64,000 bases of DNA, taken from the NCBI GenBank assembly GCA_951406725.2, contig OX597814.1, positions 16,058,001 through 16,122,000 of the forward strand. The letters are read 5' to 3'. The translations under genes and the position numbers were made by a program. Numbering within the stretch: position 1 is the stretch's first letter; each line of letters starts with the position of its first letter. Below the pieces are notes generated by a model that saw only the letters and a program-made list of their open reading frames with translations, was not told the origin of the DNA and did not search any database. Positions 1 to 64,000 of the stretch are shown here, in pieces. This DNA comes from Octopus vulgaris (Eukaryota).

Positions 1-91
<91 letters not shown>

Positions 92-100
92 CGTGCGTGC
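1..100. repeat. (TA)n/(TG)n compound microsatellite, representative of dozens of TA, TG, TATG, TATC, AAT, ATC and GAA tracts in the window
   Basis: Directly visible. Other large tracts: ~10380-10605, 10880-11060, 11340-11700, 17075-17310, 27360-27433, 27772-27861, 30890-31041, 33495-33600, 34390-34490, 36934-37071, 37595-37700, 46970-47135, 50918-51007, 58172-58264. Confidence 0.97.
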
Positions 101-540
101 GTAATACATACTATAACAGTTATTTCTGTCGAAATAGGCGCTTCCGTATATTGTCTACACGTACATACTGAAGCGAAGGTATGTGTGTGCGCGCAGGTGC
201 GCATGTGTGTATGCGTTTTTAAATATACAAGTGTGAAGATTAGTAATGAATATATACACATGTGTATCTTAGTGACGAACTGAATGTGTGTGTGGCATAC
301 TATAAGGAATTTTGAAATATGCACAAGACATTCCAAATGACATTCACCTCATACATTTCCAGCATGTATATATATTACTGTTATCTCCACGTTATCTCCA
401 TAAATAGTTATTAAATATTTTTATTGTTGTTCTAAAGTTTAAATTTAACCCTGATCTAAGTGATAGATGGCTAGAGACTATTTACTTTAGCTAACAAAAT
501 CTCATTTTATATTTAGACAAAGTGTATGTAGGACTACACT

Positions 541-929
541 GATGGATGGAAGCACTCCGTCGGTTACGACGATGAGGTTTCCGGTTGATCCGAATCAACG
601 GAACAGCCTGCTCGTGAAATTAACGTGTAAATGGCTGAGCACTCCACAGACACGTGTACCCTTAACGTAGTTCTCGGAGATATTCAGCGTGACACAGAGA
701 GTGACAAGGCTGGCCCTTTGAAATACAGGTACAACAGAAACAGGAAGTAAGAGTGAGAGAAAGTTGTGGTGAAAGGGTACAGCAGGGATCACCACCATCC
801 CCTGCCGGAGCCTCGTGGAGCTTTAGGTGTTTTCGCTCAATAAACACTCACAATGCCCGGTCTGGGAATCGAAACCGCGATCCTATGACCGCGATTCCGC
901 TGCCCTAACCACTGGGCCATTGCGCCTCC
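541..929 (-). mobile_element. tRNA-derived SINE, family A (head GGAGGCGCAATGGCCCAGTGGTTAGGGCAG, tail ...GACGGAGTGCTTCC(ATCC)n)
   Basis: A-box TGGCCCAGTGG and B-box GTTTCGATTCC; near-identical to six other copies; TSD aggactacact at 530-540 and 930-940. Confidence 0.93.
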
Positions 930-1079
930 AGGACTACACTATCCAATATATCTAGTGTTTTTTTTTTATATATATATAGAATTTAGGCTGTGATTTAGTG
1001 TTAATTTACTTAGTAAACTTTGCATGTAGAACGTTCCCATAGAGATACATTTGTTGGTTTTTATATTTACGTATGCGTG

Positions 1080-1250
1080 AAAAAGAATAAATTGAGCAGT
1101 TCCGTGGATGTTACAATAGTGCTGGTTGGATCTGTGGATTTGCGTACTACAAGAATGTTAGGTTGTGGATCTGTGTTATAAGGGCGTTGACTTGTGGATC
1201 TGTGTATATTGCAAAGGAGTTGGGTAGATAAGTTACTGCTACAATAATGT
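1080..1250. repeat. Degenerate minisatellite built on gtggatctgtg units
   Basis: tggatctgtg/gtggat recurs several times at ~25-35 bp spacing. Confidence 0.55.
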
Positions 1251-1629
1251 CAAATGGGTCCATGTTTGTAGCTATAGTGAGCTTTGTACGTACATGCATA
1301 AATACATATATTAACACACGTATGTCAAATCATCCTCAAATTACATCCCTACCGTTTTAGAAAAGGGACTCCTCGGATAGTGTTGATCTGCATCCTTTGC
1401 ATATTGACAAAAAACTGATTCCTGAGGCTTATCAAATACCAACATTGCTAAGGTAGAATGCAATTCATTTAACTGGTCTCAGTGCTGGACTACTTGAAAA
1501 CAATTCAAATAATGGTTTCAACTTTTGGCACAAGGGCAGCAGCATTTCACAGAGTTAAATGTCGATTAGATCGACCTGAATACACGAAAGGGTGAAACGA
1601 AAGTCGACCTCCGTGGGGAATTTCAACCG

Positions 1630-1965
1630 TGTTTCGTGGTCTGCTACCACAACAGCTCCTTTATAGGATCCAGTTAGCTGAAGACATCATCAGGAGGAAC
1701 CACGTCCGGTTTCGGCCCCCCACTAATCTACCGTTTTGACGTGGCGCCCCCCCCCTTCCTTTCGGAGGTGTCTTCAGCTCTGGTGTTGGGTGCATGTCTT
1801 CTTTCTCCTTCTTTCTTCTGTTCCTTGGCCTCTTCAATGTAGCGTCAACGAGTGTCAGCGGGCGACTGACTGTCTTGTGAAATTTCGTAAATACGGACGA
1901 AATGCTTGTAAACATTTAGTCCGCCCGCCACCCTAACAGCGCTGCCAGCTCACAGCCTTACGAAA
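1630..1965 (-). mobile_element. GC-rich island, probable 3' UTR of a non-LTR retrotransposon (Hero-like)
   Basis: 13-bp inverted repeat 1676-1688/1767-1779; minus-strand motif CCGAAA-N16-CTGATGA shared with the Hero-like 3' UTR at 9760-9788. Confidence 0.4.
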
Positions 1966-2047
1966 AACACCATTTAAAATAATGAAATGCATGTTGAGCT
2001 CAGTACAATTTGAATTAAGGCAATGTAAAATATAATTCTACAATATA

Positions 2048-2454
2048 GGCGCAGGAGTGGCTATGTGGTAAGTAGCTTGCTTACCAACCACATGGTTCCG
2101 GGTTCAGTCCCACTGCATGGCACCTTGGGCAAGTGTCTTCTACTATAGCCTCGGGCCGACCAAAGCCTTGTGAGTGGATTTGATAGACGGAAACTGAAAG
2201 AAGCCCGTCGTATGTATGTATACATATGTGTGTGTTTGTGTGTCTGTGTTTGTCCCCATAGCATTGCTTGACAACCGATGCTGGTGTGTTTATGTCCCCG
2301 TTACTTAGCGGTTCGGCAAAAGAGACCGATTGAATAAGTACTGGGCTTACAAAAGAATAAGTCCCGGGGTCGAGTTGCTCGATTAAAGGCGGTGCTCCAG
2401 CATGGCCGCAGTCAAATGACTGAAACTAATAAAAGAGTAAAAGAGTAAAAGAGT
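2048..2454 (+). mobile_element. tRNA-derived SINE, family B (GGCGCAGGAGTGGCT head, CORE-like CCTTGGGCAAGTG, internal TA/TG tract, (GTAAAAGA)n tail)
   Basis: A/B-box-like TGGCTATGTGG and GGTTCAGTCCC; near-identical copies at 20510/24179, 29773 and 49072. Confidence 0.92.
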
Positions 2455-3139
2455 AATATGGCGTATTTACAGTGGAATGCTAACGTATTTTACATTAACT
2501 CTCATTCTCATTGTTATTAACCAAATCTTAATGTACGAACTTTCATACCCTATCTATTTTAAACTTGCTTTCCCATAATTCAAAAACAATGCAAAGTACT
2601 TATAAAATCCTACATTACTGCTGGAACTAAAAACTAAATGCCCGGTTTTGTGAAAATAGTCAATTTTCCATAATATTCTAACAATCTACTTGATTAAGAT
2701 CCCGAGGATTAAACGTAAGTGTACGGTTATCTTTCACTATATGAATATTCGAAATGATGAAATTGGATGGGAGGTTCGAGGAATATAATTTGAAGACCGA
2801 TGGAGAATGACACGTCGGAATTGGAAAAGTGATAAAATATCAAAAAGGAAGCGGAATGGCGTGAGCTGTGATGGAATTAATAAAAGCGATGGTGCATTAT
2901 AGAAATGCGGAGCCGATGGATGGACACATAGAAGATAAACATCGAATGTCGAAGTCATAGGAAAATTGTGGTCATATAGAATGAGAAGCCTACGCACACA
3001 TACACACATATATGTATCTATAAATATATACATATAAACATACATACATACATACATGCATGTATAATATATGTATGTGTGTATATATGCATATGTATGG
3101 GCATGTAAGTGTTCACATATGTGCCTCTGTGCCTCTGTA

Positions 3140-3950
3140 TGTAGAGAAAGCTGAGCGAGAGATAGATGTACAAGAGAATATAAAAGAGATACAATCGTAG
3201 TTCTGTGTGCATATATAGAGAGAAATGATGAGAGAGAAGGAATTTGAAAAAAAATGTATTAGAATTGGATGCAGACATACATCATGGTCAGAAAAGATAT
3301 ATAGACATAGAGAGAAAACGGGATAGGAGAATGAGTAAGAACAAGATTAAAGAGATGTGAAGTAGAGATTGATAGAGAGAAAGTAAAAAGAGAAAGAGAG
3401 AGGAAAATGTAAAAGAAAATTAGTAAAAGAGGGAGAAGAAACAAAGAGAAAAATAGAAAGTGAAGGGAAAAAGGAAAGAAAGAGACAAATGAAATATGTA
3501 TAGAAAATATATATACGTAACCAATGCATGTGTTGAGAATGAAGGGTGTGGTGAGAGAAGACATATTAAAGGGAACCATATATAATGACTGATTGTGAGA
3601 GGGATAGAAAGGGAGAATAGAAGATGCTAGAGAAGAAGGAGATAGCGAATGTTAGAATAAAAGAATAAATGAGATAGAATTGGATGGAAATGGGGAAAGA
3701 AATATGAGATAGAAGAACGTTGAGAAGGAATAAGTGACGAAGAGGTGGAAGTAATTTAAAGAATGTGAAAATAAACAAACAAGATGAAAAAAAAAATATT
3801 GTGGAAGATGTGGGAGGTTATGAAAATGCACTGCGTAGGGGAGATATAAAAATGTATTAAATGAAATAAAGAAAAAAAAATAATGGAAAATTAGAAAAGA
3901 AACACAGAGAGATTGTAATGAGAGATATAGAGTGTCGAAAATATAACAAC
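3140..3950. repeat. Purine-rich (A/G-skewed) low-complexity tract
   Basis: About 800 bp of agag/gaaa-rich sequence with very few C on the + strand. Confidence 0.8.
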
Positions 3951-6313
3951 TTTAACAACTATGAGACGGCAAAAACAACAACAACAACAGCAGCAATGTT
4001 AACAATAAGCAACAGCAAAAAATAGCAAAATAAATGACAATTATGATAATTTTGTCTATTAGCCACAAGGGCCCTTGCTTTAGAGACGGTGCGAGAACGA
4101 AATACTAAAACAGTGATAGCTTCCATCGACTAAAAAAAGGAGGCGAAATCAGTTGATACAATATAAACATTGAAATGTCAACAAAATATCCCTAAGATGA
4201 GGAAACATCGTCTTGATTAATTCGGGGAAAATCCTACTGAATTTCTCGGATTATAACTGAGGCATCCTGTTTGCAATCGTAGACTCAGAATAGGTTAATT
4301 TAACCCCGTTAACCATGTATTCTTAACCATGTTTTGCAAAACACACAGGAAACGCCACCCTCTTACTACTCACCCTCGTTTCTTTTCCTCTCTCATCTTT
4401 CTCCTTCTATCTTTTCAACCAATTCATCGTGGTATCTGAAGCAGATGATATGAACTGGGATAGAGAGGGAAACTAATCTAACTCAAACTCAAACTGGATT
4501 TACCACTAAGTTTGGTTTGCATTGCAACCTGGCAGAAGAAAACCAGCCAGCCTTGATTGCTAAAAAGAAAGCGATGAACTGAACCACTCCTCCACGTGAT
4601 GATAGTAGTTCGGCTCATGTCACCAATGAACGGACACTTTGCAAGGACTACTTCATTACTTTGTGACAATCTTCAACAGGTTCAGCTGCTATCAATTTCA
4701 TGCTTCTGAGCTTGTCTCGAAACAGTGGAAGTCCTTTGAATAACTGCAAGTATAAAGATGATCGGAAACTTCCCATAATTCACGGCATCCTGGTCAGATT
4801 ATTTTGATTGTCATTGCAAGCTTTGAGCAACATTTCCAAGTTGTCTTGAATAATGTCCTCTTCTAAATAATTCTCCATTGAGTAGGAAACTGATTTTCAC
4901 TGACTGAATTGCCCCGGTTCTCGAGCGCAGAGAGCGATTGTAATATTGCACTATGCAGCTTAAAAGGACATATCGTTCGCGACAGAAGCTGCCACTGGAT
5001 GGTATACTTTTCCCTGCTTCGATAACCGGGTTACAAACCCACAGACATGTTAAGAGTGATACATAACCTGGTACTTCTCTAACATGGCTCTGACCAAACG
5101 ATTCTTCCCTAAGTTTTCGTCATTATCTCTGTAGCATTTTCCACGTGATTTTTATGAGTCTCAGTTCAAGCATTATGCACTCAAACTCTCTAAACTCTGC
5201 ATCAATGAATAATTGTCAAAACATGTAACAGAGTTGGCAAGGCGTATCATTAACGGTCAGAAGATTGATGCGTACCGCTTTGAGATGCAGACTTATAATT
5301 CCACCACCGGAAGTATATCACTATACATTGTAACGTTTCAGCCACTAATGATTGAGTGGAAACCGTTTGTTCTTCAGATAATCACAAGCAACTGGTGGGT
5401 CTATCTGTCATAATTTGTAGAGATAAATTATATAGCGCCTTGCCTATTCTAGATCTTTGAAAAAAAAAAACATGCCGCTTCACGGCACTTAGTTCACTGA
5501 GAAAATCCAAAAGTGAATGACATGATCTTGCTTTTCTGGAACCAATTTGCAAGGCACTGACTTGTGAAGACTAATGCATACACTCGTAACCTGGTATTCT
5601 TCTAGTATAATATTGTAACATTTTCCTACAAAATGTGGTTGAAACCCGCACAGAGATGATTGGAATGATATGGCACACACCAACTGCGATCTACTAGAGA
5701 CAAAACTCTGAAGTTGGGTCTTTGCAAATCGGGCTCATCGGATTGTTGTACTTTAAGGTAAGTAACCTAGTACGAAAAGTGCCCTCATTGATGATGACCT
5801 TGGATATTCGACGTAATACGCATTTTGGAAGATACTAAGGTATATGGCTGAAGTAGCATCGAAGGATATGGAGATATATGTAGGGATTATTACAGAAGAC
5901 TGCTGCTAGTTTTTGTTTGATTTCAGACAGTACTTGTAAAAATTGTAGGAGTGAGAGCAGGTGTTGCAGTAACAGAAGTAGTTCTGTTGCTAAGGATAAA
6001 ATTAAGGGATGAATTGATGTTGATTACGGAGATAGTTATGGTGCTGTAAATAGGACTAGGGTTAGCTCTTTTAAAGTTTGTGGTAGTAGTCATATTATTT
6101 AAAATGGTGGTGGTACATTAATTGTTTGTATTAAAGATGGATTATTATATTAATTACGAAGATAAGCGTGGCGTCGCTTGACGCTGTTGTCAATGTACTT
6201 ACTTGGCTCTCAAGTCAATAGAATTCCCTCTATGACTATTTCGTACTTTGTCTGTATACAATGTACATTGAGCTATATAACAGTTTGTCTTATTTAAAAC
6301 TTTATTTATATAC

Positions 6314-6366
<53 letters not shown>

Positions 6367-6461
6367 GAGATTTGGTCACTAATTTTAGCCAGTTGCGTGA
6401 CGACGAATATGTTCTCTCCTGGTGACAAAGTTTAGTAATTGCGACACTTTGGATGGTAGGA

Positions 6462-6510
6462 CATGTGGAATGTGAAATGTGAAATGTGGAATGTGAAATA
6501 TGAAATGGCA
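6462..6510. repeat. 7-bp tandem repeat (ATGTGRA)n
   Basis: atgtgga atgtgaa atgtgaa atgtgga atgtgaa atatgaa. Confidence 0.85.
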
Positions 6511-6604
6511 AATGTAGGGTTGCACGATTTCGCTCCAGTAGAGTCAAGTACAATGCTAGAGTTAGCTGTATGAGAGGGAGTCATAATAGTGGTAAAGACA
6601 ACGT

Positions 6605-6995
6605 GGAGGCGCAATGGCCCAGTGGTTAGGGCAGCGGACTCGCGGTCATAGGATCGCGGTTTCGATTCCCAGACCGGGCGTTGTGAGTGTTTATTGAGCG
6701 AAAACACCTAAAGCTCATCGAGGCTCCGGTAGGGGATGGTGGTGATCCCTGCTGTACTCTTTCACCACACCTTTCTCTCACTCTTTCTTCCTGTTTCTGT
6801 TGTACCTGTATTTCAAAGGGCCGGCCTTGTCACTCTCTGTGTCACGCTGAATATCCCCGAGAACTACGTTAAGGGTACACGTGTCTGTGGAGTGCTCAGC
6901 CACTTACACGTTAATTTCACGAGCAGGCTGTTCCGTTGATTCGGATCAACCGGAACCCTCGTCATCGTAACCGACGGAGTGCTTCCATCCATCCA
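6605..6995 (+). mobile_element. SINE family A
   Basis: Full-length copy with (ATCC)n tail; imperfect TSD aagacaa. Confidence 0.93.
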
Positions 6996-7687
6996 GTCAA
7001 GACAATAAACTTCAGCAGAAGTGTTAAAGGTGTTCAATGGTATTGACAGGGGTATTTATCGAGATGACACAGGAAAGGGAGTTCATAATGCTGACTAGGC
7101 GATGGTGACAGACATTGAAATATTAATGTTGCTATACTTTGGTTCTCAATGGTATTGGTAGAGGAAAGACGAATGAAACTTAACGTTAATGTTGGTAGCA
7201 GGGACTGGCTGTGATGGTGTGAAGAATATTGACGTTAGTCATAGAAGTTTAGCGATTTAGTTAAAAGGAGGCGTAGATCAATGACGTAGATAATGAGAGA
7301 AAATTCGCGATGCAAAGATCAGTTGAGGGATCGAAGTAAAAATACAAAATAACTGTAATAGCTGAAACAATGAGTGCGGAAATTTGTCGATGAAAAGAAA
7401 AATAACCACCACATTATCAAAATTATCACTACAGCTGCAGCCATCGATGATAAAAACAACAACAGCAACAACAATGATGACAATAATGATGATGATGGTT
7501 ATAAATTTGTAAAGATTTTTAAATAATTCAATACAACAAAAAATAAACATAACGGAAATATGCAGCATATGCTGAAAATTAAAATACATTGATAATACAC
7601 ATGTGCATTCACACACATATATAGGAACTACCACACACACACACACACAGTCACACACACTCATACATGCACGCGCACCCGCACTTA

Positions 7688-8363
7688 TTGGGTCATCCCA
7701 TAAATAATGCAATTTTTTTATCATTCTTTTATTTTTCAAAATTAAGATAAAAAAAGTTCTTTTTTTTAATCTAAAATATACTTTTCTTCATTTTCTACAA
7801 TGCTTTTCCATCTATCTGGTAGACTTGCAAGGCGCATCTTCCAAAATTCACTTGTTCGTGACGAAAAATTCTCCTCCAGTACTATTCTGACTTCGTCTAA
7901 CGAATTTCTAATTTTCCCCACCCCCAAATGATTTTGAATGCTGCGGAAAAAATGATAATCAGATGGGGCAATGTCTGGTGAATATGATGAGGTATCGTTT
8001 CCCATTCAAACTGCTCCAGCCTATGGAATGTCATCCACGCTGTGTGTAGCCGAACATTATTCTGATGAAAGAACACCTTTCGTGTTGAAACAAAAGATGG
8101 TAATTTTTCTTCTATCGCTGACTTAAGCCGCTGAAGCTGCTCGTAGTAGATCTCCTTTGTTAAAGGCTTAAAGTGGACTACACCTTTCATATTCCACGAA
8201 ACACCCTTACGTGGGTAACAACACTTTACGTGGGTGAGGACCTTCTTTATCTTGGGGTACCGGTGTTTCTCCTTTCCTTAACCACTTTCTTCGGCGCTTG
8301 ATAATTTTATACAGAACTCATTTCTCGTCAACAGTCACTATAGAGTAAAAAAAAAAAAGAAAA

Positions 8364-8419
<56 letters not shown>

Positions 8420-9039
8420 AAAAGAAAAACTTCATTCGTGAGACGTGTCAGCAAAGAAGTGCACACATCCACTCTCTGCGCGCGATTAGATTCGGAATGT
8501 TTGTGAGGAGCCCGATGACCTAATTTACTGATTTTCCCGATGGTACCCAGGTGTCAATGAATGGTTGAATGACCACATTCAAGCTTCTCTGCTAGTTCCT
8601 CAACAGATACGATGGGATTTTGTCCCACCAGGGTTTGCAATGCGTCCTCGTTAAGCTCTACAGATCTTCCAGCATGAGGTTCGTCTTCTAGATTGTAATT
8701 TCCGGTTCAGAATTTCTGGAACCAACATTAACACTGGCCTACACTTATTGTACGATCACCATATACTGCATTAATATTCCTCGCATTTTCCATTGCGTTG
8801 TTGCCTTTATTGACCTCAAACAGTAAAATATGCCGAATATGCTCTGTGTCACTTCCATTATAGCTTAGAAAAAATAACTGTTAAAATCGAACTGCACTCT
8901 TCAAAATTTTCACTAAGAATAAAGACAAGGTAAAATTACTACCTGGTTTTATAGCAAGTTGATGTAGGTAGTTTATTCCGTCCCCTCCGACTTGTAGTTC
9001 ATGCAATTGAAAAAACACGTTATTTATGGGATGACCCAA
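7688..9039 (-). mobile_element. Full-length but decayed mariner DNA transposon
   Basis: 20-bp identical TIR TTGGGTCATCCCATAAATAA at 7688 and, inverted, at 9020-9039; TA on both flanks; about 1.35 kb. Confidence 0.93.
7766..8858 (-). pseudogene. mariner transposase pseudogene (frameshifted, interrupted by a (GAAA)n tract)
   Basis: Fragments HIRHILLFEVNKGNNA (HTH), KGVVHF...FHQNNVRLH and YSPDIAPSDYHFFRSIQNHL (YSPDLAP motif); ATG at 8858, stop at 7766. Confidence 0.9.
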
Positions 9040-9294
9040 TATATGCGTGCGTATGTGTGCGTGTGTTTCTATGTATATGTATGTTCATGTGTGTGTATAT
9101 ATATTCTTTCCAACTTTTCACTGGCATTGAATATATATATACATGGAGACACATCCTGGTTCTTAATGTTATCTTCAATGCAATGAAGAACCAAATTGAT
9201 CTCAATAACAGAGAGAAAAACCGTTGAGAGTACCAATTGAGATTTTCTTGCCATCGTGTACTTAGGACGGTAGATCTGTTTCAAGAAGAAAAGT

Positions 9295-9872
9295 GAAACG
9301 GCTATTGGGAGGTGGCTGCATCTTTCCCACCCCAGTTACGAAAAGGCCGGACATTTTAATGTGGTGTGAAACAAAGTGATGAATCTAGTCGAGTTAACGG
9401 TTCCTCATGAAGATTATATGGAAGTCGCTCGGGCTCGAAAGTTTGACCGTTATGTAAATCTCCTCGGAGAATGTGAAGGCGCAGGCTGGAAAGCGGAACA
9501 TTTTCCAATCAAAGCGGGATCTAGAGGATTTGATGGATACAGTGTGGGGAGTCTGTTGTTATTGTTAGGCCTAAATCACCGTAAAGTAAATAACATAACC
9601 GATATCCAAAATACACTGGCCACCGGATTTGGTTAAAAAGAGACAATGAGCGACGGCTAGAAAAAAAAATGACCATTATTTGAAAACAGTTGATCAAGCA
9701 AGCGGGGCCACATATCAGTGAGAGGGGCGGTGCGCAATGATGCCGTCGGGAAGTAGGACCCGAAACGGCGGGCATTCTCTCCTGATGACCACATCACTTG
9801 CTGTCTTCCGCTGCTTTGCGGAGCTTTCGACTGGGAGTACTTGCATGTGCAAGTTCTTTTCCATAAAAGCAC
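9295..9872 (+). mobile_element. 3' fragment of an RLE-type non-LTR retrotransposon (Hero-like) plus structured 3' UTR
   Basis: RPDILMW...VELTVPHED...A.ARK..RY..L..ECE..GW.AEHFPI.AGSRGF...IWLKR, the restriction-like endonuclease signature typical of Hero elements. Confidence 0.8.
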
Positions 9873-10000
9873 TTAGTACAGGATCAGAAATACTAAATTT
9901 CTAAATCTCTCGTAGAGACATGTACGGTGGTGGGGCGATAGAATGGTTGTATACTGTCAATCTAACACGAACGTGACAGTAGGGGGGGAGGGGTACACCA

Positions 10001-10084
10001 CCGCTGTTTAGCCCTAGGAAGCATCGACGCCTCCTGTGTCAAAGCCATGAGGAGGCGTCGATGCTTCCTAAGGCTAAACAGCGG
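10001..10084. repeat. 35-bp near-perfect inverted repeat (hairpin, 14-nt loop)
   Basis: 10001-10035 vs 10050-10084, one mismatch. Confidence 0.97.
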
Positions 10085-10424
10085 AAATTAGTACAGGAAT
10101 TGATGCAAAATTCGGTTTAGAAATGTTGTTTAGAATTCTAATTGGAAAGATGAGAATATGAAATTAGATCTCACAAAACACAGATACGGACACATTACAT
10201 TGAGCTTGTGCATTGCAAATGCCAGTCATCAAAAGCAGAGATATGCGAATAGGGTAATTTTTCGCGCACACATACATGCATTCATGAATACACATATATG
10301 TGTTTGTGTGTGTATACACACAACCATTCTCTCTCTCTCTCCCACTAACACACTCTCTCTCTCCACACATCTATATACATACATGCATACATATATACAC
10401 ACACACACACACACCCACACACAT

Positions 10425-10455
<31 letters not shown>

Positions 10456-10487
10456 GTATATGTACATATATATATATATATAGTATA

Positions 10488-10536
<49 letters not shown>

Positions 10537-10541
10537 TATAG

Positions 10542-10596
<55 letters not shown>

Positions 10597-10925
10597 CATA
10601 CATACGTTGATTTATTAGAAATCTAATATAAACAATGCATTTGTACTTCTATAAAACTTGTTGCAATTCTGAATAATTCTAAATACTTCTAAACGAAATC
10701 TACTACAATCTGTCACTTGTAGCTGTTATTTTTGACGCATTGATTCAAGAAATGAACCTCTTCTGTATACTATTGTTATCGTTTACAGTAAAAATATGAA
10801 CGTTATATATGGTAATGGTACTGATGATGATTCTGTTTGAACTAATAATAATTGAAATTTCATTAACATTATTGCTTACGTCATATATATATATATATAC
10901 ATATATATGTATATAGATGTGTGTA

Positions 10926-11033
<108 letters not shown>

Positions 11034-11381
11034 CATAATGTATGCTTGTATGTATGCATATACATATGTAACTATGCGTGCATGTGTACGTGAAGGTGTC
11101 CGTGTGGGAAGACACGAGCTTGTAATGATAGCCAACACAGCATCAAGTGTCTACATTAGGATAAGAATGGTGATTAATGAGATGGAACCCTGTATGGACC
11201 TGAAATGGACAGGCGAATGCACAGCAACCAGTATTTCTTATGAATCTTAATAAGTTCGCGAGATTCATTCGAGGATAGAAATTTTAAAAGACACGAGTCA
11301 CATTTTGGTTATTGTGACACATTCATGTACGAAACTGCATTAATGCATATATACATGCATACATATACGCACATAGGCACA

Positions 11382-11441
<60 letters not shown>

Positions 11442-11493
11442 TATAAATATATATAAATATATATATATATACATATACATATACATATATATG

Positions 11494-11531
<38 letters not shown>

Positions 11532-12270
11532 TATATGTATATATATATACATATATATATATACATATATATACTTATGTATGTATTTATATATAAGTAT
11601 GAAATATACATGTGTGCGTAGATATATGCATATAATGTATAAATATGCATATGTGTATGTATATATATATATATATATAAATATGTGTGTGTGTGTGTGT
11701 GTGTCTGTGCATACGTATTCAAAATACATTCCTGTACACGAATTCAAGCACAATCCCAACTACACACACACACACTATTTCCTTAGTTTGGTTTTAGAAT
11801 GATTCAAGACGTAAAGAAGACAAATAACTTAGCAAACGTATGAAGAGAATAAACTACTTGTGCAAGGAAGCTAATGTGGTTACGAGCAGAGCTATATTAT
11901 GTGTGGTCATAAATATTGCAAACATTTTTTCTTCTTCTTCTTCTTCTTCTTCTTCTTCTTCTTCCCATACTGGTATTTTTATTGTTATTATTAATTCTAA
12001 CAGTGGTTCTCTGATACCAGATCGAAATTAACAGCAAGGCTATTTAAGTTTCCCCCAAGCTTCTCTAGGAGCAAAATATGTAGATTTTCCCTTTTTTTTT
12101 CATACTTACTATGCATTGAATTACAGTATATACTTAAGGCATTTCTTCGTCTTCTTTCCAGTCAATATATTATCAAATAAATTACATTCAATCGATTTTT
12201 GTTCTATTTCCAGAGCACATGTTGACAAAGTAGGGCGTTTTCGCAAATTGGTACAAAAAGAGATGACTAA

Positions 12271-12305
<35 letters not shown>

Positions 12306-12502
12306 TGTATGTATGTATGTATGTATGTATGTATGTATGTATACATATATCCATATATAATATATATATGTATGTATATATATATATACACACATGCACG
12401 CACGCACATATACACGCACACCCACACGGACACACTGACACGCACATATATCTGTATACGTTAGAGATTATATACGCAGGTGGCTATATGCACACACGCA
12501 TT

Positions 12503-12541
<39 letters not shown>

Positions 12542-12562
12542 GAATGAATGAATAAATAAATA

Positions 12563-12599
<37 letters not shown>

Positions 12600-12636
12600 G
12601 TGTATGTATATATATATATATATATGTATGTATGTG

Positions 12637-12673
<37 letters not shown>

Positions 12674-13095
12674 ATGCGCAAAATTATACGAATGTACATA
12701 CGTGTGCGCATATATATAACCGCATGCATATATTCACACATGTATGTAGTGACACACGTGCACAAACATATAGAGATATAGTCACGGAAGCACACACGTG
12801 TACAGATACAGATATTTATTACCATGAGTGTTTACGTATATACACTTGTGTATTTATGCTTCTACGCATGTAAATGTTAATTTTAATGGAAACGTGTAGA
12901 CCGAATGTATATGCGTTCATACACTTACGAATTAATGCATTGTAACATTCTAACGCATTGAAATACATATATACCTAACCCTTTCGTATCTAAGTTCTCT
13001 TCCCAGCACTTTCCTACTGCTTTCTATACACACACGCATATATATATATGCGCGTGTGTGTGTGTATTAACAATATGTGTGTGTGTGTGTGTATT

Positions 13096-13135
<40 letters not shown>

Positions 13136-13369
13136 AAAACTTATATATAAAATGGGACAAGAACGCAAACTACACAAAGAGACGACAGAAAAGAAGACAG
13201 GTCATTCGAAGCCTCTAATCTTCAGTCAGGAACCGGATCATCTTAGCAATTTCATACATACATACTTACAGACATGATATAAGTAAATAGACAAACTTAT
13301 AATCATTAAAATTTATTTCAATCTGAAGTTATACATTCAAATTATTTATTAATTGTTATAATGTGAATA

Positions 13370-13990
13370 TTTTATGCTTCCCTCATGCTCCACCAGCTCC
13401 GATCAACCATTGCTCCAAATTGCTCCCCAGACCATCGCAGAATAGCTACCGTGTTTCATTGGTGGCTGCAATCTTTTCACATCAAATTCTTGATCACAGA
13501 GCCTCTAAACCCACACTCGACCACTGTCAGGAAATAGAGCAAATCTGGACTCATCAGAGAATGTAAGAGTGTCCCAAAATGCCACTAGCTTCTCCACCAT
13601 CTCACTGGTGCAATCTTTTCTCTGCTTGATGTTGGCTGGTCGAAGTATTGCCTTCCTTCTTACTGCTCTGCCATGGTAACCAAGTTTGTGGAGATACTTG
13701 ACAGCTGTTCTGGGACTGACATCAACTTGTTCTGCTATGTAAGAGGCCTTGAAACCAAGATTAACCTCCAAACTTCTCTTAGCAAAGAGAAGGGTCCTGT
13801 CAGAGGGCGAGGTGATGTGGCTGAGAGAGGAAGAACCATCAAAACCTCAGCTGATTCGCTTACTTTGGCTTATTTTGTGCCCAATTCAGTGAAAATTCAT
13901 CTCGGAAACATGGAATTCCCTGTTTGCCGACAAGGAAAAGCAATCGTCTACATACTGATCCATTTTAGACTCAACACTAACCAATGTAAG
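13370..13990 (-). pseudogene. Tc1-family transposase remnant
   Basis: ORF 13505-13771: VSPRTAVKYLHKLGYHGRAVRRKAIL...FWDTLTFSDESRFALF (second HTH and first catalytic Asp, FSDES). Confidence 0.88.
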
Positions 13991-14539
13991 GGGGATAACT
14001 TCGCCCCACCCAGATTTATTGTCAGTACAATTTCGTTCCGGTAGTTTTTGTGTAGAATCTTAACTGACCACTATCTGTTCCATACTTAGGTTGTGGAGAG
14101 GTTCTCTACCTACGGCCAACGATTCACATCAGGCACCCATACAGCTAAGAGAATTTTATATATGCAAAATTAATGGTCACTCTCTAACCGGCCATAACAA
14201 ACACCCTTTTAAGTATTACTAAAGGGTTATTATTCTAATGATGTAGTGTTCTTTGTGTCGGATATATGAAGTACTGAGTATACACACACACACACACACA
14301 CTCTCTCTCTCTCATACGCCCATCTATGTGTATGTTTCTGCGTGTAACTTTGTATAGCACGTATGTTTAGCACATGATAAACAAGCTAGAATGATGAATG
14401 AATATGAAATAATTCATTGCAAAGATTGAAATAATACTTACATTAATTTTTTAAAGATGAAGGCATACACATCGGATTAAATATAAATGAGCAATGCATA
14501 CACATTCTCACACATGCACACACACACACTTGAATGTAT

Positions 14540-14840
14540 TTGGCTCTGTGATTTGAGCATCGAGCTTTACAATCGTAAGGTTGCAAGTTCGATCCCTAGA
14601 TCGGGCTGTGTTTTGTAGTTTTTAGCAAGGCGCCTTATTTCACGTTGCTCCAATTCACTCAGCTGTAGAAATGCTTTGCGGCGTCACTGGTTTCAGCCTT
14701 TGCTTTTCCCTGGGACAACATCAGCGGCATGGATAAGTGAGTTGGTAAGCGTATGTGACTGCTGGTCTTCCACTAAACAACCTTGCCCTGTCTTGTGCCA
14801 CAGAAGGGAAATATCTAGGTGGAATCTCATGGTCTTTACA
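14540..14840 (+). mobile_element. Old tRNA-derived SINE, head D/CORE-like, with a distinct tail
   Basis: B-box AGTTCGATCCC; core CTTATTTCACGTTGCTCCAATTCACTCAGCTG matches the copy at 26478. Confidence 0.7.
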
Positions 14841-15153
14841 CTTCGCACACATATATGTTTACCTATTTTTTTTAAAGATTCTTGATGTGAAATCGTGTGT
14901 TTAATAAAATATTTTTTACGTAGATCGTCATTTTGCCAATAGTCACAAGCGCTAAGTATTTAATCCTCATTTTTGCTATTTTAGTATTATTAGTTTATTT
15001 GTAACAGTGCTTTCATCACACACTCTGTCACCTCTTCAACAACTTTCGTTTACTTGTGTCTCTTGTCTCTGGTCTTGTTCTGCCTATTCCCTTTTATCAT
15101 TCTGTGCTACATATCGCTTAGCTGCATATTCGTTTACATCTGTATCTTGGTGT

Positions 15154-15539
15154 AGAGGCGCAATGGCCCAGTGGTTAGAGCAGCGGACTCGCGGTCGTAG
15201 GATCGCGGTTTCGATTCCCAGACCGGGCGTTGTGAGTGTTTATTGAGCGAAAAACACCTAAAGCTCCACGAGGCTCCGGCAGGGATGGTGGTGATCCCTG
15301 CTATACTCTTTCACCACAACTTTCTCTCACTCTTACTTCCTGTTTCTGTTGTACCTGTATTTCAAAGGGCCGGCCTTGTCACTCTCTGTGTCACGCTGAA
15401 TATCCCCGAGAACTACGTTAAGGGTACACGTGTCTGTGGAGTGCTCAGCCACTTACACGTTAATTTCACGAGCAGGCTGTTCCGTTGATCGGATCAACCG
15501 GAACCCTCGTCGTCGTAACCGACGGAGTGCTTCCATTCC
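15154..15539 (+). mobile_element. SINE family A
   Basis: Full length; TSD atcttggtgt at 15144-15153 and 15540-15549. Confidence 0.94.
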
Positions 15540-15859
15540 ATCTTGGTGTGTGTGTTTATGTGTTTGATATGTGTATTTCTTGTCTGCGTTTAGTTGGCTT
15601 TGAATATTAGACAATTTGTACCCTATTATTTATATATTTTATTGTTTTTAGTTGTTAAGTAATGCATTAATATTTATATATACTCTCTGTCTGTCTGTCT
15701 GTCTCTCTCTATTACACATGCACACATGCGCGCGCACACACACATATATGTATGCATGTATATATAAGGTGCAAAGATATTTCAAAACAATTGAAATACA
15801 TTTTCTACGATGCATTAATGATATAGCCTGTCCGATACCTAATATTACTGATATTGGTT

Positions 15860-16065
15860 TCTAATTTTGGCACATGGCTAGAAGCTCTGGGAGAGGGATA
15901 AGCCGATCCAATCCATCCCAGTGTTCTACTGGTATTTAGTCTATTGACTCCGAAAGGATGATAGGAAAGGTCGCCCTCAGCGGAATTTCAACACAGAACG
16001 TAAAGACAGACGGAATGCCGCTAAGCATTTACCTGGTGTGCTAATGATTCTGCCAGGTCGCCCTT
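15860..16065 (-). mobile_element. Diverged SINE family C (Nin/Deu-domain-like)
   Basis: Reverse complement resembles 45385-45613 (ccgaaaggatga...gcggaattt...gctaagcattt...ctgccag). Confidence 0.75.
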
Positions 16066-17075
16066 AATATGACTATGATATTGTTTGGGAATCACATTAG
16101 CATTGCCATGGGAAATAAATTTAGGAAAAAAAAGATAAAAATTGACAAATATTTAGCAGTACTTAATACTTGTTGAAAACGATTGATTATTTCGCTTCCT
16201 ACAGTTCTTTTTAAAAACGTGAAGTTTTCTTAAAGAAATCAGTAAGGTACTGAGGATAAAATTTTCCTTATATATGTTATCTATTCTCAATTTATTGTCC
16301 ACAAAACTGACCGATGCTTACTCAGATCAGAACTCACAACTCGAAGGTTGACATCGCAGTGTGGCTACATCATCTTTCAAAAAGCAAAATAATGCTGAAG
16401 CGTAGAAAATAAATACAGGCGGTTTACAAGTTTTCTGACAACAAAATAATAGGCATATGTATAAAACATTGAATTTTTCTATGCAATGCTTTCTATATAC
16501 TGCCAAAATAATATCTGATTACTTCACATATAGAATGCTCATTATATTCCGAATCATGAATCTCATTAAGCCAAAAAAAGCATCGTGTAATCTCGTTTTC
16601 CGTCGAATCGAATGAATTCCGAACGAAATACATGGTTTGTTTTTAAATAATATATTTAAAAAAATACTTTTGCAAACATGGGATCTGTCTGTAAATTATT
16701 CTAGAAATTTAATGGATTTTAAATGTATGTCTCATGCGAAAAAAATATTTCATATAATGGTCAGGAGATGTTCAGTAGAAAATCAAAATTTAATTCTGCA
16801 AGTTGCAAAGGATTGAAATAATTAAATCGGAAATTACAATGTTAACATTCACGCGAACCCGGAAATTTACATTTTGCATTTCAAGATTGACTGTCATGTA
16901 GAGTTAAATATTATTGTCCACTCGTATGGACAACAGCACTAAAAATTATGCGTGATTATTCATTCAGTTGAGTATATGCATGTATATAATTTATTATTTG
17001 TCAACAAATTTAAAGTTAAACCTCTCAAGAAAAAATATGTTGCCCTAATTTGACGTACATGCAGTAGTATTTTGC

Positions 17076-17130
<55 letters not shown>

Positions 17131-17241
17131 GTGTGTGTGTGTGTGCGTGTGTGCGTGCGTGTGTGTGTGTATGTGTGTGCATGTGTCTATGTGTGTGTAT
17201 GTATTTATGTATATCTATGTATATATATATATATATATATT

Positions 17242-17314
<73 letters not shown>

Positions 17315-17380
17315 GCATACATGCATATCTTTCTATCTATACACACACATATATTTATGCGTGTATATATGTATATATAC

Positions 17381-17492
17381 TTATTACAAATTTGGGATTT
17401 TTATTAGATAAAACTTTATATATGTATTCCATGCAATAAGGTTATCCTGAAATAGGAGTTGCAGTTCTGTTGGTAAAATCCCAAATCTGTCA

Positions 17493-17496
<4 letters not shown>
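17381..17496. repeat. Short inverted-repeat element embedded in (TA)n
   Basis: ttattacaaatttgggatttt vs aaaatcccaaatctgtcataa, about 21 bp with 2 mismatches. Confidence 0.6.
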
Positions 17497-17571
<75 letters not shown>

Positions 17572-18286
17572 CAGAGATGAGATCTAGAGACTCTCAGTAT
17601 AAAAGACACTTAGTAGTGCTCAAAAATTCAAACTTAGATTCCAGTGAATTTACAGGGGACCAATTCCACAGGTCAAGAATGACTATAAAAAGGACTACCG
17701 AGCAGATATAGAGGCAGTTATGTGGATAAACAAATTAGATATATTAAATATAATATAATAGTTCGGATACGTATTATAAAATATGAATATATGTATAAAT
17801 AGAAAATGAGAGAAAGCAAAAGCAAAAAGTGGAGAGTTCCAGACGATGAATATTTAAGTATAAATATATAGATATTTGTATTAATAGATCCAACTTACAA
17901 ATTTATATTAATCTACTGTACATAACATAAAGTACTATATATATCTGTATGTGTGTGTCTGTGTGTCTGTGTGTGTACTGTGAAAATGATAGAGAAAATT
18001 AAAGGAGTGGAAGAAAGGTCTTATAAGTCCAACAACTGTAGAAAATGATATCAATTCTGATGTCATACTTTTATATTTATGAGCTATTTGTTCAAAGAAT
18101 GGAGTAGTAATCTACTATATTTTACCAACACCTTACTCAGGAGAATTGATCCTATAAAGTGAAGTATCATAATCAATACTGCCGGATAAAATCTACTACA
18201 TTGTGAAAAAATTATGTTGAATTTTTCATTATCATTGAAAGTACTTTGTAAATGTACGAGTGTCATGAATGAAATATTAAGCTTGT

Positions 18287-18657
18287 GGATGGAAGGAAGC
18301 ACTTCGTCGGTTCCGACGACGAGGGTTCCGGTTGATCCGAATCAACGGAACAGCCTGCTCGTGAAATTAACGTGTAAGTGGCTGAGCACTCCACAGGCAC
18401 GTGTACCCTTAACGTAGTTCTCGGGGATATTCAGCGTGACACAGAGAGTGACAAGGTACAACAGAAACAGGAAGTAAGAGTGAGAGAAAGTTGTGGTGAA
18501 AGGGTACAGCAGGGATCACTACCATCCCCTGCCGGAGCCTCGTGGAGCTTTAGGTGTTTTCGCTCAATAAACACTCACAACGCCCGGTCTGGGAATCGAA
18601 ACCGTGATCCAACGACCGCGAGTCCGCTGCCCTAACCACTGGGCCATTGCGCCTCCA
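18287..18657 (-). mobile_element. SINE family A with ~20-bp internal deletion
   Basis: TSD attaagcttgt at 18276-18286 and 18658-18668. Confidence 0.94.
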
Positions 18658-19194
18658 ATTAAGCTTGTATCATGCTTGTGAATTGGGGTCCCTGATGTGC
18701 ATTTCTGAAGGGTTTCTGTTGATTCATTCACACTTCTCTGTTGATTGTCTGCTCTAGCGTATGCAAATTAAAAAAAAATGATAGCCACAAAGGCAGCAAA
18801 AAAGAAATACACAAACGACGAATTAACAATGGAGTCCAAAGGCTGCTAGAAATAGCAGCCAATCCCTTCTAATATTACACGCACTTTTCCTCAAATAGTA
18901 AGTGAAAATTTGCTAACATATTAAATTTATTGAAGTAAAACAGTGGCATGATCAATATACGAATAATGGTTTTGTTGCTGGATCAGTGTTGGTCTCGAGT
19001 CAAATATACTGACAATTATAATTAATAATACTGTTGCATAAATTAAAAATAAGGAAGACGGAGAGAAAACATATTCTCTTTTAGGATTTGAACACTTAGT
19101 TATGAGGAGGAAAAGTGATAGATATCTCAAACGAAGAATAGAGTACTTAAAACTACAGCGATATCACTAGGCCTTGCAGATTAAATAAAAATAG

Positions 19195-19750
19195 AAACAA
19201 GAGCATTCAGAAAGTGCAAATCTCCACCAAGCTAACACCAACGTCCTCTCAATGAATAGGCAGAAATGATTTTTAAAATAAATTCGGCTGCTCTCACAAA
19301 CAAGACTGCTAAAAATGAACCCGACCGCTCTCAAACATTAAGTGAAAATACCGGAAAAATAATCTAGAATCCTTATCTGGTATCCGATCAATTTCAACGG
19401 TAGTCATGGAATATGAAGGTGGCTGTAGAAAATTTCGTAGCAGTAATAAATAGTTTATCCTTATCAAATACAAGCCAAAGTTAACAAATTCACCATTCAA
19501 AATAGTTACACCCTAAAGGGAGATAAATAAGAAAGACTTGGAAGTTAACGTAAGATCGTAATCTTGTTAAGTAAAGTAAATATAACAGATAATTCAGAAT
19601 CCTTGTCCGGTATCAGATCGATCCCAAAATCTAATCGGTTCGTGCCAGTCACGAGGCCAAATATCCCTGAAAGTTTCATTCGAATCCATCCAGCGGACAA
19701 ACAAACAGGACTGAAAACTATACCTCAGCCATCGCTAAGCCGGAGGTAAT
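19195..19750 (+). mobile_element. Non-autonomous Helentron/HINE (DINE-1-like) element
   Basis: AAACAAG start; aagtttcattcgaatccatcc followed by acaaacaaacag; 3' hairpin-like cctcagc...ccggaggtaat; internal repeat agaatcctt.tc.ggtatc.gatc. Confidence 0.5.
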
Positions 19751-20509
19751 AAAGACATTCTAAGACTTGCTTATTATTCTTCTGAGAATATTTATGTGCA
19801 ATTTACTTAAAATGCATACAGAGTAATTGGCCATTGTATTTTAAGTCAAGCACACAATGTCGAGAAATTAGCAAAACACAAACTAGAAGTGCAACAGAGT
19901 TTCTGTTATGACTTTAAACTGGTTCGATTCTCCAGAGCTGTCTGAGCGATATGCATGAACATCTAAACTTTATTCTGTCTCCATCTAAAGGATCTTTCTC
20001 TCACGCTAAAGGAAATGCCATGTTTTAGCCCATTTAATTACATAAGTCTTTTACGATATCACCTTATTCTTCTAATACTATACATTATTTCACTAATAGT
20101 TATTTTACAAAAATGGTTACATTCGTGATCTGATCTTGGTCAGAAAAAAAATTTTATTTCAATTTTTGAATTTGCCTTTCAAGAATTTTAATCCGAAACA
20201 GTGTGCTGAAAGGAATATTGTTATAAGTAGGAACATGATTAATTAACTCTTGAAATCAGTACCTAGCACGGCTGCAGTTTAATGACTGAGACCAGTACAC
20301 ATACAGACACACAGACACACACATACACACACATACAGCTATATAGTACTTTATTTTATGTACAGTAGCTTAATATAAATAGTATAAAAGTGTTTTATCT
20401 ATAAAAGTTCGACTTTGATTTTGTTCCAAAGCACATCTGACTATTATGCTTTGTACATAATAGATAATATATTCGGTTTCTTTCTCTTAGTTTTAACTGT
20501 ATATACATA

Positions 20510-20666
20510 GGCGCAGGAGTGGCTGTGTGGTAAGTAGTGGTTCAGTCCCACTGCGTGGCATCTTGGGCAAGTGTCTTCTGCGATAGCCCCGGGCCGACCA
20601 ATGCCTTGTGAGTGGATTTGGTTGACGGAAACTGAAAGAAGCCTGTCGTATATATGTATATATATA
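20510..20666 (+). mobile_element. 5' half of SINE family B, split by the PLE insertion
   Basis: Matches 2048-2225 up to the internal TA tract; has a deletion between the A- and B-box. Confidence 0.9.
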
Positions 20667-23293
20667 ACGCATTCATAAACCGGATAAGATGGCTCGTTTT
20701 CTTCCACGAGAACGAAGATCTAAAATCGAACCGGACAACAGCATCGTCCGAATATGGCCGGCTTTTTAAAACATTGGATACGCCGCCACCCAACCCAAGA
20801 CTGAAGAAGTTTGAGGACGACTTGTGGGACATAGTTAGAAAGATTAAGTTCAGGAAGTCACCCATGAGAAATGCCCACCTCAGATACCTAGATAAAATTA
20901 CCAAGGACATTAATAGAACGGACGGAGTCCTGGTCCAGTCCGACAAGACCAGGAACACATACAAGCTACCCATTAAGCAGTACCTAGATTTACTCGGTAA
21001 AGAGATCAAGAAAAATTATAGAACAACCAATTGGAGTACCCTGAGAAAGGTAAACTTGGAAATTAAGGAAATAATGTTGACACACGGAATTCAAATGAGA
21101 ACGCAGCCGCTTAGCCCTAAGCAACCTAGATTCATAGTGAAGGACCATAAACCGAACTTCCACACCAACCCAGCGCTAAGACTCATATGCCCTGCTAGCT
21201 CTGATATCGGGATAATCAGTAAGTACATTTTAGATAAATATATCCCTAGTTTAGTAAACAAACTGAAGCTCAGCCTCTGGGCCAACTCCTCGCAGGTAGT
21301 GAAGTGGTTCTCTTCCATCCCCAATAAGAACCGTACTAGGTTCATCCAGTTTGATATCGCCAGCTTCTACCCCTCGATTAACCCTAGTGTACTAAATAAG
21401 GCCCTTTGGCATGCTCACAACAAGGCTGGCCTCACCAGAGAAGAAATAGATATCATTTTAGTTGCCAGGAAATCGTTTATTAAGTTTGATAATAAGTTGT
21501 GGATCCGTAAAGATACTCCCAATGATTTTGATGTGCCTATGGGGAGTTCGGATAGTGCGCAGATAGCCGATTTGGTCGGAATATATATTCTCTACGAATT
21601 GTCCGACCAATTCCCGGAGATCGCGGGCGGCCTGCATCGTGACGATTGTCTGTTTTACCTGCAAAACACCACGAACAGAATAGTGCAGAAAACTAAGAGC
21701 AGGTTAGCTAGGTTTTTTAATAGAGTGGGCATGAATATAGTTTTTGATAATGAACTCACCAAGGCAAATTTTCTAGACGTTACACTTAACCTTAATAGCG
21801 ACTCATACTGCCCTTACCATAAGCCTTCCACTAATTTGAAGTATGTCAGTGTCTTCTCCAATCATGCCAAAACCGTAACAGACAATTTGGTTAAAAACAT
21901 CTCTCTAAGATTGTCTGGCTTGTCCGCTAGTGCCGATATTTTTATGCAGAAAGCGGAATTTTATAACGCCGCACTATCCAAGGCCGGTTATAGGCAGAAG
22001 GTAATTTATATTGATCCGGCCCTTCCGATGCCATCATTCGGTCATCAGGATAGGGCCGTCTATAATAACATTAATAATTTAAGTAGTGACGGGAGCGCGG
22101 CGGGTGCTGGGGCAGTCGCTCCCGCATTTAATTTAGCGAACAAGGATAATTATCGGTCCGGGGGATCTCACACTAACCCAAAACCCGTTATTCATCCGAG
22201 AATCACCCACCCGAATGCGAGAGCTGGCGTCCCGACCCATCACATAAATAGGAACAAGCATATATGGTTTGTAATTCCCTTTGGTAAGCAGATTAGAACT
22301 AACCTCCCCCTCATGTTTCGACAAGCCATCGCCAATAACTTCCCCAGAAGTTCCAAATATTACTCCACGGTTAATTCGCATAAAGTTAGGATAGCTTTCT
22401 CCAACACTAAAAACCTCGCCCAGATAGTCGCCTCCCATAATAATAGGCTGCTTACTAAGACCCTACCACCTTTTTCCGGAGGCACAGCTTCTTCCGCTCC
22501 CGGTTTAACGCTCAGTAGGAATAATAATAGTAGTAATAATGATATGAGAGCCAGTACAGTGACTCATAATCCCAGCTCCAACCAGGGATTATATACTAGG
22601 GGTATAGTTACAAATAAGGGTGATGTCATTGACGGTAGCGATGGCAGTAGTGAGGTGAACGCAGCTCGGCTCGCTAGGGTAGAGAGTCCCAATAGCAACT
22701 CCAGCATCGTTTCCGGCCATAGCAGCACCACTGGCACTAGCAATGACAGCACTCTGAGTGATAGTGTAGAATCAGGGGTTATTCCGTTAGTTAATAGTGA
22801 CGTAGTGGAAAATAAAGTAGTAAGCGGCTGCAGTTCTCGCAACAAATATAGTAACAGTAACGCAGTTCTAATTTCAGAAACTAATCCTAATAGAATAAGG
22901 TTCACGTCGGTGAACTCCAAGATCAGAAACGCCGTCTACCAATGTAAGGTTTACACGGACTCAGATGTCTACTCTTATGTCGGGGCCTCATCGTCAAGAT
23001 TGTCCTCACGAATCTCCAACCATTACGCAACTTTTCGAGACGTGAATAAATGCCAGACCACGGGACTTAGCAAGCTAATTTGGCGATTGAAGAATACGAA
23101 CTCAAGCTACAGCATGGAATGGTCAATTTTGTCGGTGGCCCCCCCATTTGACAGGGGCAGAAGGAAGTGCAACCTTTGTGTCTCCGAACTCTTCCATATA
23201 TTGTTCGCCAGAGACCGGATGGTAAACGGACTTTTACAGTCGGCTTCTCGATGCCCCCACTGGCGGCGTTACACTTATCTTGCTTATAAATAA
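20654..23293 (+). CDS. PLE reverse transcriptase-GIY-YIG endonuclease polyprotein, 879 aa, uninterrupted
   Basis: SDKTRNTY, KDHKPNF, RLICPASSDIG, FDIASFYPSI, FDVPMGSSDSAQIADLVGIYIL, GLHRDDCL, NFLDVTLNL; C-terminal AVY...YVG...R...H (GIY-YIG) and CNLC..E...N...CPH. Confidence 0.93.
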   Translation: MYIYNAFINRIRWLVFFHENEDLKSNRTTASSEYGRLFKTLDTPPPNPRLKKFEDDLWDIVRKIKFRKSPMRNAHLRYLDKITKDINRTDGVLVQSDKTRNTYKLPIKQYLDLLGKEIKKNYRTTNWSTLRKVNLEIKEIMLTHGIQMRTQPLSPKQPRFIVKDHKPNFHTNPALRLICPASSDIGIISKYILDKYIPSLVNKLKLSLWANSSQVVKWFSSIPNKNRTRFIQFDIASFYPSINPSVLNKALWHAHNKAGLTREEIDIILVARKSFIKFDNKLWIRKDTPNDFDVPMGSSDSAQIADLVGIYILYELSDQFPEIAGGLHRDDCLFYLQNTTNRIVQKTKSRLARFFNRVGMNIVFDNELTKANFLDVTLNLNSDSYCPYHKPSTNLKYVSVFSNHAKTVTDNLVKNISLRLSGLSASADIFMQKAEFYNAALSKAGYRQKVIYIDPALPMPSFGHQDRAVYNNINNLSSDGSAAGAGAVAPAFNLANKDNYRSGGSHTNPKPVIHPRITHPNARAGVPTHHINRNKHIWFVIPFGKQIRTNLPLMFRQAIANNFPRSSKYYSTVNSHKVRIAFSNTKNLAQIVASHNNRLLTKTLPPFSGGTASSAPGLTLSRNNNSSNNDMRASTVTHNPSSNQGLYTRGIVTNKGDVIDGSDGSSEVNAARLARVESPNSNSSIVSGHSSTTGTSNDSTLSDSVESGVIPLVNSDVVENKVVSGCSSRNKYSNSNAVLISETNPNRIRFTSVNSKIRNAVYQCKVYTDSDVYSYVGASSSRLSSRISNHYATFRDVNKCQTTGLSKLIWRLKNTNSSYSMEWSILSVAPPFDRGRRKCNLCVSELFHILFARDRMVNGLLQSASRCPHWRRYTYLAYK

Positions 23294-24178
23294 CGCTTAT
23301 AAATAATACCTGCACCCGGTTACACTACTTATATGAAAATAGCCCTTGGAAATAAATTCTGAAAAACTTTTAGAGAAATATGATTAACCATTGCAAGGGT
23401 AATTACTCCTGGGAGAAGAATGGGGTTTTGTCTTGACGACGGGGGGTTTCTTTGACAAGGCAGTTTTAGACGAACACACGCACACATAAAAAATTTCTTT
23501 CTGCCACCCGACGGATTTTACAGCAGTGACCATTGTGTAGGGCTGTTTACCAACTGACGGCCACGTGATCAAACGCACATACGAACACATAGAACAGTAC
23601 ACACACACATGTTTCTAAGTAGATTTTGACTCGCCCCATATAATACACCTAATATTCTTTAAATAGTCAGAACTTTAGTCTCGGTCACAAAGAACATCTA
23701 AGCACCCCATGCTCCCACCCACCGGAATGACCGCTGCCTGACCCGTTAAAACCTTCAACGCACCCACCACCAGTTTTCAACATACATTGATAAACAGTTT
23801 GGCCATGGGCTCTTAGGAGCCGCATTCGATTTGTTTTGCTCCGCCTCTGTTCTGTTTTTGTTTTTTCCAACGGATTTCCTATTTCTTCCTGAAGAGAAAG
23901 ACACAATATGGTCTCCTTATTCAATCGGAATTTGGTAAATTGTGCCTTTCGAAACACGTGTAGAATGCAATAAAACGATTTCTGTTCAATCTTCGTTCAA
24001 CTCCATTTCTTCAATTCACTAATAATATTAAAATTCAATTATCCGCACCAACGCACGGTTGCAACACCATATGGTTGTACCTCCAACCGTGCTGTCTTCT
24101 GCTGTGATTTTTACTACCAAGGTATCGGTTAAACTTTTGATCAATCTGCAACAAGATTATTCATCTTTCTATTTCACA
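20667..24178 (+). mobile_element. Penelope-like retroelement (5'-truncated ORF plus ~0.9-kb 3' pseudo-LTR region)
   Basis: Higher-GC unique block bounded by (TA)n on both sides inside a SINE; RT + GIY-YIG ORF; hammerhead motif followed by AATAAA downstream. Confidence 0.9.
23886..23965 (+). ncRNA. Type I hammerhead ribozyme of the PLE
   Basis: UUC-CUGAAGA-stem II (23896-23907/23939-23950, 11 of 12 bp)-GAAA-C-ACGU-G-UA^GAA; predicted cleavage after A23962. Confidence 0.8.
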
Positions 24179-24209
<31 letters not shown>

Positions 24210-24430
24210 GGTGTGTGTTTGTGTGTCTGTGTTTGTCCCCCTAGCATTGCTTGACAACCGATGCTGGTGTGTTTACATCCCCGTCACTTAACGGTTCGGC
24301 AAAAGAGACCGATAGAATAAGTACTGGGCTTACAAAGAATAAGTCCCGGGGTCGATTTGCTCGACTAAAGGCGGTGCTCCAGCATGGCGGCAGTCAAATG
24401 ACTGAAACATGTAAAAGAGAGTAAAGAGAG
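24179..24430 (+). mobile_element. 3' half of SINE family B, downstream of the PLE
   Basis: TA/TG tract, then gtgtctgtgtttgtccccctagcattgcttgacaacc...gtaaaagag, matching 2225-2454. Confidence 0.92.
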
Positions 24431-25616
24431 ACGGTACCAGGTAGAATAATAGAGACTGTTATATTTTCACAAAACCCAATACACTATATTCTTAGAAAAG
24501 TACACGCTGTATAACTTTGATGTTGGTGCCCTTCACTGGAGCATTAATCAAATTGTATTCAATGGGCTTTATCCAAAGACTGAAACAGAATCAATGTCTG
24601 ACTTTGCGATACTTCTTACAAAATCAATTAGACCAACAATTTTAGTCTAATAAAGTAGCCATGGACCCTCTATGGAAATTTCTAGCAAGTCACACTCTTT
24701 TGATATATTGATCTTCCGCATAGACATACTCACACACTTTAGCTTTTGATGAGAGAAAATGATCTAATATACCGACTACATTACTTCACTGGTACAATCT
24801 ATAATCGGCACTGGATGGATGAAGGGCAATGGATGAAGATCATAGCTTACTCTGACGTGTTTTGAACTTTTTAACATATAAGGATGTAAACGCCGATAAA
24901 AATATTTTACCAAATGTGGTGCATCAGCATGGCCGCAGCTCTGAGCTGAAACTAGAGATAAAAAAATGCTATACTGTATACCAAGCCCATGTGTAATAAA
25001 TTAATACGTTGCTTTTTCTTTATTGATCTGTGAGCAAATGTTTAGGCTATGTTCAACGCAAGTGAATTTGAAATCAGGACCGAAATGGATTATATTAAAC
25101 GCTGAAGTGCTTTTCATGTGCAGCACTCTGTTCTCTTGGGTACATAACTTCAGTGCTATCTTACTTAATGTAACAAAAATATAGCCCAAAAGCACAAACA
25201 CAAATGTGCAAGCATTCATGCTCCAAAAGTGCTCATTAGTCTAATTTTATAAAACTTTTCCATCATAACGTTTGCCAATCAGTTTTCATACAGTTTTCAT
25301 ACAGGCTGATTATGTTTAATAATTCAATTAGATCAGAGGAGGGTGAAAACGAGAAAAAAAAAGACAAAAAAATTCCAGCAAAAGAATTCAAAAATTTGTT
25401 AAACGTAATAAATGAAAAGGAAAAAAGAGCAGGTAAAAATAAAAAGTAGTAAAAAAAATAAAAATCGAATATATTGAAGATATCAGTTAATTTTTCTTTG
25501 CTTATTTTTTCATCGTTGCTTTTATAGCTGTTTTATTCATTTAGAGAATCTGGTCTTGGGCTCTCCTCAAATGATCGGCAAATTTCTCCATCGGATGATT
25601 TTCAAATATTTGTTTT

Positions 25617-25688
<72 letters not shown>

Positions 25689-26477
25689 CTCATATACACA
25701 CACACATATATTGTTTTTGGTTATTTCACCCTCCGGCGGTAAACGACCGGTAATAGGACTATCAAGAAGCGCAGATGTATCCTAATTACACCTAGAGGCA
25801 ATTGTGCTTACGTCCAATGAAGGTTGTTACATTTGTTTTCTGGATTTATAGCACTTGATATGCTTGTTTTTATGTGCTATTCTCTCCTATGCCACCTGAT
25901 TACTAATATTTTTTCCGTTTTTGATTTAACTTTGTAATTTCTTTTTTTATTGTTGTGATCATGATGAAGTATGAACATCGTTACATGACGAACAAATTAT
26001 TTCCAGGCATTTTAGTTACGTAGATTCCCGATCTTAGTTTAAATCTTGATGAAGTCAAATTGGCTTTTTATTCTACTAGCTAAAATTTGATAAATCGCCT
26101 TACCCGGGTCACTCTACTTGGCAATACTCGTCCCTAAAATTAATAGCCTTATGTCTAGAGTGCCGCAAAAGTGTGTCGCGGTATGTCTTACGGTTATTTA
26201 CATTTTGGGTTCAAATCCTGCTACGGTCAAGTTTATGTTTCATTCTTGTGGGTTTGATATGGAAAAAAAAAGTATCGACTAATCAATATCCATGTCAAAG
26301 TATCTGGATTTGAACTTCAATCAGATGCCATTATCATTGTTAACCTTTAGCACACTGCATTCTCTCTAGGATGGTCTCCCCTGCAACTGCTCTGTTACTA
26401 CAGGGAAGATAACACATATGGTGACATGATGCATGTGCTAAATGTCAATGGTGATTGTAATACTTAGTAGAACTAGT

Positions 26478-26800
26478 GAAGGCGCGTGGTTAAGTGGTTA
26501 GGGCATTCGGCTCACGATTGTAAGGTCGTGAGTTCAATTCCCGGCGACGCGCTCTGTCCTTGAGCAAGACACTTTATTTCACGTTGCCCCAGTCCTCTCA
26601 GCTGGCAATTATGAGTTGTACCTCTATTTCAAAGGCCCGGCCTTGTCACACTCTGTGTCACGCTGAATCTCCCTGAGAACTACGTTAGGAGTACACGTGT
26701 CTGTTGATTGCTGTCACTTGCACGTTAATTTCACGAGCAAGCTGTTCCGTTGATCGTTATCAGCTGGGACCCTCGTCGTTGGAACGGACGGAGTGTTCCT
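26478..26800 (+). mobile_element. SINE with head D/CORE-like region and the family-A tail
   Basis: TSD ttagtagaac at 26464-26473 and 26803-26812; the part from gttgtacc (~26615) onward aligns with the family A 3' half. Confidence 0.85.
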
Positions 26801-27390
26801 AATTAGTAGAACCAAAGAAACACAGTAATGAATATTATGTTTCATATGTATATATTACGTTACCTTTTGGGGTTAAACAAGCTAAAATTGAATTCATGAA
26901 AGAGTAAAATTATAATTTATTCAAATAGGTGTGGGATAGGAAAACAAGCTTTATGAAAGCGAAAAGAAAGAGTGATTAGAGTAAGGAAATATGTGTTGGG
27001 ACAAATTTTAAAATTGATGAAAAAGCATACAAATGATACTCTCTTCAGCAATCTCTCTTTTTTATTCCTGAGTCAAATTTCTATTAAGGTATACTTTGCT
27101 TTTCATCCTTGAACTGTCAATACAATAAGAATAAGTACTATAGCACTCGACTCCTTTCTTCATTATATCTCCCAACGTGAAAGCAATTATTAGTATTTAT
27201 TAGTATTTATCTTATTTTCATTCTGACTCAGTCATACTTCTGTCTCTTGGGAGGTCTGCTAAGGTTACTAACGCTCATACGTGAGATTGATTGAATGATT
27301 TCTAAAACTCTCAGACTTTTCTGAATAAATTCTCTTTCTCCTCTCCTCATCGTCGTTATCATCGTCGTCATCATCATCATCATCATCATT

Positions 27391-27434
<44 letters not shown>

Positions 27435-28361
27435 TAACTCCTCTGTCACTTATACCGCGATTTGCAGCTAGTTCCATTATTACTTATTGCTCAGAGCCAA
27501 CGTAGGGAAGTGTTTTCTGTTCTTCCATCCACTAGATATAATAAGAAAATATCTTTCTCTCTTATTCTTCTTCTGTCTATTCCTTCTTAAAAAGAGAACC
27601 AGCACGAATAGCTCTGGGTATGCACTGAGACGGTCAAGAGTGGAACGTCGCCTCGTCCATAAGAAAGCTTACTTTTGGAGCAAGGCTTCAACAACCACCA
27701 ATGAATCTTTTTATCAACCGCGCTTCTCAAATCTCCGAATTTTCATAATGCTCCTCATCATAATCTCCACGTCTTCTTCTTCTTCTTCTTCTTCTTCTTC
27801 TTCTTCTTCTTCTTCTTCTTCTTCTTCTTCTTCTTCTTCTTCTTCTTCTTCTTCTTCTTCTCATCATCATCATAAACATCGTTATCAAAATTATCATGAC
27901 TACTGTTAAATTTATCGCTATTGGTATTATTTTGATATCTTTATTAGTATGTTTGTATGCCCTTTTATATTGTGTTCCTTGTAATTTACAGCGAATCATT
28001 ATAACCAAACTTATGCATGATTTATATTTGTAGCTAATAAAAACGAAAAAGTTTGGCTCCTATATATAGGAGCCAAAATTTCTTTCAAACTGCACCAATG
28101 ATATGTTAAGAAAAACAACACTTAACACAATCTAAGGTACACAATGCCTCTATAAAGGTGTGAAAACATATTATTGTATCAGAGATCTGTTCATTCAGAT
28201 CTTACCTGGGGCAATAACAATAATAGGAGCAATAGCAACAACATCGGTAATAGACTGATTTTTCGGGCTGTCTATAATTCAAGTCAATAGTATATAATAT
28301 AGCATTACTTAAAATCACTGAGAAGCTAAAACCAAAACGAGGAAGCTACCACGTACAAAGG

Positions 28362-28677
28362 AGAGGTGCAATGGCCCAATGGTTAGGGCAGCGGACTCGC
28401 GGTCGGAGGATTGTGGTTTCGATTCCCAGACCGGGCCTTGTGTGTGTTTATTGAGCGAAAACACCTAAAGCTCCACGACGCTCCGGCAGATGTTGGGGCG
28501 ACCCCTGTTGTACTCTTTCGCCTCAACTTTCTCTCACTCTTTCTTCTCGTTTCTTGAGTAACGTTGCGAAGGACTGGCGTCCCGTCCAGCTGGTGGGGGG
28601 GGACACATACGCCGTAGAAACCAAGAAACCGGGCCCATGATCCTGGCTAGGCTTAAAAAGGGCACATAAATAAATAA
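28362..28677 (+). mobile_element. SINE with the family-A head and a different, Meta-domain-like tail
   Basis: Head matches family A up to ...gtttct (~28555), then gcgaaggactggcgtcccgtccag...agaaaccggg and (TAAA)n; imperfect TSD acca(c/t)gtaca. Confidence 0.85.
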
Positions 28678-29772
28678 ACCATGTACACGTCATTACATCA
28701 GCGTTATAAAAATTCTATAACTACTGCTAGTATCACAAGAAATTGTTTCAGCAACAAAACGCTACAAAATGCTCCTGAACAATAGCCAATCTAAATTTAA
28801 AGCAGCGAGGACATTGCAGTCCGGAATAGTAGGTTGTGGAAGGACTAATATATTCGTACCTTGATACGTTCCCACAACATCTCATCACAAGTCGCGAACT
28901 TAGGACAGAAAATTCCAGTACTTAGTTGGCAAAAATATTAAAACAAGTCTTCTAGAATTTGCCTTCTCTGCCCGGGATTTTAAAGGTAGAACGCACATTT
29001 ACATTATGTCCCTTTCGTCATCTATTTGGACACACAAATGCTAGTACACCCTTAAAATAGTGGTAATTGCTCATTTCTGAATGATTTTGTATTTCTCTTC
29101 ATTAGGAAACGTAAACTTTATATATACTATAATACTAGAGTTGTTAGCGTGTGATATTTAACACGTATCTACAACAAATCTGGTAACATTTCAACGGAGA
29201 AAATTGTTAAGTAGATTAACGACATATGTGAATGTCAGTGGATGAACATGTTGATTAATTGATGGAAAATGAACGTTATGAGAGCTGGCAGTTGATAGTG
29301 AGAACAATCTTGCCGACGGATATGTTCCCATCGTTGAATAAAGAGGGAAAATGATTTTAGTAAAGAGAGAAAAAGTAATGCTTCGATCTTGCCAAAGCAT
29401 TAGCGCATAACAGCGTCAGGTAATTAATTTCTAGCAATTGGCAGAAGTACGGATACATTGATGGTTGCATCATCTAGGAAATGCGGAAGAATTATGATGT
29501 AAGTTGTGAGTGTTGTGTGCGTAATAACACTATAAAACGGAGTTATAGTATTACCGCTATATCAGAGTGATAGGGTGGCCAAATGCGTGGAAGTAAACGC
29601 AGACGTAACTCCTCAAAAGTATAACCATCATGTTGTTGAAGGAAGGGATATAAATATATTTACTTTACTCCGGTTCTACAGCACTTGTTTGGAAATATAG
29701 CATAGGTGATTTTGGCGGTCTATCATTGGGTATTATAATTTATGCATTTAGGAATGCGTTATAATAATATAT

Positions 29773-30153
29773 ACTCTTTACTCTTTTACTCTTTTACTTG
29801 TTTCAGTCATTTGACTGCAGCCATGCTGGAGCACCGCCTTTAGTCGAGCAATTCGACCCCGGGACTTATTCTTTGTAAGCCCAGTACTTATTCTATCGGT
29901 CTCTTTTGCCGAACCGCTAAGTGACAGGGACGTAAGCACATCAGCATCGGTCGTCAAGCGATGGTGGGAGGGACAAACACAAACACACAAACACACACAG
30001 GCATATACATATACATACATATATACGACGGGCTTCTTTCAGTTTCCGTCTACCAAATCCACTCACAAGGCATTGGTCGGCCACGCAGTGGGACTGAACC
30101 CGGAACCATGTGGCTGGTTAGCAAGCTACTTACCACACGGCCACTCCTGCGCC
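29773..30153 (-). mobile_element. SINE family B with ~35-bp internal deletion
   Basis: Reverse complement of 2048-2454; tataata on both flanks. Confidence 0.92.
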
Positions 30154-30688
30154 TATAATATGCATATTTCAATTTAAAATCTGAAAGCAGAAATCGAATA
30201 TTGCGTGACATTTTCCTGATTTGGAAGATGTTTTGTATATGCTACCATTTCTATTGATGACCCTCATATGAAAGATGGCGTATAAGTTCCATTTTGGGTA
30301 TTCCTGAGGTTTGAGATTCCCCGAATTGAACTATGTGGAATCGTCTTTTAAGGAGCGTATGCTTAAAAAAGAAAAAAAAAAGACAAAAGTTCAATATTTG
30401 CTTCATTGTTTGAAGCAGATATTGTACCGGAAATGCTTACAAATATATTTACCACCGATGTTGCATCACCTAAATTTTGTAAGTTAATGTGATCATACTT
30501 TTAGTATTTTCTGCATCTTACGTCGATGATTCAGCCCATGTATACATAACACACACTTACACTCATATATACATGCACACACACATGCACATACAAACAC
30601 TCACCCAGACATGCGTGCGTTCACATACATACGCATACACATGTACCTATCAATCTATCGATTTAGCAATCTCCCTCCTCTCTCTCTC

Positions 30689-30783
<95 letters not shown>

Positions 30784-30909
30784 GCACGCACACACACAGT
30801 GTATATTCGGTTTATATTTACCAGTTTGCATTAAAGGAAAAGAAAACGCAAAATATCCAATCCAAGTTTAAAAGAATTTTAAAGCAAATTAATAATAATA
30901 ATGATGATG

Positions 30910-31960
<1,051 letters not shown>

Positions 31961-32029
31961 AATAATAATAATAATAAATGATAAATAATGAATATCGAAC
32001 AGATTACCGCTGGTAGATAACAGTTTACT

Positions 32030-32540
32030 CGAAGTGGCCACCTCAAGACGACTCCGAAATTTGGGCCATGCGCTCCTCATAGGTTTCCCAGGAAGATCGA
32101 GCATCTTCATTTTGACCACCATTTCAAACCTTGTTCGTAAAGCGGTTGGCGTCTTTCTCAACCGCACCCTACACAGAATAATCCATAGGATGACCATCAG
32201 GTGTATAAAGATGTCAGAAATTGGGGCAAGTGAAATCGTAGAAATTCTCTGTGAACCACTTCTGACACTTTTCGGGTGTAAGACAAGGAGTCGAAAGCTG
32301 AGGCAACATATATGGCTTTTCAGCAGCAACGCTCTTAGGCCCAGGTAGAACCACAATCTTCAGCAGCTTTACAAAGCCGTCTGAACTGCATCTAAGGCCC
32401 TGTTAATCAATTGTTGGATGAACTCCAGCGAGGAGACGCAGTCAGAAGGTCAGCTGTGTCTCTTATTGTTGACCAAAGCTGTGTAGTTTCCGGTTAATCT
32501 GTCCCTGTCACGAATTACAGCTTTAGAGTGTTCCCCGATC
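32030..32540 (-). pseudogene. Tc1/mariner (maT/DD37D-like) transposase C-terminal remnant
   Basis: Minus-frame translation STPCLTPEKCQKWFTENFYDFTCPNF*HLYTPDGHPMDYSV*GAVEKDANR, a decayed WPP.SPDLNP.DY.VWG motif. Confidence 0.75.
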
Positions 32541-32599
32541 ATTGAGTAGGAGCCATGATATCAATATTTTGATACCCGGCGCGCGTCGTTATGATACAG

Positions 32600-32821
32600 C
32601 TGGCAGAAACGTTAGCACGCCGGGCGAAATGCTTAGCGGTATTGCGTCTGTCGTTGCGTTCTGAGTTCAAATTCTGCCGAGGTCGACTTTGCCTTTCATC
32701 CTTTCGGGGTCGATAAATTAAGTACCAGTTACGCACTGGGGTCGATGTAATCGACTTAATCCGTTTGTCTGTCCTTGTTTGTCTCCTCTATGTTTAGCCC
32801 CTTGTGGGCAATAAAGAAACA
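32600..32821 (+). mobile_element. SINE family C (Nin/Deu-domain-like)
   Basis: gccgaggtcgactttgcctttcatcctttcggggtcgataaattaagtaccag core; TSD gttatgatacag at 32588-32599 and 32822-32833. Confidence 0.92.
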
Positions 32822-33522
32822 GTTATGATACAGGTAACTCTTTTATAATATTCTGATAGTTTCCAATACACCATGTCAACTAACTTTTTCTCAACTTCAA
32901 CTTTAACCATTATGCTTTCCAACAACGTTGAGTGTTCACCAATACATCAAACTGTTCCCGAAGAAAAAAATGTAAATAATTGTCAAATTTAGCCTAAACA
33001 CCGAGTATATATATATATGTATAGCATACGCATATAGTCTCATATGCACAATCCTCGTCTCTAAAACGCTGACAAAAGAGATTGCTCAATATTGGAATTA
33101 TAGAATTCTGTATGGTGTGCCATAGAATCTGTATTCAATTCCCACTTCAATCTACGGTTAACTTAAATTTATACATTTTCTGAAGTCAGAGCAATAAAAT
33201 ATCTAGATTTTCTTTGCCTGAAAATGCTATTGTACATAGCTAAGAAATCCAGTAATATCACAAAAGTGAGAGCAATATTTTTTTACGCCAAATCACTTAC
33301 AAAATCACGAATAAGATATAAAATTTTCAATTTCTAGTCTGGTGTTTTTTTTTAAATTTCAAATCTTCTAGAATTTGTTTTGTTTTAATTCAAATAGAGT
33401 GGATGAAATTATTTCCAATTGTGTAATGGGGACATTTTCGAAGACACGAATTTCTAAACAGTTCTCTCCGAAACCCTACCGTATTTGATCTATATATCTA
33501 TCTATCTATCAATCTATCTATG

Positions 33523-33598
<76 letters not shown>

Positions 33599-33638
33599 AA
33601 TGAATTAATCAATCTATGTATGTATGTATCTGTCTATC

Positions 33639-33676
<38 letters not shown>

Positions 33677-33895
33677 CATTTGATATATCTATCTATCAAT
33701 CAGTCAATCTATGTATATGTCTATATATATATGTGTATATATATATATACATATATACATTGACACATGCATACGCAGAAGTGCGTGTAAACATACATAG
33801 AAAAAAATATCATTTACAATAACAGAAAATCAGTCACAAATTTATATAAATACACACATACGCACGCACGCAATCACACCCACACACAGACACAC

Positions 33896-33930
<35 letters not shown>

Positions 33931-34389
33931 TAACTCTGTATGCAGTGTATGTGTACCCACAGGCTCACACACGCATCCAAACGCGTGTGTGTGAGCCTGA
34001 GTGTGTATGTGTCTAAGAACGAGTGTTTCCATTCATGCATATATATGCGTGAGCATGTAACTAACGCTGTCTATCACGATATCTAAAGAAGAGTTACTAT
34101 TTCAACTATGTTGCTTCTACTGTCACCAGCATTTTACATAGTTTATGTATAACTGCAAAATTCTTAATTTCTTGGAATAGCCATCGTCATAATTCTCTTA
34201 GGCAGATGCACATTCCAATGTTATTTGAATAGCATATTCCTTTCCGAAAGGAAACACTTTCATCAACATTGACTACCACCTGCCTGTCATCCATAGAACG
34301 TAAGTTTACGCGCCTGCCCTTCGTTTTTTCTTCCATTTAAATTATCATGATAAATCGGCATTAATATTTCGGTTCACGACAAAGTATTT

Positions 34390-34547
<158 letters not shown>

Positions 34548-35034
34548 ACTGTTTTTCAATGTGTTCTAAAGTTTATACTGGCAGGCCTGCATTCTGTTTT
34601 CCTGTTGTATCTGGCTTACATGTTGCCTGTTGGTTCAATATCAATCACATCATATACATCATATTTCCCTCTCTCGTCTGTTTTTTGATGTATGTAAGCA
34701 TGTATGTGTGTGTGTGTATATATATGTACATATACACACACGTACACACAGACATACACACACATACACACGCACGCATGCACGCACACACACATACAGA
34801 CATATAGTTCAAATTTACAGGTGTGAGAAGAACTGGTAGCTCTATTATCTTAATGCACGGGAAAATGGAAAAGTATTTTATGTTTCGAGTGTACGCTCTT
34901 GCACAGCAAAGATTGAGGAGAAAAAATGAATGAGAGAGAATGAAAAGAAGAAAAAACCGAGAGCAAAAATATGTGCAGGGTTCAACTGTCCAACATGGTA
35001 AAATGACTGGAAAAAGAAGTTGAGTGCAAAGGAG

Positions 35035-35101
<67 letters not shown>

Positions 35102-35125
35102 TAATAATGATAGGAATAATAATAA

Positions 35126-36732
35126 CTAGCAGCATAGCCCGGTGTTGCCCGGGTATGTAAGAAACTTTGTCGATAAGCAATGCCCTTTACCCTTTTACCC
35201 TTTTTTGTACTCATTGAGCCGTTATTTTCTAAAATGAAGCCTAAAAGGCATTAAGGCATTCAAGGCACCGTTCCCTTGCATGCATGGAGAAAATCTATGA
35301 CAGTCAAAGTGCATTTTCTGATTTTGTTTAGCTGGCACACCCAACCCAGTTACGTGGTGTAAGTATCCCAAAATGTATAAAAATGTACAAAAACGGAAAA
35401 AAAGCAGGCAGCAATGTGAGTGACAACAACGAAAAAGTGAAAAGTGACCAAACTGAACAAACGAATGGAAAAGGTTTTTTGGTGCACACGACAAAAGCGG
35501 CTTATAATAAACCAAGAGTTTGCAAGTAGCGTCCGAGCACCCTTAGGGTACGTCAAAAATTGAAGGTAAAACGTTTGGGGTGGTAGTTATAAAGAAAGTT
35601 TAAATAAAAAAAAGTATTCGAAATACTTGCGGCTGCAGCAGCGATTAGCAGAAATAGGCCAACGTGTGAAGCGAGCGGGTGTGAACCGAGAGAAGAAGTG
35701 GGAGTCACAAACTCTACGCGCACAACTGAGTGTGTCAGTGCATGTGATTGGCCAAAGAGTGTTTAATTGAGAGCATTGTACACCGTTTGGGGAGCCAATG
35801 GGAAGAGCTGCAATCATCGTGTCAAGGAAACGCGCGCACGTGCGCACACAACCGCAAACGCATCTACAGACCAACATTGCTCGGATTTGAAGCAAAAGGA
35901 AAACATGTGCCATTTCTAGTAACCTTTATGATAAAAGCGGCAAAAATCGACTAAATCACCTGAAATCCGCCAACTATTTAACAAAATTCAGTTTTGTAGG
36001 GTTCGCATGGTTAGTCTCAAAGTGATATGGTTTTGTCAATTTCTCCCAATACTCATTAACTGCATTGACAAGAGGTCGTTAATTTGACATTTAATGCAAA
36101 CTTGATGTCCAACATCGGTGTAGGGAAAATCTATGTGAACTTTCAAAAAATATCGCAGAAAAATCGGTTTGCTATGTGTGCCACATATGATGTAATTAAC
36201 CGATTTTTTCCAGTAATAACGTATCCTATTGGAATCAAAAGGGCCATATAGCTCCTTGGAGCAGACATGATGCCCGCTGTAAATTTCAAAAAATATTCCT
36301 GCCAATTTGTTAAAGATATTGTCGAAAATATGTCATCTTGAATTTGAACGTGATTTCCCAAAATGGCATGATTTTATCGATTTTTCCTGATGGTAAGGTA
36401 TTGCATGGAAACGTAACGTCAGAACTAAGTTCCTTAGGGTAACATTAAGCTTCACCATGAGTTTGGTGAAAATCAATTGCAAGTTGCGAAAACTACAACG
36501 GAAAATGTGTTGCATATGATAAGCTTAGATTCTCGACCCCATGTCGAATTTATCAATTTTTTTCAGAACTGGGGGAACTTTTCAAAATTTTCGCTGCGTT
36601 AGTTTTGAATTATGACATTGGGCTATGTGTGTGTCACGGTTCATCAGAATCGGTTGAAAGCCGTGGTCAGGGTGAGGGTACAACCTGACAGACACACAGA
36701 CAGACAGACGAACTGCCTTTTATATATATAGA
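35126..36732 (-). mobile_element. Non-autonomous Helitron
   Basis: On the minus strand: 5' TCTATATATATAAAA, (GTCT)n, 3' hairpin CCCGGGCAACACCGGG followed by CTAG|T. Confidence 0.85.
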
Positions 36733-37276
36733 GTTTTTAGTACCGGTTTCAGTCATTGAGACTTTTTCAACTGTAACAATTAAATAATTAAATTTAGAAA
36801 AATTAAAAGAAAAGTTTTTAAAAATAATATTTGTATAGTGTTCAAATACAAGTGGCATTTTCCTTATTTCTCCCTGTCTCTGTCTCTTTTATTTACTCTT
36901 GTGGGTTCAAGATCGTTGTGAATTCTTGGTAGGGAAGAAGAAGAAGAAGAAGAAGAAGAAGAAGAAGAAGAAGAAGAAGAAGAAGAAGAAGGAGGAGGAG
37001 GAGAAGGAGAAAGGAAGAAGAAGAAGAAGAAGAAGAAGAAGAAGAAGAAGAAGAAGAAGAAGAAGAAGAAGGGAGAATAAAAATGAATGTAAGTTGTGTG
37101 AACGTAGTAAGGTGTTAAATGGCTTAAAATTGGCACATTTACAGATATAGGGTAAAGAATTATTAATTCAATAATTAATAAATTTTAACAAATAGTTTCG
37201 GTATGGACAGAAAAAACCTATTATCGGTAAAAACTTGTACAAAAAGTTTTTTTATATATATCATCATAAATATAAT

Positions 37277-37704
<428 letters not shown>

Positions 37705-38072
37705 GGAAGTCACATCATAATTCAAACCATTAATTCTTTGATAGAATGTTAGTTATATAAGAAACGTATGCGATTGTGAATTAGGTTAAATCATGAGACC
37801 AAGCGAAAAAATATATAAGGAATTCTAAGTTAATCCACTTTTAAGAAAATCTAAAAGAAAGCCATCATTGTTTGCTCCAAATCTAGAATGGTGGTCAAGA
37901 GCTAAGAAAATATCAGGTTTCGCCTATTGACAAGGAGTAAGTAAGAGAATCAATAGAACAAAACTCAACCAAGTTTTAACACAATGAATAAGTAGACATA
38001 TAGCTGCAAGGCGTGTTAACAGAAGTAGATGTGGCTGGTGTACACATATACATGGGCACTGACGTATAGTTA

Positions 38073-38117
<45 letters not shown>

Positions 38118-38208
38118 ACAGGCGTGTGTATATGTGCATGTGTACGTCTCTCTCTCTATATATATATGTATGTATGTATATATATATATACATACATTCA
38201 TACATACA

Positions 38209-38278
<70 letters not shown>

Positions 38279-38387
38279 GTATATGTTTATATATGAGTGC
38301 ACGTGAGTGTATACCAGACTGTGTGTAAGAATGTATTTTATATTGTTTTTGTATAGATCTATTTTACCTATCTAGGTGTCTCTCCCT

Positions 38388-38480
<93 letters not shown>

Positions 38481-39067
38481 GCCATGTATATCGAGAAGTT
38501 TGTGTATGTGTGTTCATGCATGTATATGTATATATTTGGTTATGTAGGGTATGCATGTATATGTACATCTATAGGCCTACGAGTTTTCAATGAAAAACAA
38601 TATAGATAGATATGCTATAACCGACCATTCACTAAAGACTTGCGTATTTGAAGAGACAGCTGTGACATAGGTGATGATACTTCAGCGGATCTATTGTAGG
38701 AAGAAGGAATATTAGTTTACAAATGCAACACAATGGAAAATAAATAATGGGTAGAAGAATTGGCAAAGAAATCTCCCACTCCTTTTGTTACTCTCTATTT
38801 CTCCCTCTGTGATATACATATAAGCATACACATGTCCACTTACACTAACGCGCGCGCATACACAAACACATATGTATATAACGTACAGAGATATCTGTAT
38901 AATGCTATGATATAATTCTCTATAAAACGATTGTCTGGTTCCAGATTATGTACTTTGACTAAAATCCCGTAGAAGGACTCAGGCATTAAAATTCACATAT
39001 ATTTCCATTCACTTTTGCCAGTGAAAATATGCTTTGACACAAACATCTGTTTATCTAAAGGCTTCGA

Positions 39068-39240
39068 ACTGGCAGATTCATTAGTACACAGGACATTCGG
39101 TCCGTTCTTAGTTCAAATTCCGCCGAGGTCAGCTTTAAATTTTATTCTTACGGGGTTAATAAAATAAGTCAGTTGAGCATTGGGGTTAATGTGATCGACT
39201 TGCCCCTTCGAAATTGCAAGATTTGAACAAAAATTTGAGA
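39068..39240 (+). mobile_element. Diverged SINE family C
   Basis: gttcaaattccgccgaggtc...aataaaataagt...ggggttaatgtgatcgact. Confidence 0.7.
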
Positions 39241-39252
39241 CTAATATGTATC

Positions 39253-39350
<98 letters not shown>

Positions 39351-42004
39351 CGATGTCAGAAATAGTATACACTCTTATATCTTAACTATCTTTCATGGAC
39401 GTATTAAAAAAATTTTCAGTTATATATAAGCTATATATTAGATCTTTGATATATAGGAAGCAATCTGCATTGTTAACAAATAATGATAATCAACGTTATA
39501 AATCCATATTTTAAAAATGTATGTATGTTTATATTCCAGATCTTTTATTTCTGATGCATATGATACATTTTTCATTTGTTTACACATTAGTTATATAGTG
39601 TATAACAGTTTTTCATTGTGTACATTGGTTATATTAACCTTATTAACCGGAATTATTTGCTGTACCAGAAGTAGTTTAAGATAGACAAATATATCAGTTA
39701 TAAAAACGTAATATTTTACAGTAAACCATATGATGAGACGTCATTTGAGCACTTTGAACGAGCCGAAGACTCACTTATAATGACTGATTCAGTAAAACTT
39801 CGTGACACTTAGTAGAACGAACTCTTCTTACGAAATCTACTAAGTTGTGTTACCAAGTCTTTCTCGCAGTTAGTTTTAGAATATAGATGAAAGTGTTTTC
39901 CGATGTTTAGGCAAGACGTTTCAGAACTCACACAAACAAATATATGCATACACACACATGCACTGACACTTATACAATATTATTAATCTTGTTTGAATAG
40001 AACCAAAGGACCGAAAATATTTTAATATGTGACCGAAATTTACTGCTTACTTACAATGTAATAAAAACGCTAGAATCTAATTGTTCAAAGACTACCGATT
40101 TAATTCCACAGTATCGAAACCTCATTCTGAATGTAGCACTATTTCAACCTGCTCAGAATCAAGAGAGAACATTCATAGACAGATTTATAAATGCTGCTTC
40201 AAACTTCAAATTTAGTAGGGGTTTCTTTCAGTTTCTATTCAAAATAATTCAAAATGCAGGCTACTGAAAATTTGACCTGCTAAAAATAGTATCAAATCTT
40301 CAGAAACTATAGCCAGCTGCCTTAATGTAAGATACGTTAGTTAATGTATTACCTGATGTATTTAAGACTGGGTGTCAACGGCTGGAATGCATTTGATCAT
40401 AAGTCTGATTAAAACTGAAGTCAGGCAAAAACTACAACCTATCACTGGTGGATTTCTCATTAACACGTATGACTATACAAGTAAATAAACTGAAAAGCAC
40501 CAGGTATGTGCTGTTCGTTTATAATGAAGAAAAAACTACATGGACGGATATGCGGTATGGTCTTTACCTGCTGTACAACCTACCAGCTAAGGTATGTTTG
40601 TGATTCACTCTCAGTGCATTCATATTTCAAAAGCAAACGTGAATTGAAGCACTCACAAGAGAAGCAGCAATCAATACTTCATTCCATCACATAAATATAA
40701 TGAACGAATAAAATATTAATTGAATTTATATTAATTATGAAAAGTAATTCAATGTCACATATACTTAACGCATAGAAAAAGTAAAGAAATCTAGAAGAAA
40801 TGTGGTTTCTATGAGAACCTGAAAAAAAAAACAATCACATCTTTCACAGAGAAAAATGAAAAAAAAAAGCCGAAGGCGTTTTATTCAGTATTAGAGGACA
40901 ATGGTATTAACAAATATAATGTAATATGGGGATTCCGTTCTTTAGACAGAATATTATTAGACAATACTGCCACCCTAAGAAAATAGGCAAAGTTTTTGTG
41001 TGGAGATACACTTCCCTATTGTTCTTTTTTTTTCTTTTTCTTATCTAAAAACATAAGCAACAACTAGATCTAGCAGAAAGACAGCTAGATAGGCAAGCAG
41101 AAAGAAAGCAATTAATTTTTGCCTTGAGGTGATGCCCTAACATACATATTACCACATGCTATGAATTCAATTATTTTCTGATAGAATATTGTAGAATATT
41201 TCTAGTTGTCTTGATTGTATTTTTGCGATTCATCTTTCATCTTTTGCTATATGTGCCTTAGGGAAGTTGTCTTCTTTTCTTCAACACACGAGTTGTTTTT
41301 GATCAAGGATTTTTGTTGTCATTTAAAGATTTTTTTTCTGTTTTCTTCTCTCACATATTTCTCCCTTTCTTTTAACAGCATTTTGTTTTGCTTTGTTATA
41401 TATATATATTTTTTATAAATTACCCTACAAGATGATAGTCATCTGTTGATGAATGATTTCAGTTAGGACAAGCAGCGTTCTAATAGCAGATCACATAACA
41501 CTGATGCTACTAGGACTTTAGAATTGCTCTAAAGGAGTTTCAATATATCTCCTCGAACGCACCTCCATTAATTTCTTGGCCATTTCTATTACTCACGCAC
41601 CAAAATTTTTCTAGTAGCAAAGTGTGTAATTGTTGCGGGACACGTCAAAGAAGAAAATTTAAAAGCCTGCTGGATTCAACTCGATCATTCTTTCGCAATG
41701 ACATTTCATATAAAGAATATTTTCTCAGTGACTACGTGTTTATTATTTTTCATATTTTTATTTAGTCATTTGCACTATCTCCTTCACTATACTCTCTGTA
41801 GAATTTCAACTGTCCTTAACTATCCCTTCTCAATCCACGAATTTATATTTTTCGAGACTATGACGTTCCTTAAATTCATTTCATAAGATTAAAAAATATA
41901 TACAAATTGGTCCCTGGGAGTATCTCTTTCATATTGAGTGTAGTTTGAGGTAATAATGCTTGATTTTATCACATGCCACAGACATCTGTATATACATTAT
42001 GTTA

Positions 42005-42270
42005 TCTATTATATAAAATCTGGTCTATTTGTATGTGTGTGTGTCTTCTAGGATCTCGGGCATCCTCCATCCGATTGCGCTCAAATTTGATATATATATA
42101 TACCGACCGTATCAGGCCGTGTATAAGTTTTGAAAAAAATTACAAAAATCGATTACAGGTGGGAATGCGATCGATAAAGCCGTGGGAATATGCATTTGTA
42201 ACTGCAAGTACATCAGCTGTTGCGATGTACTGGTATTTTAAATTCTTCGGTTGCATATTTGTGTGAATAA
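42005..42270 (+). mobile_element. 5' part of a non-autonomous Helitron
   Basis: A|TCTATTATATAAAA start, TG tract, ccgattgcgctcaaattt; 3' end not found. Confidence 0.55.
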
Positions 42271-42395
42271 AATCGATTTTCTTTGGAATAGAAAAAAAGT
42301 CAATTTTTGTGTATATATATATATGTGTGTGTGTGTGTGTACGTGCAGTTATACACACGCACACGTACACACACACATACACACACACACAGATA

Positions 42396-42605
42396 CAAAA
42401 GAGGGTGCTGAAAAGTTCCTAGCTTTTGGAAAAACGAAGTTCAGGAGGATCAGCTAATTACGGTTCTATTCAACATATTCCCCTCTCAGTTTAATAGACT
42501 TATTGTAGTGGTCCTTCAGTTTTTCTAAGCTCTGTAAAACAACTGGGGAGGTTAGATCTCCAACCTGACATTTCACGATACCCTTACAACCAGGAACTTT
42601 TCAAA

Positions 42606-42614
<9 letters not shown>
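42396..42614. mobile_element. mariner-derived MITE
   Basis: Imperfect TIR gagggtgctgaaaagttcct / aggaacttttcaaatccccctcg; TA at the left flank. Confidence 0.7.
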
Positions 42615-42683
<69 letters not shown>

Positions 42684-43442
42684 TTGTATTAATTACTCTA
42701 CGAGATAAAAGAATGAATGAAAACGAATATAAATTATTTAGTTTCGTAAGATATAACACTAAAGCGCCCAAGAGAAATCATTGTCGCGATAAAGATAACG
42801 TAAATTAAAAGGACTGTCGGAATCACTTTTTAATGAAGAATACAAAAAACAATTATTGATGTAAAAGAATAATGAACAGAAGCTGATGAAGTAATTTATG
42901 TCTTTATCACAGAATGATAAAACAGAGAGAAAGAAAAATAGAGAGAGTTTCACACAGTGAAAGAGACCGTTTGGCTGATAAAGATCTAAATCAGCCAATC
43001 TCATCTGACTTTTCCAAGCTTATTTTCATCACAACTAAGTTTATTTTCTTTTTGCTGTAAACTTGAGTTGAACCTAAAAAGATATACAAAAAATAGTCAC
43101 GTGAGGTAAGATGTCTGTACATGTTTATAGTCTTCAAATTACCTGTGAATTTTGTCTGTGTGAGCAAGTGGGTGATGTCCAGAAGGGGAAAATTGCACTA
43201 AATAGAAATAGACGCACAAAGAGACAGACAGTGTGAAAGAGAGAACATATAAACTTCAGAAAAAATGTAAGAAATCTGTACAGTTCGTTACATTTAAAAA
43301 AGGAAACCGTGGTCTCTTGCAAGATCTAAACGGGTGCATTCTGCTTTGGGTCGGGAGAAATTTGTTACTAGTAAATTTTGTTGTGTGTGCTATATTGTGA
43401 GTTGTGTATGAATAACTGTATCCGTAATTCATATATAACTGT

Positions 43443-43829
43443 GGATGGAAGCACTCCGTCGGTTACGACGACGAGGGTTCCGGTTGATTCGAATCAACGG
43501 AACAGCCTGCTCGTGAAATTAACGTGCAAGTGGCTGAGCACTCCACAGACACGTGTACCCTTAACGTGGTTCTCGGGGATATTCAGCGTGACAGAGAGAG
43601 TGACAAGGCCGGCCTTTTGAAATACAGGTACAACAGAAACAGGAAGTAAGAGTGAGAGAAAGTTGTGGTGAAAGTGTACAGCAGGGTTCACCACCATCTC
43701 CTGCCGGAGCCTCGTGGAGCTTTAGGTGTTTTCGCTCAATAAACACTCACAACGCCCGGTCTGGGAATCGAAACCGCGATCCTATGACCGCGAGTCCGCT
43801 GCCCTAACCACTGGGCCATTGCGCCTCCA
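43443..43829 (-). mobile_element. SINE family A
   Basis: TSD atatataactgt at 43431-43442 and 43832-43843. Confidence 0.94.
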
Positions 43830-44027
43830 CTATATATAACTGTATCAGTAATAGGTGAAGCTTCTGCATTTTCATATCCTAATAATGAAAATGTATGAGC
43901 TTATTCCTAGTTTTCCTGTCCTTGAAAGTCTATTGTGCCCTGGCAAGTAAACATACCAAGAAAAGTAAATTAAAGATCCACCAAACAACTCTGTAGTGAA
44001 TTTTATATATATAGCGGGGAATTAGCA

Positions 44028-44365
44028 TACGAGGGGTGTATGAAAAGTTTTGAGCCTAACCTAGGTAACTGAAACAGTTTTTTTCTGGTAAGTACAGTCT
44101 TTCTGGAATATTCTTGCTCATTTTCATGATTCTGATATTTTAACTTGTTTTGTTGCAGGTTTTTGAATAAACAAGTGTCGTGGTTACAAGAAAAATAGAG
44201 AAAACTGAGTATCGTGCTGTCATAAACTACCTTCATTTGAAAGACATGACTCCATCAGAAATCCATGAAGATATGTTGAGAACCTTAACAGACAATGTTC
44301 CTTCATATGCAACAATCAAACGCTGAGTTCCAGTGTGGCAGGGAGAGTGTGGAAGATGACCTCCT
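44028..44365 (+). mobile_element. 5' end of a mariner element (TIR plus HTH-coding remnant)
   Basis: TA|CGAGGGGTGTATGAAAAGTTTTGAGCC; EKTEYRAVINYLHLKDMTPSEIHEDMLRTLTDNVPSYATIKR*...CGRESVEDD. Confidence 0.82.
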
Positions 44366-44649
44366 ATATCTGGGTATAGAATTTTTTTATAAAATCAATT
44401 TCTTTCATGGGAAAATAAAAATAAAATCAGCATTACAAAACTGTTAAAAAAAAGAGTTTTACACAAGAAAACAATTACTTCAATAATCATTTATGTCCTC
44501 AAAAAACTTCAAATGTAAAGAAATAGAGGAAATAGAACAATTAATTAGTAAGATGATATTTTATGACAAACTCTAATTTCAACAATTAGAAAATACTATA
44601 CTCTCTTCTAAGAAAACCAAATGGTAGTATGAATATTTGGAAAAAGTAG

Positions 44650-44830
44650 CGAGGAAGCAGAATCGTCAGTACTCCGGGGGAAATGCTTAGCAGCATTTCT
44701 GCTGGGGTCCGCACTGCTTTTCATCATTTCAGGGTCAATAAAATAAGTACCAGTTGAGCACTAGTGTCCATGTGATCGACTTATCTCATCCCCCAAATTG
44801 CAGGCCTTGTGCCACAATTTGAAATCAATA
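44650..44830 (+). mobile_element. Diverged SINE family C
   Basis: gaaatgcttagc...ttttcatcatttcagggtcaataaaataagtaccagttgagcact. Confidence 0.7.
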
Positions 44831-45384
44831 TAGTGTACTTGATCACAAATAGTTAAGACATTGAAATAAGATATAATCAAATCTATGGAACTTCTTCATT
44901 GTTACACAACCAAACAAATGTCCTTCAAATATCACAAACTATTAAGCTTAAAATGAACGATACACTTGATAATACAGTCATGGACACATAAATGCGGTCG
45001 TGATTGGAATGCTTTTGATCATAGGTCTACTCAGCGAGGTTTGATATTTCAAGACACATTAAGAAGAATAGAAATAGGCTACAGAAAGGCAAGTTTTGAT
45101 GTTGTGATTTTACAACACAGACATTAAATTTGGTACATTATTTCCTAGAGGCATATGCTGCGACCGCTTTACAGTTTACAGACGATTCCATAATATGATA
45201 ACGAAATGAAAATAGTGCACATGCTTGCATATCCACACAAACACTTACACACGAACACGCACATGCACCCCTAGATACATACACGCATTTTTACATGCAA
45301 CCTTACACACACGCACACACACACATATAAAGGTACACATACCACATATCTGTTTGCATGTATAACACAATTATATTAATGTAA

Positions 45385-45613
45385 GGCGGCGAGCTGGCAG
45401 AGACGTTAGCACACCGGGCGAAATGCGTAGCCGTATTTCGCCTGCCGTTACGTTCTGAGTTCAAATTCCGCCGAGGTCGACTTTGCCTTTCATCCTTTCG
45501 GGGTCGATAAATTAAGTACCAGTTACGCACTGGGGTCGATGTAATCGACTTGATCCGTTTGTCTGTCCTTGTTTGTCCTCTCTGTGTTTAGCCCCATGTG
45601 GGTAGTAAAGAAA
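45385..45613 (+). mobile_element. SINE family C, full length
   Basis: GGCGGCGAGCTGGCAGA head; TSD tatattaatgtaa at 45372-45384 and 45616-45628. Confidence 0.93.
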
Positions 45614-45629
45614 TATATATTAATGTAAT

Positions 45630-45836
45630 AGTCCTTTCGATTATAGGCAAAAGGCCCGAATTTTGTGGTGGGGGGGGTTGGATCTAGTCGAGTACGTCGA
45701 CCCAGTGCGCAACTGGTAGCTATTTTAGAGACCCAGAAAGGATGAAAAGCAATGTCGACATCAGCGGAATTTGAACTTACAATGCCGTTAAGCATTTTGT
45801 CCCGCGTGCTAACGATTCTGCCAGCACACCGCCTTA
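45630..45836 (-). mobile_element. Diverged SINE family C, tail-to-tail with the previous copy
   Basis: aaaggatgaaaagcaa...gcggaatttgaact...gtgctaacgattctgccagcacaccgcc. Confidence 0.8.
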
Positions 45837-46443
45837 AAGTAAAGTAATATCCGGAATATGAAATTTTACAATGCAAACGCCAATTTGTTATTTCATTCCC
45901 AATGAGAAGACTGATAATATTCATAAGCGTTCGAATTTTTAAAATATGCTAAACCACCGGTTTTAATTGATTAATATCAATATCTACCCTTAATTAATTT
46001 TAAATAAAAAAAAACCTTCTCTAACCGGTAAATTCTCTGCTGTAGTCTATTTACTGCAGAGTAGTTTCGGATCTCAGCGCGCCTAAGTGCAGGCATTTGA
46101 AACATACACATAAATATAATTTGTAGAACTTTATACATGAGGGATTTCGGTTGAGCGTTCGGTATATAGTTCTGGAAATTGTGTTTTGTAAACGACAGAC
46201 TATGCTGATGATCTTGCAGATATTTGCGTGTCCATATACGTAAATATTAACAATTGAAACCAATGGTACATAGATAATCGATTATTATTTCGTATATTTT
46301 CATTTGTCTTGCTTATTTTTACATTTTGTTTTTTTTATTTTGCTGAGATTTTTCTTGAGAACAGATTCTTCGTTGTAATGGCGATTTGACGTCCATGTCT
46401 AGCATATAGGCTGTCCAATTTTAGTGATCAGTCCTCTAAATTT

Positions 46444-46491
<48 letters not shown>

Positions 46492-46519
46492 CATACATAT
46501 ATATATAAATATATATGTA

Positions 46520-46563
<44 letters not shown>

Positions 46564-46974
46564 TGTATGTATGTAGGTATGTATGGACGTATGTGTGTAT
46601 ATGCTTATATAACTTAGATAAAATTAGTGAAGCCATGTCTAACTAATATGCAAATACACATGTGCGGAGACGCGCACCCATGCACGGATACAAGCACTCA
46701 TGCACATACATTTGAATTGTACAGAGGTGCGGAGGGGACTATTTATTTAACATGTACCATGCTTCGAAGTATAGTACTTGGGAAGACTTCTTCGACTAAA
46801 TCTTTCAAGGCGGTACCCTAGCATGGCACTGTCCAATGGCAAAAGCAAGTAAAACGATCAACCACCCACCCAAACCCACACACACATACATGCACACACC
46901 TGTCTCTCTATGTATACGTCTCTCTATGTATACGTCTCTCTATGTATACCTGTCTCTCTATATATACATCTATG

Positions 46975-47096
<122 letters not shown>

Positions 47097-47104
47097 CTCT
47101 ATCA

Positions 47105-47136
<32 letters not shown>

Positions 47137-47612
47137 GTATGTATGTATGTGTGTATGTATGTGTGTGTATGTTTGTAACTACACACTCCAATCAACACAC
47201 AGACACATACGCTCGTGCACATAGGCACACGTGCGCACACACAAACGCGTGCACGCCCACACACACGCACGCGCACACACGCGCACGCACACACGCGCAC
47301 GCACACACTACTTTTATTATTTCGCACATTGCTAAAAGATGCCTCGCATTTTGTTGTTGTGATTATATTACCTAATAATGAAAACTATTTTCTGGAGATA
47401 TTGGTTAGTTAGCGAATCTTTAACTTGATCAGTGTGCCTGATAGTCTGCTGACGGATTTTTCAATAGTTGAATGAATCTTTCATTATCCAGTAAACGCGC
47501 GAAATATTGGTGCGAATTTGTCTATATAATCACTTCGAATTCTCACACGCACGTGCGCGCAGACAAACACACATATGCATATACCTATTAGTTATGAATA
47601 TATGTGTGTCTT

Positions 47613-47695
<83 letters not shown>

Positions 47696-47955
47696 ATGTA
47701 TATATGTATATATATATACGCACATATATATATTAGATATATGTATAGATAGACATGCACACATATACACACATACACGCGCACGTGCACACGTACCTAC
47801 ACATATATATAGAGAGAGATACACACCTATATGTATATATATACATATACACACACACACACACATATATATATGGACTTATACACACGTGTGCTTGTGT
47901 ATATGTGCATACATGTGCGTGCATATATATGTATATATATCTGTGTATATAAATA

Positions 47956-48008
<53 letters not shown>

Positions 48009-48165
48009 TATATATACATATATATATATGTGCTACAGTTAAGTTCCTGATGTCCTCCAATCGACTAACACTCTGATAGGTCTTAATTATACTATTTTCT
48101 CTTCTCTCTGACATTCATCCTGTTCTATGTATTTCTCACCCCACTCTCACCCACTTTCTCTTACT

Positions 48166-48198
<33 letters not shown>

Positions 48199-49071
48199 TG
48201 TACGCACGCGCACGCATACACACAAATTACTGATTCCCTTGCTCCTGTACTTTCTAAGTATGTCATTCTCCTGCATAATATCTCGTTTTCTTCCTTTCTG
48301 TTATTCCCTCCTAACTCTTGCTTACATTCTTTCTGTCTGTCTCAGTTACTCTCCAGGAGCCGTCTATCCAACTGGCGTGCCGTGTAACATATGCTCAGTT
48401 AATCCATTGTTTGAATGCTTCCACCTCCTGTTATAGGTAATGAGAAATTTGTTAGGTTTTGTCATCGAATTTGAAGTCAATTTTCTCCTGCAAGCCTGAA
48501 TATAACAGCCTTGATGAAAACTTCTTTAGGCTACGGTTTCAGGCTGAAGTAATATATGGAACGTCATTAATACAATAATCTGCGGTGAACACCGTAAAGT
48601 AAGAGGTAACGTCCTGGTGAGATGTGTCCGCCGGGGTTTCGATTTCCGGTTGACGCTAATTAATTTCACTTACGCTGAAAATGATCCTTTGTTTAACGTA
48701 TGAACATCACACTACCTCATTTACCTTTTGCATAAATTTTAACTTTGTATGTATACTAGAAATCCATAATAGAGAATATTGTCCCCGTGCCTTAGAAATT
48801 TTGTGTACATGCCCAAGATGTAAATCGAAAAAAATTAATGAGAATCGATGTAAGATTTTAATTTGACTGAAAATATATTTTCCAAAATTGTTATACGTAG
48901 ACATTCTGTAACAGAAATTCCAGCGCATTTATATATTTACTGAAAAATCTAATGTATTTGAGGAAGTGGTATTATCAACCAATACCTTTTACTGTATTGT
49001 GATACAACAAAATCATACATTTCGAAATATGTAGAAAATTTTCTAGAAAGGAGATACTTTAGAAACGTATT

Positions 49072-49460
49072 CTTGCTAACCAGCCACATGGTTCCGGGTT
49101 CAGTCCCACTGCGTGGCATCTTGGGCAAGTGTCTACTACTATAGCCTCGGGCCGACCAATGCCTTGTGAGTGGATTTGGTAGACGGAAACTGAAAGAAGC
49201 CTGTCGTATATATGTATATATATATATGTATGTGTGTGTGTGTGTGTTTGTGTGTCTGTGTTTGTCCCCCTAGCATTGCTTGACAACCGATGCTGGTGTG
49301 TTTACGTCCCCGTCACTTAACGGTTCGGCAAAAGAGACCGATAGAATAAGTACTGGGCTTACAAAAGAATAAGTCCCGGGGTCGAGTTGCTCGATTAAAG
49401 GCGGTGCTCCAGCATGGCCGCAGTCAAAATGACTGAAACAAGTAAAAGAGGTAAAAGAGG
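49072..49460 (+). mobile_element. SINE family B, 5'-truncated
   Basis: Near-identical to 2077-2454. Confidence 0.92.
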
Positions 49461-50379
49461 TATATACTGTGAGTAGAAAAAGTTAATCCTTCGTGCATGA
49501 TCTTTATAAATTCTCAGTGATTGCATATCCAAGCTGTTCTTCAAGGTAGCCTTTTTTTTAAGAATTAAAATTCATAATTTGTGTATCATATTCATAATAT
49601 AATAACTAAAATCTTAAACATGCTAAAACGAATAATTGCTTCAAATGGCGACACTTCAGTCATTAAGCAGTTTCTTAAAACTGAAATATATCTTACACAA
49701 TAGCATCAGCCATAACTTTTGTAGACCTTCGTGGATCAAAGACGTCCCTGACACAGATCAGTTCTGAAGATTGACACATGCCAGGGGAGGTAACTAGTTG
49801 AAAAATATTGAAAATGAAACCCTCGCAAATTTTAGGAGAAAATTTCTAATGCGTATCCGACGTATTAATTGCTGTAGAGAATGAGTACAGGAGAATAGAA
49901 TGAACCAACCTGCTTCATTGCGGATGATTGTAGCTTGATATTGCCATTGTATGCATGCAAATATAGTACAAAAGTGAAGAGATATACAGAAAAGAAAAAA
50001 ACAGTAAGTTTGCTTGGCACTTAGTTTAGCATACAAGTTGGCCCTTGAGAATTAACCAAATTAATTTTGCTGGACTGGTTGTGTGTGTGGTAACATTTTG
50101 AAAAGTATTATATGATATAAATGAAAAATTGCACAAGAGATTTGAAAAGACAACCATCTTCTAATTAAGGTTGCAATATTTCCTAACCTCAGAAAGATGC
50201 ATATTCTTTGGGACGCAGTTACAAGTTTAGGGTTACTTAGGAGTAGTAATCAAATTTGAACATATTTCGCAGCTTTGAATTTCAGGATGTGCTTATAAAT
50301 GGATGAATAATGTTGAAGATACTTTTGTATCTGGAAGATAACCCTCTCCTTTCAAACTTCATAAATATTCTTTTCTACT

Positions 50380-50578
50380 CTAGGCACAAAACCTAAAATT
50401 TTTGGGGAGGGTACCAGTCAATTAGATCGGCCGCAGTACGCAAATGGTACTTAATTTATCGATCCTGAAAGGTTGAAGGGCAAAATCGACCTCGGCGGAA
50501 TTTGAACGTAGAAACTTAGACAGAAGAAATAACGCTAAGCATTTCGCCCGGCGTGGTAAGGTTTCTGCAGGATCGCCA
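50380..50578 (-). mobile_element. Diverged SINE family C
   Basis: ggtacttaatttatcgatcctgaaagg...tcgacctcggcggaatttgaac...gctaagcatttcgcccggcgtg. Confidence 0.8.
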
Positions 50579-50798
50579 TCTTTAAACAGTGTCGAAACTC
50601 TCAGTAACATAAACAGTGTTTTAAACGCTAATTATTTCAGCTTAACTTTTTAAGTAACAGAAAAATTCATGATGTGAAAATATATCTCGATCTTTGATAA
50701 ACTACTAACGAAAATAAGCTGCCTGGTTGTTTAATACAATATTGATTCAGCTAGTTTTGAATGTTTTGCATGTGATTTCATAATTCTTTCAAATCCAG

Positions 50799-50844
<46 letters not shown>

Positions 50845-51007
50845 TACTTTGCAAAGATTTTAAATATTTAATTGCAATATTTGAGTTTGAAAATTGAAGA
50901 TGATGATGATGATGATGAGAAGAAGAAGAAGAAGAAGAAGAAGAAGAAGAAGAAGAAGAAGAAGAAGAAGAAGAAGAAGAAGAAGAAGAAGAAGAAGAAG
51001 AAGAAGA

Positions 51008-52515
51008 ATGATAAGCAAAGCTAGACAGAAGAACTAGGAATGAATTAATTTTGAATTGAGGACTCAACACAAGGGCACGTGTAGCAAAATTACACTTACT
51101 TAGAAAGGAAGGTGGATGAGGGTTAATATTAGTAGAAGAATGCATGGAGTTAGCTAGAATAGATATACACTCTTATGCAGGTAATAGTGAAGAAACTATA
51201 TTAAGAGATACTAGAGTGATAACAAGACATAACGAAACCCAAAAGCCAAACGAAATTAAAAATCAGAAAAAAGTACAAAAGTTATTTGACTGGCAGGAGT
51301 AGGCTTTGCATGGTATATTCTCAAAATATAGTTGCAGCAAATAGAATTAGTGAGACATGGTTATGTTTACAGAAATGAAGACTGAAAAGGGAAACAGAAA
51401 ATTAGTAAGTAGCAGCATCAGATCAAGCATTGGATTGGAAGCACTCCGTCGGTTACGACGACGGGGGTTCCGGTTGATCCGATGAACGGAACAGCCTGCT
51501 CGTGAAATTAACGTGTAAGTGGCTGAGCACTCCACAGACACGTGTACCCTTAACGCAGTCCTCGGGGATATTCAGCGTGACACAGAGAGTGACAAGGCCG
51601 GCCCTTTGAAATACAGGTACAACAGAAACAGGAAGTAAGAGTGAGAGAAAGTTGTGGTGAAAGAGTATAGCAGGGATCACCACCATCCCCTGCCGGAGCC
51701 TCGTGGAGCTTTAGGTGTTTTCGCTCAATAAACACTCACAACGCCCGGTCTGGGAATCGAAACCGCGATCCTACGACCGCGAGTCCGCTGCCCTAACCAC
51801 TGGGCCATTGCGCCTCCACTCATCAAGCATTAAGGACTCATTGGATAAGAGCCAGGATAGACAAAAATCAAGTAGATTCCCAATATAGGTTATGCAAATC
51901 AATACAGAAAAGCGTTACTCATATAGTAAGGGAATATAGCATACTGGCACAGAAAGAATATAAGAAAAGACATTACAACAAAGAGAGTGTAATCTACTGG
52001 GAGTTATGTAGAAAGTTAGGATTTGAACATACTGATAAATGCTATGAACATGACCCGAGTAAAGTACTAGAAAGTGAGAAATATAAAATGTTGAGGGACT
52101 TTAACATCCAGCCTGACAGAGTAATAGAAGTTAGAAGGCCTGATTTAGTAGCAGCAGATAAAAAGAATATAAAGTACCAGATAATTGACTTTACAGTCCA
52201 AAAATGATGTGAGAATTAATATGAGAGATATAGGGAAAATAAAAACGTGCCAGGACCTAGCTATTGAACTACAGAGATCATAGAAAGTGCAGGTAAAAGG
52301 TATCCTAGTAGTTATAGGTGCATTAGGAACTAAAGATTTGTTTAGATGGATAGAGAAAATAGGCATAAAACCCAGTTCCTTACAGTAGCAGAAAAGTCTT
52401 ATTAGGGACAGCTAAGATACTTACGAGGGTTCTTGGCGTCTAAGGTTACTTGTTGTAGCCCAATATTAGGAATTTTTTTTCTTTTCTAGCAGTCTAATCT
52501 GCTGTGTGCATATGA
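51008..52515 (+). mobile_element. Older, decayed R4/Dong-clade LINE 3' fragment, interrupted by a family A SINE
   Basis: RKEGG*GL, DQA|LRT, LAQKEYKKRH...IYWELCRK, DFNIQPDRVIEVRRPDLV...IIDFTV, VVIGALG; followed by (AAT)n. Confidence 0.82.
51432..51818 (-). mobile_element. SINE family A
   Basis: TSD atcaagcatt at 51422-51431 and 51822-51831. Confidence 0.94.
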
Positions 52516-52550
52516 ATAATAATCATAATAACAACAAGAACAACAACAAC

Positions 52551-52603
<53 letters not shown>

Positions 52604-52620
52604 TAATAGTAATGATAATG

Positions 52621-52681
<61 letters not shown>

Positions 52682-52699
52682 TATTATTATTATTAAAAT

Positions 52700-52872
52700 C
52701 CTTTCTAGAGAAGGCACACGGGCCTGAAAATTTGGGGGAGTGCTACTTATTTTATTGATTCCGACAGGATGAGAGGCAAAGTGGACTTCGGGCAGAAATC
52801 GAACTCTGAGAGTAGCGGCAGTCGAAATAAGGCTAAGCGCCTTTTGCCAGACGTGCTAACGATTCTGCCACC
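52700..52872 (-). mobile_element. Diverged SINE family C
   Basis: aggatgagaggcaaagtggacttcg...gaactctgag...gtgctaacgattctgcca. Confidence 0.7.
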
Positions 52873-52972
52873 ACCTCACAAGCTTAATAATAACGGGCTA
52901 CAACAACAACAACAACAACAGAGATAACGACGAAAACAGAGATAACAACAACAACAACAACAATGATAATAC

Positions 52973-53007
<35 letters not shown>

Positions 53008-53678
53008 GTGATGATAATGTCAGTGGTGGTGAGGAAAACAATGCTTTCGTTATATCAATAACTATAGCTATATATATAAAGAATGTCATTTATTACAATA
53101 TATCTTTATTAGGCAAATCAAAAATAGACTTTTAAAGAAACAATACATGTTGAAACATTTTCGCATTTTCAATCTTTTTTGCTGAAAATTAAATGCAGTC
53201 ATATAATGTTTGTTATTCCTATAATTGCATTTTGATAACTAACTATAGTTGTGTATGTGCGTTATATGAAAGCTTTCGGATTTGTTTCTTTTTCAACTTA
53301 TCAAACCAAATAAATGACTTTTTAAATAAAATTACAGATAAGAAAGCACAAAAAGTTGCAGAACATATATTCCTAATTGAGTAATGTTGTTATTGTTTTT
53401 TTTTTTTATTTGTTTGTCATTATTCTACATATAATATAATTTTGATGTACCACTTTAGAGAACAGTTGATAGGATGTTGGCATGATGGAAGTCAGTTTGG
53501 GAGTCAGTTTAGAGAAAATTAAATTAAAAATAATGTTTAAATCTCACACACGTTCAGACAATCGTGTGTGTGCGTTCGTGTGAATATTTATGTATACATA
53601 AATATATATATGAGAATATACATGTATATATAGATACAAGCACACACACACACACACACACATATAAATATATATATA

Positions 53679-53747
<69 letters not shown>

Positions 53748-53754
53748 AATCAAT

Positions 53755-53797
<43 letters not shown>

Positions 53798-54254
53798 CAT
53801 ATATATACTATGGACACTTTGGAATGTACAAGTGTATGTGTAAGAGCGCCCATACAGGCATCTGTATTCGAATTTAAATATATGCATATGTCTGTGCCAT
53901 ATATAGTTGAGCGTGTATACACTCACACAGATATATGAGTGTGTGTATCAACCTGTGTGTTCGTATACGTGTATGTGTATATACATACGCACACACATAG
54001 GGAAAGGCGCAATACGATCAGAGTGGACTTAATGTGCAACTGTTATTCAAAAGAATACACTTGATAATAGTTAAAGATAAAACTACCAAATTTCAAAGAT
54101 TGATAATATTTTAAATTCAATTATAGATAGAGCAGCTTATTAAAATTAAAAAAACCTCTCATATAAACACAGTATTAATGTGCTATGAGTATATTTTTCA
54201 ATAATTGTCAGTATATATATATATATAAATATATATATAAATATATATATAAAC

Positions 54255-54286
<32 letters not shown>

Positions 54287-54304
54287 GCATATATGTATAT
54301 ATAC

Positions 54305-54354
<50 letters not shown>

Positions 54355-54444
54355 GTACACTTACAGACATATATATATATATATACGTATATATATATGT
54401 ACGTGCATACATACGAACATATACATATATACATACATAATTAC

Positions 54445-54501
<57 letters not shown>

Positions 54502-55366
54502 TAGTGTGCTTGTGTGAGTGTTTGTGCGCGCGTGAGTATATATGTATAATATGGGCATCACTGTTACTTTCTTAGTCTTATATATAATTTATTCATTGGA
54601 GGGTGTGTTGAATCATGCTGGAGTATAGCCTTCTATGTTTGTGAACTGAATCAACCTCAAAAATTGCCTTTGTTTCTTACCTATTTTATCTATTTCTTTT
54701 GCCTAACCGCTAAGTTACAGGGGCATAAACGAATGGGAGAGGCAAACACAAATACAGTGTTTTTGCGTTCTTGTCCCACTTTGTAATTCATATTTTATAT
54801 TTAATTTCTATACATATATACATATATGTATGTATATATATTTGTATGTATAAATATATATATATATATATATATTTATACACAGAGGAGTCCAGTGTAA
54901 TCAATATGCAGGAGAGGTGCAGCTGAAGTGTAGAGAGTCCAGTAGATGTTCGTGGATGATAAGAGGAGACAGGTAGAATCCGTAGAAGTTTGTGGGTGGG
55001 GCTTCTACACACTTTACCTGTATCAAATTCTCTCCCAAATCTTTGGCTGGCTCGAGACAATAGTAAAAATAATTAACAAGAGAGCTTGAAGCCAGGCACA
55101 GTGAGCTTGAAACCCGGTCTCAGGCTCGGCTTGAAAATGTATGGTTACGAAGCGAACTACCTAAGAACACAAACGCGCATGCACACCCAAATGCCTGCGC
55201 TATTAGCTACTTACAAAGCTATTGTGATAACTGTTTGCCGTTTGTCTCAAATGCTGCCCCTCATATAGAAAATATATTCCATTCGGAAAGTAAATGGATA
55301 TAGGTCCTCAATTTGCGCGGATATGAGAGTACGCGGTAGGTGTAGTATGCTTATATATTTTTAGTT

Positions 55367-55521
<155 letters not shown>

Positions 55522-56301
55522 AATTAGTAAATAAATGGCACAACTAAGTACCGATATTTACTGGAAATAGCGAACGTAAAATTACAACGCTAATGTGTAG
55601 CTTCACCGCGTATGTATTAGCAAAAATGCGTGTGTGCAACAAAATAGAGAAAAAAAACCGTCTTACCTCCTGGGAGAACATCTGAAAGATGAAACACCCG
55701 GAAAATGGATAATGTGGTACCTGCAGGTTTCAGGTTTTGCAAGATATGTCTCTCACCCATATTTTGCTTTACCTTCTTCAGCCAAACATATACCAAGACG
55801 AAATCTACGATGTTACCACATTAATACTAACACACTCGACTGAGATACGGAACGCTAACAGTACGAGAAACGGTGAAGAAGTTTCAAAATATCAGTAATG
55901 CAATACAAAGTATTGCCTTCCAGTAAAAAGTAGCCCGTGAGGGAAAAATATATATATATATATATCTGTGTGTGTGCGCGTGTATGTGTGTTTGTAGCGC
56001 GTGTGTTTGTATATATGTATACAGTGAGAATGAGAGAGGGAGGGAAATGCAGAAAAATAATTATAATCCAGGCTGTGTCCTCATAAAGCTCACCAGCGTA
56101 TTCCGGTTATCAACAGTGTATATGTAGATGTTTAATTTCAATGAGAAAACCATAGAGAGAAGTTGAAATTGTTGGTCAAGTGTATATTTCACTGGGTAAA
56201 TATGCATTAATACAAATATAGGCATGTTTGGTATTACTCTTAGTCCTGTAGTTTCTTTGCAATATGGGAAATACATTTTATGAACACAGATATTAATAAC
56301 A

Positions 56302-56691
56302 GTGGAGGCGCAATGGCCTAGTGGTTAGGGCAGTGGACTCGCGGTCGTAGGATCGCGGTTTCGATTCCCAGACCGGGCGTTGTGAGTGTTTATTGAGCGA
56401 AAACACCTAAAGCTCCACGAGCTCCTGCAGGGGATGGTGGTGATCCCTGCTGTACTCTCTCACCACAACTTTCTCTCACTCTTACTTCCTCTTTCTGTTG
56501 TACCTGTATTTCAAAGGGCCGGCCTTGTCACTCTCTGTGTCACGCTGAATATCCCCGAGAACTACGTTAAGGGTACACGTGTCTGTGGAGTGCTCAGCCA
56601 CTTACACGTTAATTTCACGAGCAGGCTGTTCCATTGATCGGATCAACCGGAACCCTCGTCGTCGTAACCGACGGAGTACTTCCCTCCCTCC
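56302..56691 (+). mobile_element. SINE family A
   Basis: TSD tattaataaca at 56291-56301 and 56692-56702. Confidence 0.94.
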
Positions 56692-57345
56692 TATTAATAA
56701 CAATAATGATATACAAAATTCATGATAAAATATACGCTCAAAGAAATCTTTATATGTATTTGTATTTTTCCAATATTGGAACCTCTAACATCTATTTTAC
56801 TCAAACCATCCTTTATGTTTTAATTCTACAAATGGACATTATCGATTCTCATCATTTGTTCACGGATTTTCCTAATAAATACATATTTTTATTGGAGTTT
56901 TATTTGGATTGTTTCTCGCTTATTAGACTAAATGAACTACAATAGTATCATTGACGAGTAATATTCCTTCAATTTCACATCAATTGAACCCGTCCCTATC
57001 GCATGAAAGAGTACTCGGCCTATGGAATCCTCGCTCGACATAAAGTTCCAATAGCTGGGATATTCTAAAAACAGCTTTTAGAGACCGAGTACACCTTTTT
57101 ATTATATAGATAAATTGAATATCCTTGTCAAGTCTTGCCAAACCATTTTCTCCTCATTTTGTTTTAATTTATACCTACCTGCTGAAAGGGAAGCCACTTT
57201 TAGCCGATTTAGAAAAGCTGTCACAAAAGCGCATGCTCAACAGCAGTTCATACCGGAATTTTAATGGCATACCTAATTGAGCACTCAGACTACACACCTA
57301 TTAGTTTGAGTCACCCTGACGAAAACTCCTGTTATATTTTATATA

Positions 57346-58162
57346 CTAGCTGACGTACCCGGTAATTCCCGTGAAAGCGGGACTTGATTCCGTTCTCATA
57401 ATTGTTTCGCTAATCCAATGACAACCATACAAAGTATGCAGCCCCTAAAACGGTTTTTGTGCATTTACAGGAGAATGTACAGATTCTATATACAGATTCT
57501 ATATACAGATTCTTAGGAATTCCCAATAAATTATGAATACCCAAATTGTCAAGTCAGTTATGTAATAACATGAAATTAGTTACCCGACAGTAAGAATTCA
57601 AATAAAGGAGCCCCGAAAAGAGCTTCAATGCGTTTCCAGAGTATATAAACTTAGGAGGAAATACTAATAATGTATGTATACTAAGAATAGGCCAATTAGA
57701 TATGAGATAATAACAATTCCAAGTAAATAATTCTGAAAAGGGCTTTTGTGCGTTCCCGGAGAATAGGGGCGCTAGTGTTGGTATATTCGTGAATAAGTCA
57801 CTAACCGAAATAAGTGGATCTCTTATTTAGGAAAATTAGGGTTGTAGTGGATTAATTTCGAAAATAACTTTAAGAGATAAAATACTAAGAAATAGGCATA
57901 CTCAATTTCATTTAAACCAAATGATTTAGGAAAATGAATGGGTTAATTCCCTTGGCTGTTAAACTCTGGGTGAATAGGTTATTTCCCTTGACTGTTACAA
58001 TGAAATATATAAGGATCCCTTCCAGGGGCCCGATGATTGATTTTTCAACTATCTGAGTATGCCATGTCAAGTTTCATAAAGTTCGATAAAACGATGTAGG
58101 AGGAGTTAGCTAACAACTTAATAAACACACCCACAGACAGAATTTTCCACATATGTAGTAGA
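57346..58162 (-). mobile_element. Non-autonomous Helitron
   Basis: On the minus strand A|TCTACTAC...3' hairpin region...CTAG|T (AT target); aagtttcataaagttcg motif; internal 13-bp tandem tacagattctata x3. Confidence 0.75.
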
Positions 58163-58349
58163 TATATATTTTTCTTCTTCTTCTTCTTCTTCTTCTTCTT
58201 CTTCTTCTTCTTCTTCTTCTTCTTCTTCTTCTTCTTCTTCATTTTCTTCTTCATTTTCTTCTTCAAAATTAAAATTATGGATATAAGGACGTTCTAAATG
58301 GAGATAGAATAGCTAATAGCTTCCTCCCTTGGATGAAAAGTTTTTTATA

Positions 58350-58712
58350 CAGTTGTTGCAGCCTTTGCAGTGTTTGAGTCGAACAAATCAACCCCAGTAT
58401 TTATATGTTAAGCCTGATACTTATTCCGTTGGTCTCTTTTGCCGAAATGTTAACATACAAGGGTGTAAAATAACAAATACCGTTTTACAAAGGATGATGG
58501 CAGACTAACGTAATGCAAACACACACGCACGCACACACACACACGCACACATACTTGTACATATTCGAGAGGCTTCTTTTAGTTTCCGTCTGCCAAAACT
58601 TGCTCACAAGGCTTTAGTTCGTCTGAAACTATTGTAGAAAACACTCACCAAATGTGACACACACTGGGACTGAACTCAAAACCGCCAATTTGAGAAGCAA
58701 TTTTCTTCACCA
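58350..58712 (-). mobile_element. Old degenerate SINE family B relative
   Basis: ggtctcttttgccgaa, agtttccgtctgccaaa...ctcacaaggcttt, tgggactgaactc. A similar remnant lies at ~54590-54750. Confidence 0.7.
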
Positions 58713-58768
58713 ATGTGCAAAGTCTGATTTAGTTCTCTAGCGAGTGACATTTCTGTAAATAATAATAA

Positions 58769-58789
58769 TCTCTATATATAAAGCTGAAG

Positions 58790-58877
<88 letters not shown>

Positions 58878-59280
58878 CAGGTTCGGCCCCTTCAACTAAC
58901 ACTATCTCCTCCGAGACCCTGCGGCACAAGTTGACCAAAATTGAGAGTATGATAGACGAAGGCTTGCTCTTCATTCCGAAGGAGAAAAATTTCAAATCAG
59001 ACCGTGTTAAGACCAAAAAGTATTTACATCAAAAAGGTGCTTTTTTTCTTGGAAAATCCCTCTTATTTACGAATTTTTTGACTGCTGTGTCGCCATTTTT
59101 CAGTGTATTTCAACCAGAAAAATGTTCACTTAAAGAGAATAACAAGCTACATAATGCAAAATTTTTACTTATTCGAAAAAGATTGAAACTATGTCAAAAC
59201 TTTGTTAATGCGACATCAAAGTCTGTCGTTTTAAGCACAACTAAAAAAGAAACCCGAGCTACGCCGGGATATACTGCTAG
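58769..59280 (+). mobile_element. Non-autonomous Helitron
   Basis: A|TCTCTATATATAAAG, (TG)n, 3' hairpin CCCGAGCTACGCCGGG, CTAG|T; 3' end homologous to the element at 35126. Confidence 0.87.
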
Positions 59281-59529
59281 TATTTTATAAGTTTAAAGCT
59301 TATAAGTGATCACCAAGTATTACAAAATAAAATGTCTCAATATTAGACAAATTTCCCTAGACAATACACGGTGATAGCTTATAAGCTTTAAGCTTATAAA
59401 ATATTGTTATAATTTACAGAATGTTCACTCGTCACCTCTTCCCAATTCATCGTAGAAAATGCACATAATTGTTTGTTAAAAAAAAACACTATGAAGTTAT
59501 TGTTCTTAAGTCCTATGTAAAGAATTGAG

Positions 59530-59603
59530 TGCGCACGGTCGTGTAATGGTAGCACACTTAACACAAATATATAGAAGTGTAGGTTCGAGTTCATGCGTAC
59601 GGA
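59530..59603 (+). other. tRNA-like sequence (pseudogene or SINE head)
   Basis: D-arm gtg-taatggtag-cac and B-box ggttcgagttc; T-stem and anticodon arm are poorly paired. Confidence 0.45.
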
Positions 59604-59721
59604 AAACCCACTCTTGTTCGTCGTGGGCTTATATGTCCCAATATTTAATCATTTTCTTTAGTCAATACCCGGCGATCGTCTACAAGGTTTAAGCGTATAA
59701 AATATTATTATCATTCACAGA

Positions 59722-59753
<32 letters not shown>

Positions 59754-60630
59754 TGTAGGTATGTACATATATGTATGTATATATGCATATATTTATATAT
59801 TAATTATGATTATTATATGATCGCACAATTATTATATGATTGCATTCATTTCCATGTAAGTTTTATCTTAATAATTCCGATGGGCCCTCTTATTCTTTCT
59901 ATCTATCTCCTTTTCTGTTTTTTCTCCAACCCTTTCCCTATTTTTTTCTCCTCTCTCCTTCCCTGTTCCACCTCTATCTCTTCCTCACTCCTCCTTGATT
60001 CTCTTGTCGCTTACACGTGGCCAATGGCTATCTATCTTTCTTCCACTTCTTTCCTAAAGACAAGACGTGCTTTTATTATCACTTCTCAAAACTCTTTTTT
60101 TCCAGCATCCACCACTTCACATCGTCTTGGCTTAAACGCCCTCACCTTTTGTTTTTACTGTTTTGTATTTACTGTCCTGTTCTTGTTACCACTTTAACCC
60201 TCCGCAAAACGTCCCAAATCTTATTTAATTTGCTTTGCGGGAAGGACTGTTTTAACTAAGTCGCGTCTTGTCCCTACCTTCGAAAATGCGGAGTAGATAA
60301 AACAGAGGACAACTGATGAAGGGAATGTTCTTTATGTTGCATGTCTCATTTCTCTATTTGTGTCTTTCGTTCTTCAAAAAAAGTTCCTTTTCTATGTTTT
60401 TTTATGTTCTCGTTTCTCATTTGTTCATGTGATTTTTATGTCTTGTACCCATATATGCATGCATATATACATATATATGTAGGTACGTGCATATATGTCT
60501 ATATGCATGTATTTATATATTATTTATATTATTATATGATCGAACGCAACGCATCCATTTCCAAGTATATATACACACACGTATATACATGCATATATCT
60601 CTCTCTTCCTCTCTCTCTCTCTCTCTCTCT

Positions 60631-60682
<52 letters not shown>

Positions 60683-60735
60683 AAAGATCGGTAGCAACTA
60701 CACACATTTTTTCTCTCCTTGTTTCTTTCCTTGTT

Positions 60736-60773
60736 TCTTTCTGTGGAAGAGCCTAGGCTCGAAACGTTAAAGA
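60736..60773 (+). ncRNA. Minimal variant hammerhead motif in a short (TA)n-embedded repeat
   Basis: UCUUU-CUGUGGA-A-GAGC(CUAG)GCUC-GAAA-CGUU^AAAGA. Confidence 0.6.
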
Positions 60774-60859
60774 CTTTTTCAATTCCCGAGCGTTATACTG
60801 ATACATCTATCTGTTTTCTACACCACCTGTCTTTGTCTTTTGTTTTTTCTTGAATTCTT

Positions 60860-60897
<38 letters not shown>

Positions 60898-60904
60898 GGT
60901 AGGT

Positions 60905-61656
60905 AGGTATATATACAAAGGCTTCAGTTGTGATTGTTCTAATCTACCATTTGTTATACCGTAATCATTCCTGAATAATCTGCTAGAGTAAACATTATTT
61001 TGATTGACTATCCCGGATGGAATAAAAGGCTGTTGGGTACCTGACAGTACTTACTAACGGCTCATCCTCGACTCGCACTTTTCCAAGAGAACCGTTCATT
61101 CATCTTTGGTAAACTGGAAGAGGATATTTTTCATGAAAGACCGCAATAACTATTTGCAACTTAACTAACTTAGCATCTTCCACAATCTAAATTTTCTTTC
61201 TGTGAATATAATGCTAGTTATGCTTTACAAAAATATTTTCTGGCATATTGATTAGGACTATTTCTTGTACTCTACAAATGTTGCTTAAAGAAACACTGTG
61301 CTATTAAACCAGATAACCTTTCTCTGAAGTAAAAATTTTCTTCTAAACCTTGTCTTCTAGGAAGGCCAGGAAATTTTCTTGGTCAGTTTAAGGAAAATAA
61401 TAGCTTCTGTTGAGAGTACAGTACTTAGATTTCTAAAATATTTTGAAGCATATATATTATATAAAAGTGACACTACAATATATAGTAATATTATATATGG
61501 AATAAATGAACACACGCGCAAACAGTTTAAAGATACTTGCCTTTTAATTGCTGTGGTTTTACTGGGATCTCCCTTTTAAGTAGAAAGAATAGCCATAACT
61601 CTTTGACTGCTATTTCTAAATTCGATGAGTGGTGAGGCAAATCGTTGCTATTATTA

Positions 61657-61709
<53 letters not shown>

Positions 61710-62069
61710 GTATGTGTGTGTGTGTGTGTGAGACAGTGCATACACATATGCATATTTCTATATATATGTGTGTGTCTGTGTGTGTGTAGGTAAATATACA
61801 AAGGCTTTAATTGCAATTGCTCTAATCTACCAGTTATCCATATGCTGTCATGAATAATCTGCTAGATTAAACATTCTTTTGAGTGCATATCCTAGATAGA
61901 AAAAAGGCTGTGGCCACCTGACAATTTATATAAACGGCTCATCATCGACGTATAGTTTTCCAACAGTACCATTCGTTCATCTTTGGTAAGCCGGAGGAGG
62001 TCATTTTTCATAAAAGGCCGCTTTAACTATTTGCCATTTAACTAATTTTGCATTTTCCACAGTCTAAAT
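60905..62069. repeat. Two diverged ~290-bp direct repeats (60905-61192 and 61788-62069)
   Basis: Shared blocks tatacaaaggctt, ctaatctacca, gaataatctgctaga, aacggctcatc, ttcatctttggtaa, taactatttgc, ttccaca.tctaaat. Confidence 0.88.
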
Positions 62070-63911
62070 CTTCCGATATATCACGGTCATTATAGCATGT
62101 CAGTCTCTTGATCAGATAAATATAATTCTGTCGTAAAACGGAAAGCGACCCTTCTCTAGTTTTGGCTAACAAACTGCGTGTAGACCACTGAAAAGAAGTA
62201 ATGATTTACTAATTTCGTTCTACCTAAATGACATACCTACCTCTGACTTCACTAATCACCATTTGCTTCTGCTCTCCCTGGAAGTCCATGTTCAGCAAGG
62301 CCTTGAGTAATTAAACCTAATTCATACTCCATTTATTTACTTTTTAAGTCACTTAGTCTTTTGGTACCTAGACTTTTATCTACTTAGACCTTTCATTTTC
62401 TCGGATTGGCGCAACCACTGCTATTTGTAACATACAAAAACTGTTTGATGATGGTTTCGTGCGTTCATGATAAATTGAAATATTGAAAAATGCGTATAAA
62501 ATATAATGTCTCAAATCATAAATATTCGGCTAAAGTTGACAGCTTCTGAAGGAACCATAATTTATCGATGTTATATTCCGTCAAACGCCTTAGACTGATG
62601 CACATTCATCAAAACTGTCTTATTTTCGGGCATACTATATGCAGCGGTTTTCCTTGATATATCTTTTCGTTCAATAATTTTGCTTTTAGAGTATTTTTGC
62701 AGGAAATAGGATGGGTAAACATCAAATTGTGTTGCACGGCTCTATGGATAGGGAATATAATAAATAACTGGGTTTTCTGATTGAATTTTGATGTAAAATA
62801 CTTCAGTTCACGTCACATAATGGCAATACCTAACTGAGAAAAGTAAAGATAACTCTGTATCATATTGTGGTTAAATTTTTGAGTACACATATGTAGATTT
62901 ACGCGAGAGAAAATACAAAACAAACGAACAAATTATTAACAAGATGTCTTTATATCACCATTTATTTAAACGAAAATAACGAAAAAAGAAAAGATTTAAA
63001 GTTTTTTCTTCTTCATAATTATGTATATGCCACCGTCTATAATAAGATTACATACCATTTCGTTCAGCTATCTTTTCTCATTATGTCCCCCACCCTGTTT
63101 ATTAAACAGCGTTGTCATTTTCTTATCATGATTGGATTTTCTTCAACCAATATTATATTTACAGAAAAAGAACGCCTTATAATACTAATTATTTCCAAGA
63201 TTTACACACATGCATACAAACTCAGACATAGGTTCAAACACTGGAACACAGACTAACATAAACACATGAAGAGGTAGGAGACATAGTACACACAAGAGCG
63301 AAAATATATAGTACACACATGATCCTACAGACGCGCTGCAATCTAATAAACGTTATAGATTAACTAAACGAAATACAATAAAAAATACCAAGTAACCACA
63401 ACAACTCCAATTAGAAAACGAAAGTACCCTATTAATTTTAAAAAATGTGTTCGAGAACGTTAATGAAACATTTTTAATATCCTTTCAGTATTAATGAAAA
63501 AGTATTGTCGGAGACATAAGATTTTGAGAGTAAAATCTAATTATTTTTTAAATGAATTCTTTCATGCTTAGATGATTTTCATTGACACCTAAGAAGAAAT
63601 TTAAAACTTTTTACAAAAATTTACAAATAGATATTAAACGAAAATCTATAACGAAAAATATTTTATCGTCATTTCTGAAATAAACCCCCTAATAGCTTCA
63701 GATGAGAAAAATACAACAAATGTGATCGTTATTTATTTATAAGTATTTGATTTAAATAGTTTTGCCATAATTAGAAAAATGAAATTCTTTTAATTTTTAT
63801 TTTCTCTTAATAACATTTTTTCTTTTATTTCCTCTGTCTTGCTTAAACATGTTCAACAGTATGTTCTCTGTCATACTCCAAGCCATGCCAAGTTTTTATG
63901 CCTTCATACTA

Positions 63912-63967
<56 letters not shown>

Positions 63968-64000
63968 TATATATTTATATATATATGTACAAATATATGG

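What the first reader, a model, noticed from the sequence alone, without database searches (positions are those of the whole stretch)
20510..24430. Intact Penelope-like element nested in the (TA)n tract of a SINE
Seen: a family B SINE is split exactly at its internal TA microsatellite (5' half 20510-20666, 3' half 24179-24430) by a 3.5-kb PLE with an 879-codon ORF free of stops and frameshifts. Every other TE ORF in the window is decayed. Inference: a recent, possibly active PLE family that targets (TA)n and so lands in SINE microsatellites, giving a SINE-PLE-SINE composite with a Pol III-type head and a LINE-recognised tail.
Basis: partly seen in the sequence, partly recalled or inferred. Interest (0 to 1): 0.75.

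Follow-up and report, generated by a model that had tools for sequence, protein, structure and literature searches.

The report
Dead TA-targeting Penelope copy splitting SINE
A broken copy of a young jumping-gene family that inserts into TA repeats landed inside a short repeat element; that nesting is a routine by-product, but the family lacks the small cysteine motif thought to steer such elements to TA repeats, so something else likely does the aiming.

Summary
The nesting is real; 'intact' is not. A Hydra-type Penelope-like element (PLE; 20667-24178) splits one SINE at its TA tract; contigs of two runs hold the empty site lacking both SINE halves. The family is young (1,624 exact 3' ends; copies up to 99.9% identical) and TA-targeted (725 of 782 forward ends). 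But this copy lacks about 137 nt including the real start codon and 29 codons, has no upstream pLTR, and alone carries YRDD>HRDD; the Met of the '879-codon ORF' comes from the SINE microsatellite. SINE nesting recurs independently (at least 17 sites, about 1%) with no sign of enrichment; this composite junction is unique, its Pol III head has a 24-nt deletion, and T-runs follow. (TA)n targeting by Hydra PLEs, including in Octopus, is published (PMC8557442), and this scan noted TA-targeted PLE ends elsewhere in this genome. New: the family lacks the CxCX5C linker (0 of 23 ORFs; CxC kept in 69 of 69 homologues) proposed to mediate TA targeting, yet its endonuclease is under purifying selection. 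A linker-bearing Hydra family in the same genome could help in trans.

The parts
20510..20666 (+). 5' half of a tRNA-type SINE incl. left part of its TA tract; A-box-like 20520, B-box-like 20539; 24-nt deletion between them (box starts 19 nt apart against 43 in an intact copy)
   Evidence: box assignment from recalled consensus; outer boundary 20509/20511 from empty site
20654..20656 (+). ATG inside the SINE microsatellite, by chance in frame with the PLE ORF (gives M-Y-I-Y in place of 29 native codons)
20667..24178 (+). 5'-truncated Hydra-type Penelope-like element (unit length in siblings about 3.65 kb)
20681..22010 (+). N-terminal RW motif (20681), DKT (20939), RT core (QFDI 21347, MGSSD 21539, YRDD site 21635 reading HRDD in this copy)
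22010..22250 (+). first low-complexity insert (about 75 aa, predicted disordered)
22454..22930 (+). Ser/Asn/Gly-rich linker replacing the CxCX5C motif; one Cys only; predicted disordered
22931..23293 (+). GIY-YIG-type endonuclease (AVY..YVG, R, H, E, N; CxxC at 23168, CxH at 23252; no CCHH)
23880..23972 (+). type I hammerhead ribozyme motif, long stem II, 3-bp stem III; predicted cut after 23962; one stem I pair broken in this copy
   Evidence: Rfam gave no hammerhead hit
24020..24030 (+). internal AT-rich site used as a second fixed end in inverted arms of sibling insertions
24179..24430 (+). right part of TA tract and 3' half of the same SINE

Best explanation
This is a 5'-truncated, likely dead copy of a young Hydra-type Penelope-like retrotransposon family that inserts into (TA)n, lying inside the pre-existing TA tract of one SINE. 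Shown: the SINE is one insertion; the PLE ends join TA tracts; the copy lacks its start, upstream repeat and the YRDD tyrosine; such nests arose many times independently and this one was not copied onward. Inferred mechanism: the family's endonuclease nicks (TA)n, the nicked TA strand pairs with an AU-rich stretch of the element RNA at one of two fixed sites (24178 and about 24030, both at TTCAC-[T/C/none]-(A/T)AATA) and primes reverse transcription from an RNA longer than one unit (uncut tandem or circular), which gives tandem and inverted 5' arms; here synthesis stopped about 137 nt short and was joined to the left TA arm. The SINE is simply one of millions of TA targets.
For: Empty site without either SINE half in contigs of 2 of 4 runs laid. 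725 of 782 forward-strand 3' ends followed by TATATATA within 6 nt; of 62 distinct 3' flanks in loci L002-L090, 10 are tandem read-through, 46 clean TA, 5 interrupted TA, 1 ATATA then a SINE tail. 13 same-orientation and 4 opposite-orientation SINE nests; both halves flank the PLE in 10 of 13 and 3 of 4, with different PLE structures (two look like one duplicated event). 19 of 29 siblings have an ATG-to-stop ORF of 895-904 aa; 16 subfamily-B copies are 99.35-99.92% identical. Hydra-type motifs match Craig et al. section 11 and Fig. S7. Second end: 53 of 88 contexts of the internal site end in TA. Three tandem units with 0 substitutions among them. Junction unique.
Against: Nicking, priming and RNA form were not tested; hammerhead pairs are conserved but show no covariation, and the local fold is no more stable than shuffles (z 0.13). 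No SINE-only allele at this locus was seen (inconclusive), so SINE-first order rests on the split geometry. No target-site duplication can be read inside TA. A tree with named Hydra references was not built. YRDD>HRDD was not assayed, so 'dead' rests mainly on the missing start and promoter.
Confidence: 0.88

Rival explanations
1. The SINE-PLE-SINE composite is a functional unit: the SINE head drives transcription and lends an in-frame ATG, and the SINE tail lets a LINE move the whole.
For: SINE ATG is in frame with the ORF and the frame is open for 879 codons; both SINE ends are present.
Against: 5' junction occurs once in 2.8 Gb; A-B box spacing cut by 24 nt; T4 at 20697 and T5 at 20763 would stop Pol III (terminator rule recalled); private changes look neutral and include YRDD>HRDD; in-frame chance is 1 in 3.
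Confidence: 0.03
2. The family is moved largely in trans by another TA-targeting PLE that keeps the cysteine linker, so its own endonuclease need not aim at TA.
For: A second Hydra-type family with 63 scored matches (61 without stops) lives in the same genome; 22 of 30 fetched copies keep CNCx5CPLxGxC. Earlier scan notes describe non-coding hammerhead passengers inserted in TA here (unchecked).
Against: The family's own endonuclease shows 7 non-synonymous to 13 synonymous differences between subfamilies (p=8e-5 against neutral) and keeps R, H, E, N; the two families share no DNA similarity beyond chance (best E 0.64).
Confidence: 0.25
3. The TA next to the element is a tail made by the RT, not a target.
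For: 3' TA runs are long (median 59 nt over 46 ends); PLE RT folds like telomerase.
Against: TA lies on both outer ends, and in 13 of 17 SINE nests both SINE halves flank the element exactly at the SINE's own TA tract. Some lengthening after or during insertion is not excluded.
Confidence: 0.05

Closest known systems
Hydra clade of C-terminal EN+ PLEs (Craig et al. 2021, PMC8557442; sections 6 and 11, passages, supplement parts 2 and 58 read)
   Same: Single ORF with RT and C-terminal GIY-YIG; RW and DKT motifs; YRDD region and FDV.MG..D motif like the Hydra rows of Fig. S7; no CCHH; CxxC and CxH around E and N; hammerhead near the 3' end; (TA)n targeting; tandem and inverted 5' arms.
   Different: No CxCX5C linker (kept in all 9 Hydra rows of Fig. 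S7); two disordered inserts make the ORF 895-904 aa and the unit about 3.65 kb against under 3 kb; RWL for RWK; the extension between the two ends is about 150 nt against the 30-40 bp tail described for Naiads.
Hydra-1_Obim of Octopus bimaculoides (same paper, File S1: 2,507 bp, (TA)n)
   Same: Octopus Hydra PLE that inserts in (TA)n.
   Different: A different family by eye: 709 aa, other N-terminus and hammerhead, linker cysteines present. Not aligned computationally.
PLE hammerheads and the circular-template proposal (Cervera and De la Pena 2014, PMC4209133; passages read)
   Same: Type I hammerhead with long stem II and short palindromic stem III in the terminal repeat; head-to-tail multimers.
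   Different: None of kind; activity untested here.
Naiad, Neptune, Nematis, Penelope/Poseidon clades
   Same: PLE architecture; Naiads also prefer (TA)n (PMC8557442).
   Different: EN is C-terminal (not Naiad); no CCHH, and RT motifs unlike the Neptune, Nematis and Penelope rows of Fig. S7.

Membership tests
EN+ PLE | RT related to telomerase RT | tested here: met
   AlphaFold model of sibling L006 (mean pLDDT 74): top 7 Foldseek hits are telomerases, best E 2.9e-9. Pfam gave no hit.
EN+ PLE | GIY-YIG endonuclease with R, H, E, N in the same ORF | tested here: met
   AVY..YVG, RISNH, CVSE, VN aligned with homologues; no profile hit obtained
EN+ PLE | pLTRs: partial tandem and inverted 5' copies | tested here: met
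   siblings; absent from the window copy
Hydra clade | RWK motif | tested here: inconclusive
   RIRWL: RW kept, K replaced
Hydra clade | DKT in place of DKG | tested here: met
   SDKT in 23 of 23 ORFs
Hydra clade | No CCHH motif in EN | tested here: met
   one Cys between AVY and YVG, no Cys pair
Hydra clade | CxxC and CxH flanking E and N | tested here: met
   CNLC and CPH in the window copy; L006 has FPH
Hydra clade | CxCX5C linker between RT and EN | tested here: not met
   0 of 23 family ORFs; linker 173-182 aa with 1 Cys against median 56 aa with CxC in 69 of 69 homologues that span it
Hydra clade | Canonical hammerhead | tested here: met
   core invariant in 7 of 7 copies, 98.6% of cells paired against 35-52% when slid, no covariation; cleavage untested
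Hydra clade | (TA)n insertion | tested here: met
Hydra clade | Generally under 3 kb | tested here: not met
   unit about 3.65 kb
Hydra clade | RT groups with named Hydra families in a tree | tested here: inconclusive
   FastTree of 51 unnamed proteins nests the family among linker-bearing homologues (support 0.98-1.0, midpoint root); named references were compared only by eye
Autonomous intact copy | Own start codon, upstream pLTR, YRDD | tested here: not met
tRNA-derived SINE | A and B boxes, high copy number | tested here: met
   155,209 exact 17-mers; boxes by recalled consensus
tRNA-derived SINE | 3' tail shared with a partner LINE | not tested
   no search made for the partner LINE; SINE family name not established

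The most novel reading that the evidence does not exclude
A Hydra-derived PLE family has replaced the cysteine linker with a long disordered spacer and still inserts into (TA)n over 90% of the time using its own endonuclease. TA specificity would then come from the endonuclease core, its C-terminal CxxC/CxH module, or pairing of the nicked TA strand with AU-rich priming sites in the RNA, not from the linker that Arkhipova 2006 and Craig 2021 proposed. With a linker-bearing Hydra family in the same genome, this is a natural paired test.
Probability: 0.55. Interest if true: 0.55.

Novelty: new variant of a known kind. Interest (0 to 1): 0.36.

Why it matters
The nest itself is ordinary, though it is a clean proof that the TA is a target and not a tail. 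The value lies in the family: how PLEs choose microsatellites is unresolved, and the one published candidate determinant (linker cysteines, PMC8557442) is missing here while targeting persists. That makes the hypothesis directly testable, and adds a young family of about 1,600 ends that Pfam misses altogether.

Tried and rejected
Nematis clade: my first recalled guess, dropped after reading PMC8557442. Circular permutation of the ORF through the target TA: considered from the window alone, rejected when siblings showed the missing 137 nt. Pfam: no family for the ORF, for a full sibling, or for a homologue. Rfam: 7 weak hits, none a hammerhead, all far below gathering score. Minimum-energy fold of the hammerhead region: z 0.13, uninformative. 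First pair count was mis-registered (46% paired) and redone. Second read lay for a SINE-only allele in X1, X2, X9, X10: no bridging contig listed, no verdict. Within-species polymorphism not shown: X4 carries the same label as most holders but shares flank variants with X5, which has another label. SINE enrichment: none seen, but both sides are rough (17 of 1,624 is a floor from tight patterns; background 2 of 90 and 0 of 50 tracts). Look-up of earlier findings by sequence: nothing. Paper searches listed no report of a linker-less Hydra family; Repbase, Dfam and the repeat library of PMC13282606 were not seen and may already hold this family.

Full report
Observation. The SINE 5' half (20510-20666) and 3' half (24179-24430) match whole SINE copies elsewhere in the window at 89-96% and meet at the SINE's internal TA tract. 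Between them lie 3,512 nt with a stop-free frame ending at 23293. In two of four runs laid, one contig joins window 20508 directly to 24429, lacking both halves and the insert (X4: 19 differences in 835 aligned flank letters; X5: 18 in 839). The halves are therefore one SINE insertion, with a 2-nt AG overlap at its ends. A SINE-only allele was looked for in four runs without a verdict.

The copy is not intact. A search of the own genome gave 76 matches from 38 of 2,577 candidates scored. Siblings continue 137 nt 5' of position 20667; this stretch holds the true ATG and 29 codons with a motif shared by homologues. Of 29 siblings, 19 have an ATG-to-stop ORF of 895-904 aa, and most have an upstream tandem or inverted repeat, which the window copy lacks. 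The copy has 20 private substitutions in 2,625 nt, 13 non-synonymous and 7 synonymous (p=0.13 against neutral), one turning YRDD into HRDD; all sibling alignments covering the codon keep Tyr.

The family is young and aims at TA. The terminal 17-mer occurs 1,624 times (control 1). On the forward strand, where rows are one per site, 725 of 782 are followed by TATATATA within 6 nt (the reverse count is inflated by repeated matches and was not used). Of 62 distinct 3' flanks in L002-L090 (window copies left out), 10 read on into a tandem unit, 46 are clean TA, 5 interrupted TA and 1 has ATATA. Sixteen subfamily-B copies are 99.35-99.92% identical over the ORF. Most short insertions have an inverted arm whose outer end lies at a second fixed site near 24030 and also joins TA: 53 of 88 contexts. 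Both ends sit at a TTCAC motif followed by an AT-rich run. Three tandem units on contig C1 have no substitutions among them and 22-27 to other copies, as expected from one multimeric or circular template, or from recent local duplication.

SINE nesting is a by-product. Tight patterns found 13 nests in the same orientation and 4 in the opposite; both SINE halves flank the PLE in 10 of 13 and 3 of 4, each with its own PLE structure except one apparent duplicate pair. This shows that TA is a target that was there before. The SINE has at least 155,209 copies. Nests are at least 1.0% of ends (1 of 52 in the unbiased loci), while SINE-internal tracts are 2 of 90 TA tracts in the window and 0 of 50 in 30.5 kb elsewhere: no enrichment is visible, on rough numbers. 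The 5' junction of this composite occurs once in the genome. The SINE head has lost 24 nt between its boxes, and T4 and T5 runs follow at 20697 and 20763; by the recalled Pol III rules it would not make a long transcript.

What kind of PLE. Pfam is blind to it. A model of sibling L006 matches telomerases best. Craig et al. 2021 (PMC8557442; sections 6 and 11, passages, supplement parts 2 and 58) define the Hydra clade by RWK, DKT, no CCHH, CxxC and CxH, a CxCX5C linker, hammerheads and (TA)n insertion, and list Hydra-1_Obim from Octopus. The element meets DKT, no CCHH, CxxC/CxH, hammerhead (23880-23972) and TA; its RT motifs read like the Hydra rows of Fig. S7 and unlike the other clades. By eye it is not Hydra-1_Obim. 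The host is likely an octopus (inferred from the recalled SINE type and from earlier scan notes). Recently active Penelope families in Octopus vulgaris are in print (31 families; PMC13282606, part 1 of 3 and passages). I file it as working like Hydra and probably derived from it, not as a textbook member, because one defining feature fails.

The failing feature is the new point. None of 23 family ORFs has CxCX5C. Of 171 homologues, 69 span thumb to endonuclease; 62 match a strict four-Cys pattern and the other 7 still show CxC with 4-5 Cys; median linker 56 aa. The family has 173-182 aa with one Cys, predicted disordered. A tree of 51 unnamed proteins nests it among linker-bearing ones, so loss is the likely direction. 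Craig et al. propose, citing Arkhipova 2006 (not read), that this linker mediates microsatellite targeting. Yet this family hits TA over 90% of the time, and its endonuclease differs between subfamilies by 7 non-synonymous and 13 synonymous changes (p=8e-5; RT core p about 0.04; inserts p=0.07). Against a cis reading: a second Hydra-type family with 63 scored matches lives in this genome, 22 of 30 fetched copies with the full linker and 8 with Cys changed to Phe, and could act in trans. Five paper searches listed no linker-less Hydra family; curated repeat libraries were not seen.

Mechanism. Shown: TA target, two fixed ends, tandem and inverted arms, truncation of this copy, independent nests. 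Inferred: nicking of (TA)n by the element's endonuclease, pairing of the nicked strand with AU-rich RNA at the fixed ends, reverse transcription of a longer-than-unit RNA; a circular template was proposed by Cervera and De la Pena 2014 (PMC4209133, passages). Both ends lie downstream of the predicted hammerhead cut (23962), so the template must be uncut there or re-ligated. Earlier scan notes on other DNA of this genome describe similar TA-targeted two-ended insertions; I had seen the two ends before that look-up.

Verdict. Real nest, dead copy, known targeting; a new family with an informative loss. Interest 0.36.

Noticed in passing
L116-L145 (G000, many contigs): Second Hydra-type PLE family, 709 aa, 63 scored matches, 61 without stops; 8 of 30 fetched copies share a Cys-to-Phe change in the linker CxC, hinting that the motif can decay in an expanding lineage too.
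   Followed up: partly
G000:C1:119514158-119526382 (L013, L014, L019, L109): Head-to-tail array of three full units plus a partial one; no substitutions among the three, 22-27 to other copies.
   Followed up: partly
window 20124-20351: A 228-nt stretch with a SINE-tail-like piece is also absent from the X4 and X5 contigs but largely present in X2: a second presence/absence difference 160 nt from the finding.
   Followed up: no
window 30883-31772: Frameshifted 3' fragment of a non-LTR retrotransposon (zf-RVT, E 7e-5, below cut-off) abutting a (TAA)51 tract; resembles Dong/R4 by recalled motifs.
   Followed up: partly
window 51797-52207 (-) and 7897-8277 (-): Short frames that look like another non-LTR fragment and a mariner transposase fragment (recalled motifs).
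   Followed up: no
L002-L030: Synonymous divergence between subfamilies rises from 0.02 in the RT to 0.18 in the endonuclease, and L002, L003 look mosaic: likely recombination or template switching between subfamilies.
   Followed up: no
P0024, P0080: Partial proteins at 60-67% identity; P0024 has a similar cysteine-free low-complexity stretch after the thumb but stops before the endonuclease, so the linker loss may be older than this family.
   Followed up: partly
L064, L072, L086: PLE ends in TA tracts that abut the outer ends of SINEs; loose ends also show TA before many SINE starts, so the SINE itself may favour TA.
   Followed up: no

Follow-up and report, generated by a model that had tools for sequence, protein, structure and literature searches.

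What hammerhead ribozymes do in Penelope-like elements (PLEs) is an open question (PMC8557442). A motif of this kind lies in the 3′ region of a PLE within the 64,000-nt stretch of Octopus vulgaris DNA analysed here (the window), and its predicted cut is followed by an AATAAA hexamer. The locus raises the question of whether the motif can cut RNA, and of what the hexamer is there for. We find that the motif is a type I hammerhead, an RNA of a well-known kind that is predicted to cut itself. Our main reading, to which we give a probability of about 0.75, places it in the pLTR of a Hydra-clade PLE and holds that it is likely to self-cleave slowly upon transcription of tandem copies, as a dimer joined at the palindromic stem III.

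Hammerheads in Hydra-clade PLEs are already known and are canonical throughout (Craig et al. 2021, PMC8557442). The window element shares with them the type I fold, the canonical core and the short stem III, the location of the hammerhead 3′ of an RT-GIY-YIG open reading frame (ORF) with a DKT motif and without CCHH, and the (TA)n targets: 88/90 arm ends of loci L001-L060 run into TATATA. Its nuclease is C-terminal and displays CxxC and CxH around E and N, the DKT motif takes the form QSDKTRN, and the position of the RWK motif is occupied by RIRWL in the window ORF and by RMRWK/R/E in homologues. The CxCX5C linker of the clade is degenerate, with one Cys left inside a long low-complexity expansion, and the element is therefore filed as Hydra-like and divergent. 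The reverse transcriptase (RT) is 39% identical to a Hydra-type protein and the ORF resembles the published Hydra alignment as compared by eye; Pfam returned no family above cut-off for the window ORF or for three homologues. In contrast to published Hydra PLEs, the element combines the long low-complexity linker and degenerate CxCX5C with a unit of 3.6 kb (generally <3 kb in the published ones), and its hammerhead also differs from that of Hydra-1_Obim (PMC8557442). The expansion, which is Ser/Asn-rich and lies at window ~22500-22900 between the RT thumb and the nuclease, is also present in the sister family L083 and is reminiscent of the N-rich inserts known from Adineta Penelope elements (PMC3846280). 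A further family of this genome is represented by a more conventional Hydra-type ORF fragment (L075:1-1200), with a nuclease end similar to the one in the distant homologues.

The family is young and high-copy, with 2146 candidates in the genome and 97-100% identity among 40 scored copies. Judged from its sequence, the window copy itself is probably not autonomous, because the ATG-bearing 130 nt are missing and His replaces Tyr in the RT YxDD motif (codon at 21635). Many copies are arranged head-to-head in inverted orientation, and tandem arrays contain one hammerhead per 3,624-bp unit, the predicted cut being located 267 nt upstream of the ATG of the next unit. An intron between hammerhead and ATG was considered and dismissed: no joint was seen, and contigs of two runs guessed to be RNA cross the tandem junction unspliced. 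The features of the element and of its 3′ region are listed in Table 1.

Table 1. Features of the Penelope-like element and of its 3′ region (window positions)
Feature	Position	Strand	Basis and remarks
5′-truncated Hydra-clade-like Penelope element	20667..24178	+	between (TA)n runs (20649-20666; from 24179); without the ~130 nt bearing the start codon in tandem copies L061 and L063
ORF with RT and C-terminal GIY-YIG	20667..23293	+	885 codons (open frame 20636-23293); lacks the initial ~30 codons of the family ORF
Stem I, 5′ arm (proximal 3 bp and predicted distal extension)	23880..23888	+	sequence, homologue alignment, folding
Catalytic core CUGANGA	23889..23895	+	invariant except N7 in 29 homologues, themselves chosen on the motif
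Stem II domain of 55 nt, made up of a 12-bp stem IIa, an asymmetric internal loop and an apical hairpin (23915-23922 with 23928-23935)	23896..23950	+	folding, homologue alignment
GAAA of the core, stem/loop III with the palindrome ACACGTGT (23954-23961) and the GUA triplet; cleavage predicted at 23962/23963	23951..23962	+	sequence, folding
Stem I, 3′ arm with AATAAA (23969-23974)	23963..23974	+	sequence, alignment, folding, hexamer counts in distant families
Shorter 3′ end seen in family copies (first of the inferred RT start zones)	24019..24032	+	40/90 arm ends at +50 to +79 from the cut
Optional ~150-nt tail up to the long 3′ end	24033..24178	+	49/90 arm ends at the long end; 9-bp hairpin 24053-24061 / 24084-24092

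A preliminary description of this DNA had named a catalytic core, a GAAA, a 12-bp stem II with one mismatch, a palindrome, a GTA triplet and an AATAAA, and the sequence has every one of them where it had been placed. The core reads CTGAAGA and is joined through stem II to GAAA at 23951-23954. Stem II pairs 23896-23907 with 23939-23950 with a single A-C mismatch at position 6 and encloses 31 nt (23908-23938), ACACGTGT is a perfect 8-nt palindrome, and GTA at 23960-23962 sets the predicted cut. Proximal stem I consists of 3 bp between TTC (23886-88) and GAA (23963-65), and AATAAA begins 7 nt 3′ of the cut. The type I signature CUGANGA ... GAAA ... UH is present, with three helices of which stem I is open, and G10.1-C11.1 and A15.1-U16.1 occur in 29/29 homologues, although the search patterns partly fix these pairs. 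A strict descriptor matches once in the 64,000-nt window and in none of 100 shuffles. Core, helices and element context agree with the type I hammerhead in a PLE pLTR that had been proposed.

The check by hammerhead covariance models suggested in the same description came out negative: an Rfam scan gave no hammerhead match at the gathering cut-off or at E<=10, presumably because stem II is long. An Rfam match is a library score and not a defining feature of a type I hammerhead. Folding of the whole motif is no better than that of shuffles (z -0.45), that of the stem II domain alone is somewhat better (z -1.9), and the monomer hammerhead fold is computed to lie 4.5 kcal/mol above the MFE.

The length of stem II sets the motif apart, as had been noted at the outset. 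Across the window lineage (29 homologues) the stem II domain spans 53-59 nt. The distant set, 77 metagenome loci encoding Hydra-like proteins drawn from the best 80 of 441 matches, has the hammerhead motif in 49/77 loci, and all 50 unique motifs possess stem II domains of 10-25 nt in a search allowing up to ~90 nt (two of the 50 are probably chance). Published Hydra hammerheads have a stem II of 3-7 bp with a 3-10-nt loop (26 rows, File S2, PMC8557442), and in one study that speaks of a longer helix II, this means 6-8 bp (PMC13725137). Two spike-moss PLE-X motifs, marked as deviating, have loops of 34 and 29 nt (File S2, PMC8557442). In the minimal PLE hammerheads of Cervera and de la Pena 2014 (PMC4209133), helix II comprises 6-8 bp, often with an unpaired 5′ base, whereas the window motif has a 12-bp helix continued by an internal loop and an apical hairpin, lacks the unpaired base and extends stem I. 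Twelve other Octopus vulgaris hammerhead families, selected for length, have stem II domains of 44-63 nt, and two genome-wide patterns demanding long spacers gave 1543 and 2978 matches compared with 5 and 1 for the reversed controls. In this genome, thousands of such motifs escape Rfam models and descriptors that expect a short loop.

Several hammerhead-like loci outside the element were recorded along the way. A second motif in the window (55706-55781, minus strand) has a 43-nt stem II domain, a 10-nt stem III palindrome and a 3-bp stem I, and is embedded in a ~320-bp piece between (TA)n runs with no PLE ORF nearby. Retrozyme-like tandem repeats of ~534 bp (L098, L103-L121; G000:C1:16.52 Mb, 29.39 Mb and others) each carry a long-stem-II hammerhead and often have inverted junctions; a 403-bp tandem family is found at G000:C1:117.27 Mb, and a Hydra-like locus at L337:2400 has a hammerhead core with U3-A8 covariation.

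Conservation of the long stem was assessed in an alignment of 29 rows sharing downstream sequence, hand-picked among the loci listed, 4 from the window family and 25 from sister families, from which near-identical copies and unrelated families were excluded; where present, the sister-family nucleases are ~50-59% identical. RNAalifold predicts stem IIa unaided, with 5/11 pairs altered on both sides. Under the full structure model, 87% of cells are paired versus 34-49% in slid controls, and 11/31 pairs show double changes versus 1-4. They include 6/12 pairs of stem IIa, covariation among siblings whose absence had been named as a refuting sign, and 4/10 of stem I, and are absent from the apical hairpin (0/5), which is 91.5% paired; stem III is 99% paired. 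The covariation score and the number of paired cells were reached by 0/500 shuffles, while the count of double-change pairs was matched by 61/500 and the diversity of pair types by 451/500, all figures coming from related, hand-picked rows from which the structure itself was drawn. On the basis of the alignment and folding, the 31-nt stretch is best read as an internal loop plus the apical hairpin: its length had been correctly described, but a bare loop is not supported. The stem II extension is real, lineage-specific and retained as a helix, and leaves the ribozyme class unchanged.

Stem III bears on how such an RNA would cut. The palindrome ACACGTGT forms a computed 8-bp self-duplex of -10.3 kcal/mol, which bears out the proposal that it is suited to dimers. 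Among 60 pattern matches, the four bases of loop III left unspecified by the pattern are Watson-Crick palindromic in 43 and palindromic with wobble in 13 more; they comprise 7 different tetramers, and 21 matches are a single tetramer, mostly from one tandem family. A short stem III with a palindromic loop, and a position in the pLTR that is repeated per unit in tandem or inverted copies, are traits of dimer-type PLE hammerheads; pLTR location, palindromic stem/loop III and predicted dimer cleavage are shared with the minimal motifs (PMC4209133). The latter have low, dimer-dependent activity (PMC4209133), and motifs of this sort cleave poorly as monomers and weakly as dimers (PMC4209133; review PMC6765202, which cites Lunse et al. 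for dimer cleavage). We propose that in read-through transcripts of tandem units two hammerheads would pair through the palindrome and cut the RNA, at low efficiency, to the length of one unit. The products would be RNAs one unit long, and the downstream ORF would acquire a new 5′ end.

If cut RNAs are copied, copies should start at 23963. Counts of single arms reveal no excess of copy 5′ ends there (31 versus 32, 31 and 14 at three control positions). In a set of 42 independent fold-back junctions around the cut (44 matches minus two duplicates), an arm begins no more than 1 nt from the cut, with <=1 nt microhomology, in 12, compared with 2/28 in a matched upstream control (p=0.035) and 7/28 in the best control window (p=0.79); a sister family yields 3/16. 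Such traces of cutting in the genome are weak and do not withstand the strictest control; they are a hint, not proof. Two other signals were discarded, namely 15/26 inverted junctions with both arms near the cut, where three loci had been counted twice and one locus was triplicated, and contigs starting exactly at 23963, where a variant at 23993 makes a 31-mer bubble begin. The fold-back junctions (L236-L279) also cluster at the stem III palindrome (6/42) and at +7 from the cut (17/84 arm ends), which suggests that cDNA ends anneal at micro-palindromes.

Since most copies run through the site, most RNAs copied into the genome stayed uncut. Uncut RNA is also the main insertion substrate in the anole element, where cleavage is dispensable for insertion in vitro (PMC11167929). 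That thousands of copies run through the site without a robust pile-up of ends is likewise consistent with a motif that hardly cleaves in vivo and is retained as a fold recognised by the element's protein, or as an element acting in translation of the downstream ORF. In the anole element, catalytic mutants left insertion unaffected and the site was free of read ends (PMC11167929), and type I hammerheads located in viral 5′ UTRs favour translation that is independent of the cap, cleavage being needed there (PMC13725137). However, the core is perfect and the palindromes differ in sequence from family to family, in keeping with selection for dimer catalysis, and blunt junctions are in modest excess at the cut. 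We consider retention for such a non-catalytic purpose distinctly unlikely.

Stem I had been described as a 3-bp helix. The proximal 3 bp stand, but the stem does not end with them: 23880-23885 is predicted to pair with 23967-23972 after a 1-nt bulge, and stem I is best read as ~9-11 bp with a small internal loop and the hexamer inside. The window subfamily has a U-C mismatch in the distal part, and its flank duplex is at -0.7 kcal/mol versus -4.6 kcal/mol in L065. In the 29 homologues, 3/7 distal pairs show double changes and the distal stem is only 74% paired. The hexamer reads AGTAAA in 18, AATAAA in 9, TATAAA in 1 and AGTATA in 1 of these rows, AGTAAA being the usual form in the sister families, and its A/G position stands opposite C or U in the sister families (C-G 13, U-G 4, U-A 3 of 25 rows). 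The A(A/G/T)UAAA word makes up the 3′ arm of the extended stem I, and is also conserved as sequence. A pseudoknot of loop II UUUAUU with AAUAAA was considered; the UUUAUU bases are predicted to be paired within the apical hairpin instead.

The hexamer recurs well beyond this lineage. In 29 clusters of distant Hydra-like families (metagenome contigs, from the best 80 of 441 Hydra-like matches), AATAAA or ATTAAA is located <=22 nt 3′ of the predicted cut in 12, compared with a shuffle mean of 2.0; 0/2000 shuffles reached 12, and neighbouring windows gave 0-2 of 25-28 clusters. Clustering by protein identity with dinucleotide shuffles gave 11/30 versus 3.2 expected (0/1000 shuffles), and a second such clustering 8/27 versus 2.7 (2/1000 dinucleotide shuffles). 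AATAAA is the commonest hexamer after the cut in the distant clusters (8), ahead of its A5T permutations (2-4). TAAA is found in 16/29 clusters.

One explanation is that the A-rich word is structural only, pairing with the U-rich 5′ arm to form a stem I internal loop that docks on stem II, so that its resemblance to a poly(A) signal would be coincidental. A known tertiary contact comes from internal loops of stem I (PMC3088659; PMC6155905), and the covariation of the distal stem, the C or U facing the A/G position and the frequency of TAAA are all in line with this idea, to which we would give slightly less than even odds. It is countered by the full AWTAAA in 12 of the 16 TAAA cases, by the incomplete pairing of the distal stem and by the persistence of the word while stem II spans 10-59 nt, over which the docking partner would have to change.

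Alternatively, the hexamer is a real poly(A) signal masked by folding of stem I, which would add to the ribozyme explanation and not replace it. Unmasked, the signal would end transcription and the ORF mRNA would be polyadenylated ~10-30 nt downstream; masked, it would let transcription continue to two RT start zones and the next unit, and cleavage, 7 nt upstream, would separate the ORF from its signal. AGTAAA and TATAAA are weak poly(A) signal variants. With them, 28/29 homologues carry a candidate signal, although the weaker AGTAAA accounts for 18 of these rows. AATAAA at 23969-23974 is the sole such hexamer of the window 3′ region also present in the L061 subfamily; AATAAA at 23351 and ATTAAA at 24027, tried as alternative conserved signals, are both missing from it. 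An AAUAAA-type hexamer is conserved in position, a trait of Pol II poly(A) signals, and its recurrence, together with the preference for AATAAA over its permutations, is real but indirect support for the poly(A) idea. By contrast, only 2/26 published Hydra rows have AATAAA or ATTAAA after the cut (by eye), and among unrelated long-stem families of this genome AATAAA lies <=30 nt after the cut in 1/12.

The 3′ ends of the copies also speak against use of the hexamer as a poly(A) signal. One of 90 arms (loci L001-L060) ends at +27 from the cut, 89/90 end at +57 or later, >=46 nt beyond the hexamer, and an A-run is seen at 0/90 ends. The templates that were copied thus reach far beyond the place where poly(A) addition would be expected. 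Loose ends with poly(A) were found neither among all 5 loose ends listed at 23920-24060 in 4 runs, nor among the 24 of 91 contig loose ends listed, although these are contigs of runs guessed to be RNA and contigs cannot show ends. Of the poly(A) signal put forward in the preliminary description, the position after the cut holds, and the recurrence in distant families lends it support, but neither copy ends nor contigs point to its use as a poly(A) site; the competition between cleavage and polyadenylation suggested there may occur. We regard a masked signal as possible but doubtful.

The green anole PAc element (Frangieh et al. 2024, PMC11167929) likewise has a pLTR hammerhead, two 3′ ends defining a tail and AT-rich targets. 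It differs in that its ORF starts at stem II, compared with an ATG 267 nt after the cut here, and in that its tail is 30-40 bp, as in described PLEs, versus ~150 nt in the window family. A long hairpin is predicted in the sister family L083 at the same place as the tail hairpin of the window element.

The nearest known case to a hexamer arranged in this way is the discontinuous hammerhead of the Clec2 3′ UTR (PMC6765202, PMC6155905), which also cuts between stop codon and poly(A) signal, so that cleavage would remove the signal. That ribozyme is of type III, domesticated in a host gene and shown to lower expression, whereas the window motif belongs to a transposon and has its putative signal inside stem I. 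We found no report of a poly(A)-like hexamer within a PLE hammerhead stem I in the passages searched of the Penelope, hammerhead, pLTR and poly(A) literature, including PMC2377424, PMC3846280, PMC11167929 and PMC6765202. Within these, we could not find two traits in print, the 55-nt structured stem II and a poly(A)-like hexamer kept at the same position within stem I.

Taken to its full extent, the masked-signal idea would have Hydra-type Penelope elements hide a poly(A) signal in hammerhead stem I. Folding would decide between polyadenylated mRNA and read-through RNA reaching the RT start sites, cleavage would uncouple the ORF from the signal, and the 55-nt stem II would be an added protein-binding or folding-delay module. 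We hold this complete scheme to be fairly unlikely. If the hexamer is only structural, the motif described here belongs to a known class and is unremarkable in it apart from its long arm. If the hidden-signal reading is true, PLE hammerheads would gain a function in the choice of 3′ ends. That stem I keeps a poly(A)-like hexamer in a constant position across otherwise diverged families is a concrete and cheaply testable lead on the role of these hammerheads.
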